A DNA stretch of 64,000 nucleotides, taken from an uncultured Bacteroidales bacterium. GTDB lineage: Bacteria > Bacteroidota > Bacteroidia > Bacteroidales > UBA932. Below, piece after piece: positions 1 through 64,000 of the stretch (positions within the stretch are counted from its first letter, which is position 1; each line of letters opens with the position of its first letter). The translations under genes and the position numbers were made by a program. Below the pieces are notes generated by a model. That model made no database searches. It saw nothing but the letters and a program-made list of their open reading frames with translations, and was not told the origin of the DNA. The stretch covers positions 1,477 to 65,476 of the forward strand of contig ONSC01000007.1 in NCBI GenBank assembly GCA_900320365.1, given 5' to 3'.

Positions 1-433
1 AGAATTTAACCCGATCTCTAAAAATACCGGCGTCTTCCCGTTGGAACCAACCATGAGTCCCAAAGGGAAAACTCTTTCCCATCGTGGCGAAATCACCGCA
101 ATGAGAGAAAAACCTCCACAATCCGTTCAGATCCCTATAAGCCAAACAATCCGCATCAATGAAGATAGTCTCATCATAAGGTGCTAGCTCAGGGAGGCGC
201 AATTTGTCCAGGAAGGACTTGAAAGGGTTATCAATCAGAATTATGTCATCGAACTCAGAGGTGATGTCATTCTTCTGGTCGCAAATTATCGCGAAAGGCA
301 TAGGCTGCCTGGAGAACAGATGATAAGATCTCAAGAGATTCCTGGCGATCTCGTAATAGTGACGATCCCCTGTCGCGATTGTCACGAATCCCCTCGCATG
401 AGATAATGCCGGCTTGTGAAACGTATGCTCCAT
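1..433 (-). CDS. glycosyltransferase, GT8-like (N-terminal part only; gene runs off the window start)
   Basis: Not in the ORF track (no stop in window). My translation of the minus strand from the ATG at 433-431: MEHTFHKPALSHARGFVTIATGDRHYYEIARNLLRSYHLFSRQPMPFAIICDQ...ETIFIDADCLAYRDLNGLW. The VTIATG..Y N-terminus and DAD (DxD-type) motif fit GT-A/GT8-like enzymes. It starts 4 nt after the stop of the ABC-2 permease on the same strand. Confidence 0.5.
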   Translation of the reverse strand, partial: MEHTFHKPALSHARGFVTIATGDRHYYEIARNLLRSYHLFSRQPMPFAIICDQKNDITSEFDDIILIDNPFKSFLDKLRLPELAPYDETIFIDADCLAYRDLNGLWRFFSHCGDFATMGKSFPFGTHGWFQREDAGIFRDRVKF

Positions 434-437
434 AACC

Positions 438-1280
438 CTACACCGTATCCATGAAATTCCGCTCGACCCGGTTGAAGACTATGATTGAGATGAACAGCAT
501 CACGACCATAAACACGAAACTATACAGGAGTCCTCCCCAGGAAAGCGACCCGCTCCCCAAGACACCATATTTGAAAGCCTCAAAAATAGGAGTCAATGGA
601 TTGAGTTCCAGCGCCCAACGATACTTGTCTCCAGCCGCGCTCAAAGGGTAAATGATTGGGGTCGCGTACATGAGAAGCTGGAGTCCGAAACTGACCAGAT
701 GCTTCAGGTCACGGTACTTTGATGTCAAAGATGAGACGATCAGCCCCCACGACATGGCATGGAACGCCAGCATAAGCACAAGGACCGGTAAAAGGAAAGC
801 AGCGGCGTTCAAAGACAAGTTAACCCCGGCTGATGCGTAGTAGATGTAGACAGCCACGAATAATAGCAGCTGAATAATCATTTTAATCAGATTCGAAGTC
901 AGCGATGCGAGCGGCACCACAAGTCTTGGGAAATAAACCTTTCCGAATACTCCGGCATTATCACTGAACGTATTTGACGAGCCGTTGAAACAGGCGCTGA
1001 AATAGTTCCACAACGTTATTCCAGAAAGATAGAACAGGGGCTGGGGCATTCCATCAGTTGAGATCCCCGCCAATCCTCCGAACACGAACATGTACATCAC
1101 CGTCGTGAAAATCGGCTGGATGATGAACCAAAGCGGGCCGAGGATAGTCTGCTTGTAAACAGTGATGATATCGCGTTTGACATACATATACCAAAGATCA
1201 CGATACCGCCAGATGCCTTTCAAGTCGACATCCAGAAGCTTTTTCTCAGGCTTTATGACAAGTGTCCATTCTTTATCCAT
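438..1280 (-). CDS. ABC-2 type polysaccharide/O-antigen export permease (Wzm/TagG/KpsM-like)
   Basis: 280 aa with multiple hydrophobic segments. The N-terminal YRDLWYMYVKRDIITVYKQTILGPLWFIIQP block is typical of ABC-2 transporter permeases. It is followed directly by a glycosyltransferase. Confidence 0.8.
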   Translation of the reverse strand: MDKEWTLVIKPEKKLLDVDLKGIWRYRDLWYMYVKRDIITVYKQTILGPLWFIIQPIFTTVMYMFVFGGLAGISTDGMPQPLFYLSGITLWNYFSACFNGSSNTFSDNAGVFGKVYFPRLVVPLASLTSNLIKMIIQLLLFVAVYIYYASAGVNLSLNAAAFLLPVLVLMLAFHAMSWGLIVSSLTSKYRDLKHLVSFGLQLLMYATPIIYPLSAAGDKYRWALELNPLTPIFEAFKYGVLGSGSLSWGGLLYSFVFMVVMLFISIIVFNRVERNFMDTV

Positions 1281-1439
1281 ACATACAAAATAACTTCCTG
1301 GTGTTCAAGCATTTCTTGAAATCACCCGGTAACCAATGGAGACGGAGGGGGTCAAAGTCTCCATCAGGCGTTCTCCAATCCAAGAGTGAAGCCTGCTCCC
1401 ATAAAACAAATATAATAAAAAACCTGAAGAGTTAACTTA

Positions 1440-2462
1440 TCAGATGATATCCCGGAGAGCATGCACATTATCCTCAGTTGTCGCCCAACTTGTCACAAAA
1501 CGCACCGCTATCCTTTCCTCATCAACTGGGCACCAATCCTCAAACCGCACCTTGCCATGTAACTCAGACGCCCGTTCCCGTGTCATCACAAAGAACTGCT
1601 GGTTGGTCGGCGAGTCTATGAAAGTCTCATAGCCCTTCTCCAGGAATATTCCCTTCAGGATCGAGGCCATCTCGTCCGCATGGCGGGCGATCCTGAAATA
1701 TAACCCATCGGTGAAAAGGGTATCGAACTGAAGGCCGAGCATCCTTCCCTTGGCCATCAAAGCACCATGCTGCTTTATGGTAGTGAAGAAATGTGCGGGA
1801 GCTCCATGAGTGAAAACGACTGCCTCTCCAAACAAGGCTCCAACCTTGGTGCCCCCAACATAGAAAACGTCGCAAAGCGAGGCGAACTCCCTGATATCAA
1901 TATCGTTAGAGTCGCTCATAAGGCCATATCCCAGCCTCGCGCCGTCGATAAACAGAGGCATGGAATATTTTTGGCAAACCCCATGAAGAGTCTCGAGCTC
2001 CGCCTTTGTATAAATTGTCCCTAATTCCGTCGGGAAAGAGATATACACCATTCCGGGAATGACCATATGCTCGAAAGTTCCATCGGCGTAAAACGCCTCT
2101 AAAAAAGCATCTAACTCTCCAGCATCCATTTTGCCTCCATGATCAGGAAGAGTCAGCACCTTGTGGCCAGTGTATTCCACAGCCCCGCTCTCATGCACTC
2201 CGATATGGCCAGTCCCAACGGCCACTACCCCTTGATACTCCCTAAGGAGAGACGCGATCACAGTGGAATTAGTCTGAGTACCCCCTATAAGGAAAAAGAC
2301 ATCGGCTCCAGGAACCCCGAAGGCCTCCTTAATCTTGGCCTTCGCACTCTCGCAATAATGGTCCAGGCCGTATCCAGGGGTCTGTTCCAGATTTGTCTCA
2401 ACCAGACGCCGGATGATCATCTCATGCGCACCCTCGGTGTAATCGCTCTCAAATGACAACAT
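1440..2462 (-). CDS. ltaE: threonine aldolase / beta-eliminating lyase family PLP enzyme
   Basis: MLSFESDYTEGAHEMIIRRL...GGTQTNSTVI...FIDGARLGYGL...YVGGTKVGALFGEAVVF matches the low-specificity threonine aldolase family. The ORF-track start at 2567 is trimmed to the internal ATG at 2462 because a TATATTTG box lies 36 nt upstream of it. Confidence 0.75.
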   Translation of the reverse strand: MLSFESDYTEGAHEMIIRRLVETNLEQTPGYGLDHYCESAKAKIKEAFGVPGADVFFLIGGTQTNSTVIASLLREYQGVVAVGTGHIGVHESGAVEYTGHKVLTLPDHGGKMDAGELDAFLEAFYADGTFEHMVIPGMVYISFPTELGTIYTKAELETLHGVCQKYSMPLFIDGARLGYGLMSDSNDIDIREFASLCDVFYVGGTKVGALFGEAVVFTHGAPAHFFTTIKQHGALMAKGRMLGLQFDTLFTDGLYFRIARHADEMASILKGIFLEKGYETFIDSPTNQQFFVMTRERASELHGKVRFEDWCPVDEERIAVRFVTSWATTEDNVHALRDII

Positions 2463-2497
2463 GACGGAATATGTATTAAGTGTACTTACAATATCCG

Positions 2498-2505
2498 CAA
2501 ATATA
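2498..2505 (-). promoter_or_regulatory. Bacteroidetes-type -7 promoter box TATATTTG (TAnnTTTG) upstream of the threonine aldolase gene
   Basis: Plus-strand caaatata reads TATATTTG on the minus strand, 36 nt upstream of the ATG at 2462. Confidence 0.45.
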
Positions 2506-2663
2506 ACGATTTTAATCGAACCCAAGTTATGAACATCGGGTGTTGATAACTTTTCGCCTTCCGCCATCGACCTTGCTTGCTCCTCTCGGAGTTTCTATCT
2601 AATTTAGCATGCTTTCATAGCTACTATTTATGCTTTATTTAAAACAAATATAATATCAATCAC

Positions 2664-5588
2664 ATGAAAAAAACACTGCTATTACTCTTCTCTCTCGTAC
2701 TTGCGTTGACAGGCTGCAAGTACGATGACTCGAGCCTTTGGGAGGAGATTAACGCCCAAAAAGCGAAGATAACCGCCCTGGAAGGCACAGTCTCGACTAT
2801 GAACTCAAACCTCGGGGCCTTGCAATCCCTTGTCTCATCCGTCCAGGGTCAGGTCACCGTCAACGCGGTCACCAAGAACGATGACGGATACACTATCTAC
2901 TTCTCAGACGGCAAGACCGCTAAAATTAAGGATGGATCCGACGGCGAGGATGGCAAGACACCTCAAATCGGAGCAAAGGCCGACTCTGACGGCAGTTATT
3001 ATTGGACCGTGAACGGGAGTTGGCTCCTTGACTCACAAGGTGCCAAAGTATCCACGAGCAACACCCCGAAGGTAAAGATCGAGAATGACCAGTGGATGGT
3101 CTCTTATGACAACGGCGCCAACTGGACCAAGATCGAAGGCCAGGGAGCTTCAGCTTCAATGTTCAAGGACGTGGAGACAACTGACAGCGACGCCATTTTC
3201 ACCCTTTATGACGGAACCGTCATCACAGTGCCTCTCACAGGGGCCGCCCCGAAGCTCCAGCTTGTCTTCGACGAGAGTGTTTTCGCCAAGATGCGCAATG
3301 GTGAGCTACTCAGCACAGCATACAAGATTATCGCTCCAGAAGGTGCCAAGGTAAGCATCGAGACTTTTGAAAGCACTGGTTGGACTGTCACATTCCACGA
3401 GACAAGCGACAGGGCTGGTAGGGTCTCTATCAAAGCTCCCGCCAAGGTCACTGATGCCAAGATACTCTTCCTTCTCACTGACGACAAGGTCAAGATAATC
3501 AACATCGGCCTCAACGAGTCCGCGAAACCTACCGTCAAGACCAGCTACGAGGTCGATTACACGGGTGGAGAGATTGTGATCCCGATCGCTTCCTCCACCG
3601 TTACAATCGGTGACACCGGCGAGAACTGGATGGAGGTTGTCTCCGTTGGAGACGAGGTGGTCCTCAAACTCTCTGAGAATGATTCTTACGACTGGAGGAC
3701 TGCCAGGGTCACCCTTGAGGACGGTACCGTCATCACTATCACCCAGCTCACAAAGGATGCCCTCTTCCTCACAAAGAGCGATATCCAGATTGACGGAAGA
3801 CGTCAGATAGTACCTGTGGTCGTCAACACGAACATCACCGGACTCAGCGTCACTGTGACCGAAGGCTCCGACTGGCTCTCAGCGACTCCTTCGACAAGGG
3901 CTCTCTCCCAGAAGATTTACAACTTCACCGCGAAGAGGAATACCTCCGAGGCGGAAAGGACTGCCAAGGTCGAGATCTCCGGAAAGAATCTAAAGGTGGC
4001 CTGCACCATCACTCAGAGCGTATTTGAAGGAGATCCTTCAATGGATGTGACTGAGGCCTCAGCAGCGGAGGAAGGAGAGGAGGTTGAGCTTAAGACCTCT
4101 ATCATTGTTGCCGGAACTACTGATGGATATGTGGTCTCCGACGGATCAAGCTATCTGTTCATCACTGATCCTAGCCATGCTCCACAGTGGGCAGGAGACT
4201 CTGTGAAGTTCTCAGCTACAGCCACTTCCTTTAATAGCATGCCTGCTCTCGAATCAGTTCAGGGTTATACTGTCACTAAGGAGAAGAACTCAATACTTAG
4301 CCACCTTAGCTCCGCCAAGGACATCACGTCTTCAATCAGTACTTATTCCTCGGGAGTCCCCACAGTGATTAAGGTCACCGGAGACTTCTATGTGGATAAT
4401 TCAGGCAGTTATTACTTGATCGTGAAGGGCTCTGGCAAGAGAGTCGACATCTATAAGCCAGCCTCCTATACCGCTATCAATGAAAACCTGACCAACCACA
4501 ATGTTACCATCACTGGTATTTACTACGGAGCGTCAGGTGGCGCGATCACCGTTATCGCCATGAAGAGGGACGACAACGGCGCCACTATTGTCGAGGGTGA
4601 TCAGGTCTCCGTGGCCCAGTTCCTTGCCATGGCTAACACCCAGCTTTCGCTGAAGGTCGGTCCTGGACTTGTTGTCGCCTCATCTTCAGCTGGCTTCCTT
4701 ATGGACCAGGATGGCGCGAAGATTTATGTCCGTAATGGAAAGGCCAAAGTCGGTGATAACGTGATAGTGGAAGGTAAGTATTCCACTTATCAGAACTCGC
4801 CTCAAATCAACGGCCCTACAAGTGTTACAGTCAACTCCAGTGGTAACGCTGTCACTCATCCTGATCCTAAGGATATCACCTCCAGTTTCGCTTCATATAC
4901 CTCGAACGATAGAGAGTTCGTGACCTACTCCGGTACGCTGAACATCGATGGTAATTATTACAACATTACCGTAGGAGGTTCAACTTCCGTGACCGGTAGT
5001 ATCCTGAAACCTACGGAGGATATTGCTTCCCTGAACGGTGAGACTGTCACGGTCAAGGGTTACTACCTCTACCATGCCTCACAAGGCAAGTACCTCTATA
5101 TCATCGCCACTGAGATTAACGGGATCGCCCTTGTAGGCCCCGAAGCCCAAGGTGGCGGCGGCGGTGACACTCCTGGTGGTTCAGTTTCAGGCAACACTAT
5201 CGTATTCGCCGATCTTGGCATTGAGAATGGAAAGCAATACAACGGAAGCGGTGATGACAAGACTATAATCCAATCCACCGACTTCAGGATTTGCTTCGGA
5301 AAGGGCGGCAACGATGGTAAATACTATACGACAGGTGAAGGTATCCGTACTTATGGCGGAGGTTACATCCGAGTCGAGTCTTCAACAAAGACTATCTCCA
5401 AAATTGTATTCACATTCGCCTCTGGCAGCAGTTACAAGCCGAACGCCTCAGACTGCACAGTAAGTCCAGGTTCCTTCGACTATAGTTCAACCACATGGAC
5501 GGGCTCAGCCTCGTCAGTTGTCTTGACAAGAAGTAGCGGTTCAGGACACTGGCGTCTGCAGAAGGTTGAGGTGACATTCGCGGATTAG
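2664..5588 (+). CDS. large surface lipoprotein: DUF4988-like coiled-coil N-terminus, BACON-like domains, two tandem A-B repeat modules (A halves OB-fold-like) and a distinct C-terminal domain
   Basis: Lipoprotein signal MKKTLLLLFSLVLALTGC. The coiled-coil plus GSDGEDGKTPQIG...YYWTVNG segment resembles the DUF4988-type N-terminus of Bacteroidales surface proteins. Two W..V/A...R.A.V.L/I...ITQ segments resemble BACON domains. An internal 184-aa repeat is marked by KDITSSISTYSSG and KDITSSFASYTSN. A poly-Gly linker precedes the last ~140 aa. Confidence 0.6.
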   Translation: MKKTLLLLFSLVLALTGCKYDDSSLWEEINAQKAKITALEGTVSTMNSNLGALQSLVSSVQGQVTVNAVTKNDDGYTIYFSDGKTAKIKDGSDGEDGKTPQIGAKADSDGSYYWTVNGSWLLDSQGAKVSTSNTPKVKIENDQWMVSYDNGANWTKIEGQGASASMFKDVETTDSDAIFTLYDGTVITVPLTGAAPKLQLVFDESVFAKMRNGELLSTAYKIIAPEGAKVSIETFESTGWTVTFHETSDRAGRVSIKAPAKVTDAKILFLLTDDKVKIINIGLNESAKPTVKTSYEVDYTGGEIVIPIASSTVTIGDTGENWMEVVSVGDEVVLKLSENDSYDWRTARVTLEDGTVITITQLTKDALFLTKSDIQIDGRRQIVPVVVNTNITGLSVTVTEGSDWLSATPSTRALSQKIYNFTAKRNTSEAERTAKVEISGKNLKVACTITQSVFEGDPSMDVTEASAAEEGEEVELKTSIIVAGTTDGYVVSDGSSYLFITDPSHAPQWAGDSVKFSATATSFNSMPALESVQGYTVTKEKNSILSHLSSAKDITSSISTYSSGVPTVIKVTGDFYVDNSGSYYLIVKGSGKRVDIYKPASYTAINENLTNHNVTITGIYYGASGGAITVIAMKRDDNGATIVEGDQVSVAQFLAMANTQLSLKVGPGLVVASSSAGFLMDQDGAKIYVRNGKAKVGDNVIVEGKYSTYQNSPQINGPTSVTVNSSGNAVTHPDPKDITSSFASYTSNDREFVTYSGTLNIDGNYYNITVGGSTSVTGSILKPTEDIASLNGETVTVKGYYLYHASQGKYLYIIATEINGIALVGPEAQGGGGGDTPGGSVSGNTIVFADLGIENGKQYNGSGDDKTIIQSTDFRICFGKGGNDGKYYTTGEGIRTYGGGYIRVESSTKTISKIVFTFASGSSYKPNASDCTVSPGSFDYSSTTWTGSASSVVLTRSSGSGHWRLQKVEVTFAD

Positions 5589-5606
5589 TCCCAGGTACTA
5601 TTTATG

Positions 5607-5637
5607 AAGGAGGCGCTCCAAGTTGGAGCGCCTCCTT
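5607..5637. terminator. bidirectional rho-independent terminator hairpin between convergent genes
   Basis: Perfect 14-bp inverted repeat aaggaggcgctcca-agt-tggagcgcctcctt, flanked by T-rich sequence on the plus strand (tttat) and A-rich sequence upstream. It sits between the lipoprotein stop (5588) and the malQ stop (5680). Confidence 0.65.
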
Positions 5638-5679
5638 TATTGTCTCATACAGAACCCGTGTCCAACAACGGTAAACAAT

Positions 5680-8070
5680 CTACCTTCCTGAAGCGGAAAT
5701 CAAATCCTTAAGCCTGGAGTTGAACCCTGCGCGGGTAAGTAGATCCTCAAGAGTTGTGTGCATCCTCCAGCGCCAATAGTGCCTGGGGTTAGCGGGGACA
5801 TTAATCCGCTCGTCAGCCGGATCGCCCTGATAACGGACTTCCCCGTCAATCGAGAGCCAATCCTGCAAAGGCAGGATGCAGAACATGGAGGGCGACTCGA
5901 GATGCTGGCGGATTATCTTCTCGCAAATCCAAGGCTCGCAGAAAGAAGGAGCCTGACCCTCACAATGGAGCATCTCATGGAAGTATCTGGAAGTTAGCTC
6001 CCTATCTTCTTCCCACCACGCCCTGAGTGAAGACGTGTCATGAGATCCTGTAGTGCAGACAGATAGATAGGGGTATCTGGAAGGATCCCCGAAAGCATCT
6101 TCCGGTGACTTCGGCATCCTCTGGACCTCAAGAGAAAGAATCTTGAGCTCATCCATCACCTCTGGAACACAAGCCGGGATCATTCCCAAATCCTCACCAC
6201 AAGCGAGCATTCCGGTTGAATCCAGCAAAGCGGGAAGCTTTCTCATAGCCGTTTCCTTCCAGAAGGCGTTGTGGCGGCGATAGAAGAAATCATTGTATAG
6301 GTTGTCATATTCATCCTTGTGCCACTGATCAAGAGCCTCGAAAGCGGCGGTCTTTTGCGAAGAGATACGAGGATGGTACCATCCGTGGCGATGGGGGTCC
6401 GGGACGAAAAGATCGGAATCCGGATTGAAGCCACGACCACGAAGCTCGTCTGCAGAATAAGGCAAAGCCGGATTGAAATGGCCCAGAAGCCCAGACTTTA
6501 TGCCCAGCGGAATCTCCCAAATGCGGAAAAACCCGAGAATATGGTCAATCCTGAAAGCATCAAAGTACTCGCTCATCTTCGCGAGACGGGCTTTCCACCA
6601 GCCATAACCATCCTTGGCCATCTCTTCCCAATTGTAAGTCGGGAATCCCCAGTTCTGTCCGTCTTCAGAGAAAGCGTCCGGCGGGGCTCCCGCTTGGGAG
6701 TCAAGATTGAACAGCTCCGGATATTGCCATGCGTCGACACTATCACGGCTTATTCCAATCGGAAGGTCGCCTTTGATCGCGATTCCTTTGGAATGAGCAT
6801 ACGAGACGGCGTCTTTGAGTTGAGAGTCAAGACAGAATTGCTCCCAGCAATAGAAATCCATCTTCTCCCCATGGATCTTCCGGAAAGCCTCAACTCCACT
6901 CTTTGAATAAACACTCAATTCCGTCCATTTCCCGAACTGTGGAGTACAGTTAAGGTCCCTTAGAACGCAGAAAGCGGCGTATGGGACAAGCCAATGCTCA
7001 TTGGCCGAGAAAAATGATTTATATTCCTCACTCTCAAGCACTTCCGCCCCAATAGACTGGAAAGCAGCCTGCAGGAGAAGGGTTTTCTCATTGTTAACCC
7101 TCTCATAATCTATCTGAGGCAAAGAGTTCAACTCCTTCTGGAGAGTCTTATATTCCTTAGTCTTTTTTACCCCAGCTTCCGGAAGTGATATGAACTGCGG
7201 GTGGAGGGCGAAGGTGGAGTTAGCGTTATAGGGATATGAATCCGTCCACGAGCGTGTCATAGTCGTGTCGTTGATCGGGAGGATCTGGATGATGCTTTGC
7301 CCGGTCGCCACAGCCCAGTCCACCAGTTTTTTCAAGTCTTTGAACTCTCCGACACCGAAACTGTCCTCACTCCTGAGCGAGAAGACTGGGATGGCGACAC
7401 CTGTTCCCCTCCATGGCTGCCTCCCGAAGACCGGATCAGACTCCCGGACAACTAGAAGAGTCCCTTCCTGGACAGCTGATACGAGTCTCCTGTTCGGACC
7501 TGACTCCCATAGCTTTGCCTGGCCTGTCGCCTCATCAAGAATAACGAATTTATACTCACCTACTTCCTTCGAATTCAAAGAAACTCTCCAGAGCGGCCCA
7601 TCCGTCAAAGGAATGAACTTCTTCCAATCGTCAAACAATGATCCGCTGCCGGTCACAGCGAGAATCTCACCCCGATGGATTCCGGGAGCCGCGACTATCA
7701 GTGTCATGTCACCAGCATGTCTTCTTGGAGATATCGCCTTCCCGCCGAAAATCACATCCGTGAAAGCCTTGGTCCAGAAAGGGGCATCCGATGGCCGGTC
7801 GTTCCAACGGTCCCTGACCTCAACGGAAGTGATCTTCCTCGAAGATGGGATATTCAATGTGTGCCCAGCCCACTCACGGCGGACTATTTTCCCATCACGC
7901 CTGAGAACAAAACCATATTCGACCACCTTCCAAGTGGATGGCACTTTTACCTCGGCGCTCCAAACGCCGTCAGAGACATAACTCATCGGGGTCTCCTTAC
8001 CATCAGGCCAAAGATAGGAAAGGGACTCCCCCGGGACAGTGAAGTATTCAATACTTATTGTGATACGCAT
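5680..8070 (-). CDS. malQ: 4-alpha-glucanotransferase (amylomaltase, GH77) with N-terminal CBM20-like starch-binding modules
   Basis: 796 aa. GVGEFKDLKKLVDWAVATGQSIIQILPINDT, ...FRIDHILGFFRIWEIP and ...GEDLGMIP are GH77 signature regions. The N-terminal ~220 aa are beta-rich and CBM20-like. Confidence 0.9.
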   Translation of the reverse strand: MRITISIEYFTVPGESLSYLWPDGKETPMSYVSDGVWSAEVKVPSTWKVVEYGFVLRRDGKIVRREWAGHTLNIPSSRKITSVEVRDRWNDRPSDAPFWTKAFTDVIFGGKAISPRRHAGDMTLIVAAPGIHRGEILAVTGSGSLFDDWKKFIPLTDGPLWRVSLNSKEVGEYKFVILDEATGQAKLWESGPNRRLVSAVQEGTLLVVRESDPVFGRQPWRGTGVAIPVFSLRSEDSFGVGEFKDLKKLVDWAVATGQSIIQILPINDTTMTRSWTDSYPYNANSTFALHPQFISLPEAGVKKTKEYKTLQKELNSLPQIDYERVNNEKTLLLQAAFQSIGAEVLESEEYKSFFSANEHWLVPYAAFCVLRDLNCTPQFGKWTELSVYSKSGVEAFRKIHGEKMDFYCWEQFCLDSQLKDAVSYAHSKGIAIKGDLPIGISRDSVDAWQYPELFNLDSQAGAPPDAFSEDGQNWGFPTYNWEEMAKDGYGWWKARLAKMSEYFDAFRIDHILGFFRIWEIPLGIKSGLLGHFNPALPYSADELRGRGFNPDSDLFVPDPHRHGWYHPRISSQKTAAFEALDQWHKDEYDNLYNDFFYRRHNAFWKETAMRKLPALLDSTGMLACGEDLGMIPACVPEVMDELKILSLEVQRMPKSPEDAFGDPSRYPYLSVCTTGSHDTSSLRAWWEEDRELTSRYFHEMLHCEGQAPSFCEPWICEKIIRQHLESPSMFCILPLQDWLSIDGEVRYQGDPADERINVPANPRHYWRWRMHTTLEDLLTRAGFNSRLKDLISASGR

Positions 8071-8168
8071 AACATAACCGGCGGCCTTGTTCCGCCATTA
8101 AAACGCAATATAGCCAAAATATCCGAAAATGGTTATATTCGCGGGCACAATCGGTCACATACACACAC

Positions 8169-9437
8169 ATGGACAGAAATGAAATAGAGATAATGGCTCC
8201 GGCGGGAAACTTCGAGTGTCTCACCGCCGCCATCGAGGGTGGAGCTGACTCAGTCTATTTCGGTGTGGGCCGCCTTAACATGCGCTCACACTCCGCCAAC
8301 AACTTTTCCCCGGAGGATCTTCCGGAGATCACCAGGATTTGCCGCTCCGCCGGAGTCAAGACATATATGACCCTCAACATTGTGCTTTATGATAATGATC
8401 TGGAGCCGATGAGGGAGGCGCTTGACGCCGCTAGAAAAGCCGGAGTGGACGCCATCATCGCATCAGACATGGCGGCGATCCAGTACTGCAAGGAAATCGG
8501 CATTGAAGTCCATGCGTCAACTCAACTGAATGTATCCAATATAGAAGCGTTAAGATTCTGGGCAAGGTTCGCCGATGTCGTGGTTCTAGCCAGGGAACTC
8601 AGTTTGCCACAGGTCAAAGCCATCAGTGAAGCCATTGAGCGAGAGAGGATTACAGGACCTTCCGGGAATCTGGTCAGGTTAGAGATGTTCTCACACGGGG
8701 CCCTTTGCATGGCCGTGTCAGGTAAATGCTACCTCAGCCTCCATGCCTATGGGAAATCAGGCAACCGCGGTGAGTGCTACCAAATCTGCCGCCGGGGATA
8801 TGAGGTAACGGATCTTGAGACAGGATACAAACTGAACATCGACAACAAATATATCATGTCTCCTAAGGACCTATGCACCATAGAGTTCCTGGACAAGATG
8901 ATAGACTCCGGGGTAAAGGTCTTCAAAATCGAGGGCAGGGCGAGATCTGCCGAATATGTGAAGAGGACATCGGAGTGCTATCGTAAAGCCGCTGATGCGG
9001 TCTGTGACGGGACATTCTCCCCAGAACTGGGAAAACACCTGAAAGACAAGCTTTCCGAAGTCTTCAACCGAGGATTTTGGGACGGTTACTATCAAGGTGC
9101 CAAATTGGGAGAATGGAGTGAGATATACGGCAGCCATGCCCGCAGGAGGAAGACTTATGTCGGAAAAGTCACCAACTGGTACGACCGCCTCAGCGTCGCC
9201 GAGATTCTTATTGAGTCTTATTCGATAAAGATAGGAAATGAATACCTGGCAATAGGCCAGTCCACAGGGGTGTATGAAGGAAAGGTGGATGAGATAAGAG
9301 TCGACCTTAAACCAGTCATGGAGGCCCTTAAAGGCGATCTATGCTCGATACCGGTCTCCTTCCCGGAGGATTGGAAAGGTGACCGTAAGCTTCGTAGAGG
9401 GGATAGGATCTACCTCTGGGAAGTGGACGGCGAATGA
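8169..9437 (+). CDS. peptidase U32 family protein
   Basis: 422 aa. EIMAPAGNFECLTAAIEGGADSVYFG, ...MFSHGALCMAVSGKCYLS and ...FKIEGRARSAEYV are typical U32 (collagenase-like / RlhA-TrhP-UbiU family) motifs. Confidence 0.85.
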   Translation: MDRNEIEIMAPAGNFECLTAAIEGGADSVYFGVGRLNMRSHSANNFSPEDLPEITRICRSAGVKTYMTLNIVLYDNDLEPMREALDAARKAGVDAIIASDMAAIQYCKEIGIEVHASTQLNVSNIEALRFWARFADVVVLARELSLPQVKAISEAIERERITGPSGNLVRLEMFSHGALCMAVSGKCYLSLHAYGKSGNRGECYQICRRGYEVTDLETGYKLNIDNKYIMSPKDLCTIEFLDKMIDSGVKVFKIEGRARSAEYVKRTSECYRKAADAVCDGTFSPELGKHLKDKLSEVFNRGFWDGYYQGAKLGEWSEIYGSHARRRKTYVGKVTNWYDRLSVAEILIESYSIKIGNEYLAIGQSTGVYEGKVDEIRVDLKPVMEALKGDLCSIPVSFPEDWKGDRKLRRGDRIYLWEVDGE

Positions 9438-10336
9438 GAGAACCGTCTAGGTCCCTCTATTGAACGCCAATAATCAGAATCGAAATCTGAAGGGTGCTTG
9501 TAGGGGCCTTCGTGATCAATTATGAACTCTAGATAGGTTATCTTGTACCCCTGCGCCAGAAACATCTTCTCATAAAACGTCTGAACCTCGAATAATGCTG
9601 ACACGCACCCGTCGGGAGGAGGTGTCCTCCCGGCAACCGTGGCCACCCTCGGCCACGTAAGAGGGGGGACCGCCGGCGAAGCCGGTGGTGGGGTCCGCGA
9701 AGCGGACGTTGAACGGGAGGACACCTCCTCCGACGGGGCACAGCCGTAGAGGTCGGTCGTAGCGGCAAGGATGGTGAGATTGTTTTCGATGGCTACGGCC
9801 TTTGAATATTCATGAAGGAAACGACTGTCCGTCTTGAGATGGATGACCCCGCCAGGCTTGAGGAACTTACGATAACGCTCAAGGAATAAAGGACTTGTCA
9901 GCCTGGAATTCTCACTTTTCAACTGAGGGTCGGAGAAAGTCAGCCAAATTTCGGAAACCTCGCCTGGACCAAAGAAAGCCTCGATGAACTCTATCCTCGT
10001 ACGGAGGAAAGCCACATTGGGAAGATTCTCCTCCGTGGCCGTCTTGGCACCTCTCCAAAGTCTCGCGCCCTTGATGTCGACCCCGATATAATTATTCCCG
10101 GAAACCCTTTTCGAAAGGTCAATCGTGTACTCCCCTTTGCCACAGCCGAGTTCCAGGACTATCGGTTGATCTTTCTCGAACATTGTCGAGTTCCAATGAC
10201 CTTTAACAGGATGGTCATTGAGCCGCAACCCTAAAGAAGGATCACCGCTCTTATCCAACACCGCTGAAGCGTCAGGCTGGAGAAGGCAGGAAAAAGTCTC
10301 ATTCTCCGCGAATTTCCTAAGTTTATCGTGTCCCAT
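9410..10336 (-). CDS. trmB: tRNA (guanine-N7)-methyltransferase carrying a 47-codon in-frame foreign insertion
   Basis: MGHDKLRKFAENE..., IVLELGCGKGEYT, VDIKGARLW, EIWLTFSDPQLK and GGVIHLKTDS are TrmB motifs. At 308 aa it is longer than usual because of the GC-rich block at 9602-9742 (see findings). The 3' end overlaps the convergent U32 gene by 28 nt. Confidence 0.85.
   Translation of the reverse strand: MGHDKLRKFAENETFSCLLQPDASAVLDKSGDPSLGLRLNDHPVKGHWNSTMFEKDQPIVLELGCGKGEYTIDLSKRVSGNNYIGVDIKGARLWRGAKTATEENLPNVAFLRTRIEFIEAFFGPGEVSEIWLTFSDPQLKSENSRLTSPLFLERYRKFLKPGGVIHLKTDSRFLHEYSKAVAIENNLTILAATTDLYGCAPSEEVSSRSTSASRTPPPASPAVPPLTWPRVATVAGRTPPPDGCVSALFEVQTFYEKMFLAQGYKITYLEFIIDHEGPYKHPSDFDSDYWRSIEGPRRFSHSPSTSQR
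9602..9742. repeat. GC-rich palindromic multi-hairpin element (copy 1), in-frame inside trmB
   Basis: About 72% GC by my count. Terminal inverted repeats at 9605-9632 and 9714-9741. Five internal hairpins. A block of about 32 nt is shared with 63002-63032 on the opposite strand. Confidence 0.7.
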
Positions 10337-10775
10337 CGTCTCTCTTGAGAATTAATCCTAACCCCCTTATCGCACCCGCATCATTAACTATTCTTGCCTT
10401 CAAACGCCACTCTCCCGCCTCCGGAAGATCCAGACGGTCTGTATATCCAGTGACAAGATCCTTGGTGTAATATGACTGCCCGGAATTATCCCCGACCCTA
10501 ACGAACGCAGTGTCTGTGAGGATTGAGTCTGATGGAGAGAACCACCTGAGATCCAGAATGATATCATCTCCAGGGAAAGACTTGAAACTCTCACGCTCAA
10601 GCCTAGTGAAAAAGTCAATGCCATAAGTGGCCGAACTGTCAGAAAGATCGAGAAAAAAAGAGTACGTGTCACCATACTCAGCATTCTCCCTCAAGACGAA
10701 AAACTCGCGGGAAGACGGCCTGACACATGATACGACAGCTAAAGCCAGGACATAGAGAAAGACACGCCCTCTCAT
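10323..10775 (-). CDS. gldH: GldH-like lipoprotein
   Basis: 150 aa with lipoprotein signal LALAVVSC. Size and position (directly downstream of the PSP1 and holB-like genes) match the conserved Bacteroidetes holB-PSP1-gldH arrangement. Sequence-level recognition is weak. Confidence 0.5.
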   Translation of the reverse strand: MRGRVFLYVLALAVVSCVRPSSREFFVLRENAEYGDTYSFFLDLSDSSATYGIDFFTRLERESFKSFPGDDIILDLRWFSPSDSILTDTAFVRVGDNSGQSYYTKDLVTGYTDRLDLPEAGEWRLKARIVNDAGAIRGLGLILKRDDGTR

Positions 10776-10781
10776 CGCCTG

Positions 10782-11972
10782 TCAAGAATGATCCTTAGGA
10801 GGCCGATTCCCTTTGCCTCCGGAACGGCCATTACGGTTACGGTTCTTATTCTTCGACTTCTTAGGCTTGTCGAAGCGGGTGATGCTATCATCCCCGACAG
10901 CGGATATGAACTGCGGCCCGATGGGCTCGGGATCATTCTTAAGGGATTCCGGCTTCGAACCGTTACGGTTCATCATGATGATTTCCCTGACCTCATAAGC
11001 CTTCAAAGGGTACACATTGGCCAAGGAACCCTTCTCGTATGAGAAATACATTGTCTCTTGAAGGATATCGGTCTTGACTAGGTAGGCGGGACCATCCTCA
11101 AACTCAAGAGGCTCTGTGACCTTCGGGATCCTGGACTGGGCGTCCATATAATTGGCGACCTCATAGTTGAGGCAGCATTTGAGTTTTCCGCACTGCCCAG
11201 CCAGTTTCTGGGGATTCAAGGAAAGATCCTGCACTCTCGCGGCTGAAGTGGAGATAGACTGGAAGTTAGTGATATAGTTGGCACAGCAGAGCTCCCTGCC
11301 GCAAACGCCCAGACCACCGATCAAGCCCGCCTCTTGCCTTGCGCCGATCTGCTTCATCTCGATCCTGATACGGAACTCCTCGGCATATATCTTTATGAGC
11401 TGTCGGAAGTCCACACGGCCATCGGCTATATAATAGAAGATAGCCTTTGTCCCGTCTCCCTGGAACTCCACGTCACCGATCTTCATGTCAAGTCCAAGTT
11501 CCGCGGCGATTCTACGAGCCTGGATCATGGTGTCCTGCTCCCTGGCGATGGCTTCCTGCCATTTAGTTATGTCAAACGGCTTTGCCCTCCTGTAAATCTT
11601 CTTCAAGGGAACCACCTCAGGGTCAACGCCTTTACACTTCATCTGACGCCCTACGATAGGTCCCTCAAGGGTCACAATTCCAAGATCATGGCCATTGGCG
11701 GCCTCAACTATCACAAGGTCACCTGTCTTGATTCCCTGTCCCGAGGCATTAATATATATACCCTTCCTCGTATTCTTGAACCTGACCTCAAAAAGGTCCT
11801 TGTACTGTTCCTGGGTAACCCCTTTGAGCCAATTGTATGACTCGAGTTTGCAGCACCCCTGACGATACTCGCAATCAAACTCGCCAGTATCCGGCTCACG
11901 GGTGACTGTACAACCCCTGCTACAATCGAATTTTATGGTCTCGTTATCTCTATTCTCCATCGTGGTGGTCAA
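10782..11972 (-). CDS. PSP1 domain protein (YaaT/RicT-like)
   Basis: 396 aa. GVCGRELCCANYITNFQSIS and ...LNPQKLAGQCGKLKCCLNYE are Cys-rich PSP1 C-terminal domain signatures. It has a basic K/R/N-rich tail. Confidence 0.85.
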   Translation of the reverse strand: MTTTMENRDNETIKFDCSRGCTVTREPDTGEFDCEYRQGCCKLESYNWLKGVTQEQYKDLFEVRFKNTRKGIYINASGQGIKTGDLVIVEAANGHDLGIVTLEGPIVGRQMKCKGVDPEVVPLKKIYRRAKPFDITKWQEAIAREQDTMIQARRIAAELGLDMKIGDVEFQGDGTKAIFYYIADGRVDFRQLIKIYAEEFRIRIEMKQIGARQEAGLIGGLGVCGRELCCANYITNFQSISTSAARVQDLSLNPQKLAGQCGKLKCCLNYEVANYMDAQSRIPKVTEPLEFEDGPAYLVKTDILQETMYFSYEKGSLANVYPLKAYEVREIIMMNRNGSKPESLKNDPEPIGPQFISAVGDDSITRFDKPKKSKNKNRNRNGRSGGKGNRPPKDHS

Positions 11973-13063
11973 TAAATTGAGTACAATCTCCCCACAAGAT
12001 CGCAGAAGAGTATCTTCTGGGACACGTTCCTGTCGATGAGAAGCTTAGCCCTGTCGAGGCAGGACAACGCCTGTCTAGGGAAGCTTTTCTTACATCTTGA
12101 TGCCATCGCGGCCAGCCGATCCTCCTCTCCGGGAGTGACACCCGCTATCGAGGGAAGATCCCGCTGAATCAGGAAAATCTTGCGGAGGCTCTCTGACGCG
12201 AATTTACAAAAAGCTTTCTGTTTTTCCCGCGAGCCAAGCCCGGCCAAGGTATCACCGAAAGATAACGCAGATATAAGATCCTTTGAATCAATCGCTTCCA
12301 TTAGCCCGGAGAAAATCTCCATCTGCTCCTCATACTCCTCCTTACCAGATAAGTAGCGAAGCGCCTCACCGACACTTCCTCCAGCCACGAGAGCGGCGGC
12401 TTCAGCCTCATCACGCTCTTTACCGAACCAAGTGACCAATGTACGTGAGATTTCCTCCTTTGAGTAAGGAAGGACCCTCAAAGCCTGGCATCTGGATGAA
12501 ATGGTCTGCAAAACCTTCTCTGGAGCGTGAGTGATCAAGATAAACACCGTCTTCTCCGGTGGTTCCTCCAGCGCTTTGAGCAAACGGTTGGCCGCTGTAG
12601 CGTTCATCTTCTCCGGGAGGTAGACCACCACGGCTTTCCAACCACCCTCGACCGGTGATAAATACACCGTCTCGAGGACCTCCCTGGCCTCTGCGTTGTT
12701 GATAGCCGTCTGCTTGCCCTCTATCCCGAAAGCGTCACATACTTCCGATTCCAAGGCGAACGGATTGGATTTCATCAAATCCCTCCAGTATTCAAGGAAA
12801 AGCTCAGCCCTGAGCTTATCCACTTTCTCATTCACTTTGGAGCCAGCGGCGACGGGATACACATAATGAACATCCGGATGGATAAGTCCCGAGACCTTGT
12901 GATCACTGGCGAATAACTCACCGAGAAAGGCCAGCGTCAAAGCCATGGCTCCACAACCGTCGTTCTCATAGAGCATAAGGGCATGCGGGACACGATCCTC
13001 ACGGATCATGCCTTCCAGCACCTGGGCTGAGCCCTTGCTACCTATGATGTCAACGAGTCTCAT
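11969..13063 (-). CDS. holB: DNA polymerase III delta-prime-like ATPase
   Basis: 364 aa. ...RVPHALMLYENDGCGAMALTLAF..., VVVYLPEKMNATAANRLLKALEEPPEKTVFILITHAPEKVLQTISSRCQ is the clamp-loader delta-prime pattern. It has 4-nt overlaps with both neighbours. Confidence 0.8.
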   Translation of the reverse strand: MRLVDIIGSKGSAQVLEGMIREDRVPHALMLYENDGCGAMALTLAFLGELFASDHKVSGLIHPDVHYVYPVAAGSKVNEKVDKLRAELFLEYWRDLMKSNPFALESEVCDAFGIEGKQTAINNAEAREVLETVYLSPVEGGWKAVVVYLPEKMNATAANRLLKALEEPPEKTVFILITHAPEKVLQTISSRCQALRVLPYSKEEISRTLVTWFGKERDEAEAAALVAGGSVGEALRYLSGKEEYEEQMEIFSGLMEAIDSKDLISALSFGDTLAGLGSREKQKAFCKFASESLRKIFLIQRDLPSIAGVTPGEEDRLAAMASRCKKSFPRQALSCLDRAKLLIDRNVSQKILFCDLVGRLYSIY

Positions 13064-14058
13064 TTATTTCTCCTGGCCGTGAAACCGGCGATTTCCGAAA
13101 GATAGTCTTTTTCATCCGAATCCGGAAGAATATCCAACGCCTCCTTCGCTTTGGAAACAGATTCCTCTAACCTATCCAAGGCGTAATCTATACCTTCATG
13201 GGAAAAGACGAACTCCCTCACAGCGAGAATATTCTCAGGATGTGAACATATATCCATGACCAAGCTCCTGATTCTGGATTCCTCGTCCTTATCAACAGAT
13301 TTCAACGCTCCGAGCAAAGGCAAGGTGATTTTGCCTTCCCTAAGATCAACCCCAACCGGTTTCCCGAGGACCTCCCCATCCGAATAATCAAGAAGGTCAT
13401 CCTTGATTTGGAAAGCGATCCCAAGATTGACACAGTACTTCCGGATAGCCTCCACAACAACTTCAGGAGCATCCACAGAGATGGCGGCCGAGACTCCTGT
13501 GGCCTCGAAGAGCGAGGCGGTCTTGTTGTAGATTATACGGTAATAGTCCTCTTCAGTAGTGTCCCCGCTTGACGCTTTCTGCAATTGGAGCATCTCCCCC
13601 TCAGCCAGGTCGCTCAAAGTCTTAGCGAATATACGTATGACCAAATTGCCCAGCTCAGGGGATGCCAATATGTCTTCCATGGCCCTGACGAGCCAGAAAT
13701 CACCGATAAGGACTGATGCTGGGCCACCCAATAGCGACATGACCGTAGGGGCTCCCCTACGTACCGCGCTACTGTCAGCGACATCATCGTGCAGGAGTGT
13801 CGCGTTGTGGAGGAGCTCTGAGGCTGCCGCGAACCTGATGCTGTCCTCATTTAGGAGGCGATCTGGGGAACAAGCCCTGGCTACAAGAAGAGCGATAAGA
13901 GGCCGCATCTGTTTGCCCCCATTCTCAAGTATGGAAGCGTTGGTCCGGTCAAGAAGATAAATGTCACTCTTCAAGGACGAATGAATCAGCTCATCTGTCC
14001 TTGTCCAATCGCTTCCCAGTAACATCTTTATCCGGTCAAGCATCTCAGATTCAGTCAA
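13060..14058 (-). CDS. ispB: polyprenyl diphosphate synthase (octaprenyl/IspB-like)
   Basis: 332 aa with both Asp-rich motifs: LLHDDVAD and FQIKDDLLDY. Confidence 0.85.
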   Translation of the reverse strand: MTESEMLDRIKMLLGSDWTRTDELIHSSLKSDIYLLDRTNASILENGGKQMRPLIALLVARACSPDRLLNEDSIRFAAASELLHNATLLHDDVADSSAVRRGAPTVMSLLGGPASVLIGDFWLVRAMEDILASPELGNLVIRIFAKTLSDLAEGEMLQLQKASSGDTTEEDYYRIIYNKTASLFEATGVSAAISVDAPEVVVEAIRKYCVNLGIAFQIKDDLLDYSDGEVLGKPVGVDLREGKITLPLLGALKSVDKDEESRIRSLVMDICSHPENILAVREFVFSHEGIDYALDRLEESVSKAKEALDILPDSDEKDYLSEIAGFTARRNK

Positions 14059-14607
14059 TCACTTAAGCAAGTCCGCAAGTTCCCCGACAGTCTCGGGAAA
14101 AGATATCAGTTTCCTGGATGGAGAGTCAAGCATTCCTGTGGCCACATAGTGGTCCAGCAGGGCCTTCAACGGCTCATAGAAGCCATCGATATTCAATGCC
14201 AGAATCTTGCCTTTGTACAACCCGATCTTCGCGAGGGTCAGAGTCTCTATCAACTCGTCGAGAGTGCCTATTCCTCCTGGAAGAGCGATAGCGGCGACAG
14301 TTCCCTTACGCATCCTCACCTTACGCTCATCCATGGATTCGGTCCACACAGTCTCAGCCATGTCCGGATAAAGGACATCCGCCATGAACCGCGGGATCAC
14401 TCCAATATGACGCCCTCCGTTCTTGACAACCTCGTCCGCCAACTCTCCCATGGTACCTTTGACGGTCCCACCGGAGACTATGGTATATCCAAGCGAACAA
14501 GCCGCGCGGATAGCCTCCCTCGCGGCTTGATTAAACTTCGGGTCTATGTCTTTACTGGCCGAGCAGAAAAAAACTATCCTGCGCTCACTGGCCATCCCGC
14601 TATCCAT
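14059..14607 (-). CDS. LOG family protein (TIGR00730-type nucleotide phosphoribohydrolase)
   Basis: 182 aa. GGTVKGTMG and ...ALPGGIGTLDE are the LOG family signature. Confidence 0.8.
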   Translation of the reverse strand: MDSGMASERRIVFFCSASKDIDPKFNQAAREAIRAACSLGYTIVSGGTVKGTMGELADEVVKNGGRHIGVIPRFMADVLYPDMAETVWTESMDERKVRMRKGTVAAIALPGGIGTLDELIETLTLAKIGLYKGKILALNIDGFYEPLKALLDHYVATGMLDSPSRKLISFPETVGELADLLK

Positions 14608-15248
14608 TAGAAGAATATAGCCGCGGAAATGGCAAAGCCATTGAAATTGTTCCCATCCAGGACGCCGCTAATGGTCGATCCGGTCTTGGAGATATCACTC
14701 TTATAAACAGAACCGAAATTCCAGAAATACTTGGCGGAAACCTGGATTTTCCAGATGTCAAGACCAGCGCCAAGGCTCATACCGTACTCCGTCTTTTGGA
14801 GCTGGTCATTGAAAGATTTAGCCTCTCCTTTCCCGTTGGCGGAAATCTGGTAGCCTATAAACGGCTCAACAAATCCATAAGGACGGAAAGCGACAAGATC
14901 CGGACCCCACTGGAGCTGGATAGGAACCTCCACGAAGCCCACCCTTGTCTCAAAAGACTTGCCGATGTCTCCGGTGGTGGCGCTTCCCCAATTATTAAGG
15001 GCCATTCCCTTCACCTGATAAAGGAGCTCAGGCTGGAGAGCGAAACCGGCTCCGAGAGGAATCTCGACAGCGAGACCGGCATGGTACATGGAGATGCTCT
15101 TGGTGTCCACATCTTTGATCTTTGTGGATGAGGAAGTCACTCCAGCGGTGACACCGAACCTGGTATTGTCAAAATGCTGAGCGCTCGAATTAACGCTGAA
15201 AGCGAGAGCCGCGACTGCGACAGCAACAAATAATCTCTTCATAATCAA
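14607..15248 (-). CDS. outer-membrane beta-barrel (porin family) protein
   Basis: 213 aa with signal peptide ...SVNSSAQ, alternating amphipathic beta-strand pattern, and a C-terminal aromatic residue (…AAIFF). Confidence 0.7.
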   Translation of the reverse strand: MIMKRLFVAVAVAALAFSVNSSAQHFDNTRFGVTAGVTSSSTKIKDVDTKSISMYHAGLAVEIPLGAGFALQPELLYQVKGMALNNWGSATTGDIGKSFETRVGFVEVPIQLQWGPDLVAFRPYGFVEPFIGYQISANGKGEAKSFNDQLQKTEYGMSLGAGLDIWKIQVSAKYFWNFGSVYKSDISKTGSTISGVLDGNNFNGFAISAAIFF

Positions 15249-15263
15249 TATCGTTTAGAGAAA

Positions 15264-15605
15264 TTAAAGCATGACGTCAAGTTTGGCTGTGATCTCGGCT
15301 TTAGGGACATTGCCCACGAGTTTATCGACAGCCTGGCCATCCTTGAAAAAGATGAGTGTGGGGATGTTCCTGATACCATACTGGACGGCTATATCCTCGC
15401 AATCATCAACATTGCACTTCACGACTGTCACCTTCCCCTCATACTCTCCGGCGACTGTCTCGACTGTGGGGCCAAGCATCCTGCAGGGACCACACCATGT
15501 GGCCCAGAAGTCAACCAGGACAACCTTATTAGCGGAAATGATTCCCGCGAAATTCTCATTAGAAGCAGTGATTTCCATATTCTGATTCATTAAAAGTCTA
15601 TCCAC
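15264..15605 (-). CDS. trxA: thioredoxin
   Basis: The WCGPC active site lies in the canonical context VDFWATWCGPCRMLGP. The start may be an internal Met a few codons in. Confidence 0.9.
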   Translation of the reverse strand: MDRLLMNQNMEITASNENFAGIISANKVVLVDFWATWCGPCRMLGPTVETVAGEYEGKVTVVKCNVDDCEDIAVQYGIRNIPTLIFFKDGQAVDKLVGNVPKAEITAKLDVML

Positions 15606-15640
15606 AAAGTTAAAAAAAACATCCGGCCTTGCAAAAAAGA

Positions 15641-15934
15641 CTACACCATTCCATCAATGGTCCATTCAAAGGCCCTGAGACCGAGATCAGGGTACTTCTC
15701 ATCCTTTTTCTTGAGGGCATCCATCAATAGCGGAGCCTTGTCGTCCGGAACGAATGTGAGTATGGCGTAATTCTCGGTGGGCCAGGCATGGCTGCCGTAA
15801 TGCGGCTCGCCCTGCTCTCCTCCCCTGCCCTGGATGTCAATCCACTGAGTGAAGCCCCTCTGTCCATGATCATCAAGCAACTCGACGATTTCCTCGCCAT
15901 ATGCCTGGTTATATGCAATAAAAATCGCTTTCAT
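15641..15934 (-). CDS. small PII-fold-like transporter-associated protein (PG0541-type)
   Basis: 97 aa, immediately downstream of the RND pump in the same operon. MKAIFIAYNQAYGEEIVELLD...AILTFV resembles the small proteins found after Bacteroidales RND pumps. Assignment is from memory of the family name only. Confidence 0.45.
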   Translation of the reverse strand: MKAIFIAYNQAYGEEIVELLDDHGQRGFTQWIDIQGRGGEQGEPHYGSHAWPTENYAILTFVPDDKAPLLMDALKKKDEKYPDLGLRAFEWTIDGMV

Positions 15935-15938
15935 ATCA

Positions 15939-18900
15939 TTATGCCGCTTTAAGTGATTTCTTGCTGGATCGCTTCTCCTGGCGTGCAGCGAAAACGCAAT
16001 ACACAGCAGGGATCAGCACAAGCGTGATCAGGGTAGAGAATGACAAACCCCAGCACACTGTCATACCCAGGGAACGCCACATCTCAGATCCCTCACCTCT
16101 TCCCAGAGCCATAGGCAACATACCGAGAACAGTGGTAAGGGTGGTCATGAGGATAGGTCTCAAACGGCTACGGGCAGCGGTCACAGAAGCGTCTAAGACA
16201 TTCATTCCCCTTTCCCGCATAAGGATGGTGTAGTCTATGAGCACGATACCGTTCTTCACGACTATACCCAACAGAATGATGATACCGATCATCGCCATGA
16301 CCCCGAGCGCCGTCCCTGTGAGTCTAAGTCCCAAGATCACACCTATGAAGGCGAAAGGAACCGAGAACATGATCACCAGAGGACTCATGAACGACTCGAA
16401 CTGAGATGCCATCACCATATAGACCAGGATGATAATCAGGATCATAAGGACTATGAGGTCCTTAAACATGCTCTGCTGGTCCTCGAAGTCACCAGTGATC
16501 TCAGTGGAGATGTTATTGGGGATGTCAGTCTCTGAAAGGATCCTATTAGTGGTCTCCACTCCGTCACTCAAGGCATATCCACGGGAGACGATTCCGGTGA
16601 TGGAGATATACCTCTCACGGTTCTTCCTCTCAATTGTCGGAGGAACTTTCGACTCCACGACGGTTCCGAGATCCTTAATTCTGACGGTTCCTCCTAAAGG
16701 AGTGTAAATCAATATGTTCTCAATATCCTCAACACTTGTGCGGAAGCGCTTGTCGTAAATGACCCTGATATTGTACTCGTCTCCATCCTCACGATAGAAG
16801 GAATTCACCGAACCGCTCATCGCCGCGCTGAAAGCGGCGGCGGCGGTAGTGGAATTCAGGCCATTGAGAGCCAGTTTCTCACGGTCGAAGTCGACCTGAT
16901 ACTCGGGAGTGTAATCATCACGGCTAAGGATAACCTGTGTGAAAGCCGGATCTGCCAGCATCTTGGCCTGGACTTCCTTGGCGATCCTGTCGGTCTCATC
17001 GAAGTCATAACCATATATCTCAAGACGGAGAGATGCAGCTCCTCCGACTCCTCCCATTCCCTCAGTGACAGTGGCTTTCTTCACCTCTGGATATTCACGG
17101 AGATCCTTGCGGATGATGTCCGCTATCTCAGAAGAGGAGCGCTTCCGGTTCTCCATCGAACCGATGTTCACATTCATTGAGATGACATAGGAGCCGTTAT
17201 TCTGCATACTTCCGATGACATTCTCAGAGCTAGCCTGGCCATAACGGTACTGAAGAACCTCTATCTCAGGTATTTCCGATTCAAGACGATCCGCTATCTG
17301 TTTGGCGAAAGCGCCCGTCACGCTCTGCTCGGTACCTACCGGCAGCTCGATAGACACGGAAAGACGCCCTCCATCCATTGTGGGGAAGAACTCGGTCTTG
17401 AGTCCGGGAGCGAGAAGAGCGAGCACACCGACAAAGATGGCCAATGCCCCGAATATGACAGTCTTTCTGTGGGTGACTGCCCAAGCTATGATCTTTGAAT
17501 ACCAAGCCGAGAGCTTGTCAAGTCCATTCTCAATAGGATCGAATATCGCCCTGTGAAGTTTCCCTGTCTTGGGACCTGCCTTGAGCATCCTGGAGCAAAG
17601 CATAGGGACAAGGGTGAGGGCCGCGGTAGTGGAGATGATCATGATGATACTCACGATCCAGCCCAGCTGCTTGAACATGATGCCAGCCATTCCTGAGACC
17701 ATCGTGAGCGGAAGGAATACGCAGAGCATCGTGAGGGTGGAAGCGATGACGGAGATACCGACCTCGGACGTGGCGTGTACCGCCGCCTCCTTTGGCTTCT
17801 CTCCTCTCTCCAAGTGTGTGGATATATTCTCCAAAACCACGATGGCATCATCCACAACCATTCCGATCGCGATTGATAACGCGGACATTGAAATAATATT
17901 CAATGTATTCCCCGTGGCGAAAAGATAAACCAGAGAGCCAAGCAAGGCAATCGGGATCGAGAGAACGATGATGAATGTGGCTCTCCATCTTCCGAGGAAG
18001 ACGAACACGACGAGCATAACCACGAGAAGGGTTATGATAATGGTCTCCTTGAGGGAGTTAATCGTGTTCAGGATCTCGGATGAGTTGTCAACGACCTCAG
18101 TTATCTTGATGTCGGAAGGAAGAGTGGGAGCGATCTCCCTGATTCTCTGCTTCGCGGCATTCACGACGTTGACAGTGTTGGCTCCTGATTGCTTCTGAAT
18201 AGCGATCATGGCCGATTGCCGGCCATTCGTGTATGACTCCTGGGACTTCTCTTCCAATCCGTCCTCAACCCTGGCGACATCTTTCAGATAAACCACCTGA
18301 CCACCACGATAGCTGACCACGACATCAAGGAGCTCGGAAGGATCCTTAAACTCCTTCTCAACCCTGAGGGAAAATGACTCAGAGCCGATATCAATCGACC
18401 CCGAGGGGACATTCCTGTTCTCAGAGGCTATTATCTGGGATATTCCCGCGACGCTAAGCCCGTATGCAGCAAGTTTGTTAGGGTCGCAATATACATGGAT
18501 CTCCCTGGAGGGGGCTCCCGCCACGGAAACTGTTCCAACACCAGTCACTCGTCCCAAAGGAGTCACAACCCTGTCGTCCAGTATCCTGTCGAGACCGGCC
18601 ATGCTTTTGTCAGCCGTGGCTGACAGGATCAGCACAGGCATATCGTCCATACCGAACTTGAACAACACCGGCACAGTGGCTCCCTCCGGCAGGGACGAAT
18701 TCACCAGGTCCAGCTTGTCCCTGATGTCATTACTCGCCTCGTCAATGTCCGTTCCGTATTTAAACTCAAGCATAACTATCGAGACATTCTCACGGGAACG
18801 GGACGTAAGGTTCTTCAGGTTCGCCACGCTGTTGAGCGTGTTCTCCAACAGCTTGGTCAAGTTATTCTCAACATCAGAGGCGCTAGCGCCCGGATATGAC

Positions 18901-19046
18901 GACATCACCAAAACGACATTGGCGTCGAAATCCGGGAATAGAGCCACCGAAGTCTTTGTCAGTGAATAGATTCCGAATATCGCGAAAGCCAGGAAGACCA
19001 AGGCCGTCGTGACCGGTTTGCTCACTGCGGATCTTATGACACTCAT
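15939..19046 (-). CDS. RND efflux pump inner-membrane permease (AcrB/HAE1 family)
   Basis: 1035 aa with 12-TM AcrB architecture and typical motifs (…SIAIGMVVDDAIVVLENI…, …VKNGIVLIDY…). Confidence 0.9.
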   Translation of the reverse strand: MSVIRSAVSKPVTTALVFLAFAIFGIYSLTKTSVALFPDFDANVVLVMSSYPGASASDVENNLTKLLENTLNSVANLKNLTSRSRENVSIVMLEFKYGTDIDEASNDIRDKLDLVNSSLPEGATVPVLFKFGMDDMPVLILSATADKSMAGLDRILDDRVVTPLGRVTGVGTVSVAGAPSREIHVYCDPNKLAAYGLSVAGISQIIASENRNVPSGSIDIGSESFSLRVEKEFKDPSELLDVVVSYRGGQVVYLKDVARVEDGLEEKSQESYTNGRQSAMIAIQKQSGANTVNVVNAAKQRIREIAPTLPSDIKITEVVDNSSEILNTINSLKETIIITLLVVMLVVFVFLGRWRATFIIVLSIPIALLGSLVYLFATGNTLNIISMSALSIAIGMVVDDAIVVLENISTHLERGEKPKEAAVHATSEVGISVIASTLTMLCVFLPLTMVSGMAGIMFKQLGWIVSIIMIISTTAALTLVPMLCSRMLKAGPKTGKLHRAIFDPIENGLDKLSAWYSKIIAWAVTHRKTVIFGALAIFVGVLALLAPGLKTEFFPTMDGGRLSVSIELPVGTEQSVTGAFAKQIADRLESEIPEIEVLQYRYGQASSENVIGSMQNNGSYVISMNVNIGSMENRKRSSSEIADIIRKDLREYPEVKKATVTEGMGGVGGAASLRLEIYGYDFDETDRIAKEVQAKMLADPAFTQVILSRDDYTPEYQVDFDREKLALNGLNSTTAAAAFSAAMSGSVNSFYREDGDEYNIRVIYDKRFRTSVEDIENILIYTPLGGTVRIKDLGTVVESKVPPTIERKNRERYISITGIVSRGYALSDGVETTNRILSETDIPNNISTEITGDFEDQQSMFKDLIVLMILIIILVYMVMASQFESFMSPLVIMFSVPFAFIGVILGLRLTGTALGVMAMIGIIILLGIVVKNGIVLIDYTILMRERGMNVLDASVTAARSRLRPILMTTLTTVLGMLPMALGRGEGSEMWRSLGMTVCWGLSFSTLITLVLIPAVYCVFAARQEKRSSKKSLKAA

Positions 19047-19058
19047 AGGTCTCTCTGA

Positions 19059-20090
19059 TTATTTGTTCGAAACCTCCACCTTTGCCCCATCCTTGAGGCT
19101 GGTGCTACCCTTGACAGTCACCACATCGCCCTCTGAGAGGCCTTCCAGAATCTCATAGCGACCATCAATATGGCGGCCTAGTTTGACGATGGAGCTCTCC
19201 ACCGTGTTATCCGGCTGGAGGACATAAACACACCTCTGACCAGTGCCCTGCATCTTGACAACAGACTCTTCCGGTACGACGATGCTGTTGTTCACGCCGA
19301 ACTCGATCTTGACCCTGGCGAACATTCCCGGACGGAGAGCCCTATCGGAATTCTGGACCAGAATCTCAGTGATGAATGTGTGGGAGACAGGATCCATGGT
19401 AGGATATATCTTATTAATCTTCCCGGTGAAAGTCTGTCCCGGAAGGGCATCAACGGTGATCTCAACCTGGTTCCCGATCTTGACCTTGGTGTAGTCCGAC
19501 TCAGACACTCCCACCTTGAGCTTTACCGGGGTTATCTGCTGGACCACGAATATTGGCTGACCGGCGTAAAGATCGCCACGGTCGTAGTTACGGGCGGTAA
19601 CGACACCGCTTATAGGCGAACGGAGATATGTGTTCTCAGCGAGGTTGTTGTAGGACCTGCGGCTAACTTTATAAGCCATCTCAACCGCATCATAATCAGA
19701 CTTGGATACACCACCTTCCTCATAAAGGCTCTTCAGACGGCTGAGCTCTGTGGAATCGTTGACAAGTTTAAGCCTGGTCTGGTCGAGCTGGGCCGCATCC
19801 ATGGTGGCGAGGACCTGTCCCCTCGCGACAAAGGATCCCACATCAACCCTTATCGTCTGGATCCTGCCGGGCGCCTGCGGGGCGATATTATTGATGGCAT
19901 ATGCCTCGACAGTGGAGGAATACACCTCAGTCTGAGGCACTTCCATAGTGAAAGCCTCAGCGGTGGAGACAAGTACGGTCCTTTCCTCCGCGAGAGCGGC
20001 CGGATCGCTTTCCACAGTTTTCTTACCACCGCAAGAGAGCATGGCCGCACATGCGACAGCGAAAACCAATGTCCTGTAAACGTTATTCAT
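19059..20090 (-). CDS. RND efflux periplasmic adaptor (MFP/HlyD family) lipoprotein
   Basis: Lipoprotein signal ...AAMLSCGG, then barrel-sandwich, coiled-coil and beta-barrel regions. The start is moved to the ATG at 20090 (MNNVYRTLVF...). Confidence 0.85.
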   Translation of the reverse strand: MNNVYRTLVFAVACAAMLSCGGKKTVESDPAALAEERTVLVSTAEAFTMEVPQTEVYSSTVEAYAINNIAPQAPGRIQTIRVDVGSFVARGQVLATMDAAQLDQTRLKLVNDSTELSRLKSLYEEGGVSKSDYDAVEMAYKVSRRSYNNLAENTYLRSPISGVVTARNYDRGDLYAGQPIFVVQQITPVKLKVGVSESDYTKVKIGNQVEITVDALPGQTFTGKINKIYPTMDPVSHTFITEILVQNSDRALRPGMFARVKIEFGVNNSIVVPEESVVKMQGTGQRCVYVLQPDNTVESSIVKLGRHIDGRYEILEGLSEGDVVTVKGSTSLKDGAKVEVSNK

Positions 20091-20116
20091 ATCTTGTTTT
20101 ATTATTATTAACAATG

Positions 20117-21649
20117 CTACATGTTATCCAGATCGACATTTCCTTCCTCATCGATGAAATCGCCTCCAAGGATTTGCTCGAGGCTAGACTTAGCGACGAT
20201 GAAATTATAAACGGCCTGACTTTGCTGAAGGCTCGCCTGGGTGAGGGTCAACTGGGCATCGTTCATATCCGTGATGGTGCCCTTACCGACTTTGTAGGAT
20301 TTAGCAGCGATGTCGTACGCCTTTCGTGCCAGACCGACAGCCTCGGTGGCAGCATGGTAGCTATTCATGCTGGTCTCCATGGTGTTGAGGAACTGGCGGA
20401 TAGCTATCCTCAACTGCCTCTCCGTCTCAATCCTCTGAAGATCGAGCTCAACGGCCTGGACCTTGGCCTGCTTGACATCGTAATGGCGCTTGAACCCGGT
20501 GAATATCGGGATGTTAAGGCTAAGTCCGACGTATGAATACGGCGACCATTTGTACTCACTGAACTTGAAGTCGTTGGTCATCGCGATCATATTGTAGGCG
20601 AAAGCCGCGGACAGAGTGGGAAGATATGCCGCTTTGTACATCCTGACACTCGAGGCAAGCTGGTCAGCCTGAAGCTCAAGCTGGCGCAATGTGGTGTTAT
20701 AATCCAAGGAAGGATCATCATTATCGTGGATGTCCCTGAACATCTGTGTGGAGTAATCCCCAAGTGACCCAGCGACATCAATATTCCTGTCCAGGTCGAC
20801 TCCCATCACTGCCTTGAGCTGCCAGAGGGCAAGCATTACAGAGCTCTCCGCGTTATAGACATTTGGAATCGCGCCGGCGACAACCGATTTGGCCCTGGTA
20901 TATTCCAACTCGGAGGCCTTCTCGGCGTTGTAGCGCCTCTCTGTCTGCACGAAGTTCTCCACGGCGTTCTCATAGACATCCTTGTAAACATTGAACGCCT
21001 CCTTGGCGAGAAGAACCGCATAGAAAGCCTGCTTGACTTGGGTGACCATGTCCAACCTCGAGGAGCGAGCCTTCTCCACGGCGAGGTCAACCGCCTGGCC
21101 AGAGATCCTGAGGCTCTCCCATAGTTGGGCGTTTATCAAGGGCATTTGGGCGTTAACACCGTAGTTGTAGGTATTCCAACGGCCGACGGCGAACCCGCTG
21201 TTGGAGCTGGAGCTCTCACTCTCGCCCGGGATAATCAGAGGCATCCCCTGAATGGCGGACAACTCATTGATTCTGATGAAATAAGGTGCGAGAGAGCTCA
21301 GCATCCCGAATCCACCGCCGCCTTCCTCATCGTCCCCGCTGTCTGAGTCCATGTACATTATCTGTTTCTTGATGGTCCTCTGGTAGGATCCGGAACCGGC
21401 CACCTGGGGAAAGAGCGAGGAGTAAGTGCCCTTTTTAGCATATTGGCTCCTTTCGATCTCCTTATCAGCCACTTTGACAGCCACATTCTCGCTGAGAGCT
21501 ATTTTAAGAGCGTCATCAAGTGTGATAACCACCGCCGATGTGTCAGATTTCACTCCCGTCGCCGATACGGCGTCCGTCCTGTACTGTCCTGACAGAGTGG
21601 TGACTGTCAACGTCAGCACTGCTGTCACAATCAGGTTCATTCTTGTCAT
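20117..21649 (-). CDS. TolC-family outer-membrane efflux protein
   Basis: 510 aa with signal peptide and duplicated OEP repeats (LDDALKIALSENVAVK...). It is the first gene of the TolC-MFP-RND-PII-like operon. Confidence 0.85.
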   Translation of the reverse strand: MTRMNLIVTAVLTLTVTTLSGQYRTDAVSATGVKSDTSAVVITLDDALKIALSENVAVKVADKEIERSQYAKKGTYSSLFPQVAGSGSYQRTIKKQIMYMDSDSGDDEEGGGGFGMLSSLAPYFIRINELSAIQGMPLIIPGESESSSSNSGFAVGRWNTYNYGVNAQMPLINAQLWESLRISGQAVDLAVEKARSSRLDMVTQVKQAFYAVLLAKEAFNVYKDVYENAVENFVQTERRYNAEKASELEYTRAKSVVAGAIPNVYNAESSVMLALWQLKAVMGVDLDRNIDVAGSLGDYSTQMFRDIHDNDDPSLDYNTTLRQLELQADQLASSVRMYKAAYLPTLSAAFAYNMIAMTNDFKFSEYKWSPYSYVGLSLNIPIFTGFKRHYDVKQAKVQAVELDLQRIETERQLRIAIRQFLNTMETSMNSYHAATEAVGLARKAYDIAAKSYKVGKGTITDMNDAQLTLTQASLQQSQAVYNFIVAKSSLEQILGGDFIDEEGNVDLDNM

Positions 21650-21709
21650 ATCTATTAATTGATTCTTCTATAAAAAACCAATAATTCACTACAAATGTTA
21701 TACTAAACA

Positions 21710-21749
21710 AAACCGGAAAACATTGAAATCTCTCAACATTTTCCGGTTT
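21710..21749 (-). terminator. probable rho-independent terminator of lgt
   Basis: aaaccggaaaa...ttttccggttt inverted repeat with an internal ttga/tcaa extension. On the minus strand it is followed by ttttgtttag. It lies 57 nt downstream of the lgt stop. Confidence 0.5.
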
Positions 21750-21757
21750 ATCGTTTT

Positions 21758-21807
21758 AGATTCTTCGCTTCGCTCAGAATGACAATGTAGGCTCCGCTCA
21801 GAATGTC
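21758..21807. repeat. short dispersed repeat: AGATTCTTCGCTTCGCTCAGAATGACA plus a second GCTCAGAATGTCA half-copy
   Basis: Contains the 13-nt core TTCGCTTCGCTCA (21764-21776), which also occurs at 62989-63001 and in reverse complement at 54387-54399. GCTCAGAATG(A/T)CA is repeated at 21771-21783 and 21795-21807, the latter overlapping the lgt stop codon. Confidence 0.6.
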
Positions 21808-22690
21808 AGCCGTTCAGGCTTTTCGCATAATGAGTTGGCTCAGCCTTCTTGGGACGTGTGTCCGGTATCAACGCCCGGGCTGGAATCTTCTTCTTGAAAG
21901 CGTAGATCAGCAGCCCTATTCCCAAAAGGACGAAAGGAATGCTGAGTTTCTGTCCCATATTCAGCACCATACCGACCTCGAAGGCCTCCTGCGGCTCCTT
22001 GATGAACTCAATCAGGAATCTCATTCCAAAGCAACCTATGAAGAACAACCCGATGAAGGTTCCCCTGTATACCTTGTCAAGTTTCTTGACATAGAGCCAG
22101 ACAAGGATCAGTCCAAGAATCAGATAGCTTAAGGCCTCGTAAATCTGGGTCGGATGCTTCGGCTCCGTCTCTCCCCTACGTTCAAATATGAAGCCCCAGG
22201 GGAGATTCGTAACGTCACCGTAAATCTCAGAGTTGCAAAGGTTTCCAAGCCTGATGAAGGTTGCCGCGAAAGCCACCGCGATACAGAGGTGATCCAAGAT
22301 CCAGAGGAAGTCAATATGATACTTCTTGCCGTATTTCCAAGCGAACCACCACATGCACAAAATCAGCATGATGGTGCCGCCGTGGCTGGCCAATCCACCT
22401 TCCCAGACTTTGAATATCTCCAGGAAACCTTTCCAGGAAGTGAAGTAATAGTCGAATCCATAGAAAAGGCAGTGCCCCAGACGCGCTCCCACAAGAGTAC
22501 CAAGGAGGAGAGTGTAGAGCAGCGGGTCGAGAAAGTCCTTATTGACCTTCTCACGCTCACAGAACTTTGTGAAAATCCAATACCCTAGAATGAAACCGGA
22601 GACGAACAGGAGGCCGTACCAACGCACGGCGAAGCCCCCGATCCGGATAATCTCCGGATTCATATTCCAGTGCACTACCAGCGGATCCAT
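21806..22690 (-). CDS. lgt: prolipoprotein diacylglyceryl transferase
   Basis: 294 aa polytopic membrane protein. FAVRWYGLLFVSGFILGYWIF and ...GARLGHCLFY...HPTQIYEAL are Lgt motifs. Confidence 0.9.
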   Translation of the reverse strand: MDPLVVHWNMNPEIIRIGGFAVRWYGLLFVSGFILGYWIFTKFCEREKVNKDFLDPLLYTLLLGTLVGARLGHCLFYGFDYYFTSWKGFLEIFKVWEGGLASHGGTIMLILCMWWFAWKYGKKYHIDFLWILDHLCIAVAFAATFIRLGNLCNSEIYGDVTNLPWGFIFERRGETEPKHPTQIYEALSYLILGLILVWLYVKKLDKVYRGTFIGLFFIGCFGMRFLIEFIKEPQEAFEVGMVLNMGQKLSIPFVLLGIGLLIYAFKKKIPARALIPDTRPKKAEPTHYAKSLNG

Positions 22691-22702
22691 GGCTTTGGGA
22701 TA

Positions 22703-23956
22703 TTATTCCTGAATGGCGGCTATTCCGGGAAGAGTCTTGCCCTCAATAGCTTCCAACATCGCTCCGCCACCGGTGCTGACATAGCTGACCTTGTCGGCGA
22801 ATCCCATCTTTGTGACAGCGGCGACAGAGTCACCACCGCCCACTAAGGTGTATGCTCCGTGCTCGGTAGCCTTGGCCACACACTCAGCGATCTTCTCGGT
22901 TCCGGTCGCGAAGTTCGGGAACTCGAACACGCCGGCGGGGCCGTTCCAAAGGATGGTCTTGGAGGCGAGGATGATCCTGGCCCAGTTCTCGATTGAAGCG
23001 GGACCGCAGTCCATGCCCTCCCATCCGTCAGGAATCTTGTGGGAAGGGACAACCATCTCGGGAGTGTCGTTGGCGAACTCCTGGGTGACGCGTGTCTGGA
23101 CGGAGAGCGACACATTCACGCCAAGTTCCTGAGCCTTCTCCATTATCTCCTTCGCCTGAGGGATAAGGTCATCCTCATGGAGGGAATTACCGATGTTACC
23201 ACCCTCAGCCTTAATGAAGGTGTAACCCATTCCTCCGCAGATGATGAGGTTATCCACTTTGCCCAGAAGGTTCTCAAGGACAGCGAGTTTCGAAGAAACC
23301 TTGGATCCTCCGATGATCGCGGTGAAAGGACGACGGGCGTTCTTCAGGACGTTGTCAATGGCCTTGATCTCTTTCTCCATCAGGTAGCCGAACATCTTGT
23401 CCTCAGGGAAATAAGCGGCGATGAGAGCTGTGGAGGCGTGTGCCCTGTGGGCTGTTCCGAAAGCGTCGTTGATGTAGCAGTCAGCATAGGAGGCTAACTT
23501 CTTCACGAATTCCTTCTGGCTCTCCTTGACAGCCTTCTTAGCGGCTGCCTTCTCCTCATCGGTGGCATCCTCGGCTAGACCTCTGGGTTTGCCTTCCTCC
23601 TCGGCGTAGAAACGAAGGTTCTCGAGCATCAGGACTTCACCGGGTTTGAGAGCGGCGGCCTGCTCGTCAGCCTTCTGGCAATCATCAGCGAACTGGACAG
23701 GGACTCCGAGGCACTCTGAGACATGAGCCACGATGTGCTTGAGAGAGAACTTCTCCGTCACGCCCTTGGGACGTCCGAGATGGGACATGAGAATGAGGGA
23801 GCCTCCCTCCGCAAGAACCTTCTTCAAAGTGGGAAGGGCCGCGCGGATACGGGTGTCGTCAGTGATGTTGAAATTCTCGTCAAGCGGAACGTTGAAATCC
23901 ACTCTGACAATGGCCTTCTTGCCTTTGAAATCATAAGAGTCAATGTGCTGCTGCAT
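22703..23956 (-). CDS. pgk: phosphoglycerate kinase
   Basis: 417 aa. [10 protein letters not shown], ...[10 protein letters not shown] and ...STGGGAMLE are canonical Pgk. Confidence 0.95.
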
Positions 23957-23991
23957 AGTAATTAATATTTTGTTATCGTTTTTTTCCGGAG

Positions 23992-23999
23992 CAAAGATA
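23992..23999 (-). promoter_or_regulatory. -7 box TATCTTTG for pgk
   Basis: Plus-strand caaagata reads TATCTTTG on the minus strand, 36 nt upstream of the pgk ATG (23956). Confidence 0.5.
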
Positions 24000-24008
24000 C
24001 TATTTTTT

Positions 24009-24016
24009 TATCTTTG
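24009..24016 (+). promoter_or_regulatory. -7 box TATCTTTG for the methyltransferase gene
   Basis: TATCTTTG lies 8 nt upstream of the ATG at 24024, implying a leaderless or near-leaderless mRNA. It mirrors the pgk box 10 nt away. Confidence 0.45.
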
Positions 24017-24023
24017 CACCATC

Positions 24024-24941
24024 ATGGCGACAGAGTTTCCCTCAGATAGGTGGAAAGACTACGAGCTTATGGATTCCGGAGACGGGATGAAGCTCGAGCG
24101 GTTTGGTGGTTACGTGCTTTCAAGACCTGAACCCAAGGCCTTGTGGAGCAAGGAGTTGTCCCAAAAGGAATGGGACTCGGCCGCTCACGTGGTTTTCACT
24201 CCGGGAGCCGGTTTCGGCAAAGCCGGAAAGGAAGATAGCGGCACTTGGGACCGACGGAAGGCCATGCCAGACCAATGGTGGATCAAATATAGGTTGGCCA
24301 CCGGAGACTCCACGATGAATCTGAGGCTGGGGCTGACCTCTTTCAAGCATGTTGGAGTATTTCCGGAGCAGGCCGCTAATTGGGAATATATATTCCGGAA
24401 CACTTCAGAGATAGCCGCTTCCATGGATCAGCGCCCGAAGGTGCTTAACCTTTTCGCATACACCGGTGCGGCATCGCTGGCAGCGAGAGCCGCGGGAGCC
24501 GATGTCACTCACCTTGATTCGGTACGCCAGGTCGTTACCTGGGCGCATGAGAACCAGGACCGCAGTGGCCTGGACGGCATACGCTGGGTGGTGGAGGACG
24601 CCATGAAATTCGCGAAGAGAGAGGCCCGCAGAGGGAATGTTTATAACGGAATAATCCTGGATCCACCCGCCTATGGTCATGGCCCGGACGGAGAGAAATG
24701 GAAGCTTGACGAGTGCTTGTTTGAAATGATGCGTAATGTCGGTGCGATTCTGGCTCCGGAGAATAGCTTTATGGTTCTCAACCTCTACTCCAACGGATTC
24801 TCCGCTGTCCTCGGGGAAACTGTTGTCCGTCAGGCGCTTGGACTTAAAGCAGATATCCCGCTCGACTCTGGTGAACTCGCCCTCAAGGACAAATTCGGCA
24901 AAGTCCTCCCGCTCTCCATCTTCGTCCGCCTCAGAAGATAA
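24024..24941 (+). CDS. class I SAM-dependent (RlmI/RlmK-like) methyltransferase
   Basis: MATEFPSDRWKDYELMDSGDGMKLERFG..., NLFAYTGAASLAAR, ...GIILDPPAYGHG fits the PF10672-type rRNA methyltransferase fold. The ORF-track start at 23943 overlaps pgk and is rejected. Confidence 0.7.
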   Translation: MATEFPSDRWKDYELMDSGDGMKLERFGGYVLSRPEPKALWSKELSQKEWDSAAHVVFTPGAGFGKAGKEDSGTWDRRKAMPDQWWIKYRLATGDSTMNLRLGLTSFKHVGVFPEQAANWEYIFRNTSEIAASMDQRPKVLNLFAYTGAASLAARAAGADVTHLDSVRQVVTWAHENQDRSGLDGIRWVVEDAMKFAKREARRGNVYNGIILDPPAYGHGPDGEKWKLDECLFEMMRNVGAILAPENSFMVLNLYSNGFSAVLGETVVRQALGLKADIPLDSGELALKDKFGKVLPLSIFVRLRR

Positions 24942-24949
24942 TATAGCCG

Positions 24950-25210
24950 TCAAGGTACAGGATCATATCCGCTCCCTCCCCAGGGATTGCAACGCAACAA
25001 TCTCCAGACCGTCAAATACAAGCCCTTGAAGGGTCCCCATTTCCGGAACGCCTCCAGAGCGTATGTGGAACATGAGGGCTCGAAACGGCATGTCTTGTGG
25101 ATATATGGTCCTATACAAGTCCTGTAGAACCAAATCAATCCGAGAAAGGGAGCCGAGAGGACATTCCTCACGACCTGCCTCCAACGGGGTATGCTGTAGC
25201 TATCTTTCAT
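24950..25210 (-). CDS. yidD: membrane protein insertion efficiency factor YidD
   Basis: FYRTCIGPYIHKTCRFEPSCSTYALEAFRKWGPFKGLYLTVWRLLRCNPW is the YidD signature. It is downstream of rnpA, as usual. Confidence 0.9.
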   Translation of the reverse strand: MKDSYSIPRWRQVVRNVLSAPFLGLIWFYRTCIGPYIHKTCRFEPSCSTYALEAFRKWGPFKGLYLTVWRLLRCNPWGGSGYDPVP

Positions 25211-25553
25211 CGGATATGTTTTTCAGTATGACCGACACTTCATCCTTGATAGTCTGGAAGTCATTGACTTCCTTAGAGTTGTAAAGGAATAAGATGTCTA
25301 TTGACGAAGGCCCGAGCATCGATTTTTGTGTCCTGTAAGCCTCTCTCATCCTCCTTTTCAGAAGGTTCCTTTTAACAGCGCGCTTGAAGAAGCGTTTAGG
25401 GACTGAGACCATGATCCTATTGGCTCCGTCCGATGGCTCATTCCTCAGATAGCAATATTTTAGGCCACCAGAGAATCCCCAGCGGCCTTTCGACATCAGA
25501 GCCGAAACCGCAGACCTGCCGCTAAGGCGCTCGGATTTCGGTAATGTCTCCAT
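25200..25553 (-). CDS. rnpA: ribonuclease P protein component
   Basis: 117 aa, basic. ...VSVPKRFFKRAVKRNLLKRRMREAYR is the RnpA RNR-like motif. Synteny with yidD supports the call. Confidence 0.85.
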   Translation of the reverse strand: METLPKSERLSGRSAVSALMSKGRWGFSGGLKYCYLRNEPSDGANRIMVSVPKRFFKRAVKRNLLKRRMREAYRTQKSMLGPSSIDILFLYNSKEVNDFQTIKDEVSVILKNISDER

Positions 25554-25560
25554 GATGATA

Positions 25561-26304
25561 TTATTGTTGTTCCTGCAAGTAGAGCTCTATTGCCCTCGCG
25601 ACAGACGGGGCCTCTGGAGTGGGAGCCTTGACGGCGATAGAGAGTCCGGCGTCCTCCATGGCTTTGACTATGGACTTGCCGAATGACACGAACTTTATGT
25701 TCCCCTGCTCAAATCCGGGGAAGTTCTCCAACAAGGACTTGACGTCGTAAGGATTATAGAACACGATCATGTCATATTCCTTTAAATCCATGTCCTTCAA
25801 GTCCTGGGGTACACTCTTGATGAAAACCGCCGCTTTGTAATCAATCCCATGGGCATCGAACAATTTGGTGAGAGAAGTGCTACCCGCTGAATCGGACTGG
25901 GTGACAAGAAATTTCTCGCCTTTATGCTTGGTGCCAATCTGATTCAGAATGGACTCAGAGGTTCCATCGCCGAAGAAAATCTTACGCTTACGATAGACGA
26001 TGTGTTTCTGGAGATACATAGCGACAGCCTCTGTGGTGCAGAAGTATTTCATTGTCTCTGGTACCTTAACCCTGAGCTCCTCGCAAAGCCCGTAAAACGC
26101 GTCGATCGCATGTCGGGAAGAGAAAACGATAGCTGTGTAGTCCAGAATATTTATCCTTTGAGCCCTGAACTCCCTTGAGGTCAATGGTTCGATAAGGAAA
26201 AACCTACGGAAAGTGATGTCCACACCATACTTCTCCTTCAATGAGGCATAAGGTGCCTCGTTAAGAGGAGCACGCTGTGAGATCAGAATCTTGCGTATAG
26301 CCAT
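25561..26304 (-). CDS. uroporphyrinogen-III synthase (HemD)-like protein
   Basis: 247 aa. ILISQRAPLNEAPYASLKEKYGVDITFRRFFLIEP...AIVFSSRHAIDAF matches the HemD-family protein conserved in Bacteroidales next to a DUF4271 gene. Confidence 0.7.
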   Translation of the reverse strand: MAIRKILISQRAPLNEAPYASLKEKYGVDITFRRFFLIEPLTSREFRAQRINILDYTAIVFSSRHAIDAFYGLCEELRVKVPETMKYFCTTEAVAMYLQKHIVYRKRKIFFGDGTSESILNQIGTKHKGEKFLVTQSDSAGSTSLTKLFDAHGIDYKAAVFIKSVPQDLKDMDLKEYDMIVFYNPYDVKSLLENFPGFEQGNIKFVSFGKSIVKAMEDAGLSIAVKAPTPEAPSVARAIELYLQEQQ

Positions 26305-26337
26305 ATAAATTCCAAATTCAAAAACCCGATGCCAGCA

Positions 26338-26976
26338 TCATAAAAGATTGGCTGATAACACCAACGCGGCAGTCGGGAGCAATTCAAGGCTGCAAAGATA
26401 CAAAAATGTCGAAAAAGGATTGCAATAGGATGCGAAAATCTGTCCCCGCCTTATGACGTAGATAGCATAGGTCAATCCTGTCTCCCACAACAAAACCGCC
26501 CTCACAAGTCTCTGATTATGAGAAACCACGGCTAAAAAACCGCCTGTGAGAAACAAAAGGAAGAACAAGATTATGCAATAGTTGTAAAACGACCTGTTCG
26601 CCGCCGTGAAGACACTTGTGCCGTAGTTGTGCATCTCAAGCTGCCAATTAAGGAAAGTCCTGAGAAGCAGGTATATCAAGAGGACCCCTGTGACAGCCGC
26701 GAGCTGTAGGGCTGACGGAATACTCATGAAAAAGGCGGGCGTATACATCCCGAACGCATACACAAGCATGCAAAACGGAACGAAAAGGATGGCGGCGATC
26801 CAGTTCCGGCTCCTGCTGAGCTGGATGCTGTTCTCAAGATCGAGGTTACCCTTCCACCTGACAACACAATCCCACAACGACGGGAAAATCTTCAGGAAAC
26901 TCTTCAGATTCAATAGAAAAAGAAGAGTGAAGAAAACCGCGAGGGCGCAAAAAACCGGATTGTCAATGGTGTTCAT
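26338..26976 (-). CDS. DUF4271-like polytopic membrane protein
   Basis: Hydrophobic multi-TM protein in the conserved position upstream of the hemD-like gene. I chose the start at ATG 26976 (MNTIDNPVF...); the ORF-track start at 27015 would overlap the SUI1 gene by 35 nt. Confidence 0.55.
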   Translation of the reverse strand: MNTIDNPVFCALAVFFTLLFLLNLKSFLKIFPSLWDCVVRWKGNLDLENSIQLSRSRNWIAAILFVPFCMLVYAFGMYTPAFFMSIPSALQLAAVTGVLLIYLLLRTFLNWQLEMHNYGTSVFTAANRSFYNYCIILFFLLFLTGGFLAVVSHNQRLVRAVLLWETGLTYAIYVIRRGQIFASYCNPFSTFLYLCSLELLPTAALVLSANLL

Positions 26977-26980
26977 CGCG

Positions 26981-27328
26981 TCAATTGCCTCTTTTGGCGT
27001 TGTACCCCATCTCATTCAGGATCGCGGTTACTTTATCCCTGAAATCCCCCTGGATGGTGATCTCCCCGTCCTTCGCGGCACCTCCTACTCCGCACTTCAC
27101 TTTCAAAGTCCGTCCCAAGGCTGAGAGATCCTCCTTAGAGCCCACAAAACCGGTGACAAGGGTCACCTGCTTGCCTCCGCGATTCCGCCTGTCGATGGAC
27201 ACGATAAGGCGTTGACGGGAAGGAGGAAGCGTTTGAGGCTCCTCGCTCTCGCCAGAGTCGTATTTGAAATCCGGATTGGTCGAATAGACCACTCCGAGTC
27301 TCTGCTTCCAGTCGTTGTCGGGCATCAT
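26981..27328 (-). CDS. yciH: translation initiation factor SUI1/YciH family
   Basis: 115 aa. ...RRNRGGKQVTLVTGF...LKVKCGVGGAAKDGEITIQGDFRDKV is the SUI1 domain. Confidence 0.85.
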   Translation of the reverse strand: MMPDNDWKQRLGVVYSTNPDFKYDSGESEEPQTLPPSRQRLIVSIDRRNRGGKQVTLVTGFVGSKEDLSALGRTLKVKCGVGGAAKDGEITIQGDFRDKVTAILNEMGYNAKRGN

Positions 27329-27347
27329 TTTGTAACGGATATTTTTG

Positions 27348-27355
27348 CAAAGATA
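27348..27355 (-). promoter_or_regulatory. -7 box TATCTTTG for the SUI1 gene
   Basis: Plus-strand caaagata lies 20 nt upstream of the ATG at 27328. Confidence 0.45.
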
Positions 27356-27368
27356 GGCATTCCTTTTG

Positions 27369-27376
27369 TATCTTTG
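27369..27376 (+). promoter_or_regulatory. -7 box TATCTTTG for the DUF2723 gene
   Basis: TATCTTTG lies 24 nt upstream of the ATG at 27400. It is divergent from, and mirrors, the SUI1 box. Confidence 0.45.
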
Positions 27377-27399
27377 TCAGGATTATGCCTTATTAATTT

Positions 27400-30300
27400 A
27401 TGGACAGCAGAAAATTCAGACAATGGAACCATCTGACCGCGGCGGCTGTGTTTCTCGTCTCCGCGTTCACATATCTCTCTACCATAGAGCCAACCGCTTC
27501 TTTCTGGGATTGCGGCGAGTTCATAGCCTCGTCATATAAGCTCGAGGTGGGTCACCCGCCAGGGAACCCCGTATTCCAGATCATAGCCAGATTCTTCTCC
27601 ATGTTCGGAGGTGCGGCACATGCGGCCGTGATGGTCAATTGCATGAGCGCGCTTTGCTCTGCCTTGACTATTTTCTTCCTGTACCTGACTATAGTTTTTT
27701 TCACGAAAAGGCTGATCCTCCCCAAAAAGAATCCTGATGGGAGCGACGGGGACTACACCCTTGGCGAGTCCATAGCCATTTTCGGAAGCGGCGCCGTGGG
27801 TGCGCTGGCATATTGCTTCTCCGACACCTTCTGGTTCTCAGCTGTCGAGGGTGAGGTCTACGCCATGTCCTCGCTGTTCACCGCTTTGGTTGTCTGGGCG
27901 ATGACAAAATGGTACGAGGCCGAGGACCGCAGGTACGCCAACCGCTGGATTGTCCTGATCGCTTTCCTCTTCGGTCTTTCGATCGGCGTCCACGTCCTCA
28001 ACCTGCTGGCTCTGCCCACTATCGTTTTCATGTATTACTACAAGATCAGGGAAGACAAGCCCTACACCTTCTGGGAGTGCGTGAAGATCCTGGCGCTGTC
28101 AGCGGTGATGATCGGGTTCATGTTCTTCATCATGATACCTTGGCTCCCCAAGATAGCGGCATATTTCGATTTGGTATTCGTCAACGGATTCGGACTTCCG
28201 TACAATTCAGGAGCCGCATTCTTCGTGCTGGCCCTTATCGGGCTTTGCTTCTGGGGGCTTTTCAAGACCCTGGAGAAGGGGAAGGTGTTCTGGAACACGG
28301 CTTTGCTGTGCGTCACGACCATCCTTATCGGATTCTCAATCTTCAGCGTGGTGGTCATTCGCTCATGCGCCAAGACCCCGACCAATGAGTATCAGCCAGA
28401 TAACGCCTTCACATTGGTCAGGTATCTCTCCCGCGAGCAATACGGCACCGTCCCGCTAGTCTACGGACAGTATTTCGGTGCGCCGGCCGAGATCAAGTAC
28501 GGCACTTATTGGGCTCCCATAAACGGGAAATACAAGAAAGCGATAAGCCCTCCTGAGCCAGTTTACGATCCATCGGGGAAGATGCTTTTTCCGAGGATGT
28601 ATAGCAGTGACGAGAAGCACATTGATTTCTACAAGACCTACATGGACGGTAAAGGGATCACTGTTCCCGGAGCCGATTACAAGAAACCCACTTTTGGAAC
28701 CAACCTCAAGTATTTCTTCAACTTCCAGCTCGGATGGATGTATTGGAGGTATTTCATGTGGAACTTCGTCGGACGCCAAAACGAGATCCACGCCCCTACT
28801 CCCGAGTTGTTCGCCGGCAACTGGGAAAGCGGTATAAAGCCTATTGACGAGATCCATCTCGGGAATCAGGAAAACGTCCCCACATGGCTCAAGGAGAACA
28901 AAGGCAAGAATCATTTGTTCTTCCTTCCGCTTCTTCTCGGAATACTTGGATTGCTGTTCCAATTTGACAAGGACAAGCGTGGATGCTGGCTGACATTCAT
29001 CCTGTTCTTCATGACGGGTATCGCTGTCGTGATGTATCTAAACCAGGCTCCATTCCAGGTCCGTGAGAGGGATTATGCTTATGCCGGTTCCTTCTATGCG
29101 TTCACATTCTGGATCGGCCTGGCTGTAGCCGCACTTTACTCATGGATTTCCGAAGCCATAAAGTCCAGGAACACCACCGCGGTAGCCGCCGTTGTCACTG
29201 CCGGTTGCCTTTGTGTCCCGGCACTCATGTGCGCCCAGGAGTGGGATGACCACGACAGAAGCCACCGTCGTACCGCCGTTGAGATCGCGTGGAACTACCT
29301 GAACTCTATCGGTCCTAATGGTATTCTTGTCACTCATGGCGACAATGACACCTTCCCTCTCTGGTATGCCCAGGAAGTCGAGGGTATCAGGAATGACGTG
29401 AGAATATGCAACACTTCCCTTCTCGGTACAGACTGGCACATTGACCAGATGAGGTACGCCATTAACAACGCCGCTCCTATTCCTCTCTCAATCGGTCAGG
29501 ATCAGTATCTTTATGGAACCAACGACTGGGTTCTCATCCAAGATAACAGGAACCAGGCCGTGAGCCTTTCTGAATGCATCAAAGTGTTCAAGCACCCAGA
29601 CGCCAAAGTCATGACCCAGAATGGACGCAAACTTGACTACTGGGTGTCCAGGAAGATGGTGATGCCGGTGGATAAGGAGAATTGCCTCAAGTACGGCATT
29701 GTCAGTCCCAAGTTCGCGGACATGATCCCTGACTCCATAATCCTGGAGATGCCCAAAGGCAAGACCGGGCTCACCAAAGCAGAATTATTCATTCTGGATC
29801 TTCTCTCCAACTACAAGTGGGACAGGCCTCTCAACTTCCTTAATCAAGGTGGAGACCTTGAGGTCGGCATTAAGAATTACCTCATGTATGATGGTTTCTC
29901 ATACAGGTTCACTCCGATTAAGAACAGTATCAAAGCCTTCGACTTGGGTGTTGTGGACACGGATGACCTATATCACAAACTCACTGAGACATTCAAGTTC
30001 GATGCTGTGGCTGGTGATGACTATCTCATTGATTACCAGAACATGTACACCTTCCTTGGGGTGATGTCTTTGCGCAATCTTTTCATCTCTTCCGCAAGCG
30101 CTTTCTTAAAGGAAGGAGAGAATGAGAGAGCCGAGCATGTGCTGGACATGTGCCGTAAGATCATGCGTCCAGACAGGTATCCGTACGACAACAGCCTTCT
30201 CGGGTGGTCTTCCAATGCCCTGTTCCCTATCGAGATGATGAAGTATTACTATATTCTCGGAAAGAAAGACAAGGCTAAGGAAGTCGCTATCGAGTTAGAG

Positions 30301-30483
30301 GAGCAGGCCAAGGAGTCTATCGCCCTCTTCCTTGATTTCTACCCGGATTACAAGAATGAGTTCGAATACAACTGCCAGTTGATCTATTACATGGCCTCTG
30401 AAGCCAAGAGACAGGGTGACGATGAGTTCTCGAAGTATCTCGAGGACGACATCGCCAGCTTCCTCAACGAGAAGAGCAGATAG
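27400..30483 (+). CDS. DUF2723 (GT-C-like, TMEM260-related) large membrane protein
   Basis: 1027 aa. The N-terminal YLSTIEPTASFWDCGEFIASSYKLEVGHPPGNPVFQ block is the DUF2723 hallmark. It is followed by multiple TM segments and a large soluble C-terminal half. Confidence 0.8.
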   Translation: MDSRKFRQWNHLTAAAVFLVSAFTYLSTIEPTASFWDCGEFIASSYKLEVGHPPGNPVFQIIARFFSMFGGAAHAAVMVNCMSALCSALTIFFLYLTIVFFTKRLILPKKNPDGSDGDYTLGESIAIFGSGAVGALAYCFSDTFWFSAVEGEVYAMSSLFTALVVWAMTKWYEAEDRRYANRWIVLIAFLFGLSIGVHVLNLLALPTIVFMYYYKIREDKPYTFWECVKILALSAVMIGFMFFIMIPWLPKIAAYFDLVFVNGFGLPYNSGAAFFVLALIGLCFWGLFKTLEKGKVFWNTALLCVTTILIGFSIFSVVVIRSCAKTPTNEYQPDNAFTLVRYLSREQYGTVPLVYGQYFGAPAEIKYGTYWAPINGKYKKAISPPEPVYDPSGKMLFPRMYSSDEKHIDFYKTYMDGKGITVPGADYKKPTFGTNLKYFFNFQLGWMYWRYFMWNFVGRQNEIHAPTPELFAGNWESGIKPIDEIHLGNQENVPTWLKENKGKNHLFFLPLLLGILGLLFQFDKDKRGCWLTFILFFMTGIAVVMYLNQAPFQVRERDYAYAGSFYAFTFWIGLAVAALYSWISEAIKSRNTTAVAAVVTAGCLCVPALMCAQEWDDHDRSHRRTAVEIAWNYLNSIGPNGILVTHGDNDTFPLWYAQEVEGIRNDVRICNTSLLGTDWHIDQMRYAINNAAPIPLSIGQDQYLYGTNDWVLIQDNRNQAVSLSECIKVFKHPDAKVMTQNGRKLDYWVSRKMVMPVDKENCLKYGIVSPKFADMIPDSIILEMPKGKTGLTKAELFILDLLSNYKWDRPLNFLNQGGDLEVGIKNYLMYDGFSYRFTPIKNSIKAFDLGVVDTDDLYHKLTETFKFDAVAGDDYLIDYQNMYTFLGVMSLRNLFISSASAFLKEGENERAEHVLDMCRKIMRPDRYPYDNSLLGWSSNALFPIEMMKYYYILGKKDKAKEVAIELEEQAKESIALFLDFYPDYKNEFEYNCQLIYYMASEAKRQGDDEFSKYLEDDIASFLNEKSR

Positions 30484-30488
30484 TCTTA

Positions 30489-30911
30489 TTATTTACGTGA
30501 ACGGAGACGGGTCGAGCTCTCAACCAGGAGCTGGTCCCGGAAGATACGCCTCGCAGCCATGAAATCCAAAATGGCCGCGATAAGGGGAAGAATGGCGGTC
30601 CAATTGAATAAGACACCTTTGGCGGCTACCAGATAATCAAACACAAGCCAGCCCTGCAAGCCAAGCAGAACCAGAGCCGCCAGAACAGCTGTGCGCATCT
30701 GGAACACTCTCACTTTGAATGCCATCAACGAGATGAGCTGAAGCAGCCCAACAACGACAAGCAATATCAGGTAAGGTATGAAAGCCACATACTTGACCTC
30801 ATCCACGTGCGCTCCGCCGGTGCCGACAGTAAAAGATTTAACGCTGAAGAAAAGCGTCACGACCAATGCGGTCGCGATCACAAGATACAATGTCTGGATT
30901 CTTTGCCACAT
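30489..30911 (-). CDS. DUF4293-like small membrane protein
   Basis: 140 aa from ATG 30911 (MWQRIQTLYLVIATALVV...) with four hydrophobic segments. The ORF-track extension to 31037 overlaps the divergent phosphorylase gene and is rejected. Confidence 0.55.
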   Translation of the reverse strand: MWQRIQTLYLVIATALVVTLFFSVKSFTVGTGGAHVDEVKYVAFIPYLILLVVVGLLQLISLMAFKVRVFQMRTAVLAALVLLGLQGWLVFDYLVAAKGVLFNWTAILPLIAAILDFMAARRIFRDQLLVESSTRLRSRK

Positions 30912-30977
30912 ACCGCGAAAATAGCTAATTCCGGCGATTTTTGTTATATTTGAGGGATAAACATAATCAGTAGCACC

Positions 30978-31847
30978 ATGAGAATACCCGAATCCGAGCT
31001 TATAATCAACTCCGACCAATCCGCCTTCCACATCCACCTCCGTCCAGAGGAACTAGCTGATATTGTGATACTTGTGGGTGATCCAGGCAGGGTGGACATG
31101 ATTGGTTATTATCTCTCCGACGTGGAGTTCCGCCATGCCAGCCGTGAGTTCGTGTCCATCACCGGAAGATATAACGGGAAACGCCTGACCGTCCTATCCA
31201 CGGGCATCGGAACAGACAACTGTGACATAGTGATGACCGAGCTTGACGCCTTGGCTAACATTGATTTCACGACAAGGGAAATGAAGAAAAACCACAGGGA
31301 GTTGACAATATTGAGAATCGGCACCACAGGTGCCATCCAGGAGGACATCCCCATAGGATCTCCGATATTCTCTCATTATTCGATAGGCTGCGACGGACTG
31401 CTCAACTGGTATGCGGATAGGGACAGAGTGACCGACAAAGACATGGAAGAAGCTTTCATGGAGCATACTGGTTGGGACAAGCATCTTCCCACACCCTATT
31501 TCGCTAAAGCGAGTGAGGATCTTATAGAGAGATTTGAGGACTGCAGTGTCAAAGGAATGACAATCTCAGCCTCCGGTTTTTACGGGCCTCAAGGCAGAGT
31601 GGTCCGCTTAGGCTTGGCCATGCCTGATATGCTCGAGAAGTTCGAGTCTTTCCGTTATGGAGACTACAGGATCACGAATTTCGAGATGGAAGGTTCCGCG
31701 GTGGCCGGATTGGCAAGGCAGTTGGGACATAAAGCGGGCACAATTTGTTGCGCCATAGCTAACAGATATCTGAAGAGCAGCAACCCTGACTACAAGGCGA
31801 TGGTCAAGTCTCTCGCTGAGTTGTCACTTGAGAGGTTGACGAGGTAG
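30978..31847 (+). CDS. nucleoside phosphorylase (PNP/UDP family 1)
   Basis: 289 aa. ...IVILVGDPGRVDMI...RLTVLSTGIGTDNCDIVMTEL...FEMEGSAVAGLA fits the uridine/purine nucleoside phosphorylase fold. Confidence 0.75.
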   Translation: MRIPESELIINSDQSAFHIHLRPEELADIVILVGDPGRVDMIGYYLSDVEFRHASREFVSITGRYNGKRLTVLSTGIGTDNCDIVMTELDALANIDFTTREMKKNHRELTILRIGTTGAIQEDIPIGSPIFSHYSIGCDGLLNWYADRDRVTDKDMEEAFMEHTGWDKHLPTPYFAKASEDLIERFEDCSVKGMTISASGFYGPQGRVVRLGLAMPDMLEKFESFRYGDYRITNFEMEGSAVAGLARQLGHKAGTICCAIANRYLKSSNPDYKAMVKSLAELSLERLTR

Positions 31848-32711
31848 GATATCGCTGTTGAATCTAGCCAACACATTCGCCTCATAAGTCTTAGTGACTG
31901 GAATAGGAGGGATCAGGTCATTGTCCAGATCCAACTCATATCCATCCTTTTCCTTACGAAGGACCTTCACCTTGTCCATATTCACGATATACTTTCGATG
32001 GCATCTCACAAGGCTGCTTCCTTGGAAACTTTCCTCAACAGTCTTCATCTTGCTGCGGATCATGTACCGCTTCATATCTCCAGCGCTGTCAGTGTAACGG
32101 ACGATGATGTAATTGTCGTCTGACTCAAGGTAATATAGACTGGAAGCGCTGACACAGAGTTTCAGGTTGCCGTTGTTGTCGAAAAGGGTTATTTTCTCAA
32201 GTCTTGAGGGAAGGACATTCTCGTCAAGGACAACGTTTCCATAATTCATCAGACGGATTGTCTGGTTCTTGTCTTGAAGGGCGAAATACATCCCCGCGAG
32301 GATGTCTGGGATTATCAAAGAGATTGTCCCGTAAAGAAGAGCGTTCCCGAGTGTTCGGGGAAACTGGTCCCATCCGATAGCGGTGATTGGCACCGTGATG
32401 AATGAATAAGCCAGACAGATGACCACAACCTCTCCAACACACCACGCCACATAGCCGAGATATGTCATGGGGACAATGTTTCTGGTATGATACATCAACA
32501 GACGGCTCAAAGCTACAAAAGCGAGGGAACCGGTAGCGAAAAGGACAGTGAAAACGAAGAACCTGGAATTACCGAGAGCCATCCAACTATTATGCGAGAA
32601 TGGAAGACTCAGCAGGAGAAACACGATGGAGAAGAACGCCGCGAAAGTGACGGTGTAGATCAGTTGGTATTTTCCCCTTAGATAATCCGGGAGCTTGGAA
32701 GTAATTGCCAT
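31824..32711 (-). CDS. membrane-anchored LytTR DNA-binding domain protein
   Basis: 295 aa. The N-terminal ~150 aa carry 4 hydrophobic helices. The C-terminus LYYLESDDNYIIVRYTD...LVRCHRKYIVNMDKVKVL...IPVTKTY is a LytTR domain. There is no receiver domain. Confidence 0.75.
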   Translation of the reverse strand: MAITSKLPDYLRGKYQLIYTVTFAAFFSIVFLLLSLPFSHNSWMALGNSRFFVFTVLFATGSLAFVALSRLLMYHTRNIVPMTYLGYVAWCVGEVVVICLAYSFITVPITAIGWDQFPRTLGNALLYGTISLIIPDILAGMYFALQDKNQTIRLMNYGNVVLDENVLPSRLEKITLFDNNGNLKLCVSASSLYYLESDDNYIIVRYTDSAGDMKRYMIRSKMKTVEESFQGSSLVRCHRKYIVNMDKVKVLRKEKDGYELDLDNDLIPPIPVTKTYEANVLARFNSDILPRQPLK

Positions 32712-32900
32712 AACTATCCTTGAAGTTTACAAATATAGCATTTTTTCAGGACATAAGCATGTGACGCTTTCGCCACAAATACACACACTTCACCACACCT
32801 GGATTATTATAGAGCGCTAAAACCGCTATTCGCCACAATTATTTTGATGCCGAGAGGAAGATTGGTATTTTCGCGGCGTAATAAATTTATACTGATATTT

Positions 32901-33848
32901 ATGAGAATAATCGGAACAGGAAGCGCGCTTCCCAAAAAGATAGTCACAAACGAGATGCTATCCGAGTTTCTCGACACCAGTGACGAGTGGATCACCACTC
33001 GCACCGGTATCACGAGCAGGCATGTCATCTCAGACGAGAGGCTCGAGGACTTGGGGGCGGAAGCGGCGATGAAGGCCCTGGATATGGCCGGGTTGGGTGT
33101 AGAGGATATCGATCTGTTTATCGTATCCAATGTGGTCTCGGAACATATCACCCCTGGTATGAGCTGCGTCGTGGCCGAGAAAATCGGATTGAGCTGCCCG
33201 ATGTTCGACATCAACTGCGCATGCCCCGGATTCATCTACGCCCTTGACATGGCGGAGGCATATTACAAGGCCGGAAAAGCCAAGAATGTCCTCATCGCTT
33301 GTATTGAGGAGCCTACAAGAATGCCTAGCTGGCAGGACCGTTCCACCTGTGTCCTCTTCGGGGACGGTGCCGGAGCCGTTGTCCTGGCAGCCGGAGACAA
33401 CATTAAAGGCACGAAGCTCAAAGCCCAACCTGACACTGATAAGCTCTTTATGAGAAGGGTCCTCGAATCCACTCCTTATATCAACAAGGCAGAGAGCGAC
33501 ATTCCCCTTCAGATGCGTGGCCGCGAGGTGTTCAGATTCGCGGTGGAAGCTTGCACTCATGGCGTGAAGAGCCTTCTCGACGAGGTTGGTATCAAAAAGG
33601 AAGACGTGTCCTGGTTTATGGTTCACCAAGCCAACAAGAGAATCATTGACTCGATCATTGACTTCATGCAGGTTCCTGCAGACAGGTTCCCTGTGAATAT
33701 TCAAGATCATGGTAACTCATCTTCAGCCTCCTGCCCCATTCTGTTGGATGAATGCAACAGGAAAGGCATGTTCAAGAAAGGTGACATCATAGTACTCAGC
33801 GCTTTCGGTGCCGGTCTCCTGTCCGGAGCCGCTGTACTCGAGTGGTAA
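32901..33848 (+). CDS. fabH: beta-ketoacyl-ACP synthase III
   Basis: MRIIGTGSALPKKIVTNEML..., active-site Cys (NCACPGFIYAL), His (VHQANKRII) and Asn (HGNSSSASCP). The start is trimmed from 32844 to ATG 32901. Confidence 0.85.
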   Translation: MRIIGTGSALPKKIVTNEMLSEFLDTSDEWITTRTGITSRHVISDERLEDLGAEAAMKALDMAGLGVEDIDLFIVSNVVSEHITPGMSCVVAEKIGLSCPMFDINCACPGFIYALDMAEAYYKAGKAKNVLIACIEEPTRMPSWQDRSTCVLFGDGAGAVVLAAGDNIKGTKLKAQPDTDKLFMRRVLESTPYINKAESDIPLQMRGREVFRFAVEACTHGVKSLLDEVGIKKEDVSWFMVHQANKRIIDSIIDFMQVPADRFPVNIQDHGNSSSASCPILLDECNRKGMFKKGDIIVLSAFGAGLLSGAAVLEW

Positions 33849-33910
33849 TCTCCACTTTAATCGTTATATTTGTAATCTGTTTGAACACGAAATAATAAAT
33901 ACAATCATAC

Positions 33911-35170
33911 ATGGACAAAAGAGTAGTTATCACAGGTATGGGCGTTATCTCCCCCGTGGGAAATGACGTGACCACATTCTGGAAAAACCTTTGTGACGGT
34001 TACTGCGGTATCGAGGTGATCGAGAGCGAGGACACAGAGCAACTTCCGGTGAGGATCGCCGGAAAAGTCAAGGAGTTCCATGCCGAGGATTACGGAATGG
34101 ACAAGCCTTTCATCCGCAAGCAAGACTTGTTCACACAATTCGGCGTCGCCGCCGCTTACCAGGCTGTCAAGCAATCTGGCCTTATTTCCGATGGAGAAGG
34201 CAAGAATATCGATCCTTTCAGATTCGGCGTTTATTTCGGCTCCGGGATAGGTGGGTTCGCGACCCAGTACAGGGAAATGGCCAAAATGATTGATGACCCT
34301 TCCGGGCAATGGATATCACCTCTTTTCATCCCCACGATGATTTCCAACATCGCCGCGGGTCAGATCGCCATTCTCAATCATGCCGAAGGCCCCTGCCTTG
34401 ACATCGTGACAGCTTGCGCGACATCCACAAACGCCATGGGAGAGGCCTACAGGGCCATCAAGCACGGTTATGCCGACGCAATCATCACCGGTGGCAGCGA
34501 GAACGCCACCATCCCGATCGGCATCGCCGGATTCGCCAACCTCAAAGCCCTCTCAAGGTCAACTGATCCTAAATACGCCTCGCTTCCATTCAACGCCAAC
34601 AGGGCCGGATTCGTGATGGGAGACGGTTCCGCCGCTCTCATTCTCGAGGAATATGAGCACGCTAAAGCACGCGGGGCTGTGATTTATGGAGAAATGGTCG
34701 GTTACGGCAATACCTGCGACGCATACCACTCAACCGCCCCCAGGCCTGATGGCACAACCCAGGCCAGATGTATTGAGCTCGCTCTCGAGGAGGCTAAGTT
34801 CGACAAGGATAAGGATGTCCTATACATCAACGCCCACGGCACCGGCACGAAACTTAACGATTCCGCCGAGACCCAGGCTTACAAGAACGCCCTTGGAGAC
34901 TTCGCTTACAAAGCGCATATCAGCTCAATCAAATCAATGACCGGACACATGTTCGGTGCGGCTGGAGCGGCTGAGGCAATAGCCACAATCCTCGCTATCC
35001 GTGACGGGATCTGCCCTCCAACTATCAACCTGGACACTCCCGACCCCGAGTGCGACCTTGACTACACTCCCAACAAGGCTGTCAAGGCGGATATCACCCT
35101 CGGGATCTCCGACTCCTTCGGATTCGGAGGCCACGACGCATGCGTCGCTTTCAGGAAATGTGAAGACTAA
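33911..35170 (+). CDS. fabF: beta-ketoacyl-ACP synthase II
   Basis: 419 aa. RVVITGMGVISPVG, catalytic Cys (VTACATSTNA), and His residues (NAHGTGTKLND, TGHMFGAAG). Confidence 0.9.
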   Translation: MDKRVVITGMGVISPVGNDVTTFWKNLCDGYCGIEVIESEDTEQLPVRIAGKVKEFHAEDYGMDKPFIRKQDLFTQFGVAAAYQAVKQSGLISDGEGKNIDPFRFGVYFGSGIGGFATQYREMAKMIDDPSGQWISPLFIPTMISNIAAGQIAILNHAEGPCLDIVTACATSTNAMGEAYRAIKHGYADAIITGGSENATIPIGIAGFANLKALSRSTDPKYASLPFNANRAGFVMGDGSAALILEEYEHAKARGAVIYGEMVGYGNTCDAYHSTAPRPDGTTQARCIELALEEAKFDKDKDVLYINAHGTGTKLNDSAETQAYKNALGDFAYKAHISSIKSMTGHMFGAAGAAEAIATILAIRDGICPPTINLDTPDPECDLDYTPNKAVKADITLGISDSFGFGGHDACVAFRKCED

Positions 35171-35181
35171 GCCTCTTATCT

Positions 35182-35616
35182 ATGACACAAATACTCAACA
35201 AAGAAGATATCAAGAAGTTCCTTCCCCACAGGGAGCCCATGCTCCTTATCGAGGAGGCTTATATCGACGAGCAAGGACTTGCCCACTCCAAGTACACGAT
35301 CAAGGAGGACGAGTTCTTCACCAGGGGACATTTCCCTGGCAATCCTGTTGTCCCTGGAGTGATCCTCTGCGAGATAATGGCACAGAGTTGCGCGATTCTC
35401 GTAAAGGATGAGATTCCCGGAAACATCACCCTCTATGCGGGCATCGACAAGGTCCGTTTCAAGAACTCGGTGAAGCCGGGCGACGTGTGCGAAGTCACCG
35501 CCAGCCTTGACGAGAGACGTGGGCAGCTTTTCTTCTGCTCCGCGAAGCTTGAGGTGAACGGGAAGCTTTGCTGCAAGGGAATGCCCTCCTTCGCGTTGGT
35601 TCCCATCCAGAAATAA
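35182..35616 (+). CDS. fabZ: 3-hydroxyacyl-ACP dehydratase
   Basis: 144 aa. LPHREPMLLIEE...FFTRGHFPGNPVVPGVILCEIMAQ is the canonical FabZ hot-dog motif. Confidence 0.9.
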   Translation: MTQILNKEDIKKFLPHREPMLLIEEAYIDEQGLAHSKYTIKEDEFFTRGHFPGNPVVPGVILCEIMAQSCAILVKDEIPGNITLYAGIDKVRFKNSVKPGDVCEVTASLDERRGQLFFCSAKLEVNGKLCCKGMPSFALVPIQK

Positions 35617-35621
35617 AGATC

Positions 35622-36335
35622 ATGGAATATCGGAGACTTGGCCCTGGAGAGTCCGAGGACCTCTCTTCGAGGATTCTGTACGAGGATAATCATATCCTTG
35701 TGTTCAATAAAGTCCCCGGAGAGATTGTCCAAGGGGACAAGACCGGAGACGAATGCCTGGCAGAGACCTTGAAAGCTTACATCGCCCAGAGGGACTCAAA
35801 GCCAGGCAAGGTCTTTTTAGGCATCCCGCACCGTCTTGACAGGCCAGTCAGCGGTATTGTCGTCTTCGCCAAAACGTCCAAGGCTCTCTCACGTTTGTCA
35901 GAGATGTTCAGAACCGGGGACATGCACAAGACATATTGGGCCTTATGCTGTGGCACACCACCCAATGAGAAGGGAGAGTTGACCGATTGGCTGATAAGGA
36001 ATGAGAAGATCAACAAGAGTTTCATTGCGAAGACTGGTGCGAATGGTGCCAAGGAAGCCCGGTTGCGCTACCAGCTCTTGGGAAAGACTGACAGATATTC
36101 ACTCATTTCCGTACAACTCCTCACAGGACGCCACCACCAAATACGCTGCCAACTAGCCGCTATGGGTTGTGTGATCAAAGGTGACCTCAAATATGGGGCT
36201 CCCCGTTCCAATCCGGATGGAGGGATAAGCCTCCACTCCAGGGAAATCCGCTTCACACACCCGGTAAAAAAAGAGGAGATGACGCTTTTGGCGCCACCTC
36301 CATCTTCCTGGAAAGGAATTGAGGCTTATCTATAG
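35622..36335 (+). CDS. RluA family pseudouridine synthase
   Basis: ILYEDNHILVFNKVPG...PHRLDRPVSGIVVFAKT...GRHHQIRCQLA contains the catalytic HRLD motif. Start at ATG 35622, 6 nt after the fabZ stop. Confidence 0.85.
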   Translation: MEYRRLGPGESEDLSSRILYEDNHILVFNKVPGEIVQGDKTGDECLAETLKAYIAQRDSKPGKVFLGIPHRLDRPVSGIVVFAKTSKALSRLSEMFRTGDMHKTYWALCCGTPPNEKGELTDWLIRNEKINKSFIAKTGANGAKEARLRYQLLGKTDRYSLISVQLLTGRHHQIRCQLAAMGCVIKGDLKYGAPRSNPDGGISLHSREIRFTHPVKKEEMTLLAPPPSSWKGIEAYL

Positions 36336-36967
36336 TCATCTACCTTTTCCCAAGCCTCAGCCGCCTTCTTGCGAGCAGCCTCAGCTTTCTTATCAGCCCT
36401 CTGGGCATCCTTCTCGGCCTTCTTCAGGGCCTTTTTCTCTTTAGCCTTGGCCTGCTTCGCCTCTTTCTTTTCCCTCTCTCTAGCCTCCTGGGCTTCCTGA
36501 TCCGCCCTGGCATTCGCTATAGCGGCCTCAGTGCCCTCAGAACGCCTGCGGGACTGTGTCCGGTCCTTAGAGGCATCTTTCGCCGAACGCCCCTTGACAG
36601 CGGCGTAGCAAACCACTTCGTATCTCCCCCTTGTCTTCTTATAGACAAAGAATGAGTCCACGACATCCTCGTCGGGATACCCGTAAAGAGCGTCTGACCT
36701 TGCCTCCGCCTTGGCGACATTAAGATCCTTATCCGTGGCCTTCCCTATGACCTCGACGGCGTTTCTCGTCGAATACTTGGAAGTCAGATAACCGTTGACC
36801 GCATCTTCAAGCTTGATGTTGTCCAAAGATTTGTAGCCCTCTGATTTGAGATGCTTCACCTCAATCTTGGTGTCTTTCTTGGCCTGCTTGACCGCTTTCC
36901 TGCTCTGAGCTCCGACCGTTGTGAACGCCATGGCACAAGCAAGAAGGGTAATGATAAATCTTTTCAT
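36326..36967 (-). CDS. secreted hypothetical protein with Lys/Ala/Glu-rich coiled-coil tail
   Basis: 213 aa from ATG 36967. Signal peptide MKRFIITLLACAMAFTTVGAQS. C-terminal EAQEAREREKKEAKQAKAKEKKALKKAEKDAQRADKKAEAARKKAAEAW. I recognise no family. Confidence 0.5.
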   Translation of the reverse strand: MKRFIITLLACAMAFTTVGAQSRKAVKQAKKDTKIEVKHLKSEGYKSLDNIKLEDAVNGYLTSKYSTRNAVEVIGKATDKDLNVAKAEARSDALYGYPDEDVVDSFFVYKKTRGRYEVVCYAAVKGRSAKDASKDRTQSRRRSEGTEAAIANARADQEAQEAREREKKEAKQAKAKEKKALKKAEKDAQRADKKAEAARKKAAEAWEKVDDYR

Positions 36968-37013
36968 AACGGAATAATTGAGTCTATCTGATGACAAATA
37001 TATAAAAACTATG

Positions 37014-38102
37014 TCACCTTTCAAACGTATGCTCCCCCAACCACTCCGTTGGAGTCTTTCCCATATTGACTTTGAAGGCCATATTGAACGACACAGAGGA
37101 ATGGAATCCCGACATCGTTGCCACCTCACCCACCTTCAACCTAGGATCTTTCTTGAATAAAGAGATGGCGTACTGTATGCGATGATAGTTTATAAACTGA
37201 CGGAAGTTCCTGCCTGACAGGATGTTAATGGTCCGTGACAAGTACAGTTTATTAGAATACATCTCCTCAGCCATATCTTCCATGTGGAAATCAGGGTCAA
37301 GAAAAGGTTTCTTCTCGTTCATATAAATCATAACCCTATTGTAAAGATTGTTCATCTTTTTGTCTTCTTCCGCCTTATCGATGAAAGAAGTCCTAAGGTT
37401 GCCTTTTATTATGTTTTTCACCTTCTGTTCTGTCATTTCCGGCAACAGGAATGTCCTTCCCGTAAGATCTTTTTGATAAAGAATGGCGTACAAAAGCATA
37501 TACATTGCCAGGCATGAATATACCATAATCTCTCCGGCATCACCGGGAAGGATGATGGAACATAGAGACAAGCCTACCATAGCCAGATACACCATTGAAT
37601 AAATAAATCGGGAATAATCCTCGAGGTTGTGCCATACGGCAATGTTGCGGAAAAACATCCTTATTCCACCTAGTCTCTTGATCACCACCGCTACAAAGTA
37701 TGCCGAGAACACAGTAAGTATCACAATGTAGGAGAAAAACTCTCTCTCAGATCTGAAGGAGAAACTTCTGGAAGAGACAAACAGCGAGAAGACAAAGGAG
37801 ATGGCTATGGCTCCATCCAAGGCTATCACCGCCCAAAGAGATTTTCCAGCCTTCTCGAAAGAGCAAGGATAAAGGAGAAGTATCTCCACAGCGGCCATTA
37901 TATCCAATACCAGATAACGTGACTCCGGAGGATATGCCCCCAGCATCTCCATGATGACTAGAGTGACCCCTGTAGCTCCCGCCATGATCCTGATTATAAA
38001 CCGAGGGGTAAGATGCGCCTTGTTTTTATTGAAATCATGAAAAAAGAAAAACAAATACTCGACAATCAGAGAGACCGCGATGATAACCGACATGACGTTC
38101 AA
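37014..38102 (-). CDS. membrane-anchored AraC family transcriptional regulator
   Basis: 362 aa. The N-terminal ~230 aa carry about 6 hydrophobic helices. The C-terminal LYLSRTINILSGRNFRQFINYHRIQYAISLF...VGEVATMSGFHSSVSFNMAFK is an AraC HTH. Confidence 0.8.
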   Translation of the reverse strand: MNVMSVIIAVSLIVEYLFFFFHDFNKNKAHLTPRFIIRIMAGATGVTLVIMEMLGAYPPESRYLVLDIMAAVEILLLYPCSFEKAGKSLWAVIALDGAIAISFVFSLFVSSRSFSFRSEREFFSYIVILTVFSAYFVAVVIKRLGGIRMFFRNIAVWHNLEDYSRFIYSMVYLAMVGLSLCSIILPGDAGEIMVYSCLAMYMLLYAILYQKDLTGRTFLLPEMTEQKVKNIIKGNLRTSFIDKAEEDKKMNNLYNRVMIYMNEKKPFLDPDFHMEDMAEEMYSNKLYLSRTINILSGRNFRQFINYHRIQYAISLFKKDPRLKVGEVATMSGFHSSVSFNMAFKVNMGKTPTEWLGEHTFER

Positions 38103-38168
38103 GATTAGTTAATAAAAAGTTTTCCGTTTATGCGATGCTGAAATTAATGATAAAAACTAAACAAAACA

Positions 38169-38194
38169 CCCCCTGCGTGGTGGTACGCAGGGGG
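38169..38194 (-). terminator. rho-independent terminator after the YitT genes
   Basis: Perfect 10-bp stem ccccctgcgt-ggtggt-acgcaggggg. On the minus strand it is followed by tgttttgtttagttttt. It lies 34 nt downstream of the stop at 38228. Confidence 0.7.
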
Positions 38195-38227
38195 TATCTT
38201 TTCAAAATCGCTTATAAAAAATAGAAA

Positions 38228-39157
38228 TTAAGCTTTTTTATCCTTGATCGTGTCAAATCCTTTACCATAGACACCCGCGACAGAGGAGACTGACAAGAAA
38301 GCGTCTGAGTCTATCTGCTTCACCGCCCTGAGCAACATGTTCACATCCGTCTTGCGAGTGATGACCATAAGGACAGAGGACTCCTGTTTTGTATACCAGC
38401 CTTTCCCATCTAAGATTGTCACACCGCGATGGAAATCCCGTGCTATCATGTCAGCGATAGCCTCATGGTGATGTGACATGATGAATATCTGCACGCTCTG
38501 TTTTGACCCAGCCAGATAAAGATCCGCAACATTACCGCACACGGTGACGATAATCATTCCGTATACGGCTGTGATGAACTTATCCACAAATGGAAGTCGT
38601 TGTCCATCAGCAGTATAGGAGGGTACCAGGAGAGATGATGCGATAATGAACACATCAATCAGCAGGATCACCTTTCCAGGAGAGATATTATGGAACTTCG
38701 TGATAATGAGAGCTATGATGTCAGTACCTCCGGTGCTGCCGCCTTGAGAGATGGACATCCCTATTCCGAAACCGGCCATCGAACCTCCAATTATGGAGCA
38801 GAGAAGCTTGCCATTTGAAAAAGCGAAATCCTGGATAAACTGAGCCGGGATGATGCTCTGCTCAATATTAAGGCAGAAAGATGCCAGGAATATGGCATAT
38901 ACAGTCTTGATTCCGAAAGAAGGTCCTATAATGAACAACGAGATCAGCAATAACAAAGCGTTGATCACGAAATAGGTATAACCCATCTTTATCCCAGTGG
39001 CGAATTGGACGATGGCGCTTATACCGGACACTCCACCTCCAAACATGTTGTTCGGAGTGAGGAAGATTGTCCAGCCACAGGTATATATCAGGATTCCAAG
39101 CGTGATGAGGACGTACTCCTTAATTGTCCGCAGGATGTTCTTCTGTCTGTTAGCCAT
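38228..39157 (-). CDS. YitT family membrane protein (DUF2179 C-terminal domain)
   Basis: 309 aa. ...GGVSGISAIV..., SQGGSTGGTDIIALI, and a C-terminal GVTILDGKGWYTK...FLSVSSVAGVYGKGF DUF2179 domain. Confidence 0.8.
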   Translation of the reverse strand: MANRQKNILRTIKEYVLITLGILIYTCGWTIFLTPNNMFGGGVSGISAIVQFATGIKMGYTYFVINALLLLISLFIIGPSFGIKTVYAIFLASFCLNIEQSIIPAQFIQDFAFSNGKLLCSIIGGSMAGFGIGMSISQGGSTGGTDIIALIITKFHNISPGKVILLIDVFIIASSLLVPSYTADGQRLPFVDKFITAVYGMIIVTVCGNVADLYLAGSKQSVQIFIMSHHHEAIADMIARDFHRGVTILDGKGWYTKQESSVLMVITRKTDVNMLLRAVKQIDSDAFLSVSSVAGVYGKGFDTIKDKKA

Positions 39158-40073
39158 TGTTCGATTTCTTTTTACGCATCAATTTGAGACCAGTCTTCAT
39201 CTCGTCGAAACCCTCCCCATAGACAGTGCTAGCTGAAGAGACTGTCACAAAGGCGGAAGGATCTATCTCCTTCACAGTCTTGGTGATTGTATGAAGCTCG
39301 GGTTTACGCACCATGATTAGCAGCACTTTTTTGTTCTCACCGGAATACCACCCTTGGGCGTCAAGGGCTGTCACACCCCTGTTGAGATCATGGATAACGG
39401 TGTCCGCTATCTCCTTGTATTTATTGGAGAACACCATAATCTGCCATGTCGAGTTCCGCCCCAGGAGTACCCAATCCACAAAAACCGAGAAGATGACCAT
39501 GGCGACATAACCATAGACCATATCCTCCACGGTCTTACCGGGAATCAAGAGTATCGAGGCTATGATGAACACATCCATAGCAAGGAAGACCTTACCCAAT
39601 GAAACCGGCCAGAACTTATTGACTATCAACGCGACAATATCGGTTCCTCCAGTGCTTCCACCTCGAGCCAGGATGCATGTAATGCCGATAGACTCGATGA
39701 TGGCGGCCACTATCACAAGGAGAAGTTTATTGTCGAAAAACACATGTAGAAACTCCATTCCAGCGAGGAAATCAAGCCCTACAGTGGATAGTCCTATAGC
39801 GTAAAGGGTCTTGAATCCGAAGCCTTTTCCGAGAATGAGGGTTCCGAGCAATATGAGCAAACCATTGACAACAATATAGGACAGGTACACCGGAATGCCT
39901 GTGGCGAAATTCAGAATCGTACATGCTCCTGTCAGACCTCCGCTGGCTATACCATTGGGTATCAGCATGTCCGCCCATGCGAAGGTGTAAAAGAGCACTC
40001 CTATGGTTATAACCACATAGTCATCCAGAACGCTCAGGAACGAAGATTTGCTTTTAATCAGCCTCGGGGACAT
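39150..40073 (-). CDS. YitT family membrane protein (paralog, tandem)
   Basis: 307 aa with the same architecture (ARGGSTGGTDIVALI; GVTALDAQGWYSG...FVTVSSASTVYGEGF). It overlaps the downstream paralog by 8 nt. Confidence 0.8.
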   Translation of the reverse strand: MSPRLIKSKSSFLSVLDDYVVITIGVLFYTFAWADMLIPNGIASGGLTGACTILNFATGIPVYLSYIVVNGLLILLGTLILGKGFGFKTLYAIGLSTVGLDFLAGMEFLHVFFDNKLLLVIVAAIIESIGITCILARGGSTGGTDIVALIVNKFWPVSLGKVFLAMDVFIIASILLIPGKTVEDMVYGYVAMVIFSVFVDWVLLGRNSTWQIMVFSNKYKEIADTVIHDLNRGVTALDAQGWYSGENKKVLLIMVRKPELHTITKTVKEIDPSAFVTVSSASTVYGEGFDEMKTGLKLMRKKKSNNG

Positions 40074-40080
40074 GGTTGAA

Positions 40081-42754
40081 TCACTTTATGACAATATTGA
40101 CAATTCTACCGGGTACCACTATGATTTTAACTATGCTCTTGTCGCCAACCCACTTGGATGTCTGCTCCATCCCACGGATCTCGGCCTCAACTTCGGCCGG
40201 AGTCATAGACTTTGGAAGATCGACCATGAAGCGGGTCTTGCCATTGAATGAGACAGGGTACTTGACACTCTCTTCCGCGGCAAGTGATGGATTGAATACA
40301 GGGAAAGAAGCGTACGTCACGCTATCCTCATGCCCAAGAAGAGACCAAAGCTCCTCAGCGATATGAGGCGCGAATGGCGACAAGAGTATTGTCATAGGCT
40401 CCAAAATAGCGCGCTTGCAGCACTTCAAGGCACTAAGGTCATTCAACGCTATCATGAAAGCGCTGACCGTGGTGTTGAAAGAGAAGTGCTCAATGTCGTA
40501 TTCCTCTTTACCAATAAGCTTATGGAGAACCTTTAGTTCCTCATTGGTAGGCTCCTCATCTGAAACGGCGAGAGAGTCACCGTCAAAGAACATCCTCCAG
40601 AATTTCTTTAGGAAGCGGTTGACACCGTCGATACCTTTAGTGTCCCAAGGTTTGCTCTGCTCGAGCGGTCCAAGGAACATCTCGTAAAGCCTCAATGTGT
40701 CAGCGCCATAATCGTCGCAAATCTTGTCAGGATTGACAACATTGAACATGGACTTGCTCATCTTCTCGACAGCCCATCCGCAGATGTATTCCCCATTCTC
40801 AAGGACAAACTCCGCGTCGGCGAACTCGGGCCGCCACGCCCTGAAACCGTCGAGATCGAGTTTGTCGTTCCCCACAAGACTAATGTCCAGATGTATCTCG
40901 CTGGTTGATGAGCTTGCGGAAAGGCTCGTCCTCGCACACATAGCCGAGATCGAACAAGAACTTGTTCCAGAAGCGGGAATAAATGAGATGACCGGTGGCA
41001 TGCTCGGTTCCGCCGATGTAAAGATCGACATCCCTCCAATAAGCATCCACGTCTTTATCCACAAGCGCCTCATCGTTATGAGGATCCATATACCTGAGAT
41101 AATATGCGCTGGAACCGGCGAAACCAGGCATGGTGCTTGTCTCAAGAGGATAACCATTATAAGTCCAGTTCTTGGCTCTGGCGAGCGGCGGCTCACCATT
41201 CTCAGTGGGTTTGAACTCGTCTATCTCAGGAAGAGTCAGAGGCAAGTCCTCGAACGGAACCGGAGTAGGAATCCCGTCCTTATAGTAGATCGGGAAGGGC
41301 TCACCCCAATACCTCTGACGGCTGAAAATAGCGTCACGTAGCCTGTAGTTGACCTTGGCGTGACCCAGCCCCTTTTTCTCCACATAATCGATAGCCGCAG
41401 GGATGGCGTCCTTAACTTCCATCCCATCCAGGAATCCGGAATTGACCATCTTGCCTTCCTTGGCGTCGAAACTCGACTCACTCACATCGCAACCTTCGAT
41501 GATCGGGACGATCGGGAGATTGAATTTCTTGGCAAACACATAGTCCCTGCTGTCATGTGCGGGTACAGCCATGATAGCTCCGGTACCATACCCCGCCAAG
41601 ACATACTCGGAAATCCAGATGGGAACTCTCTCGCCTGTCAAAGGATTCACTCCATAAGAACCTGAGAAGACTCCCGTGACGGTCTTTGTCTCGGCGATTC
41701 TCTCCCTCTCAGTCTTTTTCTTCACATAAGCCAGATAATCAGCCACTTCCTTCTTCTGATCATCGGTCGTAAGAACCTCAACAAGTTCGCTCTCAGGAGC
41801 CAAAACCATAAAGGTCACTCCAAAAATAGTGTCCACCCTGGTCGTGAATATGGTGACATCATGCTCGACATCCCCGTTGAAGCACTTGAACACGACCTCG
41901 CAGCCTTTAGACTTGCCGATCCAGTTACGCTGCATCTCTTTGAGGGAATCGGTCCAATCGATCCTGTCAAGCCCCTCAAGCAGCCTTCCGGCATACGCTG
42001 AGACCCTCAACTGCCACTGCATCATCTTTTTCTGCTCAACAGGGTAGCCTCCCCTGACCGAGAGTCCGTCTTTAACCTCGTCATTGGCCAGAACAGTACC
42101 GAGACCGGCGCACCAGTTTACGGATGTCTCACCTTGATAAGCGATGCGATAATTCATCAGCATGTCGGATTTCTCCTTGTCAGAGAACGACTTCCACTGA
42201 TCAGCGGAGAAAGGCTCATGATCGGAGCAAGCCGCGTTGACAGCGGCGTCGCCTCCTTTCTCGAAAGCGGCGACAAGGTCCTCAATGGGACGGGCCTTGT
42301 CAAGATCAATATCATACCAGCTTCCGAACATTTTCAGGAAGGCCCACTGCGTCCACTTGTAGTAAGCGGGATCGCAAGTGCGGACCTCGCGGTCCCAATC
42401 ATAGGAGAAACCGATCCGGTCCATCTGCTGGCGGTAGCGGTTTATATTCTTCACGGTCGTGACCTCAGGATGCTGGCCTGTCTGGATGGCATACTGCTCG
42501 GCGGGAAGTCCAAAGGCGTCATAACCCATGGGATGGAGGACATTGAAGCCCTTCAATCTCTTGTACCTGGAGAAAATGTCACTGGCAATATAACCCAGGG
42601 GATGCCCTACATGCAATCCGGCTCCAGAAGGGTAAGGGAACATGTCGAGAACATAGAACTTAGGTTTCGACGGGTCCGCCTTGGTCTTGAAAGTACCTTT
42701 CTCCGCCCAATAAGACTGCCACTTGCTTTCAATTGTCCTGAAATCGTAATCCAT
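40081..42754 (-). pseudogene. leuS: leucine--tRNA ligase, interrupted by a frame-shifting internal deletion (N-part 40880-42754; C-part in another frame, about 40893 down to 40081)
   Basis: The N-part starts [16 protein letters not shown], has HVGH ([10 protein letters not shown]), and runs to ...EPFRKLINQ followed by RDTSGH-stop. The second frame carries [26 protein letters not shown]...[16 protein letters not shown] (KMSKS) and the anticodon-binding C-terminus. The conserved QGM(I/V) motif and following residues are missing at the junction. Confidence 0.8.
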
Positions 42755-42777
42755 TATCTGTCTGTTATTTCTGAATA

Positions 42778-44568
42778 TCAATACTTTTTCAAACCGAAAC
42801 TCTTGGTCCCTTTTTTCTCCAAGCGGAACTCAACGTAAAGGGACATCTCCGAGCTGACTTTCTGCCCTCTGACCCTGCCGGGTTTCCATTGGGGAGAGGC
42901 GCTTATTATCCTCACAGCCTCATCGTCCAAAAGAGGATCCGCCCCCTTCAGGACTTTCACATTCCTGACCTTACCGTCTTCACCGATCACAAAATCCACA
43001 AGCACGCGCCCCTGGATGCCCTGGCTGATAGCTTCCTCGGGATATTTCATATAAGAATACACCCATTTCTTAAGGAACACTTTCGGGTCGTCACTCCCGA
43101 GGAAAGAAGGCTTGACGTCGCAATCGTAATATGGTACGGCATCAGACACACCTCCAGTCAATTTGACCACATCGGAAGGGTTGAATATCGGTTTCGGTCC
43201 TCCAGAGAGAGCGATCGCGTAGCTGTAGATGAACTCAAGTTCCCTCTCCATCGTCTCATAGTCTATGATTGACTGGGTGTCACGCTCTGTGTCATGAGCC
43301 GGATACCTGCCAGTCGTGAAAAAGACCGAGGGAATCTTCTTGTCATAAAACGCTATATGATCTGAAGGGTACGGCTCTTGCGCCGTGATGGTCGGTCTGA
43401 TAGGCTGCAACTCGTTGGAGAGGGCCTCTGCGATCGCATTCATGTCGGCATTTGAGGCGGTATATGCGAAGAAACCGTCAGAGCCGGTGCCGAGCATGTC
43501 CAAATTGATCATGGCGTCAATATTGGAAACATCAGAGAACGACCTGTTCAGGAAGTACCAGGAACCGGCGAATGCCTCCCTTGAGGCACCGAAAGCGACC
43601 AGCAGGACAGACCTGCGAAGCAAGGCCTTATTGGTCTTGAGCATCCGGGCGAGCTCAAGCATCATGGCCACACCTGACGCGTTCCCGTTTGCCCCGTAAT
43701 AAATCTTCTCAACCTTCACGCCATCTACAGTCATAGACCCCGTGCCTAGGTTATCCATCCTGGCACCTATGACTATATAATTATCCCTCAACGTCTTGTC
43801 ACCTCCTTGAATGAAAGCGCACACATTCCTTGAGACAAGGGTATCGCCATTCTCCTGACGTATTCCGAAAGGATCTCCTCCATCCTGTGAAATCACATCG
43901 ATCCCATAGGATTTCAGTGTCTCAGTGATATAGTCCGCCGTGAGTTTCTCGCCTTCAGAACCGGCCTTACGGCCTTCCATCATAGCGGAAGAGATGGTCG
44001 TCACATGTTCCTTGAAAGCGGATACTGTCTCGCTGTCTTTCTTTCTGTCTAAAATCCAGACGCCCTCAGGGCAAAAATCCTGCCCTTTCAACTCTTTCAT
44101 GAAAGCTTTAACCTCCTCAGGATCATCAGTCCCCCCGATACCGACGGCGGTGCGCCCCTCTGTGAAGCCGAAGAACTCCGGCTCATAGCCATAGGCCTTG
44201 ATACGTTCGGCGTATTTGACAGCGTTATCTTTGCTCGAGAATGCTCCCATAATCACATAATAACGCTTCTTTTCCGCCTTCTTCCCTGTCACCCCCGGCT
44301 TGACCGGGGATCCGGCGGGATGATCGGTCACGGCCGAGTCCATCCTCGCTTCGCCTTGCTCCGCTGCGGCTGAGTACGGCCTTTGCCCGTCGTCCCGCCG
44401 GTCAGGAGCCGATACCTCTTCTTCCTGATAGGAGCGAAGGATCTTCTCACGCTTTACCTCGATATCCTTCGAAGTCGGCCTCCCAGCCAACATACGGAAG
44501 AAATCGCACCCCGTCGCCATCATGGCGACGGACAGCAAGACAACAGCGATCTGGAGAACTTTTCTCAT
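42778..44568 (-). CDS. lipoprotein fusing SPOR domain, M28 aminopeptidase-like domain and TonB C-terminal domain
   Basis: 596 aa with lipoprotein signal ...MMATGC. SPOR-like [32 protein letters not shown]28-like ...[19 protein letters not shown]...DMLGTG...SDHIAFY. TonB_C-like [56 protein letters not shown]. Confidence 0.7.
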
Positions 44569-46361
44569 TATTCAGCCGAACCTTGAACAAAAGCTATAAT
44601 CTCGCCCTTGGCGACCTTGTCTCCCTGCTTACCGAGGACAGCCACGACACGGCCATCCACCGCGGGAACAATCTCTTCCATCCCGTAATATGTCTGGACA
44701 AAGCCCATTCCCTTGCCAACTTTGACCTCAGTCCCGGCTACAGGAGCCTTGGAATCATCGTCAACATCGACCTGCCACAAGAGTTGGCCCTTGACAGGTG
44801 CCTGAACGGGAACAGCATGGGGATAACGACGGGTGTATTCCTCCACATCAAAAGCGGGCATCTCAACCACGGGACGGGTAACCACTATCGGTGCGCCGGC
44901 CTTGGCTTTGAAATCCTCAAGCTCCTTGTTGAAGCGCTCTTTGGCGATGCCGCTCTTGTAGTCGCGGTACTGACGCTCATGCATGGCCATCTCGAAGAGT
45001 TCCTCGTCATCCTCACCATAATCCCAGCCTTCCTCGTCCATCATCTTCCTGAAATGCGGAAGCTCATCGGGATAGTTGTCCTGAGGATTGCCTGTTGAGA
45101 ACTCCAAACCCTTCTCCTTAGCTAGTTCCACGATCTCCGGAGCGAGAGGACCGGGAAGCTGTCCCATATTGCCTAGAATCATCCCCCAAGTGTCCTTGTC
45201 GATGGTGGTCCAGCGAGGTTTGTCATTGAGCATATTGAAGAGATTCATCAAAGCGGTGTTCTTGACATACTGGCTGAAAGGTGTCACGAGAGGCGGATAA
45301 CCTAAGCGTGGCCATACGTACTCAACCTCCTGGAAGAGCTTGACCATCAATGTGTCAAGGCTCATCTCAGGACGACCGTGCGACCTCTGCGCGGCATTGA
45401 TGGCTCCTTGGAAGCCCCTGAGGTCAGCCATCATCGAGCCCATCATTCCACCAGGCAGACCGCATCCCACAAGTAGTGAGCTCATCTGGGAGTTGGTGGG
45501 ATTGATCCAGTAGCCAAGGAAGTCGTCAATGAACTTCTGGGTCAAACGACGCACCTCCATATAGGCGTCCATATTCAAGTCCTTCACAAGGAAACCATCG
45601 GCCTTCATCATCTCACGGATGGTGATCACGTCCGGGTGGACCTTGCCCCAAGAAAGAGGCTCAACCGCCACATCAAGATACTCGGCGCCAGCCCTGGCGA
45701 CCTCAAGCATCGATGCGGGTGAAAACCCTGGGCCGGTGTGGCCATGGTACTGGACCACGATGTGGGGATATTTCTTCTTTATGTCCCTGACGAGTTCCCC
45801 GAGGAAGGTGGGACGGCCGATTCCGGCCATATCCTTGAGGCATATCTCATCACAACCATACTCCACGACCTTGTCGACAATCCCCATGTAGTATTCCACT
45901 GTGTGGACAGGAGAATTCGTTATCGAAAGCGCTACCTGCGAGATCATCCCTCCTTTCTTCGCTCCCTCTACCGAGCCGCGGAGATTGCGATGGTCATTGA
46001 GACCGCAGAAAGAGCGGGCGATGTCCGTGCCTTGCTTCTTCTTCACCTTGAACATCAGGTCCCTGACATCCCTCGGCACAGGATTCATCCTCAGAGCGTT
46101 AAGTCCCCTTTCAAGCATATGTGTCTGGATGCCGGCCTTATGGAAGGGTGCCGTCCACTTGCGTACCGCCACATTGGGGTTCTCCCCAAAAAGAAGGTTA
46201 ACCTGCTCGAAGGCGCCTCCATTAGTCTCAACCCGGTCGAAACAACCCATATCAACAATCGCTGGAGCGACCTCGCAAAGCTGATCCACCCTCGGGACAT
46301 ATTTGCCCGAGCTCTGCCACATGTCCCTGTACACCAGGGAGAACTTTATCTCTTTAGCCAT
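44568..46361 (-). CDS. carboxyltransferase, oxaloacetate decarboxylase alpha / pyruvate carboxylase subunit B-like, with degenerate biotinyl-like C-terminal domain
   Basis: 597 aa with a TIM-barrel HMGL-like N-terminus (...VETNGGAFEQ..., ...LKDMAGIGRP..., ...QYHGHTGPG...) and a PYC_OADA region. The C-terminal ~70 aa hybrid-barrel has TYYGMEE where (E)AMKM(E) is expected. Confidence 0.7.
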   Translation of the reverse strand: MAKEIKFSLVYRDMWQSSGKYVPRVDQLCEVAPAIVDMGCFDRVETNGGAFEQVNLLFGENPNVAVRKWTAPFHKAGIQTHMLERGLNALRMNPVPRDVRDLMFKVKKKQGTDIARSFCGLNDHRNLRGSVEGAKKGGMISQVALSITNSPVHTVEYYMGIVDKVVEYGCDEICLKDMAGIGRPTFLGELVRDIKKKYPHIVVQYHGHTGPGFSPASMLEVARAGAEYLDVAVEPLSWGKVHPDVITIREMMKADGFLVKDLNMDAYMEVRRLTQKFIDDFLGYWINPTNSQMSSLLVGCGLPGGMMGSMMADLRGFQGAINAAQRSHGRPEMSLDTLMVKLFQEVEYVWPRLGYPPLVTPFSQYVKNTALMNLFNMLNDKPRWTTIDKDTWGMILGNMGQLPGPLAPEIVELAKEKGLEFSTGNPQDNYPDELPHFRKMMDEEGWDYGEDDEELFEMAMHERQYRDYKSGIAKERFNKELEDFKAKAGAPIVVTRPVVEMPAFDVEEYTRRYPHAVPVQAPVKGQLLWQVDVDDDSKAPVAGTEVKVGKGMGFVQTYYGMEEIVPAVDGRVVAVLGKQGDKVAKGEIIAFVQGSAE

Positions 46362-46382
46362 ATGAATAACTCCTTTAAACTA

Positions 46383-46390
46383 CAAATATA
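46383..46390 (-). promoter_or_regulatory. -7 box TATATTTG for the carboxyltransferase gene
   Basis: Plus-strand caaatata lies 22 nt upstream of the ATG at 46361. Confidence 0.45.
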
Positions 46391-46441
46391 CTCATTTTTC
46401 ACTATCTTTAGAGAGTTTTCAGACTCAAACTTGAGAAAGCG

Positions 46442-48250
46442 ATGAGAAAGATCTTAATGAGCTCGTTTCTGGCAGTGGCATGCCTTCTCTCCTTCCAGAT
46501 TCTCATGGCAGGGAGAACCATTCCCGAGCCATGCGCCCATCCCAGACTCGTGCTGAGGGCGGGAGAGGAGAATGCCGTCAAGGAAGCTGTCGGAAAAGGT
46601 GGGATCATGGCTGAAGCATATTCCTACATCAAGGTATTCTCCGACAATCTCCTTGCAGAACCACCTCTGGAGCGTATAATGACCGGACGTCGGCTGCTGA
46701 GTGTCTCCCGCCAGGCACTCAAAAGGGTGTTCTACCTCTCCACAATGTACAGGTTGGAAGGAGATAAGAAGTATTCAGACCGGGCGGTGAGCGAGATGCT
46801 CGCGCTCTGCCATTTCAGCGACTGGAACCCCTCTCATTTCCTGGATGTCGGTGAGATGACGATGGCGGTCTCGATAGGATACGACTGGTTGCACGATGTC
46901 ATGAGTGAGGCCGAAAGGGCTGAGATTCGTGAATCTATCCTGAGCAAAGGATTACGCACCTCGGAAGGACAATGGTTCTTCACTTCCAACAACAATTGGA
47001 ATCAAGTCTGCAACGCCGGAATGGTCTACGGCGCCCTGGCGATATACGATGACATTCCGGAAGAGGCCACGGCGATGATATCCAAATGCCTGGATTCCAA
47101 TCCCATAAGCTTGGCCAGTTACTCTGAGGAGGGCTGCTATCCGGAGGGTTACGGCTACTGGGCATACGGCACATCTTTCCAGGTCATGTTGATCTCGGCT
47201 CTTGAGAGCGCCTTCGGCAGCGACCTCGGACTCATGGACGGACAGGAGAGATTCTATAATTCCTCTCGGTTCATCAGTATGATGAGCACCCCCATGCACA
47301 ATGTTTTCAGCTATTTCGACGGCGGAAGAAGACAGAATTTCCAGCACATCCAGGCATGGATGGCGACAAAGACAAAAGACCTTTCCGTTTTATACCCCGA
47401 GCTCACTTTCCATTCTGATCGGGGGCTCATCATGCACGACGAGGATAGGCTGTTCCCCATGTTCCTGATCGCCGGACGCTTGATAGATTTCAATGCGATT
47501 CCGAAGCCTGAGGACAATTTCTACATTTGCTCAGGCCTTGAGCCTATGTTCATCTACAGGAGCGGATGGGACAACAAGAACGACACCTATCTGGCCGTCA
47601 AAGGCGGTCGAGCGGCAGACAATCACGGTCATATTGACACCGGGTCATTCTTTTTCGAAAGTGATGGGGTGAGCTGGGCGATTGATCTCGGCAGCCAGAA
47701 TTACAACTCGCTTGAGACCCGGGGAGTAAACCTGTGGGCGATGGATCAGGAAAGCCAGCGATGGGATGTTTTCAGGATTGGGGCGGAGTCACATAACATC
47801 CTGACCGTCAAGGGGAAAAGACCGATTGTCGATACAAGGATTCCTATCCGTGATGTTTGGAAGAAGAAGTCCAAGAAAGGCTGCGGGCTGCCCATGACCT
47901 CTTTCTATGGCGGTGATCTCGACTCCTGCTACAGAAAGGTCTATCTCGACAAGAAAGACAATCTCCATGTCGAGGATTTCTTCATCGGTGGCGAGACCAA
48001 GCAGAACCTTTTCTGGACCATGTGCACCGAGGCTGAGGCGCGGATTCTCGGTCCCGCGACGATAGAACTGAAAAAAGATGGTAAGACCAGGATATTGAGA
48101 TTATCCACAAAGCATTACGCCAGCCCACGCATATGGCCCACGGCTCCACGGCACGACTACGACGCCGACAATCCCGGAACCTGCCTCGTAGGCTTTGAGA
48201 TCAAGAACGTCCAGCCCCACGAGAAAGTCTCCATTAAGGTGACATTATAA
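46442..48250 (+). CDS. heparinase II/III-like family protein (secreted)
   Basis: 602 aa with signal peptide. ...HPRLVLRAGEE..., SDWNPSHFLDVGEMT, WNQVCNAGMVYGALAIYD, ...NHGHIDTGSFFFESDGVSWAIDLG are typical of the alginate-lyase-like N-domain plus the heparinase II/III C-domain. Confidence 0.75.
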   Translation: MRKILMSSFLAVACLLSFQILMAGRTIPEPCAHPRLVLRAGEENAVKEAVGKGGIMAEAYSYIKVFSDNLLAEPPLERIMTGRRLLSVSRQALKRVFYLSTMYRLEGDKKYSDRAVSEMLALCHFSDWNPSHFLDVGEMTMAVSIGYDWLHDVMSEAERAEIRESILSKGLRTSEGQWFFTSNNNWNQVCNAGMVYGALAIYDDIPEEATAMISKCLDSNPISLASYSEEGCYPEGYGYWAYGTSFQVMLISALESAFGSDLGLMDGQERFYNSSRFISMMSTPMHNVFSYFDGGRRQNFQHIQAWMATKTKDLSVLYPELTFHSDRGLIMHDEDRLFPMFLIAGRLIDFNAIPKPEDNFYICSGLEPMFIYRSGWDNKNDTYLAVKGGRAADNHGHIDTGSFFFESDGVSWAIDLGSQNYNSLETRGVNLWAMDQESQRWDVFRIGAESHNILTVKGKRPIVDTRIPIRDVWKKKSKKGCGLPMTSFYGGDLDSCYRKVYLDKKDNLHVEDFFIGGETKQNLFWTMCTEAEARILGPATIELKKDGKTRILRLSTKHYASPRIWPTAPRHDYDADNPGTCLVGFEIKNVQPHEKVSIKVTL

Positions 48251-48826
48251 CATCCCCGAATCTTCGAAGAGCCGGCGGTAAACGTCGGCTTTTTTCTGTA
48301 TCGGGAGGGGGTATGCCCGGGAGGTGGAGGGCATGCGATAAAGACGCATATTCCTTCCCTCAAAACTAAACTCTGAATAATCTCCTACAGCCGGAGCCTC
48401 TGTCCCGAAAGCCTCGCAAAGTGTTTGGGCCGCCTTTTCTCCGGTGACCACAACCGCCTCACAGAGCGGTATTCTACGCAGAAGCGCAGGAATGTCAGTA
48501 GGTTCCACAACTTCCAGAAACTTGTCGGAAGCGTTGTCCTTGAGCCGACGCACTGCTGTGGCGGTGTCGAACATCGCTATTCCCTTCTCTGAGCAGAACT
48601 CCTTGATTTCCTGGAGCTTGAACTTCTTGGCGTGGATGTCCACGAACCTGTCCCGGTCGTCAAAGAACAATATCCCGATAATCCTCCAGAAATCATTGAT
48701 GAAATTCGGGTAATAGAACTCCATGCTCCAGCGCTTGGGCTGAGGAGGGAAACTCCCCAGCATCAGCACCTTAGCCCCTTCTGGCAAGAAAGGTTCAAAA
48801 GGATGTCGCTCGACAGGGATGTCCAT
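48245..48826 (-). CDS. uracil-DNA glycosylase superfamily protein (DNA-deoxyinosine glycosylase-like)
   Basis: 193 aa. VLMLGSFPPQPKRWSMEFYYPNFINDFWRIIG matches the family-6-type UDG N-terminal motif. Confidence 0.6.
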   Translation of the reverse strand: MDIPVERHPFEPFLPEGAKVLMLGSFPPQPKRWSMEFYYPNFINDFWRIIGILFFDDRDRFVDIHAKKFKLQEIKEFCSEKGIAMFDTATAVRRLKDNASDKFLEVVEPTDIPALLRRIPLCEAVVVTGEKAAQTLCEAFGTEAPAVGDYSEFSFEGRNMRLYRMPSTSRAYPLPIQKKADVYRRLFEDSGML

Positions 48827-48828
48827 CG

Positions 48829-49950
48829 TCAGGCCTTAAGGAATATTCCCTTCTTGTACATGAGCATCATGATGAGGAAGAGAATCGTGACGTTGCCCAA
48901 GGTGATGATCAGTTGATAATAGTCTCCGGTCAGATGGGAGAACCCATGGAGCAGGGACTTGCTGACGGAAGAGAAATTGATTACCTCTCCGATGCAGTAA
49001 GCCGCTATAGAGTTCATACCGAAGAACTTCAACCAATTCAAGCCTTTGCTCTTGCCCCACACATCAACAATCAGGTAGACTAAAGCCAGTGCCAAGCTAC
49101 AGAAACCTGCCGAATACAGAGTCATTGAACTGCTCCAGATCTTTTTTATGCAAGGGAACCAAGAGTCAAGAGCGATGCCGAGGATGATAAGTGATACTCC
49201 GGTTGCCGCGAGCACATATCCCCTCATCGCTTTTCTCCATGTCTCATCTTTCAGGATGCTGCCAGCATAACAGCCTAACATCACGGTAACGATGAAATTG
49301 AGACTACTGAGGATCCAAGTGTATTGATATCCCTCGTTCCATGCCCAGGTCCCGTCAGGGTTCCAAATCACCCCGTCGCGGTGGGATCCCAGCACAGCCT
49401 TGTCGATCACCATCGCGATATTCCCTTGCGGATCTAGATTCATGTGCCCGAAAATGACAAACACGAGGATATACAAAAGGAAACATGCCGTGCCGAATAT
49501 CCAACTCCCTTTCTTGCCTAAATAAACGAACGCCAAGGCGGCGAAAACATAGCCGACTGCGATGGCTTGAAGCGTGTTCGCGAACGGGTGGAACACTTTG
49601 AAATCGAGATTCAGCAGATTTCCTTGCACGATCCAGCCCAAGAAGAACAACAGAGCGAAGCGCTTTAAAAGCTTTAGATGGAACGCCTTACCTGGCTTCT
49701 CCCCTTCCCTGTATTTAGCCATGGAGAACGGGATGGTCGCCCCTGACATGAACATGAACAAGGGCATTATTATATCCCAAAGCACAAAACCTTCCCAAGA
49801 GACATGGGTGACCTGGTGGCGGACCCCATCCCACGCGGGAGACTGGTTGATACTCAAGAAAGTATGGATAAGCGGGCCTGCGACGAGGAGAAGGAACAGG
49901 TCCATTCCACGAAGGATGTCGAGTGAGGCTAGTCTTTTCTTTGGGTCCAT
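48829..49950 (-). CDS. acyltransferase-like membrane protein (DUF5009 / heparan-alpha-glucosaminide N-acetyltransferase-like)
   Basis: 373 aa from ATG 49950. MDPKKRLASLDILRGMDLFLLL...WEGFVLWDIIMPLFMFMSG is the DUF1624/DUF5009 N-terminus, followed by about 10 TM segments. Confidence 0.65.
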   Translation of the reverse strand: MDPKKRLASLDILRGMDLFLLLVAGPLIHTFLSINQSPAWDGVRHQVTHVSWEGFVLWDIIMPLFMFMSGATIPFSMAKYREGEKPGKAFHLKLLKRFALLFFLGWIVQGNLLNLDFKVFHPFANTLQAIAVGYVFAALAFVYLGKKGSWIFGTACFLLYILVFVIFGHMNLDPQGNIAMVIDKAVLGSHRDGVIWNPDGTWAWNEGYQYTWILSSLNFIVTVMLGCYAGSILKDETWRKAMRGYVLAATGVSLIILGIALDSWFPCIKKIWSSSMTLYSAGFCSLALALVYLIVDVWGKSKGLNWLKFFGMNSIAAYCIGEVINFSSVSKSLLHGFSHLTGDYYQLIITLGNVTILFLIMMLMYKKGIFLKA

Positions 49951-49951
49951 T

Positions 49952-51352
49952 TTAATTGGCGGAATCAAACTCTTCAATAATCTTCTCAGCCTTTGCATAT
50001 CCGTCTGCAGGAGCTTTCCACATGATGGCGAAAACCAAGCAACCGAGAATACCGAACGCGATCGCCACGGCAAACACGGTGTTCCAACCGAAAGACTTGG
50101 CGATCATACCGAAAGCAAGTCCGGAAACAGTCGTGCTGGCGTAACCGAATATTCCGAGAATACCATTCGCGGATGCGGCGGCTCGCTTGGTCGCCTGGTT
50201 GGAAGCGGCTATTCCGGTGAGCGCCTGAGGACCGTAAATGAAGAAACTGGACATGATCAAGAAGAATATCGCCAAACCTGTGTTGGATTGCGGCATCCTC
50301 CAGAAAGCGAAGAAGCACAATGTAGCCATCACCATGAATATCAGACAAGTATGGTGCGCCTTACTCTTGAAGAAGCGGTCCGTCACCCATCCCGCCAGCA
50401 GGGTGCCGATGATGCCTCCGACTATCTCGGAAGCGGCAACGACATTCGCCGCAGTGGCAATCGGAAGCTGCTTATAATCAGTTAGGAACATAGATCCCCA
50501 GTCAAGGATCGTGAATCTTATGACATAGACGCAGAAATTGGAGACCGCGAGGATCCAAATCATCGGGTTTCGGAAAACCATCTTCTTCAGAAGCACCTTG
50601 TACAGGGCATGGGCATGCTCTGGGGTCTCAGTCTTCTCTTCGACAGGTTTTGATGTTATATGCTCGTCAAGAAGTTCCGGACTCGGAAGCCCAACATCTG
50701 ATGGGGAATTCTTCAGGCCGAAGAACAGGAGGAAACTGCCTGCGGCCGCGAGAATGGCGGGAATGAAGAAACACCACTGCCAAGCCTCATAGCCAAAACG
50801 CCCGAGGATGAATGTTCCGATCAGAACGGCCACAAGACCCGCTCCAATAGAGTGGGAGCTATTCCATACACTCTGCTTCGTGGCCAACTCGGAAGGCTTT
50901 ATCCAATGGGCCATAAGGCTGCCGCAAGGAGGATAGCCCATCCCTTGGGTAAAACCGTTGATAAGCCACAGGGAACCAATGAAATAGACCAAACCGACAG
51001 TGGCTTTTCCGCTGGCGTCCATATAATGGAACAGCCCGTTCATCTGGGGGCTGAGGCCTATTACGAAGTTCACTACCGCTGAGAGCAGAAGTCCCAGGCC
51101 CATAATGAATTTCTTCGAGCGTGCCCGATCGGAGATGAATCCGTTGATGAAGCGGGATATTCCATATACTATTCCATTGAGGGTCAAGAATATACCAAGC
51201 TGGGTCTCGTCAAGCCCGAGCTCTGATTTCAACGCCGGCATGGCGATGCTGAAATTCTTCCTCACGAAATAGAACAGCGCATAGCCGATCATCAATATGA
51301 TGAGCGTACGCCACTGCCAATAATTGTATTTTTTCTTAATGCTCTGGTCCAT
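49952..51352 (-). CDS. MFS transporter, organophosphate:Pi antiporter (GlpT/UhpC-like) family
   Basis: 466 aa. YWQWRTLIILMIGYALFYFVRKNFSIAMPAL...GISRFINGFISDR is the OPA-family N-terminal signature. 12 TM segments. Confidence 0.75.
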   Translation of the reverse strand: MDQSIKKKYNYWQWRTLIILMIGYALFYFVRKNFSIAMPALKSELGLDETQLGIFLTLNGIVYGISRFINGFISDRARSKKFIMGLGLLLSAVVNFVIGLSPQMNGLFHYMDASGKATVGLVYFIGSLWLINGFTQGMGYPPCGSLMAHWIKPSELATKQSVWNSSHSIGAGLVAVLIGTFILGRFGYEAWQWCFFIPAILAAAGSFLLFFGLKNSPSDVGLPSPELLDEHITSKPVEEKTETPEHAHALYKVLLKKMVFRNPMIWILAVSNFCVYVIRFTILDWGSMFLTDYKQLPIATAANVVAASEIVGGIIGTLLAGWVTDRFFKSKAHHTCLIFMVMATLCFFAFWRMPQSNTGLAIFFLIMSSFFIYGPQALTGIAASNQATKRAAASANGILGIFGYASTTVSGLAFGMIAKSFGWNTVFAVAIAFGILGCLVFAIMWKAPADGYAKAEKIIEEFDSAN

Positions 51353-51384
51353 ATCACAAATATAGTGAATTCAAGACATTTCAG

Positions 51385-52575
51385 TTATAGCCCAGGTTCT
51401 TCAAAATAATCCGCTATAGCGGCAGCGATGCTTGTTCCGAAGATTCTGGCAGACTCGGGGTTGACCTCCGTTCCTCTCGCATTGGCGAATGGAATCTCAA
51501 AACAGCAGCACACCTGCGCCCCTGGAGCGTTTATCCTTGCCCATTGGAGACTTGACAGTCCCTGGGCATAGTTCTGATTGGTGTTCCAGTTGGTTCCGAA
51601 GGGAATATTCCCTGACACTTGATAAGGCAATCCCCTCGCTTCTTTCTCGACAAGACTCAAGAAATGATCCTCCGCCTCCATATTCGGAGTTATGGCGGGG
51701 TCCCCGCGAGGACAGTAAACGTGCTCGTTATTCAGTTCTCCATATATCCAAGGACAGTGGAGGTCAAGGATTATCTCCGGACACTTTTCCTTCCACAGCT
51801 CTGTGAGAGCTTTTGTCTCAGGATAAAGGAACTCAGTGTAGTCCCTGTTATGGTCGTGAGGACGGCGGTTCTTACCCTGGTCACCATTCATTGCCCCATC
51901 ATAGTCCACGAAAGGCACAATGGTCAGTTCCACATTGTCCCTCAACCATTTACCAGCCTCATCATCAGCGAGGAAGCCTTTAACAATGCCCTCCATCACA
52001 TAAGAGGCCATAGTCTCGGAGCAATGATGACGGGCGGATATCACAACTTTATGCTCCGCCTTCCCGTCCCTTCTTCCGATAGTCGCTTGGGGAACATCCT
52101 TGCCCTCCCTGCTCTGACATAATACTCCCAAAGAGATGTCTTCCTTGTCTATTGAGCTGACAAAGCTGTTCCAGTCGGCCAAAAGATAGGGATGGCACTC
52201 GTAGAAATAAACGTCCTTGTCTTTTGGACCAAAGGTCCAAGTGAATGAATACCAGTACCTTGACTCGTTGCCGGCAAAGGAGAAAGTCTTTCCTTTGTCA
52301 AGAGAGACAACCGCTCCCCGCACTCCCACGCAAGCGAAAGGGAACTTGAACACGAGGGTCTTTCCCTGCGCCCCTTGAACCCTCATAGCCCAATAGAACC
52401 ATTCTCCCTCAGTGTCCCTGAGATCAGGCTTGACATAAACCGTGTCTCCTGACATTTTCTCCACAATGATGTTCCCGGCCGGAAGATTGTCATCGATACG
52501 GATTCCCCCTTTGCAGGAAACGAGGGAGAGAATTACTCCTAAAACAAGTGTTTTGGGGATTGTAACCGCTTTCAT
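51385..52575 (-). CDS. M14 carboxypeptidase-like lipoprotein
   Basis: Start at ATG 52575 (the ORF track begins at a TTG 4 codons upstream). Lipoprotein signal ...LSLVSC. HxxE zinc motif in SARHHCSETMASY, then NRDY and DLHCPW as downstream M14-like positions. The N-terminal beta-rich domain is of unknown type. Confidence 0.55.
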   Translation of the reverse strand: MKAVTIPKTLVLGVILSLVSCKGGIRIDDNLPAGNIIVEKMSGDTVYVKPDLRDTEGEWFYWAMRVQGAQGKTLVFKFPFACVGVRGAVVSLDKGKTFSFAGNESRYWYSFTWTFGPKDKDVYFYECHPYLLADWNSFVSSIDKEDISLGVLCQSREGKDVPQATIGRRDGKAEHKVVISARHHCSETMASYVMEGIVKGFLADDEAGKWLRDNVELTIVPFVDYDGAMNGDQGKNRRPHDHNRDYTEFLYPETKALTELWKEKCPEIILDLHCPWIYGELNNEHVYCPRGDPAITPNMEAEDHFLSLVEKEARGLPYQVSGNIPFGTNWNTNQNYAQGLSSLQWARINAPGAQVCCCFEIPFANARGTEVNPESARIFGTSIAAAIADYFEEPGL

Positions 52576-52672
52576 ATCGCCTATCAAATTGTATTAGTAC
52601 AAATATAAGAATTCGGAATCACATTCGATCACCTAAAATGACACCGTGGTTTCGACAACGCTGCGGAATTAG

Positions 52673-52680
52673 TATATTTG
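52673..52680 (+). promoter_or_regulatory. -7 box TATATTTG for the HAD hydrolase gene
   Basis: TATATTTG ends 8 nt before the ATG at 52689, implying a leaderless or very short leader. Confidence 0.4.
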
Positions 52681-52688
52681 CGATTAAT

Positions 52689-53540
52689 ATGAAAGAGAAC
52701 TACAATAAGACGCTGTCTGGGGAGCAACGTGAGCGGCTGCGCCACATCAGGCATCTGGCGCTTGACATGGATGGGACTATCTATATGGAGAACAATATAT
52801 TCCCATTCACCATACCGACGCTGGACGCTCTCAAGGCCGCTGGAGTTGGACATTCATTCCTGACAAACAACCCCACGAAGTCTGTCGGGGACTATGTCTC
52901 CAAGTTGGCCAAAATGGGCATTGAGTGCGCCTGGGAGGACATGTACACCACTCCTATAGCCACGATAGATTATATCAAGAAGACTTACCCGGAAGTCAAG
53001 AGACTGTTTATGCTCGGGACTCCTAGTATGAGGGCGCAGTTCGTGGAGGCTGGGTTCATTTCATGTGAGGACGATCCTGCAGACAAACCTGACATGCTGA
53101 TAGTCGCTTTCGACACGACATTGGTTTATTCAAGGCTCTGCAGGGCCGCTTGGTGGGCGAAGCAAGGAGTTCCCTACATCGCCACTAATCCTGATTGGGT
53201 CTGTCCGACTGACGCTGAAACCATCCTTGTGGATTGCGGTTCTCTCCAGAAATGCATCGAGGCAGCCACGGGACGAAAGCCCGACAAGGTTATGGGCAAG
53301 CCAGATCCCACGATGCTGGACGGCATCCGTGACCGCCATGGACTACGTCCTGATGAGATAGCTATGGTCGGGGACAGGATCTACACCGACATCGAGATGG
53401 GACGCCGGGCAGGTGCTGTCAGCGTGCTGGTCCTATCAGGTGAGACAACTCTTGAGACTGCTCTTGAGGCCGGGACGGCTGACTTTATCGTCAGGGATCT
53501 AGAAGAACTCGGAGACCTAATCCTCGAAAGCCGGAAATAG
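52689..53540 (+). CDS. HAD-IIA family sugar phosphatase (NagD-like)
   Basis: LALDMDGTIY (DxDGT nucleophile motif), FLTNNPTKS, ...MVGDRIYTDI. Confidence 0.8.
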   Translation: MKENYNKTLSGEQRERLRHIRHLALDMDGTIYMENNIFPFTIPTLDALKAAGVGHSFLTNNPTKSVGDYVSKLAKMGIECAWEDMYTTPIATIDYIKKTYPEVKRLFMLGTPSMRAQFVEAGFISCEDDPADKPDMLIVAFDTTLVYSRLCRAAWWAKQGVPYIATNPDWVCPTDAETILVDCGSLQKCIEAATGRKPDKVMGKPDPTMLDGIRDRHGLRPDEIAMVGDRIYTDIEMGRRAGAVSVLVLSGETTLETALEAGTADFIVRDLEELGDLILESRK

Positions 53541-53546
53541 TTGTAA

Positions 53547-54125
53547 ATGAAGATATTATTCATACATGGCCTTGCATCTTCGGGCGCATACAAGATGGCC
53601 TCTTCCCTACGGATTCTACTCAAAGGGAGTGAGGTTCTTGCCCCTGACGTGCCGATAGAGCCTTCAGACGCTTTGGCCATGCTTGAAGGAATATGCTCAA
53701 GTGAGAGACCGGACCTGATTGTGGGACACTCTCTTGGCGGTTTTTGGGCACAGAAACTCAGGGGCTTCCGCAAGGTGCTTGTCAATCCTGATTTTCACGT
53801 CTCCCGCCTTCTGAGAAGCAAAATCGGAGTAATGGAATATCTTTCTCCACGGCGGGACGGCGCTTTGTCATTCGAGATCACGGAGGAGATTTGTCAAGGT
53901 TATGAAGCGTTGGAAGCCGTTCAGTTTGAGGGCCTTGATAATTCAGAAATCGCCCTTACAACCGGGTTGTTCGCCGACCATGACGAGATGGTTGACTGCT
54001 TCGACGAATTCAATTCGCACTATCCCTGCAGAGGGCACCGCTATCCAGGGACCCATCTCCCTAACTATCCGCAGATAAAACAGTATTTCCTTCCAGTAAT
54101 TCTCGATGAGATATCTTCTGAATAA
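53547..54125 (+). CDS. YqiA/YcfP-like alpha/beta hydrolase (esterase)
   Basis: 192 aa. MKILFIHGLASSG...LIVGHSLGGFWA contains the GxSxG nucleophile elbow. Confidence 0.65.
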   Translation: MKILFIHGLASSGAYKMASSLRILLKGSEVLAPDVPIEPSDALAMLEGICSSERPDLIVGHSLGGFWAQKLRGFRKVLVNPDFHVSRLLRSKIGVMEYLSPRRDGALSFEITEEICQGYEALEAVQFEGLDNSEIALTTGLFADHDEMVDCFDEFNSHYPCRGHRYPGTHLPNYPQIKQYFLPVILDEISSE

Positions 54126-55086
54126 CTCCACTGATCCGTATTTCAATATGGCTTTGGACGAGTTCTGTCTCGAGAATCTCGTCCTTGAAGAGCCGTATTT
54201 TTACCTCTGGAGAAACCGGCCTTCGGTCATTATCGGGCTCAACCAGAACGCATATTCAGAAGTTAATTTGGGATACTTGAACGCGAACGGGATCACTCTG
54301 GCAAGGCGAGTCACAGGCGGCGGCGCTGTCTATCACGACCTCCAGAACCTGAATTACACCATCGTCGCCCCCCTTCCCTGTCATCCTGAGCGAAGCGAAG
54401 GATCTACTCCTGCCCCGATCGTCGACGCTCTCCGCCAACTGGGAGTACCGGCCGAGCTGACCGGAAGGAACGACATATTCGTCGAAGGCCGTAAGGTATC
54501 CGGCTATGCTAGAAGAGTTTCCAAGCGGCAGGAGATTATCCACGGGACCCTTATGTACGATGTCGACCTGGATACATTGACGCATGTGCTGGACACTCCG
54601 GAGTCAAAACTGAACGCCAAAGGAATCGGCTCTGTAAAAAGCAGAGTCGCGAACTTGAAGGACTATCTTCCGGGATTCAAGTCTTTGGATGAGGTACAGG
54701 CCGCCTTGCAAGACATTCTGGCGGATGGAAATCATCAGATGGAACTAACTGAATCTCAGCTCAATGAAGTAAGGATAATGGCCGAAACCAAGTTCTACAC
54801 TTGGGACTTCATCTATGGCCGTTCCCGTCAGACCGACCTTGTACGAAGCGCTAAACTTCCCTGCGGAACTGTCGAGGCCGCGATCAGCTTGGACCGTGGC
54901 CTCATTACTGACATTTCCTTCAGGGGTGACTTCATGTTTGACGAACCGGCAACGGAATTGGAATCGAAGCTGATCGGTTGCCGCTTCGAATATGACGCCC
55001 TCGCTTCCGTACTCGGTAAAACCGACGTTTCCCGCTTTTTCCGAGACACCAATTCATCTGATCTCCTCGACTTAATATTAACCTGA
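54106..55086 (+). CDS. lplA: lipoate--protein ligase
   Basis: 326 aa. YFNMALDEFCLE..., LWRNRPSVIIGLNQN, RRVTGGGAVYHD, GRNDIFVEGRKVSGYA, HGTLMYDVDL are LplA motifs. It lies close to the 2-oxoacid dehydrogenase operon. Confidence 0.9.
   Translation: MRYLLNNSTDPYFNMALDEFCLENLVLEEPYFYLWRNRPSVIIGLNQNAYSEVNLGYLNANGITLARRVTGGGAVYHDLQNLNYTIVAPLPCHPERSEGSTPAPIVDALRQLGVPAELTGRNDIFVEGRKVSGYARRVSKRQEIIHGTLMYDVDLDTLTHVLDTPESKLNAKGIGSVKSRVANLKDYLPGFKSLDEVQAALQDILADGNHQMELTESQLNEVRIMAETKFYTWDFIYGRSRQTDLVRSAKLPCGTVEAAISLDRGLITDISFRGDFMFDEPATELESKLIGCRFEYDALASVLGKTDVSRFFRDTNSSDLLDLILT
54380..54405. repeat. short dispersed repeat GTCATCCTGAGCGAAGCGAAGGATCT inside lplA
   Basis: Reverse-complement match to 21758-21783 (differing at 2 positions), with an exact 13-nt core also present in the E2-gene element. 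It encodes CHPERSEGS in a variable LplA loop. Confidence 0.6.
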
Positions 55087-55183
55087 TCTTTTCCCAACCT
55101 TTCAGGCCGCTTTTCCGTCTAACATATTGAACCGCCCAAATGGCGGGAATAGTTAATCATTAATCAAAACAGGAAAGACCATT

Positions 55184-55639
55184 ATGGAAGACATTATTCT
55201 CCCGATTTTTATGTGCGTAGTGATGCCGGTCGCGATCGTCTGGCTGGTGATGAGGGCAAAACAGAATGAGACGAACAAAATGGCCGAGATAATGCTAAAG
55301 GCAATCGAGGCAGGCATACCCTTAGACCCCGACTTCTTTAAGACACAAACTCGGACCCTGCAAAAGAGCCTCAAGGAAAGGCAACTTGGCTGGTTGACCG
55401 CTGCTTGTATTCTGATCGCTTTGGGGCTTGGCTCTATTCTGGTCGGAGCTATTATCATCCTGATAAACAATTGGACATACGATACCGCTCCGACAGCATA
55501 TTCGTTGTTAACCTTCGCAGGCGGACTCGTGCTTGTGATCGGGATAGCGCTTCTGGTAGTTTACTTTATCAGGAAAAGGATTCTCGCAAAGGAGCTCGAA
55601 GCCGAGAGAGAAGCAATGGAAGCGTCCATGGAGAAATGA
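55184..55639 (+). CDS. small membrane protein upstream of the ECF sigma factor
   Basis: 151 aa with 3 hydrophobic helices. Its stop overlaps the sigma-factor ATG (ATGA). No family recognised with confidence. Confidence 0.5.
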   Translation: MEDIILPIFMCVVMPVAIVWLVMRAKQNETNKMAEIMLKAIEAGIPLDPDFFKTQTRTLQKSLKERQLGWLTAACILIALGLGSILVGAIIILINNWTYDTAPTAYSLLTFAGGLVLVIGIALLVVYFIRKRILAKELEAEREAMEASMEK

Positions 55640-56121
55640 CCGAGGAACGGTTCATCGACCTTGTCAGAGTTGAGCAGGAACCCCTGAGACGGTTTCTGCT
55701 TGCTTTGTGTGGCGGTGATTCCGCCCTGGCCGATGATCTGGCACAAGACGCCATCACTCGGGCATATGTGGCGTCAGGATCATATCTTGGACTATCTTCT
55801 TTCCGCACCTGGCTTTTCAGGATAGCCTACAACTGCTATGTTGACTATAGCAGGAAGAAACACCCGGAACTGGTCCCGATAGATGGAAAAGACACGTGGA
55901 ATCTTCCCGCTGAGGAAACATCTGACGCCGCTTTCCGTTACCAACAAATCAATCAAGCGCTTGAACGGCTCCCCGAAAAGGAGAAAGCCGTCATCATCTT
56001 GTTTTATTTCGAAGATAGGAGCATCAAGGAAACAGCATCTATCTTAGGTATCCCTTCGGGAACCGTCAAGTATCACCTGTCGATGGGAAGGGCCCATCTT
56101 AAAGAACTGATAAGTCTATGA
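55636..56121 (+). CDS. ECF-type RNA polymerase sigma-70 family factor
   Basis: 161 aa from ATG 55636. Region 2 DDLAQDAITRAY...FRTWLFRIAYNCYVDYSRK, and region 4 EKEKAVIILFYFEDRSIKETASILGIPSGTVKYHLSMGRAHLK. Confidence 0.85.
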   Translation: MTEERFIDLVRVEQEPLRRFLLALCGGDSALADDLAQDAITRAYVASGSYLGLSSFRTWLFRIAYNCYVDYSRKKHPELVPIDGKDTWNLPAEETSDAAFRYQQINQALERLPEKEKAVIILFYFEDRSIKETASILGIPSGTVKYHLSMGRAHLKELISL

Positions 56122-56510
56122 ACGAGAATGACTTAAATATACTCCTCAGGACAAACAAACCTGTCGTGAAGGACGATCCGGCTTTCATGCTTAAAGCCAG
56201 ACAAAGGATGAGCGCTGTCGAAGGAATAAAGAATGAAGTCGACCGTCAACGGAAACACGCGCTAATCGCCCTGTCGGTAACCTTGCTCATAGGCGTGGCG
56301 GCAGGGATACTGATCGCGGTTTTCTTACTCCTTGCCCCTATTGACAGCATACGTGCTCTAATTGGGGAATGGAAACTGTACATCGAGGTCGCTGTTTCAA
56401 TCATATTCACTTTGATAGCCATCTATCTTGGAAACGGGATTTCTGTCTTTGTCAGGACTATTCCGGTGACTTCCTTGTATTTACGGGAGACAGGAAGCCG
56501 GGTACCATGA
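56118..56510 (+). CDS. putative anti-sigma factor / membrane protein
   Basis: 130 aa, with a 4-nt overlap with the sigma gene and two TM helices. The function is inferred from position only. The last ~29 codons overlap a convergent ORF. Confidence 0.4.
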   Translation: MNENDLNILLRTNKPVVKDDPAFMLKARQRMSAVEGIKNEVDRQRKHALIALSVTLLIGVAAGILIAVFLLLAPIDSIRALIGEWKLYIEVAVSIIFTLIAIYLGNGISVFVRTIPVTSLYLRETGSRVP

Positions 56511-56713
56511 ACGGAGACAACATCGGGAGATACCATCTCAGCAAGATCCGCATTGACGAGATATGACTCGATATACGCGATGTCCGCTATCCTGAGTGTC
56601 ACGCTTTTCCTGTCCGAATGGAATGTGATAGTACGGTCCGCCTGACGGAACCTCTTAAGCCAACCGGGAACCACGGGTATAGCGTTTATTGGAATATGCT
56701 GTGTGTCAACCAT
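56423..56713 (-). CDS. LytTR-like fragment (possibly a decayed gene)
   Basis: 96 aa. ...VTLRIADIAYIES followed directly by YLVNADLAEM...LPVSRKYKE resembles the first and last strands of a LytTR domain with the middle (~35-40 aa) missing. Compare the intact domain at 31824-32711. Confidence 0.3.
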   Translation of the reverse strand: MVDTQHIPINAIPVVPGWLKRFRQADRTITFHSDRKSVTLRIADIAYIESYLVNADLAEMVSPDVVSVHGTRLPVSRKYKEVTGIVLTKTEIPFPR

Positions 56714-56719
56714 TTACAG

Positions 56720-56750
56720 AAAATGAGTAGCTAATTTGGCTACTCATTTT
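56720..56750 (-). terminator. rho-independent terminator of the 2-oxoacid dehydrogenase operon
   Basis: Perfect 12-bp stem aaaatgagtagc-taatttg-gctactcatttt. On the minus strand the stem ends in TTTT followed by ctgt. It lies 39 nt downstream of the MDR dehydrogenase stop. Confidence 0.7.
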
Positions 56751-56788
56751 CTATAAAGAATTAAAAATCAATTAGTTACAAAATGACG

Positions 56789-58069
56789 CTACAGCTGGTC
56801 GGCGTGGCTGAGAAGATAATCCTCGGCCTCGATGTTCCACAGGCCGTGATGGGCCTTGCAGAGACGATCGAGCTCGGCGTAGACCGGATTGGTCTTGCCC
56901 TTCTCCTCGAACTCAGTGATCGCTGTCAAAGGCATCTCGATGTGGGTGTAGATCAACTTTTTACCACCTTTGATTTCAGGAAGACGCAAAGTGGTCTCAG
57001 GCACAACGTTCAGGCCTCCAATATGAGTAACAAGACCAGCCGGATCCATTCCCTTGCCCATGAGGTCAAGGGCCTCCTTCATGTCATCCGTATTGCCACC
57101 ACTGGTTCCAACGATATGGGTGGAGGCATAATGGACATTGTAGAAATTGAGCGGAGCCTTGAAATCAGCGCGTCCAGGGCCAGAGAAGAAATTAAGGCAG
57201 CCGTCCTGCCCGAGAATATCGTCTCCCTGCTCGATAACAGCAGGAACCGGAGCCATGACGACGACCTCATCGTAGCCGGTACCGCCGGTCAGTCCGCGAA
57301 GGTATTCAGCAGGATTTTCAACAACACCTGTATTGACATAACGGAGGTCAATCCCTCTGGAAGCGGCAAACTCCTTGGTATACAATGTCGCTGCCCTGTC
57401 CAGACGGGCCTGGTCGATGTCGGTCACGACGAACAGCGATGGCCGGCGATCCTCACGGCGCAGGACATAGTTGATCATCGCGAGACCCATCGGCCCCACA
57501 CCGGCCAGCAAGGCCATCTTGCCACCGTCCTTGATCTCCATTTTATGGACGTACGATCCGGGAGTCGTGTGATAGCAGGCATGCATGGCGCCGATCACAC
57601 AGGATAGGGGCTCGCTCAATGACGCCGGATAGAAACCCGGACCGTTATAAGAAAGAAGGCAACCTTGTTCCATCACCTCGGCGGGGATTATGATATAAGT
57701 CGCGTCACCACCGATGTACCTGTAGGAATATCCAGGTGCTGAAAGCACTCCGACCGGACCTCCCTCGTAATTGAGGGCGGGTTGGATTGAGAACTTGTCC
57801 CCAGGCTTGAACTGATCCTTCCACTTGGAGCCGACCTCAACGATCTCTCCGGCGAACTCGTGACCGATAATGGTGGGGTGCTCGGCGATGTCATTTGGAA
57901 CTCTCTTATGGTCAGTGCCTTGGTGAGAAGATTTATATGACGACATGCAGATGCTGTCGCTGACAACCTTCGCGAGGATCTCGTCATCCTTCATCGCCGG
58001 AAGCTCGAACTCATCCAGCCTCAGGTCTTCCTTGCCGTAAAGGCGTACCGCTTTAGTTTTCATATTCAT
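56789..58069 (-). CDS. zinc-dependent medium-chain dehydrogenase/reductase (long, ~426 aa, sorbose-1-phosphate-reductase-like subgroup)
   Basis: VSDSICMSSYK (Zn Cys), IIGHEFAGEIVEVG (His/Glu), and Rossmann LLAGVGPMGLAMI. It is the last gene of the E2-E3-E1 operon. Confidence 0.7.
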   Translation of the reverse strand: MNMKTKAVRLYGKEDLRLDEFELPAMKDDEILAKVVSDSICMSSYKSSHQGTDHKRVPNDIAEHPTIIGHEFAGEIVEVGSKWKDQFKPGDKFSIQPALNYEGGPVGVLSAPGYSYRYIGGDATYIIIPAEVMEQGCLLSYNGPGFYPASLSEPLSCVIGAMHACYHTTPGSYVHKMEIKDGGKMALLAGVGPMGLAMINYVLRREDRRPSLFVVTDIDQARLDRAATLYTKEFAASRGIDLRYVNTGVVENPAEYLRGLTGGTGYDEVVVMAPVPAVIEQGDDILGQDGCLNFFSGPGRADFKAPLNFYNVHYASTHIVGTSGGNTDDMKEALDLMGKGMDPAGLVTHIGGLNVVPETTLRLPEIKGGKKLIYTHIEMPLTAITEFEEKGKTNPVYAELDRLCKAHHGLWNIEAEDYLLSHADQL

Positions 58070-58073
58070 TTAA

Positions 58074-60557
58074 TTAAATACCTTTACGGGCGTGCAGACG
58101 CATCTGGGCGACAGTTTGGTTGCTCGTGGGGACATAGTCTTTAAGAGGAACGATCTTCTCATTGATCGCATCGAGGAACCATGACGGCTGAGGGAAGAAG
58201 GCTTCCTCAAGCTCGTGGCAAGGAGTGATCCAGTTGCGGGAACCAAGCACCACGGGAGCGGCATCGAGATAATCGAAGGCCATCTCTGAAATGTTGGCCG
58301 CAAGGTCGTTGAGATAAGAGCCGCGGGCGCAGGCGTCACCGGCGATGATGATGCGTCCGGTCTTCTTGACAGACTCGATAACTTTGTCGTAGTTGAACGG
58401 CACGAGGGAGCGGGCGTCGATAACCTCAGCCTCCATACCATACTTCTCCTTGAGGATGTCCGCGGCCTCAAGAGCCCTGTAAAGAGTGGCTCCAATGGTG
58501 AGGATAGTGATATCCTTTCCTGCCCTCTTGATGTCAGGCTCACCGATCGGAATCTCGTAATAACCTTCCGGAACTCCACCCTCATGGAACTTCTCGGCGA
58601 TTCCGTAAAGACGCTGACTCTCAAAGAATATGACAGGGTCAGTGCCCTGAAGAGCGGCGTTCATGAGACCCTTGGCATCGTAAGGAGTGACAGGGAAGCA
58701 AACCTTCAAGCCAGGAATGTGGGTGCAGAGGCTCGTCCAGTCCTGACTGTGCTGGGCACCATACTTGGAACCAACTGAAACTCTGACGACTACAGGCATC
58801 TTGAGAATATTCCCGGACATTGCCTGCCACTTAGGAAGCTGGTTGAATATCTCGTCTCCGCAACATCCGAGGAAGTCGCAGTACATGATCTCAGGAATCA
58901 CGCGGCCGCCGCACATAGCATAACCGATGGCGGTTCCGATAATGGCCGCCTCAGCGATCGGGCTGTTGAACAGACGGTGATACGGAAGCGCCTCAGTAAG
59001 ACCGCGATAGACAGCGAAAGCACCGCCCCACTCACGATTCTCCTCGCCATAGGCGATAAGGGAAGCGTCCTTGTAGAAACGATCCACGATAGCCTCGAAG
59101 ACTCCGTCGCGGAAGTTGTAGGATTTCATTGAGCTGACCGGTTTGCCATCCTTATCGAGCCAGAAACGCTCCTTGCCGGCTATCTGCTTGACCCTCGGAT
59201 TCTCCTCGAGAGGCATAAGCACATCGGGCTTGGCGTTGGAAAGGGAGTCAATGCTCTGGTTGGAGAACATCATCTCTCCAAGAAGCTCATCTTGCTTCAC
59301 AAGATCCATCCTAGGGGAAACCTCCTCATCGATAGCGAGTTTGTAGCACTCGAAGATGTTGGAGTTGACCTCGGCGCGGATAGCGTCAAGGGCAGCCTGG
59401 TCGGCCACGCCAGCCTCAATCAGCTTCTTTCCGAAGGCGACAATGCAGTCTTCCTTCTCCCAAGCCTCAATCTCTTCCTTGGTGCGGTAAGAGCTCTGGT
59501 CGGACGGGGAATGGCCGCTGTAGCGGTAAGTCACGACATCCAGGAGGGCCGGTCCCTTCTTCTCGAGAAGATAGGCCTTCTTGCGATAGAAAGCGTCTAT
59601 GACAGCGAGGGGGTTGTATCCGTCCACTCTCTCGGCGTCCATGGCGTCAGCCTTGAATCCCGCGCCCAGACGAGCAGGGAAGGTGTAGCCCATGGTCTCA
59701 CCCTTGGTCTGACCACCCATGGCGTACTGGTTGTCCATAACGTTGAACAGAACTGGAAGGCCACCCTTCATGTCACCCTCCCAGAGGGTATTGAACTGGT
59801 CCATAGAGGCGAAAGTCATACCCTCGAGCACAGGGCCGCGAGCCATGGCACCATCACCAAGGTTGGCGACAACAATACCTTTCTTCCTGTTGACCTTCTT
59901 GTAAAGAGCCGCTCCAACGGCGATCGAGCCGCTACCACCGACGATGGCGTTGTTCGGATATATTCCGAAAGGAGTGAAGAAGGTGTGCATAGAACCGCCG
60001 AGTCCCTTGTTGAAACCGGTTGTGCGGGCGAAAATCTCAGCCATGGCTCCATAGAGCAGGAAGCGGATTCCGAGTTCCTTTGTGTCAGTCCCGGAATATG
60101 CCTTCTTGGCCACATTCAGTGTGGCACCGCCCCAGAACTCTTCCATAACCTTCTTGAGTTCATCCTCAGGAAGGATCTGAATGGAGCGGAGTCCCTTGGC
60201 GAGAATCTCACCGTGGGAACGATGGCTTCCGAAAATGAAGTCATTGGTGTCAAGGGCATAAGCCATACCTACCGCAGCGGCCTCTTGGCCGGCGGAAAGG
60301 TGGGCGGGACCTGGATTGTTGTATGCGACACCGTTGTAACCTCCGGTGGTCTTGACGAGGTTGAGCATGGTCTCGAACTCACGGATGTAGGACATATCCC
60401 TGAATATCCGGAGAAGATCCTCTTTGGAGAAACGGCCGTCCTTGAGCTCTTCCTTGACGGTCTTGTTGTATTTCATTACCGGAATGACCGGGAGTTTGAG
60501 CTCATGTTCCTGGGGACGCAGTGTGACTTCAGGATCGATATATAGTGCTTTTGGCAT
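58074..60557 (-). CDS. 2-oxoacid dehydrogenase E1 component, fused alpha and beta subunits (TPP-dependent)
   Basis: 827 aa. The alpha part has ...GPAHLSAGQEAAAVG...GSHRSHGE...NLGDGAMARGPVLE. The beta part has ...FNSPIAEAAIIGTAIGYAMCGGR...VVRVSVGSKYGAQHSQD. Confidence 0.85.
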   Translation of the reverse strand: MPKALYIDPEVTLRPQEHELKLPVIPVMKYNKTVKEELKDGRFSKEDLLRIFRDMSYIREFETMLNLVKTTGGYNGVAYNNPGPAHLSAGQEAAAVGMAYALDTNDFIFGSHRSHGEILAKGLRSIQILPEDELKKVMEEFWGGATLNVAKKAYSGTDTKELGIRFLLYGAMAEIFARTTGFNKGLGGSMHTFFTPFGIYPNNAIVGGSGSIAVGAALYKKVNRKKGIVVANLGDGAMARGPVLEGMTFASMDQFNTLWEGDMKGGLPVLFNVMDNQYAMGGQTKGETMGYTFPARLGAGFKADAMDAERVDGYNPLAVIDAFYRKKAYLLEKKGPALLDVVTYRYSGHSPSDQSSYRTKEEIEAWEKEDCIVAFGKKLIEAGVADQAALDAIRAEVNSNIFECYKLAIDEEVSPRMDLVKQDELLGEMMFSNQSIDSLSNAKPDVLMPLEENPRVKQIAGKERFWLDKDGKPVSSMKSYNFRDGVFEAIVDRFYKDASLIAYGEENREWGGAFAVYRGLTEALPYHRLFNSPIAEAAIIGTAIGYAMCGGRVIPEIMYCDFLGCCGDEIFNQLPKWQAMSGNILKMPVVVRVSVGSKYGAQHSQDWTSLCTHIPGLKVCFPVTPYDAKGLMNAALQGTDPVIFFESQRLYGIAEKFHEGGVPEGYYEIPIGEPDIKRAGKDITILTIGATLYRALEAADILKEKYGMEAEVIDARSLVPFNYDKVIESVKKTGRIIIAGDACARGSYLNDLAANISEMAFDYLDAAPVVLGSRNWITPCHELEEAFFPQPSWFLDAINEKIVPLKDYVPTSNQTVAQMRLHARKGI

Positions 60558-60568
60558 GGTTTGACTTA

Positions 60569-61945
60569 TTAAATTGTGAATGATGTTTCTTTAATGATCT
60601 CTGACACGGTAGGGTGCGGGAAAACCACCTCCTGAAGTTGCTCAAGAGTCATCTCTGTCTCAATAGCGACACAGGCGGCGCTTATGATCTCGGAGCAGGG
60701 GTTGCCAAGCATGTGGACACCCAGGACCTCATGGTACTTCGCCCCGACAATCACCTTGCATATTCCCTCTCCCCTCTCATTCTCAGCCACGAAACGGCCG
60801 GCATAAGCCATAGGCAGCTTAACCACCTTATAGTCAACGCCTTTCGCCTTTGCCTCGGCCTCGGTGAGTCCGACTCCAGCGACCTCAGGATTGGTGTAAA
60901 CCACTCCGGGAATGGCATTGTAGCGCATCCTATCCTCTTTTCCGAGAATACTATTGACAGCAACCTCACCTTCACGGGAAGCAGTGTGGGCAAGCATTGA
61001 GAACCCTGTAACATCACCGGCGGCATACACACCGGGAACATTTGTCTTCATCTTCTCGTCCACCTTGATTCCGTAAGGTCTTCCCGCGGGATTGAGAGCC
61101 AACTCAACACCTATATTCTCAAGGCCGAAGCCCTGGAGATTGGCCCTACGGCCGACACTGACCAGGATCTTATCACCACTTACACGGCAAACCTTGCCTT
61201 CGGGATCCTCGTATACGACGGTATTGCCCTCAATTCCAGTCACCTTGCAACGCAGGCAGAACTGGACACCTTTCTTCTCATACTGCTTTTGGAGCATATC
61301 GCTGATCTCGTCATCAAGAGGACCAAGAATCTTCGGAAGCATCTCAACCACAGTGACTTTTGTGCCAAGTGTGCTGAAGAAAGCGGCGAACTCCATACCG
61401 ATGACACCGCCTCCGATCACAACCAGCTCCTCAGGGCGCTCGGTCATGTCCAGGATCTCACGATTGGTCACGATTACGTCACCAGCCTCTTTCAGTCCAG
61501 GGAACGGAGGGACCGCGGCCTCGGAGCCAGTGCAAATCAAAAGATTCTTGGCCGCGTAGACATTCCCGCCAGCCTCGATCTTGATGCCCTCGCTGTCACG
61601 TCCCTGGATTGTGGCGTTCTCAGCCACGACCTCGACCTTATTACCCTTCATCGCGGCTTTCACACCTCCGACAAGTTTCTTGACAACCTTGTTCTTGCGG
61701 GCCACGATCTCATCATACTTGAACGAGGGATCGTTCACATAGACTCCGTAATGGTCGCCAGTCATGGCGTAATTGTAAACCTTGGCGCTGTAAAGGAGAG
61801 TCTTGGTCGGGATGCAACCCTCATTGAGGCACACTCCGCCAAGCGACTTCCTCTCGAATAGAACCACCTTTAATCCAGCGGCTCCCGCCCTTTCGGCGGC
61901 CACATAACCACCGGGGCCGCCACCGATAATCGCTAAATCGTACAT
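60569..61945 (-). CDS. lpdA: dihydrolipoyl dehydrogenase (E3)
   Basis: 458 aa. YDLAIIGGGPGGYVAA, redox-active GGVCLNEGCIPTK, and C-terminal HPTVSE. Confidence 0.9.
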   Translation of the reverse strand: MYDLAIIGGGPGGYVAAERAGAAGLKVVLFERKSLGGVCLNEGCIPTKTLLYSAKVYNYAMTGDHYGVYVNDPSFKYDEIVARKNKVVKKLVGGVKAAMKGNKVEVVAENATIQGRDSEGIKIEAGGNVYAAKNLLICTGSEAAVPPFPGLKEAGDVIVTNREILDMTERPEELVVIGGGVIGMEFAAFFSTLGTKVTVVEMLPKILGPLDDEISDMLQKQYEKKGVQFCLRCKVTGIEGNTVVYEDPEGKVCRVSGDKILVSVGRRANLQGFGLENIGVELALNPAGRPYGIKVDEKMKTNVPGVYAAGDVTGFSMLAHTASREGEVAVNSILGKEDRMRYNAIPGVVYTNPEVAGVGLTEAEAKAKGVDYKVVKLPMAYAGRFVAENERGEGICKVIVGAKYHEVLGVHMLGNPCSEIISAACVAIETEMTLEQLQEVVFPHPTVSEIIKETSFTI

Positions 61946-61973
61946 ATCTGAATTTGAATTATATCCTTATTCG

Positions 61974-63359
61974 TCAGAACTCAATGTCCAGAGTCTCTAT
62001 CTCTGTCGCCACTTGTTTGAGGAAACGGGTGGCCTCACCGCCATCGAGAGCCCTATGGTCATAGGTCAGGGAAAGACCCAAGTAAGGCACAAAAGCGATG
62101 ACTCCGCCGCCAAGATCCTTCGGACGAGGGACAATGGTGCCGACTCCGAGAATCCCGCTCTGGGGAAGGTTGATAACGGGAGTGAACCACTCGACACCGA
62201 AACCACCGAGATTGGAGACCGTGAAGGACGCCGCCTCAGAAGACAGCAAGTCAGGATTGATACTACCCTTACGGCAATCATCAGCGACCTGCTTGAGAGC
62301 CTTGCTCAATTCCGTTATAGAGAGATTCTCGGCGTGCTTGATACAAGGGACCATAAGCCCGCGCTCAGTGTCAACCGCACATCCTAGATTGACGGTGTTG
62401 AATATCCTCATGGAATCGCCGAGGCAGTGGGAATTGACTTTAGGAAATTTTTGGAGAGCCTTGATCACCGCGAAACAGACGAAGTCGTTGATGGTGACAT
62501 TGGCGTCGATCTTTCCTTCTTCCAGAGCTTTCTTGGCTTTCTTTCGGAGTGCCTGGATCTTTCTCGCGTCAGCGCCGAGCATATGGGTAAGTTGCGCGGA
62601 GTTCTGCAGGGAATTGTACATGCTCTTGGCGATGAGCTTGCGCATATTGGACATCTTCTCCACCTGGAACTCGGAGCCTTCTCCGGCGATGTCGGTGTGG
62701 GATGGCTTCCGTGTCTTGAGGTCGCTTCCCTTCACCATGCCGGCGAGGCCTGTCCCACTCGCTGGCGCCCGCAGTCCACCCTCAGCCATCATGGCCTTGG
62801 CGAGGCCTGATCTTGGAGAAGCCGCGGCAGCTATGACATCCCGCTCAATCACCCTGCCTCCAGGGCCGGAACCCGCGATTTGATTCGGGTCCACGCCTTT
62901 CTCTTCCGCCAGACGCTTGGCACGGGGTGAGACTCCGGCATTGGAGGATGCTCCCCCAGACACCGTCTCGCTCCGCTCGACCCCACCGTTCGCTTCGCTC
63001 ACGGTCCCCCCTCTTAACGTGCCGAGGGTGGCAGTGGTGTCCTGGGGGACATCCTCCACTGCCGGAGCAGCCGCGGCGGCGGGAGCCTCACCTCCGGGAG
63101 CGAACTCCTCGAAAGACTCCCCGGGCTCGCCGATGACCATCACGTTGGTCAGGCACGGAATCTCGTCATTATCATTGAAAAAGCAGGCTAAGACGGTCCC
63201 CTCGAACTTCGATTCCTCGTCAAATGAAGCCTTGTCGGTCTCATAGCTGAAAAGGATGTCTCCGACGGCGACCTTGTCGCCCACTTTCTTCTTGAACTCA
63301 GTTACGATGCAGCTTTCTACAGATTGCCCCTGCTTGGGCATTATCACTACTTGCGCCAT
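61974..63359 (-). CDS. dihydrolipoamide acyltransferase (E2) with foreign in-frame insertion in the first linker
   Basis: 461 aa. Lipoyl domain (…FSYETDKASFD…), E3-binding domain (VSPRAKRLAEEKGVDPNQIAGSGPGGRVIERDV), and catalytic domain ending LTYDHRALDGGEATRFL. Confidence 0.9.
   Translation of the reverse strand: MAQVVIMPKQGQSVESCIVTEFKKKVGDKVAVGDILFSYETDKASFDEESKFEGTVLACFFNDNDEIPCLTNVMVIGEPGESFEEFAPGGEAPAAAAAPAVEDVPQDTTATLGTLRGGTVSEANGGVERSETVSGGASSNAGVSPRAKRLAEEKGVDPNQIAGSGPGGRVIERDVIAAAASPRSGLAKAMMAEGGLRAPASGTGLAGMVKGSDLKTRKPSHTDIAGEGSEFQVEKMSNMRKLIAKSMYNSLQNSAQLTHMLGADARKIQALRKKAKKALEEGKIDANVTINDFVCFAVIKALQKFPKVNSHCLGDSMRIFNTVNLGCAVDTERGLMVPCIKHAENLSITELSKALKQVADDCRKGSINPDLLSSEAASFTVSNLGGFGVEWFTPVINLPQSGILGVGTIVPRPKDLGGGVIAFVPYLGLSLTYDHRALDGGEATRFLKQVATEIETLDIEF
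62935..63066. repeat. GC-rich palindromic element (copy 2), in-frame in the E2 inter-domain linker
   Basis: About 30-nt terminal inverted repeats (62935-62964 and 63036-63065). The central block 63002-63032 matches the reverse complement of 9642-9672. It contains the TTCGCTTCGCTCA core at 62989-63001. Confidence 0.7.
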
Positions 63360-63396
63360 TAATTATGATTTTTATACGGCCCACCAAAAGACCATA

Positions 63397-63404
63397 CAAA
63401 GTTA
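63397..63404 (-). promoter_or_regulatory. -7 box TAACTTTG for the E2-E3-E1-MDR operon
   Basis: Plus-strand caaagtta lies 38 nt upstream of the E2 ATG (63359). Confidence 0.4.
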
Positions 63405-63431
63405 AAATTTCCTGTTGAGATAAAAAAGGAT

Positions 63432-63439
63432 TATATTTG
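63432..63439 (+). promoter_or_regulatory. -7 box TATATTTG for the transketolase gene
   Basis: TATATTTG lies 51 nt upstream of the ATG at 63490. Confidence 0.4.
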
Positions 63440-63489
63440 TATGCTTTACACAAAAAGCATTATTCAAACTAAAAATATCAAACACCAAA

Positions 63490-64000
63490 ATGCGATCAAC
63501 AGAAGATCTGAAGAAGATTGCCTCTCAAGTCAGAAGAGACATCATCAGGATGGTCGCCCTGGCCAAGTCCGGTCATCCGGGCGGTTCCATGAGCAGCACG
63601 GATTTCATGACTGCACTCTATTTTGAAGTCATGGATCAGGATCCAGCCACCTGGACCCGTGAGGGAGCTGGTCAGGACACTTTCATCCTCTCCGCCGGGC
63701 ACCTCACCCCCATGTATTATTCAATCCTCTCAAGAGCCGGATATTTCCCTCTCTCTGAGTTGGCCAGTTTCCGCAAGTTCGGGACCCGTCTCCAGGGACA
63801 TCCTTCCGTGAGGAAAGGACTTCCGGGAGTGTTCCAGGCCGCGGGGTCGCTGGGTCAGGGGCTTTCAGTTGCCGTCGGAATGGCTCTCGGCAAGAAATCC
63901 ACCAAGGATAATCACAATGTGTACGTGCTTTGCGGTGATGGAGAGTCCGAGGAAGGCCAGATCTGGGAGGCCGCCATGTTCGCCGCCCATCACAAGGTTG
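63490..64000 (+). CDS. transketolase, N-terminal (TPP-binding) subunit, 5' part (runs off window end)
   Basis: Not in the ORF track (no stop). My translation from ATG 63490: MRSTEDLKKIASQVRRDIIRMVALAKSGHPGGSMSSTDFMTALYFEVM...SAGHLTPMYYSIL...RLQGHP...GSLGQGLSVAVGMAL...VLCGDGESEEGQIWEAAMFAAHHKV is the split-transketolase N-terminal subunit pattern. Confidence 0.85.
   Translation, partial: MRSTEDLKKIASQVRRDIIRMVALAKSGHPGGSMSSTDFMTALYFEVMDQDPATWTREGAGQDTFILSAGHLTPMYYSILSRAGYFPLSELASFRKFGTRLQGHPSVRKGLPGVFQAAGSLGQGLSVAVGMALGKKSTKDNHNVYVLCGDGESEEGQIWEAAMFAAHHKV

What the first reader, a model, noticed from the sequence alone, without database searches (positions are those of the whole stretch)
9602..9742. 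141-nt GC-rich multi-hairpin palindromic element sitting in-frame inside trmB
TrmB reads normally up to ...LAATTDLYG and resumes at SALFEVQTFYEKMFLAQGY. In the Bacteroides TrmB sequences I remember, the DLY and TYYEQ segments are separated by only about 12 residues. Here 47 extra codons intervene (CAPSEEVSSRSTSASRTPPPASPAVPPLTWPRVATVAGRTPPPDGCV), with no methyltransferase character.

At the DNA level the block has these properties:
- It is about 72% GC (my count, 102/141) in a roughly 50% GC gene.
- It is bounded by terminal inverted repeats: gcacccgtcgggaggaggtgtcctcccg at 9605-9632 and cgggaggacacctcctccgacggggcac at 9714-9741, with one mismatch and one indel.
- It contains five local hairpins: gggagga-ggtg-tcctccc (9614-9631), gtggcc-accctc-ggccac (9639-9656), ccgccggc-gaa-gccggtgg (9670-9688), gtccgc-gaa-gcggac (9693-9707) and gggagga-cacc-tcctcc (9715-9731).
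- Two loops are the GCGAAGC-type GAA mini-hairpin, known to be exceptionally stable in DNA.
- Its length is an exact multiple of 3 and it introduces no stop codon.

In-frame colonisation of ORFs by a small palindromic element is what is described for Rickettsia palindromic elements. I am not aware of an equivalent described for Bacteroidales. A related copy lies in the E2 gene in this same window.
Basis: partly seen in the sequence, partly recalled or inferred. Interest (0 to 1): 0.7.

Follow-up and report, generated by a model that had tools for sequence, protein, structure and literature searches.

The report
In-frame palindromic repeat inside trmB
The GC-rich block in trmB is one copy of an apparently undescribed small folded DNA repeat that sits in reading frame inside dozens of essential genes of gut Bacteroidales from ruminants and other herbivores, much as the palindromic elements of Rickettsia do.

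Summary

- **The block.** Window 9605-9741 is 72% GC and folds into a four-way junction (z about -8 to -9). It adds about 47 disordered residues to a TrmB loop.
- **Second copy.** A second copy lies in the E2 gene (62932-63068), in the opposite orientation.
- **The family.** One pattern scan found more than 116 stretches in about 60 species genomes, almost all uncultured Bacteroidales from ruminants and other herbivores.
- **Placement.** Of 109 defined copies, 72 lie in frame inside 47 unrelated host protein families, including PolA, UvrA, UvrD, FtsK, AtpG, TruB and KsgA. The rest sit within a few bases of stop codons.
- **Architecture.** Each copy has a near-invariant core of about 75-90 nt with three hairpins. 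A pseudoknot in the core is supported by four compensatory variants. The core is closed by a copy-specific stem of 14-41 bp.
- **What is absent.** I found no strongly conserved terminal inverted repeats (only a weak arm consensus), no target-site duplication, no transposase neighbour, no Rfam match and no phage copy.
- **Orthologous sites** show flipped cores, frame shifts, nested copies and microhomology deletions.

Best reading: a non-autonomous, structure-defined selfish repeat that is translated through, like the Rickettsia elements but with a different architecture. How it moves is unknown. A host-level function of the core is not excluded.

The parts
9410..10336 (-). Host gene trmB, tRNA (guanine46-N7) methyltransferase, 308 aa.
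   Evidence: ORF. Homologs carry Pfam PF02390. PDB TrmB chains match residues 40-198.
9605..9741 (+). Whole element copy, with the G-rich strand on +. It is read by trmB on the opposite strand as about 47 extra codons (9602-9742).
9605..9637 (+). 5' arm of the closing stem P1. It includes the perfect 18-nt repeat at 9615-9632 and the conserved inner CAAC(C).
   Evidence: Conservation gradient along the arm.
9638..9657 (+). Hairpin P2 (CGTGGCC / GGCCACG). Its 6-nt loop ACCCTC lies at 9645-9650.
9658..9668 (+). Junction J2/3, TAAGAGGGGGG. GAGGG at 9661-9665 pairs with loop bases CCCTC at 9646-9650 to form the pseudoknot. The TAA closes one reading frame.
9669..9689 (+). Hairpin P3 (ACCGCCGGC-GAA-GCCGGTGGT), the domain whose length varies across the family.
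9690..9692 (+). Junction J3/4, GGG. It is part of the conserved GGTGGGG.
9693..9707 (+). Hairpin P4 (GTCCGC-GAA-GCGGAC).
9708..9741 (+). 3' arm of the closing stem P1. It includes the perfect repeat at 9714-9731.
61974..63359 (-). Host gene of the second copy: the E2 dihydrolipoamide acyltransferase, 461 aa.
62932..63068 (-). Second copy, with the G-rich strand on -. It is read in sense as APAVEDVPQDTTATLGTLRGGTVSEANGGVERSETVSGGASSNAGV in the linker between the lipoyl and E3-binding domains. The covariance model's 91-position region (core plus inner closing stem) matches 62955-63045.

Best explanation
The block is one copy of a dispersed, non-autonomous repeat defined by its fold rather than by conserved ends. 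It lives in uncultured Bacteroidales from the rumen and gut of ruminants and other herbivores (Candidatus Cryptobacteroides and relatives).

**Anatomy.** A copy is about 95-170 nt long and has two parts.
- A near-invariant G-rich core of about 75-90 nt. On either strand the core folds into three hairpins, P2, P3 and P4. A 5-bp pseudoknot joins the P2 loop to the junction that follows it.
- A closing stem P1 of 14-41 bp. Only its inner AACC/GGTT is strongly conserved. The outer part is specific to each copy but stays complementary.

**How it persists (inferred).**
- The element has spread through these genomes as selfish DNA.
- Copies survive where they do no harm. That means protein loops and linkers, and the few bases after stop codons.
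- ORF copies survive because the sequence is stop-free in five of six frames and the surviving copies keep the frame. The ribosome then reads through and adds about 35-50 disordered residues.
- After insertion a copy changes in place by four routes: inversion of the core between its arms, frame-shifting indels, microhomology deletions that leave one arm, and nested or tandem insertions.

**Shown here:** family membership, the fold and its covariation, in-frame placement in real housekeeping genes, absence of the element from some orthologs, and the rearrangements.

**Inferred:** mobility itself and its mechanism, which is probably not a classical cut-and-paste transposase. I suspect a folded single-stranded intermediate or template switching, with the arms kept paired by correction within the palindrome. 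Translation of the insert is also inferred.
For: **Dispersed family.**
- The covariance model R1 finds 108 copies in 713 kb of loci. Only about four of them lack the exact pattern.
- A sister family with a different pseudoknot sequence occupies 32 further distinct loci in metagenomes.

**Fold.**
- 82% of cells pair in the four helices, against 30-38% when the partners are slid by one to three columns.
- 24 of 32 pairs show changes on both sides.
- The pseudoknot occurs as CCCUC/GAGGG, CCCGU/ACGGG, CCCAU/AUGGG and CCCGC/GCGGG.
- Folding z-scores run from -5.4 to -9.3.

**In-frame colonisation.**
- 72 of 109 copies lie in long ORFs of 47 host protein families.
- Pfam domains of PolA, UvrA, UvrD, AtpG, TruB, KsgA, a MiaB-like protein and FtsK lie on both sides of, or span, the insert.
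- The frame that contains the conserved TAA never occurs in an ORF-embedded copy; by my definition a copy counts as ORF-embedded only if its frame is open, so this is a consistency check, not independent evidence.
- The AlphaFold model of the window's TrmB gives pLDDT below 30 and no secondary structure for residues 199-249.

**Not an ancestral loop.** Orthologs without the element exist for TrmB (P0013, P0105) and for E2 (P0202).

**Change in place.**
- The same site carries the core in both orientations and in two frames.
- P0020 and P0040 are deletion derivatives that keep one arm.
- L110 and L080 carry remnants of two copies.

**Family dynamics.** Median core identity is 0.88 for orthologs, 0.82 for paralogs in the same genome and 0.76 for unrelated pairs. 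That fits both vertical persistence and lineage-specific activity.
Against: - No movement was observed directly. I did not find a presence/absence difference between near-identical strains.
- There is no fixed-length target-site duplication, no sequence-conserved terminal repeat and no recurrent transposase, reverse transcriptase or HUH gene among the neighbours.
- The core is far better conserved than a decaying selfish insert should be. It is 93-98% identical between trmB orthologs whose coding sequence is 77-79% identical and whose third codon positions are about 51-53% identical. This points to selection on the nucleotide sequence or to repeated turnover.
- Translation of the insert is inferred only from open frames.
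Confidence: 0.65

Rival explanations
1. The core is a functional structured nucleic acid kept by the host, or needed by the element at each locus. It could be a protein-binding or catalytic RNA or single-stranded DNA fold, or a bidirectional terminator or mRNA roadblock. Copies inside ORFs would be tolerated or exploited, not merely parasitic.
For: - Core conservation far exceeds that of synonymous sites at orthologous loci, whatever the frame or orientation.
- The most conserved bases are the unpaired junctions and a covarying pseudoknot, which is the signature of a folded functional molecule.
- Stems covary while their sequence drifts.
- Intergenic copies sit within about 10 nt of stop codons and often fill the whole spacer between convergent genes.
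- G.T mismatches outnumber A.C mismatches 54 to 30 on the G-rich strand.
Against: - Orientation relative to the host gene is 36 same and 36 opposite, and it flips between orthologs. A sense-strand RNA function within the mRNA cannot be general.
- There is no Rfam family.
- Some orthologs do without the element.
- Deletion derivatives persist.
- Paralogs in the same genome resemble each other more than unrelated copies do, as expected from amplification or conversion.
Confidence: 0.2
2. The element is an intragenic invertible segment. The two arms would be the inverted repeats of a recombinase-driven or RecA-driven switch. Flipping the core would swap one inserted peptide for another without breaking the gene.
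For: - The same site carries the core in either orientation in related genomes, for trmB, the E2 gene, uvrD, polA and one further host family that was not Pfam-scanned; atpG also carries both orientations but in a different frame pairing.
- The two commonest readings are sense frame 2 (29 copies) and antisense frame 0 (26 copies), and these alternate at five of those sites.
- Intragenic invertons are described in gut Bacteroidales (PMC10028968, found).
Against: - Flipping in silico keeps the ORF open in 51 of 72 copies, against about 56% expected from open frames alone. The enrichment is weak.
- Three independent assemblies of the window's trmB show only one orientation.
- The arm sequences differ at every locus, so no single site-specific invertase could recognise them.
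- Both peptides are disordered filler.
Confidence: 0.08
3. It is a classical miniature inverted-repeat transposable element, cut and pasted by the transposase of a related insertion sequence elsewhere in the genome.
For: - The copies are small, non-coding, numerous and end in inverted repeats.
- The arms share a weak consensus: a G-rich block, T, a C-rich block, then GRAAMC.
Against: - The terminal repeats are copy-specific beyond the inner 4-12 bp.
- There is no target-site duplication of 2-9 bp above control levels.
- No transposase recurs in the 8-kb neighbourhoods.
Confidence: 0.05
4. The insert is taken out before the protein is made or matures. It could be a self-splicing or self-cleaving RNA, a translational bypass element or a mini-intein.
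For: - The fold is very stable and pseudoknotted.
- The inserts lie in essential genes.
Against: - An element that is removed would not need to be stop-free and frame-preserving, yet every ORF copy is.
- Both orientations occur.
- The insert is too small and lacks intein or intron motifs.
- No ribozyme family matches.
Confidence: 0.02

Closest known systems
Rickettsia palindromic elements (RPE-1 and related families)
   Same: Both are repeats of about 100-150 bp able to form hairpins. Both are inserted in frame in many unrelated housekeeping genes as well as in non-coding DNA. Both are read through to add a peptide in a tolerant part of the protein. Both come in several families per lineage, and neither has a known mobilising enzyme. 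The RPE facts come from the review PMC10969869, which cites Ogata et al. 2000 and 2002.
   Different: - The host is a different phylum: free-living gut Bacteroidales rather than obligate intracellular Rickettsiales.
- The element is 70% GC in a 51% GC genome.
- The peptide is not conserved, because two strands and several frames are used.
- What is conserved is a pseudoknotted four-way-junction core with a copy-specific closing stem.
- No sequence comparison with RPE consensus sequences was possible here.
Bacterial miniature inverted-repeat elements (Correia, ERIC, BOX, RUP and similar)
   Same: Both are small, non-autonomous, structured and multi-copy. Both are sometimes intragenic and produce in-frame fusions (PMC10969869).
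   Different: This family has no sequence-conserved terminal repeats, no target-site duplication and no parent insertion sequence in view.
REP/BIME elements and the palindrome-associated derivatives of IS200/IS605 (Y1 HUH transposases acting on single-stranded hairpins)
   Same: In both, recognition would depend on a folded single strand rather than on terminal repeats, and there is no target-site duplication. The GCGAAGC-type mini-hairpins here are very stable as DNA. This comparison rests on my own knowledge of these families.
   Different: - REPs are 20-40 nt long, extragenic and tagged with GTAG or CGTC (PMC3733652, listed).
- No Y1 transposase gene was seen near any copy.
- The core here is a multi-helix junction with a pseudoknot.
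Intragenic invertons of gut Bacteroidales
   Same: Both have inverted repeats inside a gene that flank a segment found in either orientation, with the ORF kept open (PMC10028968).
   Different: - Here the flipped segment is a dispersed repeat with the same core at more than 100 loci.
- The inverted repeats differ at each locus.
- Both orientations were seen only between genomes, not within a population.
[quoted passage not shown]
   Same: Both are long inverted repeats embedded in functional protein-coding genes and translated (PMC6649704).
   Different: In Nematomorpha the arms encode conserved protein regions and there is no shared repeat core. Here the arms and the core are extra, disordered sequence.

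Membership tests
Rickettsia palindromic elements | Dispersed repeat of about 100-150 bp that can form a stable hairpin-type structure. | tested here: met
Rickettsia palindromic elements | Inserted in frame in many unrelated protein-coding genes, in positions compatible with function. | tested here: met
   72 of 109 copies lie in 47 host protein families. Pfam domains lie on both sides of, or span, the insert. The insert is disordered in the structure model.
Rickettsia palindromic elements | Sequence homology to an RPE consensus, with a conserved encoded peptide. | not testable with these tools
   No RPE sequences were on hand. The peptide is not conserved here, because both strands and five frames are used. 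From my own knowledge, RPEs are AT-rich and confined to Rickettsiales, so homology is very unlikely.
Miniature inverted-repeat transposable element | Terminal inverted repeats with a sequence shared by all copies. | tested here: not met
   The arms are copy-specific. Information content falls from 1.2-1.4 bits at the inner three positions to about 0.1-0.4 bits beyond position -13.
Miniature inverted-repeat transposable element | Target-site duplication of fixed length. | tested here: not met
   No direct repeat of 2-9 bp flanking the arms rises above the shifted control or chance, apart from a 2-bp count at one offset inside the arms that I read as a palindrome artefact, in 81 copies.
Miniature inverted-repeat transposable element | A parent insertion sequence with matching ends in the same genomes. 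| tested here: inconclusive
   None occurs within the 8-kb neighbourhoods. Whole genomes were not searched.
REP/BIME | Extragenic palindromes of 20-40 nt with a GTAG or CGTC tag, associated with a RAYT gene. | tested here: not met
   Copies are 95-170 nt long, two-thirds are intragenic and none carries such a tag. No RAYT-like neighbour was found.
Intragenic inverton | Inverted repeats flanking an intragenic segment that exists in both orientations. | tested here: met
   Both orientations occur at the same site in orthologs of trmB, the E2 gene, uvrD, polA, atpG and one further host family that was not Pfam-scanned.
Intragenic inverton | Both orientations coexist within one population, driven by an invertase. 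| not testable with these tools
   No read-level data were available. Three assemblies of the window's allele agree in orientation.
Any curated RNA family (Rfam 15), including ribozymes and tRNA-like RNAs | A score at or above the family's gathering threshold. | tested here: not met
   There was no hit on the trmB copy, on 15 loci with typical copies, or in a permissive scan of the best-scoring copy. ARAGORN finds nothing in the window.

The most novel reading that the evidence does not exclude
The conserved pseudoknotted four-way-junction core is an active nucleic-acid machine rather than passive selfish DNA. It could be a catalytic fold or one that recruits a protein. In that case it would drive a previously unknown way of copying, inverting or maintaining itself inside genes without a transposase. 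Alternatively, the host may have recruited it genome-wide. Either way this would be a new class of structured genetic element, not another miniature transposon.
Probability: 0.25. Interest if true: 0.92.

Novelty: new variant of a known kind. Interest (0 to 1): 0.8.

Why it matters
- **Generality.** In-frame colonisation of essential genes by selfish palindromes has been treated as a peculiarity of Rickettsia. Finding it in abundant free-living herbivore-gut Bacteroidales, in about 60 species and 47 host protein families, suggests it is a more general route of protein-loop evolution.
- **Genome analysis.** These inserts are a real source of length heterogeneity, mis-annotation and assembly or binning chimeras in rumen metagenome-assembled genomes.
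- **Mechanism.** The family combines an invariant pseudoknotted core, copy-specific closing stems, no terminal-repeat or duplication signature and frequent flipping in place. It offers more than 100 natural replicates for asking how such repeats move and why they are kept.
- **Recombination.** Near-identical 75-nt cores inside diverged orthologs may also serve as crossover points between species.

Tried and rejected
- **Rfam**, at gathering and at permissive thresholds: nothing.
- **ARAGORN:** nothing.
- **Phage or viral carriage:** no copy in the viral contig collection.
- **Associated enzyme.** I clustered all ORFs of 120 aa or more in the 116 genome loci. Only ordinary housekeeping neighbours recur (IF-2, DnaX, FabG, LptB, QueA and similar).
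- **Target-site duplication:** none.
- **Arms copied from the local target sequence.**
  - For: the 3' arm in the E2 gene weakly resembles the element-free ortholog, 63% identity over 30 nt by my own count of the alignment. Outer-arm GC correlates with flank GC, r = 0.31.
  - Against: in TrmB and KsgA both arms are extra relative to element-free homologs. The arms also share a weak consensus of their own.
  - I left this as an open sub-question.
- **Flipping as a designed switch.** Inversion in silico preserves the ORF only modestly more often than chance.
- **Concerted evolution alone as the cause of core conservation.** Orthologs are closer than same-genome paralogs overall, but the per-copy comparison splits 20 to 15, so both forces seem to act.
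- **AlphaFold model of TrmB.** The model is of moderate quality (mean pLDDT 58). I used it only to show that the insert is unstructured, and ran no fold search.
- **Other GC-rich islands in the window.**
  - 62693-62831 is a native E2 linker conserved in element-free orthologs.
  - 57387-57466 is unique.
  - 44313-44405 is a different repeat family.
Full report
**1. The observation**

trmB is the ORF 9410..10336 on the - strand, 308 aa. Between DLYG and SALFEVQTFYE it reads 47 codons with no methyltransferase character. At the DNA level, 9602-9742 holds 102/141 G+C (72%), against 50.9% for the window.

An 18-nt perfect inverted repeat lies at 9615-9632 and 9714-9731. None of 100 shuffles of the window gave two matches.

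I folded 9605-9741 on both strands, as DNA and as RNA. Every fold gives the same structure:
- a closing stem of about 27-32 bp;
- three internal hairpins at 9638-9657, 9669-9689 and 9693-9707.

The z-scores are -8.4 to -9.3, and none of 200 shuffles folds as well.

It lies at 62932-63068, in the opposite orientation to the trmB copy, although both genes are on the - strand. The covariance model scores it at 95 bits and the trmB copy at 75.9 bits. Nothing else in the window is significant.

**2. It is an insertion, not an ancestral loop**

Close TrmB homologs range from 266 to 332 aa, and all of the length variation falls in this one loop.
- P0013 (266 aa, 91% identical elsewhere) reads DLYESTGLSAALYEVQ.
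- More distant Cryptobacteroides-type orthologs carry an unrelated 19-residue loop.
- The alignment to solved B. subtilis TrmB stops at DLY/DLH, with 31 residues of the chain left against 110 of the query.
- An AlphaFold model gives pLDDT below 30 and no secondary structure for residues 199-249.

DNA of the orthologs shows the same element at the same site in three other states:
- the same orientation but another frame (L006, reading VRFADPTTGKAGGSPSYVAEGGHG);
- the opposite orientation (L004 and L080, reading PPATVATLGHVRGGT...GGVRGADVER);
- two copies or remnants together (L110, L080).

The common 275-aa forms are deletion derivatives. P0020 lost one arm plus the core between two CACGG repeats. 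P0040 keeps one arm and part of P2.

In the E2 gene, P0125 has the core inverted between essentially the same arms. P0202 has no element, only an ordinary Ala/Pro linker of similar length.

**3. A large family**

I scanned one genome per species for CCACCCTCGGNNNNNNAAGAGGGGG.
- All but two chance hits are in Bacteroidales-type assemblies (one labelled Firmicutes), most from cattle, goat, sheep, buffalo, yak, deer and reindeer, with one from horse and a few of unstated source.
- By my count of the listing these are about 60 species genomes, several of them with 3-7 hits each.
- The nearest genome to the window is RGIG2644, from goat omasum. Its trmB core is identical and its flanks are 96% identical.
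- The window's exact TrmB protein occurs on three rumen metagenome contigs.
- No copy exists in the viral contig collection.

**4. Anatomy**

Every copy has a conserved interior flanked by an inverted repeat that is different at each locus, 14-41 bp long with a median of 25.

I aligned 59 distinct copies (A2) and wrote a structure by hand with P1 to P4.
- 82% of cells pair, against 30-38% when the 3' partners are slid by one to three columns.
- 24 of 32 pairs show changes on both sides.
- The covariation score is 0.378, against 0.129 in shuffles.

The core is nearly invariant. Of 108 model hits in 713 kb, only about four lack the exact 19-base pattern.

*The pseudoknot.* One of those four variants, L054 1328-1423, has the P2 loop GCCCGT and the junction GAACGGGGGG. 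This is a double compensatory change for pairing between the loop (CCCUC) and the junction (GAGGG).

I then scanned metagenomes for copies whose loop differs at that position. The scan returned a sister family at 32 distinct loci, all with CCCGU/ACGGG. Three further loci have CCCAU/AUGGG and one has CCCGC/GCGGG. The only near-canonical variants carry a single mismatch.

Formally, the two variable pseudoknot pairs read U-A 30, G-C 6, A-U 2, and C-G 34, U-A 7, over 41 distinct sequences.

The core is therefore a four-way junction with an H-type pseudoknot, G-rich junctions (TAAGAGGGGGGA and TGGGG) and a P3 of variable length. P3 and P4 often carry GC-GAA-GC mini-hairpins flanked by tandem G.A pairs.

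*The closing stem.* Conservation falls with distance from the core. The inner AACC/GGTT carries 0.8-1.4 bits per position. Beyond it lies a weak consensus of a C-rich block, T and a G-rich block. This explains why each arm of the trmB copy also folds on itself.

**5. Where copies sit**

Of 109 well-defined copies, 72 lie inside long open frames and 37 do not. The 72 fall into 47 host protein families.

Pfam confirms real proteins with domains on both sides of, or spanning, the insert:
- DNA polymerase I, between the exonuclease domains;
- UvrA, UvrD, ATP synthase gamma, TruB, KsgA, a MiaB-like enzyme and FtsK.

Orientation relative to the host gene is 36 same and 36 opposite. The commonest readings are sense frame 2 (29 copies) and antisense frame 0 (26 copies). 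The sense frame that contains the conserved TAA never occurs.

Non-coding copies lie within about 10 nt of a stop codon, in either orientation. They often fill the whole spacer between convergent genes.

**6. What it lacks**

- No Rfam family matches and no tRNA-like call is made.
- There is no fixed target-site duplication.
- There is no sequence-conserved terminal repeat.
- No transposase, reverse transcriptase or HUH gene recurs among the neighbours.
- Full-text searches found no description in Bacteroidales.

**7. Evolutionary behaviour**

Between trmB orthologs whose coding sequence is 77-79% identical and whose third codon positions are about 51-53% identical, the 75-nt core is 93-98% identical. 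This holds even when orientation or frame differs. The arms are only 0.5-0.7 identical. Over 53 orthologous pairs the medians are 0.85 for the core, 0.57 for the arms and 0.66 for the flanks.

Core identity is highest for orthologs (0.88), intermediate for paralogs in the same genome (0.82) and lowest for unrelated pairs (0.76). In the per-copy comparison the best ortholog beats the best paralog 20 times and loses 15 times.

So copies persist vertically, and lineages also have their own subfamily flavour. That flavour could come from amplification or from gene conversion.

Interior mismatches in the arms favour G.T over A.C on the G-rich strand, 54 to 30 (p = 0.012), equally in all contexts.

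**8. Interpretation**

The best-supported reading is a non-autonomous selfish repeat, defined by its fold, that is read through by the ribosome where it lands in tolerant loops and linkers. Functionally it is the counterpart of the Rickettsia palindromic elements (review PMC10969869). It fails the defining tests for a classical miniature transposon and for REP elements.

How it moves is not shown. Four features make me favour a folded single-strand or template-switch route:
- the absence of a duplication and of conserved ends;
- the stability of the fold as DNA;
- the independence from orientation;
- the paired but drifting arms.

In that route the arms would be kept complementary by correction within the palindrome. 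This is inference.

The strongest rival is that the core has a function of its own, for the host or for the element. The evidence for it is a core conserved well above synonymous sites and a covarying pseudoknot. The main evidence against a sense-RNA role is orientation independence. I give this rival 0.2.

I give an inversion-switch reading 0.08. Both orientations occur at orthologous sites, and such invertons are known in Bacteroidales (PMC10028968). However, ORF preservation on flipping is only weakly enriched and the arms differ at each locus.

**9. Verdict**

The finding is real, non-random and correctly interpreted in outline. As far as these libraries show, it is undescribed. The new points are:
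- the scale (more than 100 loci, about 60 species, 47 host protein families);
- the pseudoknotted core and the copy-specific closing stem;
- the flipping and decay series at orthologous sites;
- the existence of at least one sister family, and of a second, unrelated family in the same window.

Noticed in passing
window 44313-44405, inside ORF 42781..44571 (-): A second, unrelated GC-rich palindromic repeat lies in frame in another gene. Stretches of 31-76 nt match six other loci (L078, L056, L106, L100, L079, L030) at 73-90% identity. The consensus is ..GCCCGGCCGxGTCCATyCTCGCT..CGCTGCGGCTGAGTACGGCCTAAGCCCGG.., and the window copy has its own closing stem.
   Followed up: partly
L054 1328-1423; metagenome loci L129-L190: A sister family has the P2 loop GCCCGT, the junctions TGAACGGGGGG and TGGGA, and the same architecture, at 32 distinct loci. 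It co-occurs with the main family in genome RUG12619.
   Followed up: partly
L098 1-330 (- strand): A tandem array of at least three units of the main family, with a period of about 99 nt, lies at a contig end. One unit carries a degenerate loop, ACCATC.
   Followed up: no
L093 about 3760-3800; L115 about 1100-1150: A palindrome of about 26 nt (CCCCGGAAAAGCATGCTTTTCTGGGG) is nested in the P2 loop. A 7-nt stretch, CCACCCT, is duplicated on either side of it. This may be a different small mobile element that targets this one.
   Followed up: no
L004 10626-10790 (trmB) and L073 7563-7689 (intergenic): A subfamily has P3 expanded to about 60 nt (..GAAAGCGAGGAAAGAGGAGAGACAACTTGTTGTC..). It is shared by two unrelated loci.
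   Followed up: no
L006 10001-10918 compared with window 9410-10336: This trmB looks recombinant. Its first 540 nt are 97% identical to the window. The 3' part and the downstream genes differ, and the change falls at or near the element. The conserved cores may act as crossover points between lineages.
   Followed up: partly
L152 compared with L160 and L181: One contig joins the 5' arm of one locus to the 3' half of another, within the core. This is either ectopic recombination or an assembly chimera at the repeat. It is a caution for binning rumen metagenome-assembled genomes.
   Followed up: no
window 9410-9437: trmB (- strand) and the convergent peptidase U32 gene (8169..9437, + strand) overlap by 28 nt at their 3' ends.
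   Followed up: no
window 62693-62831: A second GC-rich stretch in the E2 gene encodes SGLAKAMMAEGGLRAPASGTGLAGMVKGSD. It is conserved in all orthologs, including element-free ones, so it is native linker and not a repeat copy.
   Followed up: yes
L069 (assembly labelled Firmicutes bacterium TM09-10) and L086 (labelled Prevotellaceae hRUG909): Typical copies occur in assemblies labelled outside the main clade. The cause could be mis-binning, mislabelling or horizontal spread. I did not examine it.
   Followed up: no

Follow-up and report, generated by a model that had tools for sequence, protein, structure and literature searches.

Leucyl-tRNA synthetase (LeuRS) is encoded by leuS, which is an essential gene. 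In Aquifex, the alpha subunit of the enzyme is 634 aa long and the beta subunit 289 aa. The heterodimeric alpha-beta LeuRS of Aquifex aeolicus was the subject of Xu et al. 2002 and Ma et al. 2006, of which PMC3643597 and PMC4005665 give summaries; the split lies within its leucine-specific domain, LSD (PMC3643597). The LSD of the E. coli enzyme comprises A571-M617 (PMC3643597). Replacing it by GKDG leaves about half of the catalytic efficiency, and replacing it by AAAA abolishes aminoacylation (PMC3643597). The LeuRS of M. mobile, which has a GKDG linker, and that of B. subtilis contain no LSD (PMC3643597).

The leuS gene considered here lies in a window of 64,000 nucleotides (the whole stretch of DNA that was analysed), and it is also interrupted in the region of this domain, by the loss of 92 nt. 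The loss is truly present in the deposited contig, and the gene occurs in an intact form in the sample that is the probable source and in others. We believe it to be probable that the loss arose when a rumen metagenome with low coverage and several strains was locally mis-assembled, and that the leuS gene of the organism is ordinary, uninterrupted and 921 codons long.

The leuS gene of the window

The gene is distributed over two frames (Table 1). The original prediction was that the two ORFs make up one class I LeuRS broken by a frame-shifting internal deletion; this is confirmed by the ORFs themselves, by MAFFT and by protein alignments. The N-terminal ORF encodes 624 aa and ends in ...KLINQ followed by RDTSGH, with the TAG at 40882-40880. 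It contains the CP1 editing domain and the class I signature motif HIGH in the form HVGH (residues 48-51, positions 42613-42602). The other class I signature motif, KMSKS (40764-40750), is also present; it belongs to the C-terminal frame, which reaches a normal C-terminus at 40081.

The N and C pieces were analysed against the profiles one by one. Against NCBIfam TIGR00396 (leuS_bact, cut-off 548 bits) the N piece scores 733 bits and covers profile positions 142-564; the C piece scores 176 bits and covers 593-843. Pfam reports tRNA-synt_1, the LeuRS editing domain PF13603 (6e-61), Anticodon_1 and PF08264 (8e-15) on the pieces, and the editing, anticodon-binding and C-terminal domains are all found in the gene. 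What the window lacks is a complete LSD in one open frame of about 921 codons: 92 nt are gone and the frame is shifted. The amino acid identity to the 921-aa members of its 90% cluster is about 92%, and the protein alignment with cluster members reveals no further lesions in the remaining 890 codons. Judging from these matches, we assign the gene to the family of ordinary bacterial LeuRS enzymes, from which it departs only in the continuity of the frame.

The gene starts with the ATG at 42754, giving the MDYDF... that the orthologues and the database record also have, and not with the TTG at 42781; the latter start, which appears in the ORF list, would overlap the end of the upstream gene. This upstream neighbour (42778-44568, minus strand) encodes a 596-aa lipoprotein with SPOR, Peptidase_M28 and TonB_C domains (Pfam). 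The downstream neighbour, at 39150-40073, encodes a YitT/DUF2179 membrane protein.

The missing segment in alignments and in independent contigs

The alignment of the window (41200-40600, MAFFT) with nine genomes of the same genus contains a single clean gap of exactly 92 nt, which sits between ...AACCAG (ending at 40901) and CGAGAT... (from 40900). HSP coordinates give 92 nt more than in the window for 16 of the 17 congeners; the 17th congener, G010, has a 57-N scaffold gap exactly where the junction of the window is. The 92 nt equal 30 codons plus 2 nt, and 31 residues are lost (GMIQG...DQYQTT, ortholog positions 619-649); the residue count balances, 618 + 31 + 272 = 921. The missing segment corresponds approximately to residues 577-605 of the T. 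thermophilus LeuRS (1H3N), starting from QGMV. This correspondence was obtained via P0007, a full-length cluster member that aligns over the entire T. thermophilus enzyme, and it identifies the lost segment as the beginning of the LSD. We also considered an insertion in the relatives in place of a deletion in the window; it is rejected, because T. thermophilus has the homologous QGMV segment and the frames of the window are offset.

According to the original prediction, the QGM motif and the first part of the LSD are absent, the deletion takes about 30 codons, and its length is not a multiple of 3. The orthologue alignment bears this out: the GMIQG... segment is missing and the size is now exact. 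The position proposed for the deletion, 40893-40897, has to be corrected to 40901|40900, where the alignment places the junction. The GTG named as the only candidate start of a C-terminal piece is read in the sequence, 4 nt after the TAG.

Logan contigs, which are built independently, of the runs X1, X2, X3 and X7 were aligned to positions 40200-41600. The comparison was thus made at the level of contigs, and such contigs drop rare variants. X1 is the best-matching public run, with 94% of the sampled 31-mers of the gene, and is probably the sample that yielded the MAG, as judged from the share of words and not from documentation. A 2921-nt contig of X1 (depth 7.85) contains the 92 letters between 40900 and 40901, and the X1 contigs are consistent with an uninterrupted leuS frame. 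Runs X2 (8137-nt contig) and X7 (961-nt contig), which belong to other studies, also have the 92 letters at 40900|40901; X2 additionally has a loose end with 10 readable residues. The X3 contigs end at the junction, and their loose ends, when reverse complemented, read GMIQG. None of the contigs listed for the four runs joins 40900 directly to 40901. Since contigs of the probable source sample and of other studies carry the 92 bases, the break most likely reflects a mis-join in the assembly, and the organism itself would not have it.

The protein records and related genomes were also considered. The exact 624-aa product is recorded from one contig only, the window's own (68,633 nt). The cluster to which it belongs at 90% identity comprises 76 members; those listed at full length have 921 aa and come from 1-24 contigs each, and a split leuS like that of the window is not among the listed members. 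Among the 119 congeners that gave a match, leuS runs through about 921 codons without interruption in about 105, and a split like that of the window is in none of the 119. The search of the MAG, which is 95.3% complete, found no second leuS, only weak matches to other class I synthetases (contigs C46 and C155), and no copy of the missing 31 residues elsewhere in it. In the JGI metagenome contigs both the junction 24-mer and a 36-mer of the junction-adjacent haplotype are absent, which neither confirms nor excludes a real allele.

Table 1. Positions in the window of leuS, its parts and the features around the break
Feature	Positions	Strand	Basis
leuS, bacterial-type leucyl-tRNA synthetase, two frames of one gene	40081..42754	-	TIGR00396, Pfam, cluster alignment
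N-terminal ORF: 618 genuine residues, 6 out-of-frame residues (RDTSGH) and TAG	40880..42754	-	
C-terminal frame, 272 codons and stop: rest of the LSD, KMSKS, anticodon-binding and C-terminal domains	40081..40899	-	
GTG, sole candidate start for a separate C-terminal piece	40873..40875	-	read from the sequence
Junction lacking 92 nt, blunt, without microhomology	40900..40901		gap against 9 congeners; Logan contigs
Patch of a haplotype other than the main X1 strain, 114 nt, adjoining the junction	40787..40900		X1 contigs
Nucleotide-conserved block directly 5' (gene sense) of the junction, behaving as an inter-species repeat	40905..41005		0.82-0.86 identity
Second conserved block, KMSKS region, 3' of the variable LSD stretch	40757..40817		0.84-0.88 identity

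Assembly context and rival explanations

The MAG consists of 244 contigs with an N50 of 15.7 kb. It was scaffolded and has 21 N-runs of 4-62 nt, which we take as estimated gap sizes; because of these gaps, the bridging of holes some tens of bases long by read pairs must be regarded as routine in this assembly. The k-mer depth at leuS in X1 is about 5-8, and X1 holds at least two strains, as two 217-nt variants with depths of 4 and 4.9 differ at 9 positions. The outer flanks match X1 almost perfectly, and the differences of the patch are confined to the 114 nt beside the junction. One X1 contig has 4 differences from the window in 40759-40900, but 1 in 40901-41600; another has 0 differences in 40481-40786. 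Two of the four patch differences, 40828 and 40833, were seen, and both are synonymous. Since such differences look like real polymorphisms, the patch arm should be genuine DNA of some distinct haplotype. By an arithmetic estimate, the 6% of words absent from X1 correspond approximately to the patch and the junction. The rest of the MAG may contain further strain mosaics.

The variable LSD stretch is made up of the patch plus the missing 92 nt and is flanked by blocks conserved among congeners (the identities in Table 1 are mean pairwise values among congeners). The summed contig depth at the block next to the junction (40905-41005) is 234-463 in X3, against a baseline of 16-25, and 114-397 in X7. 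The KMSKS block shows depth spikes as well, and the X1 contigs break and overlap there, at 40759-40786. The spikes are due to contigs of other organisms stacking at the blocks.

We presume that the join arose as follows. The variable LSD stretch lies between two blocks that are near-identical among co-occurring congeners, and the assembly graph would branch there. The assembler would leave the main strain at the KMSKS block for a short tip of the other haplotype, the patch of Table 1; this tip would then be butt-joined to the next block, with the intervening 92 nt omitted. The likeliest cause would be a scaffold join made from read pairs with an estimated gap of zero, although the exact assembler step is something we infer. 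The overlap of the two sides at the junction is 0 in the contigs of X1, X2 and X7; in the absence of microhomology, a k-mer collapse does not account for the join. Joins of this kind are not produced by de Bruijn errors alone, so at least one read or scaffolding step created it.

The LSD stretch of leuS appears to be a hot spot of assembly break points in this genus. Contigs of congeners end in leuS at residues 600/631 (G007), 582/647 (G129), 622 (G117) and 645 (G066), the ends of G117 and G129 being verified. The 57-N gap of G010 (contig C155 of that genome, extracted region 1891-1947) falls at residues 615-632; its region is 97 nt longer than the window, not 92, and the N-run estimate is off by 5 nt. 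Five of about 17 break points lie inside 7.5% of the gene (binomial 0.007), a value that is descriptive only, the zone having been picked post hoc.

Other irregularities of leuS were encountered among these MAGs. The 57-N run of G010, taken literally, would break the frame. The frame changes on a single contig in G106:C1 (residues ~324-332) and in G128:C16 (~708-714); leuS of G057:C118 has an internal gap, 175-234, and that of G097:C60 has one in-frame TAG. The rough base rate of apparent leuS lesions is about 4-5%.

The original prediction offered three explanations without ranking them: an assembly artefact, a pseudogene compensated by a second leuS elsewhere, and an Aquifex-like split enzyme. 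The artefact is now favoured, as the independent contigs carry the 92 letters, which begin with GMIQG. An intact sequence with QGM, which the prediction had named as the sign of an assembly error, exists at the contig level in the probable source and in other runs. A second leuS was sought in the 95.3%-complete MAG and not found, and the pseudogene explanation in that form is not supported. A different possibility is a real deletion allele in the minority: the 92-nt loss would be carried by some strain living alongside, or by few cells of the sample, and the assembler would have taken that arm of the bubble. It would have to be a fresh null that is probably lethal or strongly deleterious, or DNA of dead cells. 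We consider this unlikely, while acknowledging that the synonymous polymorphisms of the patch are absent from the main X1 contig, that the blunt join must exist in some read if it does not come from the scaffolder, and that a rare variant would be dropped from the Logan contigs. Against it, leuS is essential and the MAG offers no second copy, the shortened product is known from one contig only, and the junction is in none of the contigs listed for the four runs, nor in the JGI metagenome contigs. Five other MAGs have an assembly break at this spot, too. Moreover, the contig is a mosaic in any case, since both outer flanks are of the main strain. Even a real deletion would be no more than a null allele of the minority, the dominant form of the gene being intact.

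The two remaining explanations require that the interrupted gene be functional. It is tempting to propose a two-piece LeuRS, in which the 624-aa product and a GTG-initiated 264-aa product are made by termination and reinitiation (TAG, 4 nt, GTG) and the LSD is shortened: the break is inside the LSD, where the Aquifex enzyme is split (PMC3643597), the candidate GTG is close to the stop, and the E. coli enzyme retains about half the catalytic efficiency when a short linker takes the place of the LSD (PMC3643597). We find it very improbable nonetheless. The 31 residues that are gone include the conserved GM(I/V) leading into the LSD, AAAA in place of the LSD inactivates the E. coli enzyme (PMC3643597), the second piece has no ATG, and the tail of 6 out-of-frame residues looks accidental. 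None of the 119 congeners has the split, nor do the listed cluster members or the other contigs of the same sample, and the intact form in that sample largely refutes the proposal. What was anatomically apt in the suggestion of an Aquifex-like split is the position of the break in the LSD; the loss of residues, the lack of a proper second start and the absence from congeners and same-sample contigs speak against the rest. That a minority rumen strain truly has the 92-nt deletion and survives with a TAG-N4-GTG two-piece LeuRS with a truncated LSD is equally improbable. Still less credence, indeed hardly any, can be given to a +1 ribosomal frameshift at ...AAC CAG C GAG... that would produce a single-chain LeuRS minus 31 residues. 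One base skipped after CAG would join the frames; however, the site shows none of the known +1 shift motifs and has neither a stop nor a rare codon, the TAG comes 6 codons later, the product would be without GMIQG, and the site is conserved nowhere among the nine aligned and 119 matched congeners. We thus retain the mis-assembly as the preferred explanation.

Significance and comparison with described enzymes

The broken leuS is most likely not a real feature of the organism, and the matter is chiefly one of data quality. The MAG is the representative genome of its species and in its deposited form carries a broken essential gene; annotation pipelines will call this leuS a pseudogene or two partial proteins. 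As assemblies in this genus repeatedly break at the LSD stretch, an apparent Aquifex-like split LeuRS in MAGs should be compared with the reads before it is accepted. A real and tolerated deletion would amount to a rare experiment of nature on the LSD, although the evidence points against this; if the two-piece LeuRS were true, an independently arisen Aquifex-like split would have been caught at its origin.

The window gene shares HVGH, CP1, KMSKS, and the anticodon-binding and C-terminal domains with ordinary bacterial LeuRS (T. thermophilus 1H3N/2BYT, E. coli 4AQ7). What differs is that in the window the frame is broken and the 31 residues of the LSD start are absent.

The Aquifex split is resembled only in the break position. 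The break is likewise in the LSD, upstream of KMSKS (ortholog residue 618|650), and the N-terminal piece is of similar size to its Aquifex counterpart, by the lengths given at the outset. In contrast, Aquifex has a complete and unusually large LSD distributed over two proper genes, while the window has lost 31 residues and gained a 6-residue out-of-frame tail. The second piece in Aquifex is a proper gene; in the window the only candidate start is the GTG that follows the TAG by 4 nt, and an ATG is lacking. Finally, the split is a fixed trait in Aquifex, and that of the window is absent from its lineage (119 congeners) and from the contigs of four runs.

LSD sequence is missing, as in the window, from the enzymes without this domain (M. 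mobile, B. subtilis and the E. coli variants EcLeuRS-GKDG and EcLeuRS-AAAA). There the whole domain is replaced in frame by a flexible linker; in the window the loss is partial, the core GMI is gone and the frame is shifted. There is also a likeness to metagenome mis-assemblies at inter-genomic repeats or strain bubbles, where likewise an essential gene appears broken between conserved blocks in a multi-strain sample and its intact form is present in the data. The lesion of the window would be, within this class, a clean 92-nt omission adjoining a short patch of a foreign haplotype.

Follow-up and report, generated by a model that had tools for sequence, protein, structure and literature searches.

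A structure-defined palindromic repeat family in rumen and gut Bacteroidales, with a copy in the linker of an E2 acyltransferase

Rickettsia palindromic elements (RPEs) are so far the standout case of selfish DNA inside bacterial protein-coding genes. They are palindromic, approximately 100-150 bp long, dispersed, and often located in frame in unrelated housekeeping genes (review PMC10969869); further details are reportedly given by Ogata et al. 2000. Recognition as folded single strands is known from integron attC sites and IS608. In REPs, both the stem sequence and a GTAG/CGTC end tag are conserved (PMC3733652). The intragenic invertons of Bacteroides are inverted-repeat-flanked segments within a gene, found in both orientations and yielding two protein variants (PMC10028968). 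Fungal mitochondrial GC clusters (PMC4478555) and the PARCEL palindromic coding repeats (PMC2996958) were used as additional comparators. Fungal mitochondria also carry double-hairpin elements.

In this study, we analysed a 64-kb stretch of DNA from an uncultured Bacteroidales bacterium (the window), which carries two copies of a palindromic repeat family, one in the gene of a 2-oxoacid dehydrogenase E2 acyltransferase and the other in trmB. The family meets the criterion of the RPE lifestyle (dispersed, in frame in unrelated genes, translated). As with RPEs, the copies are translated as an extra peptide at structurally permissive sites, and a transposase is known for neither. We regard an RPE-like lifestyle as likely, with recognition probably as folded single-stranded DNA. 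However, RPEs are from Alphaproteobacteria, whereas the present family is from Bacteroidota and is GC-rich in a genome of 50% GC; its ends are hypervariable, only its multi-hairpin pseudoknotted centre is conserved, and it occurs in both orientations about equally, with in-place flips. Sequence homology to RPE-1 to RPE-10 is very unlikely, judging from GC composition and host phylum without a direct comparison.

The family resembles attC, the ends of IS200/IS605 and the CTX phage attP in that secondary structure defines the element and the stems vary yet stay complementary. As in attC-type sites, one strand folds better, suggesting single-stranded DNA recognition. However, attC has conserved R''/R' ends (RYYYAAC / GTTRRRY) and a variable centre, the reverse of the layout here, and flanks gene cassettes beside an integrase, whereas the hosts here are housekeeping genes. 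The IS200/IS605 ends differ in being two different hairpins flanking tnpA/tnpB. No attC, IS200 or IS605 genes or motifs were found at the family copies. The REP/BIME/REPIN (RAYT) repeats are likewise short, non-autonomous palindromes that form long hairpins in many copies, but REPs are almost always intergenic, whereas about two thirds of the present copies are genic and their stems are locus-specific. No GTAG/CGTC-type tag was found at the ends and no RAYT-like gene near the copies. The inverton criterion of a segment within a gene in both orientations is met (E2 in the window and at locus L114; trmB, polA, miaA and GH3). While invertons are single-locus switches with dedicated recombinases that act within a population, the present family is a dispersed repeat whose flips are seen between lineages and not inside 90%-identity protein clusters. 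GC clusters, double-hairpin elements and PARCEL are similar as GC-rich or palindromic mobile modules that can lie in frame and in which hairpin structure outweighs sequence. These modules come from organellar or Mollicute contexts, are unrelated in sequence, have a simpler fold and lack a pseudoknotted core closed by a long locus-specific stem. The family is apparently undescribed, and its layout of hypervariable ends around a conserved, covarying, pseudoknotted centre is unlike anything we found.

The E2 and trmB copies

The features of the two copies are as follows.
61974-63359, minus strand: host gene, 2-oxoacid dehydrogenase E2 acyltransferase (461-aa ORF)
62935-63066, minus strand: whole element in E2, a palindrome of 132 nt and 67% GC
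63036-63065, minus strand: P1 5' arm, CCGGCAGTGGAGGATGTCCCCCAGGACACC, locus-specific outer stem
63017-63035, minus strand: P2 hairpin, ACUGCC[ACCCUC]GGCA(C)GU
63005-63016, minus strand: junction J2/3, conserved, UAAGAGGGGGGA
62986-63004, minus strand: P3 hairpin, CCGUGAGCGAAGCGAACGG
62981-62985, minus strand: junction J3/4, conserved, UGGGG
62966-62980, minus strand: P4 hairpin, UCGAGCGGAGCGAGA
62935-62964, minus strand: P1 3' arm, GGTGTCTGGGGGAGCATCCTCCAATGCCGG
9608-9739, plus strand: second family member, in trmB (ORF 9410-10336, minus strand)

The strand that bears CCACCCTCGGC..AAGAGGGGGGAC (strand A) is the minus strand in the E2 copy, which is also the E2 sense strand. The inverted-repeat arms (62933-62964 and 63036-63067) are 32 nt long and 84% complementary. 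The first base of the element falls on a codon boundary (gene offset 294), and its 44 codons encode aa 99-142 of the ORF, with the peptide PAVEDVPQDTTATLGTLRGGTVSEANGGVERSETVSGGASSNAG. The Pfam matches of E2 are Biotin_lipoyl (aa 4-67) and E3_binding (aa 144-175), and the catalytic domain spans aa 230-456. Because the lipoyl match ends at aa 67 and E3_binding begins at aa 144, the element is located in the linker. We infer that E2 tolerates the insert as a lengthening of a linker that was flexible beforehand, and that the insert is not an adaptation. Within the core, the P2 loop (63024-63029) pairs with GAGGG at 63009-63013. J2/3 holds the 3' strand of this loop-junction pairing and also a TAA that closes one reading frame. 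In P3, a C-G pair carries a GAA triloop, with flanking G.A/A.G mismatches, and the length of the module varies from 9 to 57 nt across the family.

In the trmB copy, strand A is the plus strand and is thus antisense to the gene; the element is translated as TrmB residues ~204-249, within the methyltransferase domain. Both host genes lie on the minus strand and their elements are mutually inverted. The window contains exactly two instances of a 30-nt core, GGTCCCCCCTCTTA-N4-GCCGAGGGTGGC, one at 63003-63032 (plus strand) and the other at 9642-9671 (minus strand), with none expected from 100 shuffles. The pairwise alignment of the two copies shows GACCCCACC and GCTTCGC blocks in common and in identical order. 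A covariance model trained on 42 copies, comprising 40 from other genomes and the two of the window (whose scores are thus partly by construction), gave 105.7 and 74.1 bits for the window copies and 13 bits for the next best position in the 64 kb, indicating only two family copies in the window. Both fold far better than shuffled sequences (z -6.5 to -8.8).

The preliminary description, made from the sequence alone, had claimed a palindromic element in frame in the E2 linker and its homology to an oppositely oriented element in trmB. The first claim is borne out by the fold, the translation and the Pfam domain positions, and the second by the 30-nt core and the covariance model. The shared block is highly significant and is not a product of convergent linker coding. 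E2 orthologues lacking the insert do exist: P0070, P0082 and a two-lipoyl Cryptobacteroides E2 have ordinary Ala/Pro linkers instead.

A dispersed, structure-defined family

The exact core pattern was found in more than 113 stretches from approximately 55 rumen or gut Bacteroidales metagenome-assembled genomes (MAGs) of independent studies and assemblers, with several stretches per genome, and a sister subfamily is present in rumen metagenomes. The genome scan and the locus set were selected by this exact pattern, which inflates the apparent conservation of the core. The protein sets of E2 and TrmB relatives and the set behind the 90%-identity clusters were not selected in this way, and the motif is still present in them. 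In a modular alignment of 100+ copies, a locus-specific outer stem of 20-35 bp closes a conserved core of ~75 nt, in which hairpin P2 is followed by purine-rich junctions and the small GAA-triloop hairpins P3 and P4. Minihairpins of the GCGAAGC type are exceptionally stable in DNA. Almost no two loci have the same arms, and any sharing is limited to inner-arm subfamilies. All helices covary, with 88.8% of cells paired compared to 31-43% when the partners are slid, and with 191 double-sided changes compared to 65 in shuffles. Five complementary versions of the P2 loop-junction pairing were observed (CCCUC/GAGGG, CCCGU/ACGGG, CCCAU/AUGGG, CCCAC/GUGGG and CCCGC/GCGGG); this helix is 96% paired and forms either a pseudoknot or an alternative hairpin. 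The family is therefore defined by structure, dispersed, and present in several to many copies per genome. Its GC content is 67-73% in a host genome of 50% GC. The ends of intergenic copies often carry A-runs and T-runs that resemble bidirectional terminators.

The interleaved pairings of P2 and the loop-junction helix are possible only in a single strand. Arm mismatches are biased on strand A, with 80 G.T against 42 A.C and 54 G.A against 12 C.T. The direction of this bias is alike in sense, antisense and intergenic copies, so that it does not follow host transcription, though the antisense and intergenic tests are weak (p 0.013-0.08).

An ORF of at least 200 aa spans 72 of the 109 copies analysed, or about two thirds. 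Host genes were identified from the ORFs of each locus and Pfam. Among the spanning ORFs tested, 30 of 33 matched Pfam families of ordinary host genes, and in approximately 20 host ORFs the element either lies between Pfam matches or splits a single domain. The hosts include GH92, PolA, MatE, RsmF, GH3, FtsK, Fmt, a MiaB-like protein, DsbD, PmbA/TldD, MiaA, KsgA, TrmO, IspH, ArgC, RibF, E2 and TrmB. In IspH, the whole element, including both arms, is extra sequence relative to PDB homologues. Since the fold-defined boundaries are uncertain by 1-2 nt, length modulo 3 is uninformative, and ORF continuity was used instead. By this measure, the genic copies are translated in frame; the resulting inserts of ~40-55 aa occupy linkers or surface loops and have a high content of Gly, Ser, Ala, Pro, Thr, Arg and Glu. 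When the A-frame insert was used as a peptide profile against 5.8 billion proteins, only ORF fragments of 38-87 aa and no host proteins were returned.

The two orientations are about equally frequent in genes (40 versus 37 at a 150-aa cut-off). Among genic copies, three of the six frames lack stops in 81-93% of cases and two more in 40-42%, and the sixth frame, which contains the conserved TAA, is never stop-free. Non-genic copies are stop-free in 27-35% of cases in four of the five open frames and in 68% in the fifth, compared to 36.5% in shuffles. The GC content of the arms is 0.66 in genic and 0.55 in non-genic copies. These differences in stop content and arm GC suggest that selection acts only in genes. 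Host frames were flip-compatible in 62% of cases, compared to 49% for other frames, a difference too weak to interpret given the uncertain boundaries.

Orthologous sites occur filled, empty, partly deleted and inverted. The E2 gene at L114 is 96% identical to that of the window outside the element but carries the element in the opposite orientation: the arms have their one-base bulge on the other side, P3 is 28 nt compared to 19 nt, and the arms are 78% identical, with the changes matched on both arms. Both orientations were also found at the trmB, polA, miaA and GH3 sites, and trmB has empty sites, one-arm remnants and mosaics. Orientation is uniform inside three 90%-identity protein clusters, flipping being seen between lineages, and close E2 relatives share a conserved insert peptide. 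The copies persist for a long time at orthologous sites, undergoing inversion, partial deletion or exchange of modules there. The unpaired core junctions are invariant even at orthologous sites whose flanks are only ~75% identical. This is unlike the neutral decay of a selfish copy and requires ongoing gene conversion among the copies, re-insertion or a host-level function.

The idea that the host sequence already contained one arm, of which the other is an inverted copy, is disfavoured, leaving outward palindrome growth as a minor possibility. Hints for it are that the element-free E2 P0070 resembles the right arm of the window copy and that TrmB P0169 keeps one arm. However, there are empty sites with neither arm, the whole element is extra sequence in IspH, and arms and flanks have no general similarity. 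The one-arm TrmB form P0189/P0179 retains the start of the core and is therefore read as a deletion, presumably by slippage between short direct repeats; this inference is based on a protein alignment and the DNA of locus L058 only.

The remaining claims of the preliminary description concerned the family as a whole. More than 100 copies combine differing ends with a conserved centre, as described, and the dispersed repeat family and the tolerance of both orientations as coding sequence are supported as well; selection to keep host ORFs open is supported by the contrast in stop codons between genic and non-genic copies. Mobility is so far inferred, from dispersal and presence/absence polymorphism, and neither transposition nor an enzyme has been shown.

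Proposed mechanism and rival explanations

We favour, with moderate confidence, the reading that a palindromic repeat family of rumen and gut Bacteroidales, non-autonomous and defined by its structure, has one of its resident copies in E2, and we propose that this family spreads as a single strand. Copies would spread, or exchange with one another, via a single-stranded DNA form of one particular strand, although this mechanism is unproven. By analogy to integron attC and IS200/IS605 ends, an unidentified trans-acting enzyme may read the fold of this strand and not the end sequences. Arm complementarity would be kept by hairpin-templated correction (quasi-palindrome template switching), selection on the fold, or both, and in-place inversion may result from recombination across the arms. 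A bolder reading is also possible: the core, in which a stem of any sequence closes the pseudoknotted P2, two GAA-triloop minihairpins and invariant G-rich junctions, may be the folded single-stranded substrate of an undescribed recombination or transposition system, or a catalytic or ligand-binding nucleic acid. If so, the core could be copied or exchanged into existing palindromes and new sites without end sequences or target duplications, with invertible, recodable segments within essential genes as a side effect.

Clustering of ~700 neighbouring ORFs from 113 loci revealed no transposase, recombinase or recurrent gene beside the copies, only housekeeping genes. The flanks of 36 non-genic copies showed no consistent direct repeats indicative of target-site duplication, and arm-like direct repeats are present in the adjacent flank of only ~5% of copies. 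In the absence of target-site duplications and conserved ends, no known cut-and-paste chemistry fits. A viral contig scan and blastn against plasmids and phages gave no match. Orientation relative to replication, assessed by local GC skew, showed no signal, and this proxy failed its own sanity check. Apart from a few subfamilies with inner arms in common, we saw no recent, identical paralogues whose arms match over their full length; therefore, movement of the whole unit is not directly documented.

The rival that survives best, though we consider it unlikely, is a functional module kept by selection at the host level rather than by selfish spread, i.e., a structured DNA or RNA motif that serves the cell as a site of protein binding or of processing, or as a switch whose inversion within a gene recodes the protein linker. 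In its favour, the unpaired junctions and five helices are conserved, and covary, at vertically inherited sites across species, the flip between very close E2 alleles resembles Bacteroides intragenic invertons (PMC10028968), and many intergenic copies have bidirectional-terminator-like A-run/T-run ends. However, the insertion sites are unrelated housekeeping genes without a common theme, close relatives thrive with empty or partly deleted sites, and the uniform orientation in 90%-identity protein clusters gives no sign of rapid switching. Furthermore, a recombinase gene was not found near the copies, and two unrelated frames both encode low-complexity linker peptides.

An ordinary MITE, i.e., a deletion derivative of an IS moved by a parent transposase that reads the terminal inverted repeats, would account for the small size, the inverted-repeat ends, the multiple copies per genome and the lack of coding capacity of its own. 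It is nevertheless very unlikely, given that it is the centre that is conserved, with different terminal repeats at almost all loci, that no target-site duplication was seen, that the 113 loci lack an IS or transposase, and that phage and plasmid collections contain no match.

Still less likely is an RNA-level element (a self-cleaving ribozyme, an intron-like element or a translational bypass) that is removed or skipped and leaves the host protein unaffected. The compact pseudoknotted multi-helix fold, with its variable closing stem and invariant junctions, is typical of small ribozymes and riboswitches. However, genic copies are stop-free and keep the downstream frame, with flanking Pfam matches in ~20 cases, and non-genic copies are not stop-free. 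A stop-free state confined to genes is expected only if the element is translated, which counts against removal from RNA. In addition, both orientations are found in mRNAs, and the strand bias of mismatches is independent of the sense strand. Rfam 15, whose families include twister, pistol, hatchet, hammerhead, HDV-like and HEARO, gave no match in the window at the gathering threshold, and even at E up to 10 the region 62880-63120 had only two chance-level matches (E 2.2 and 7.9).

The absence of any element, with a conserved or convergent Gly/Pro/Ala-rich linker or an assembly artefact in its place, could draw on the natural low complexity of E2 linkers and the peptide kept among close E2 relatives, but is all but excluded by a common nucleotide core that is found, on one strand or the other, both in intergenic DNA and in more than 25 unrelated genes, by its significance at the DNA level, by its presence in MAGs from many independent projects, and by element-free E2 orthologues.

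Implications

On the favoured reading of a structure-defined repeat spreading as a single strand, a lifestyle similar to that of RPEs has arisen independently in an abundant gut and rumen lineage, at a comparable or greater scale. The conserved pseudoknotted centre and hypervariable ends point to recognition by structure, probably of single-stranded DNA, and the covariance model and sequence set can be used for finding the responsible enzyme. The family is also a natural experiment, since it marks the sites at which more than 25 essential enzymes accept a flexible insert of 40-55 residues, encoded in either of two unrelated frames. In-place inversions arising from it will be called within genes by inverton-finding software. 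Moreover, the copies share a nearly identical ~75-nt core, at which MAG assemblies can break, and several of them sit at contig ends.

The E2 and trmB copies

The palindromic element at 62935-63066 and a related copy in trmB belong to one family. We regard this family as a new and well-defined variant among palindromic repeats that reside in genes; its conserved fold is unusual and its mechanism unknown. The preliminary description of 62935-63066 as a palindrome lying in frame in the linker of a 2-oxoacid dehydrogenase E2 held when the sequence was re-read. The inverted-repeat arms (62933-62964 and 63036-63067) are 32 nt long and 84% complementary, and the GC content of the segment is 67%, compared with approximately 50% in the genome. 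The first nucleotide of the element is also the first of a codon, and the 44 codons that it adds (aa 99-142) lie between the Pfam matches to Biotin_lipoyl (aa 4-67) and E3_binding (aa 144-175). The insert is probably, and most simply, a tolerated lengthening of an already flexible linker. The host genes and the second copy are as follows.

Host genes, E2 operon and second copy
58074-60557, minus strand: fused E1 alpha-beta gene of the operon, 827 aa
60569-61945, minus strand: E3 gene of the operon
61974-63359, minus strand: E2 gene of the operon, host ORF of the element, 461 aa
9410-10336, minus strand: trmB-like ORF
9608-9739, opposite strand relative to the host gene: second copy, inside the trmB-like ORF

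The 2-oxoacid dehydrogenase operon is compact (58074-63359, minus strand), and a 417-aa ORF antisense to it (59292-60545) is almost certainly spurious. The 3' ends of the trmB ORF and a convergent 422-aa ORF (8169-9437) overlap by 28 nt (9410-9437).

A 30-nt core pattern is exact in both window copies, where none would be expected by chance. The predicted fold of each is a long stem that closes three small hairpins (z-scores of -6.5 to -8.8). When a covariance model of 42 copies, of which these are two, was run on the window, its matches were exactly these two, at 105.7 and 74.1 bits, and the next hit scored 13 bits.

Architecture and distribution of the family

The strand bearing the conserved core pattern is designated the A strand (the minus strand at E2) and its complement the B strand. 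Every copy has the part order P1-P2-J2/3-P3-J3/4-P4-P1 on the A strand.

Parts of the element in A-strand order
P1, first arm: outer stem of ~20-35 bp, sequence locus-specific
Inner stem end: ..ACC, between P1 and P2
P2: hairpin NNUGCC[ACCCUC]GGCA(N)N'N'
J2/3: junction UAAGAGGGGGGA
P3: hairpin opening CC../..GG, length variable (9-57 nt)
J3/4: junction UGGGG
P4: hairpin YCG(AGCGAAGCGAG)R, or a shorter CCGCGAAGCGG form
After P4: CGGU, then the second P1 arm

The tips of P3 and P4 are typically GAA triloops on C-G pairs, with tandem G.A/A.G mismatches alongside; the GCGAAGC motif is an unusually stable DNA minihairpin. Pairing in the four helices is 88.8% across 42 diverse copies, compared with 31-43% when the partners are slid, and 191 cells are changed on both sides, compared with 65 in shuffles. 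Independent metagenome data showed that the P2 loop and J2/3 vary jointly, occurring in five complementary versions (CCCUC/GAGGG, CCCGU/ACGGG, CCCAU/AUGGG, CCCAC/GUGGG, and CCCGC/GCGGG) along with one G.U variant and two uncompensated single mutants. In a mixed alignment, this loop-junction helix is 96% paired and has two covarying positions. It interleaves with P2, and the two pairings can therefore coexist within a single strand only as a pseudoknot, or else alternate; the short connecting loop (3-4 nt) leaves this undecided.

One locus (L052:7560-7692; L-numbers denote DNA loci with family copies) carries 57 extra nt within its P3 loop, suggesting that P3 is permissive for cargo. Four copies in MAG RGIG3675 (L045, L055, L075, and L077) have arms in common (GGGGCAGTCGGGGCGGGGACC...), and tandem reiteration of arm segments in their flanks yields repetitive GC-rich protein-coding sequence.

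One scan of species-representative genomes returned at least 113 stretches matching CCACCCTCGGC-N5-AAGAGGGGGGAC. They derive from approximately 55 MAGs, nearly all of rumen or gut Bacteroidales (cattle, goat, buffalo, deer, yak, reindeer, and horse), with up to at least seven copies per MAG. Locus L063 (MAG RGIG2644) and the window share 97% identity over 6 kb, which places the window in the RGIG2644 species or an extremely close relative of it, with further copies in L039, L051, L057, and L087. A metagenome scan with the P2 loop one position off CCCUC and J2/3 left free revealed a large sister subfamily (loop GCCCGU, J2/3 GAACGGGGGGACC, J3/4 UGGGA) within L116-L235, e.g., L130, L148, and L172. 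It also lies in long ORFs in either orientation (14 A and 14 B among 50 copies). No match to the family was found in viral contigs, phage records, or plasmids, and no Rfam family matched. Several copies (L010, L031, L040, L057, L072, L076, and L087) are only a few bases away from a contig end; the ~75-nt core, near-identical among copies, likely breaks short-read assemblies.

Copies inside genes

An ORF of at least 200 aa spans 72 of the 109 analysed copies. With a 150-aa cut-off (77 copies), the A strand is sense in 40 and the B strand in 37. Pfam identified the spanning ORFs as ordinary genes, with matches flanking the element on both sides or one domain split by it. Besides E2 and TrmB, the hosts include GH92, DNA polymerase I, MatE, RsmB/F, GH3, FtsK, Fer4/CCG proteins, Fmt, a MiaB-like radical SAM enzyme, DsbD, two adjacent PmbA/TldD paralogues, MiaA, KsgA, TrmO, IspH, ArgC, RibF, and a SAM methyltransferase. 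Relative to PDB homologues, IspH has ~49-50 extra residues at the position of its 51-residue element, indicating that both arms are extra, and ArgC has 61 extra residues around a 44-residue element.

Two frames dominate, ..ATLGT(L/V)RGGT.. on the A strand (33 copies) and ..VPPL(N/T)xPRVA.. on the B strand (25 copies), and a conserved TAA always closes one A frame. The stop-free share of genic copies is 81-93% in three frames, and the stop frequency of non-genic copies is close to that of shuffled sequence in four of five frames. The arm GC content is 0.66 in genic versus 0.55 in non-genic copies (p = 8e-4). The frame-wise stop content and arm GC show that selection acts on copies in genes, and the earlier proposal to this effect therefore held. 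An intron-like or bypassed element would not give this difference between genic and non-genic copies.

Turnover, known systems and mechanism

The element occupies the same E2 position in most relatives of 84% or higher amino-acid identity, and ordinary Ala/Pro linkers without it occur in P0070, P0082 (P-numbers denote E2 or TrmB protein relatives), and a two-lipoyl Cryptobacteroides E2. Two widespread E2 allele types have opposite element orientations. The L114 gene (P0005) is 96% identical to the window E2 outside the element, which is inverted; a single-base stem bulge lies on the opposite arm, indicating that the whole palindrome was flipped. The arms of this pair are only 78% identical, with changes matched on both arms, and P3 is of a 28-nt type in L114 versus a 19-nt type in the window. 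Arm divergence between these two close E2 alleles is thus 22%, versus 4% overall in the flanks. Quasi-palindrome template switching is a known process, and by our own estimate 22% is roughly the neutral expectation, provided that each arm can serve as template for changes in its partner.

Five relatives (P0018, P0020, P0033, P0036, and P0039), the P0018 group, have the outer arm PAGEDAPSGT of the inverted allele type, followed by an inner arm of another kind, GGTIPPET, and then a core in the A orientation. Such layering of a new inner arm within an old outer arm looks like replacement or nesting within an older copy. In a rearranged copy (L115:301-1740, E2 orthologue P0065; also P0044, P0049, and P0119), ~105 nt of different GC-rich hairpins take the place of the left half (P2, J2/3, and P3), with J3/4, P4, and the right arm unaltered and the reading frame of the gene kept.

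An alignment of 29 trmB orthologues, picked solely by TrmB homology, contains empty sites (P0162 and P0181), filled sites in either orientation with different core subfamilies, one-arm remnants, and mosaics (P0161 and P0164). The P0189/P0179 remnant retains the first core bases and is therefore a deletion; slippage between short direct repeats is its likely route, as inferred from the protein alignment. Close to its N terminus (alignment columns 40-54), P0179 also carries a tandem duplication of 15 residues (NDHPIKGRWNGEMFH), unrelated to the element. Both orientations occur at the polA (L015/L053), miaA (L041/L043), and GH3 (L019/L092/L113) sites. Neither arm is present in two empty-site comparisons, L019 versus L113 and L002 versus the window: the SAM-dependent methyltransferase gene of L002 (3689-4705) is filled, and window 24397-24434 and L032 are empty.

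The preliminary description proposed a dispersed mobile or recombinogenic repeat family kept open in host ORFs; the observation held, as did most of this interpretation. The lifestyle of the family is that of the Rickettsia palindromic elements, the exceptional case of frequent in-frame insertion according to a 2024 review (PMC10969869), in which the one named Bacteroidales MITE, BrickBuilt, is strictly intergenic. MITEs, REPs, and attC sites conserve their ends, whereas the architecture of this family is the reverse. Recognition by fold rather than sequence in attC and IS200/IS605 recalls the family, but neither the motifs nor the genes that define those systems are present. Intragenic invertons (PMC10028968) resemble the in-place flips, but there is no evidence of a dedicated recombinase. 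No description of the family was found in the full-text literature searched.

Conserved ends, a target-site duplication, and a neighbouring enzyme gene were sought at family loci, and none was found. In some subfamilies, ~16 nt of the inner arm are common to different genes, and the outer arm is locus-specific yet complementary. After removal of related arms, A-strand arm mismatches are biased (G.T 80 versus A.C 42; G.A 54 versus C.T 12). The direction is the same in sense, antisense, and intergenic copies, although the tests are weak in the last two classes, and the bias is therefore independent of host transcription. Together with the interleaved pairings, it suggests that the folded A strand, as single-stranded DNA, is what selection or templated repair acts on. 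This folded strand would be the likeliest substrate of an agent spreading or homogenising the core, although no agent has been identified.

The unpaired junctions are invariant at old orthologous sites with flanks ~75% identical. Neutral decay fails to explain this invariance, for which copies must undergo gene conversion with one another, be replaced repeatedly, or have a function. Ascertainment accounts for part of it, as the core pattern was the criterion for selecting the loci, but the motif is still present in the E2 and trmB protein sets, which were not chosen in this way.
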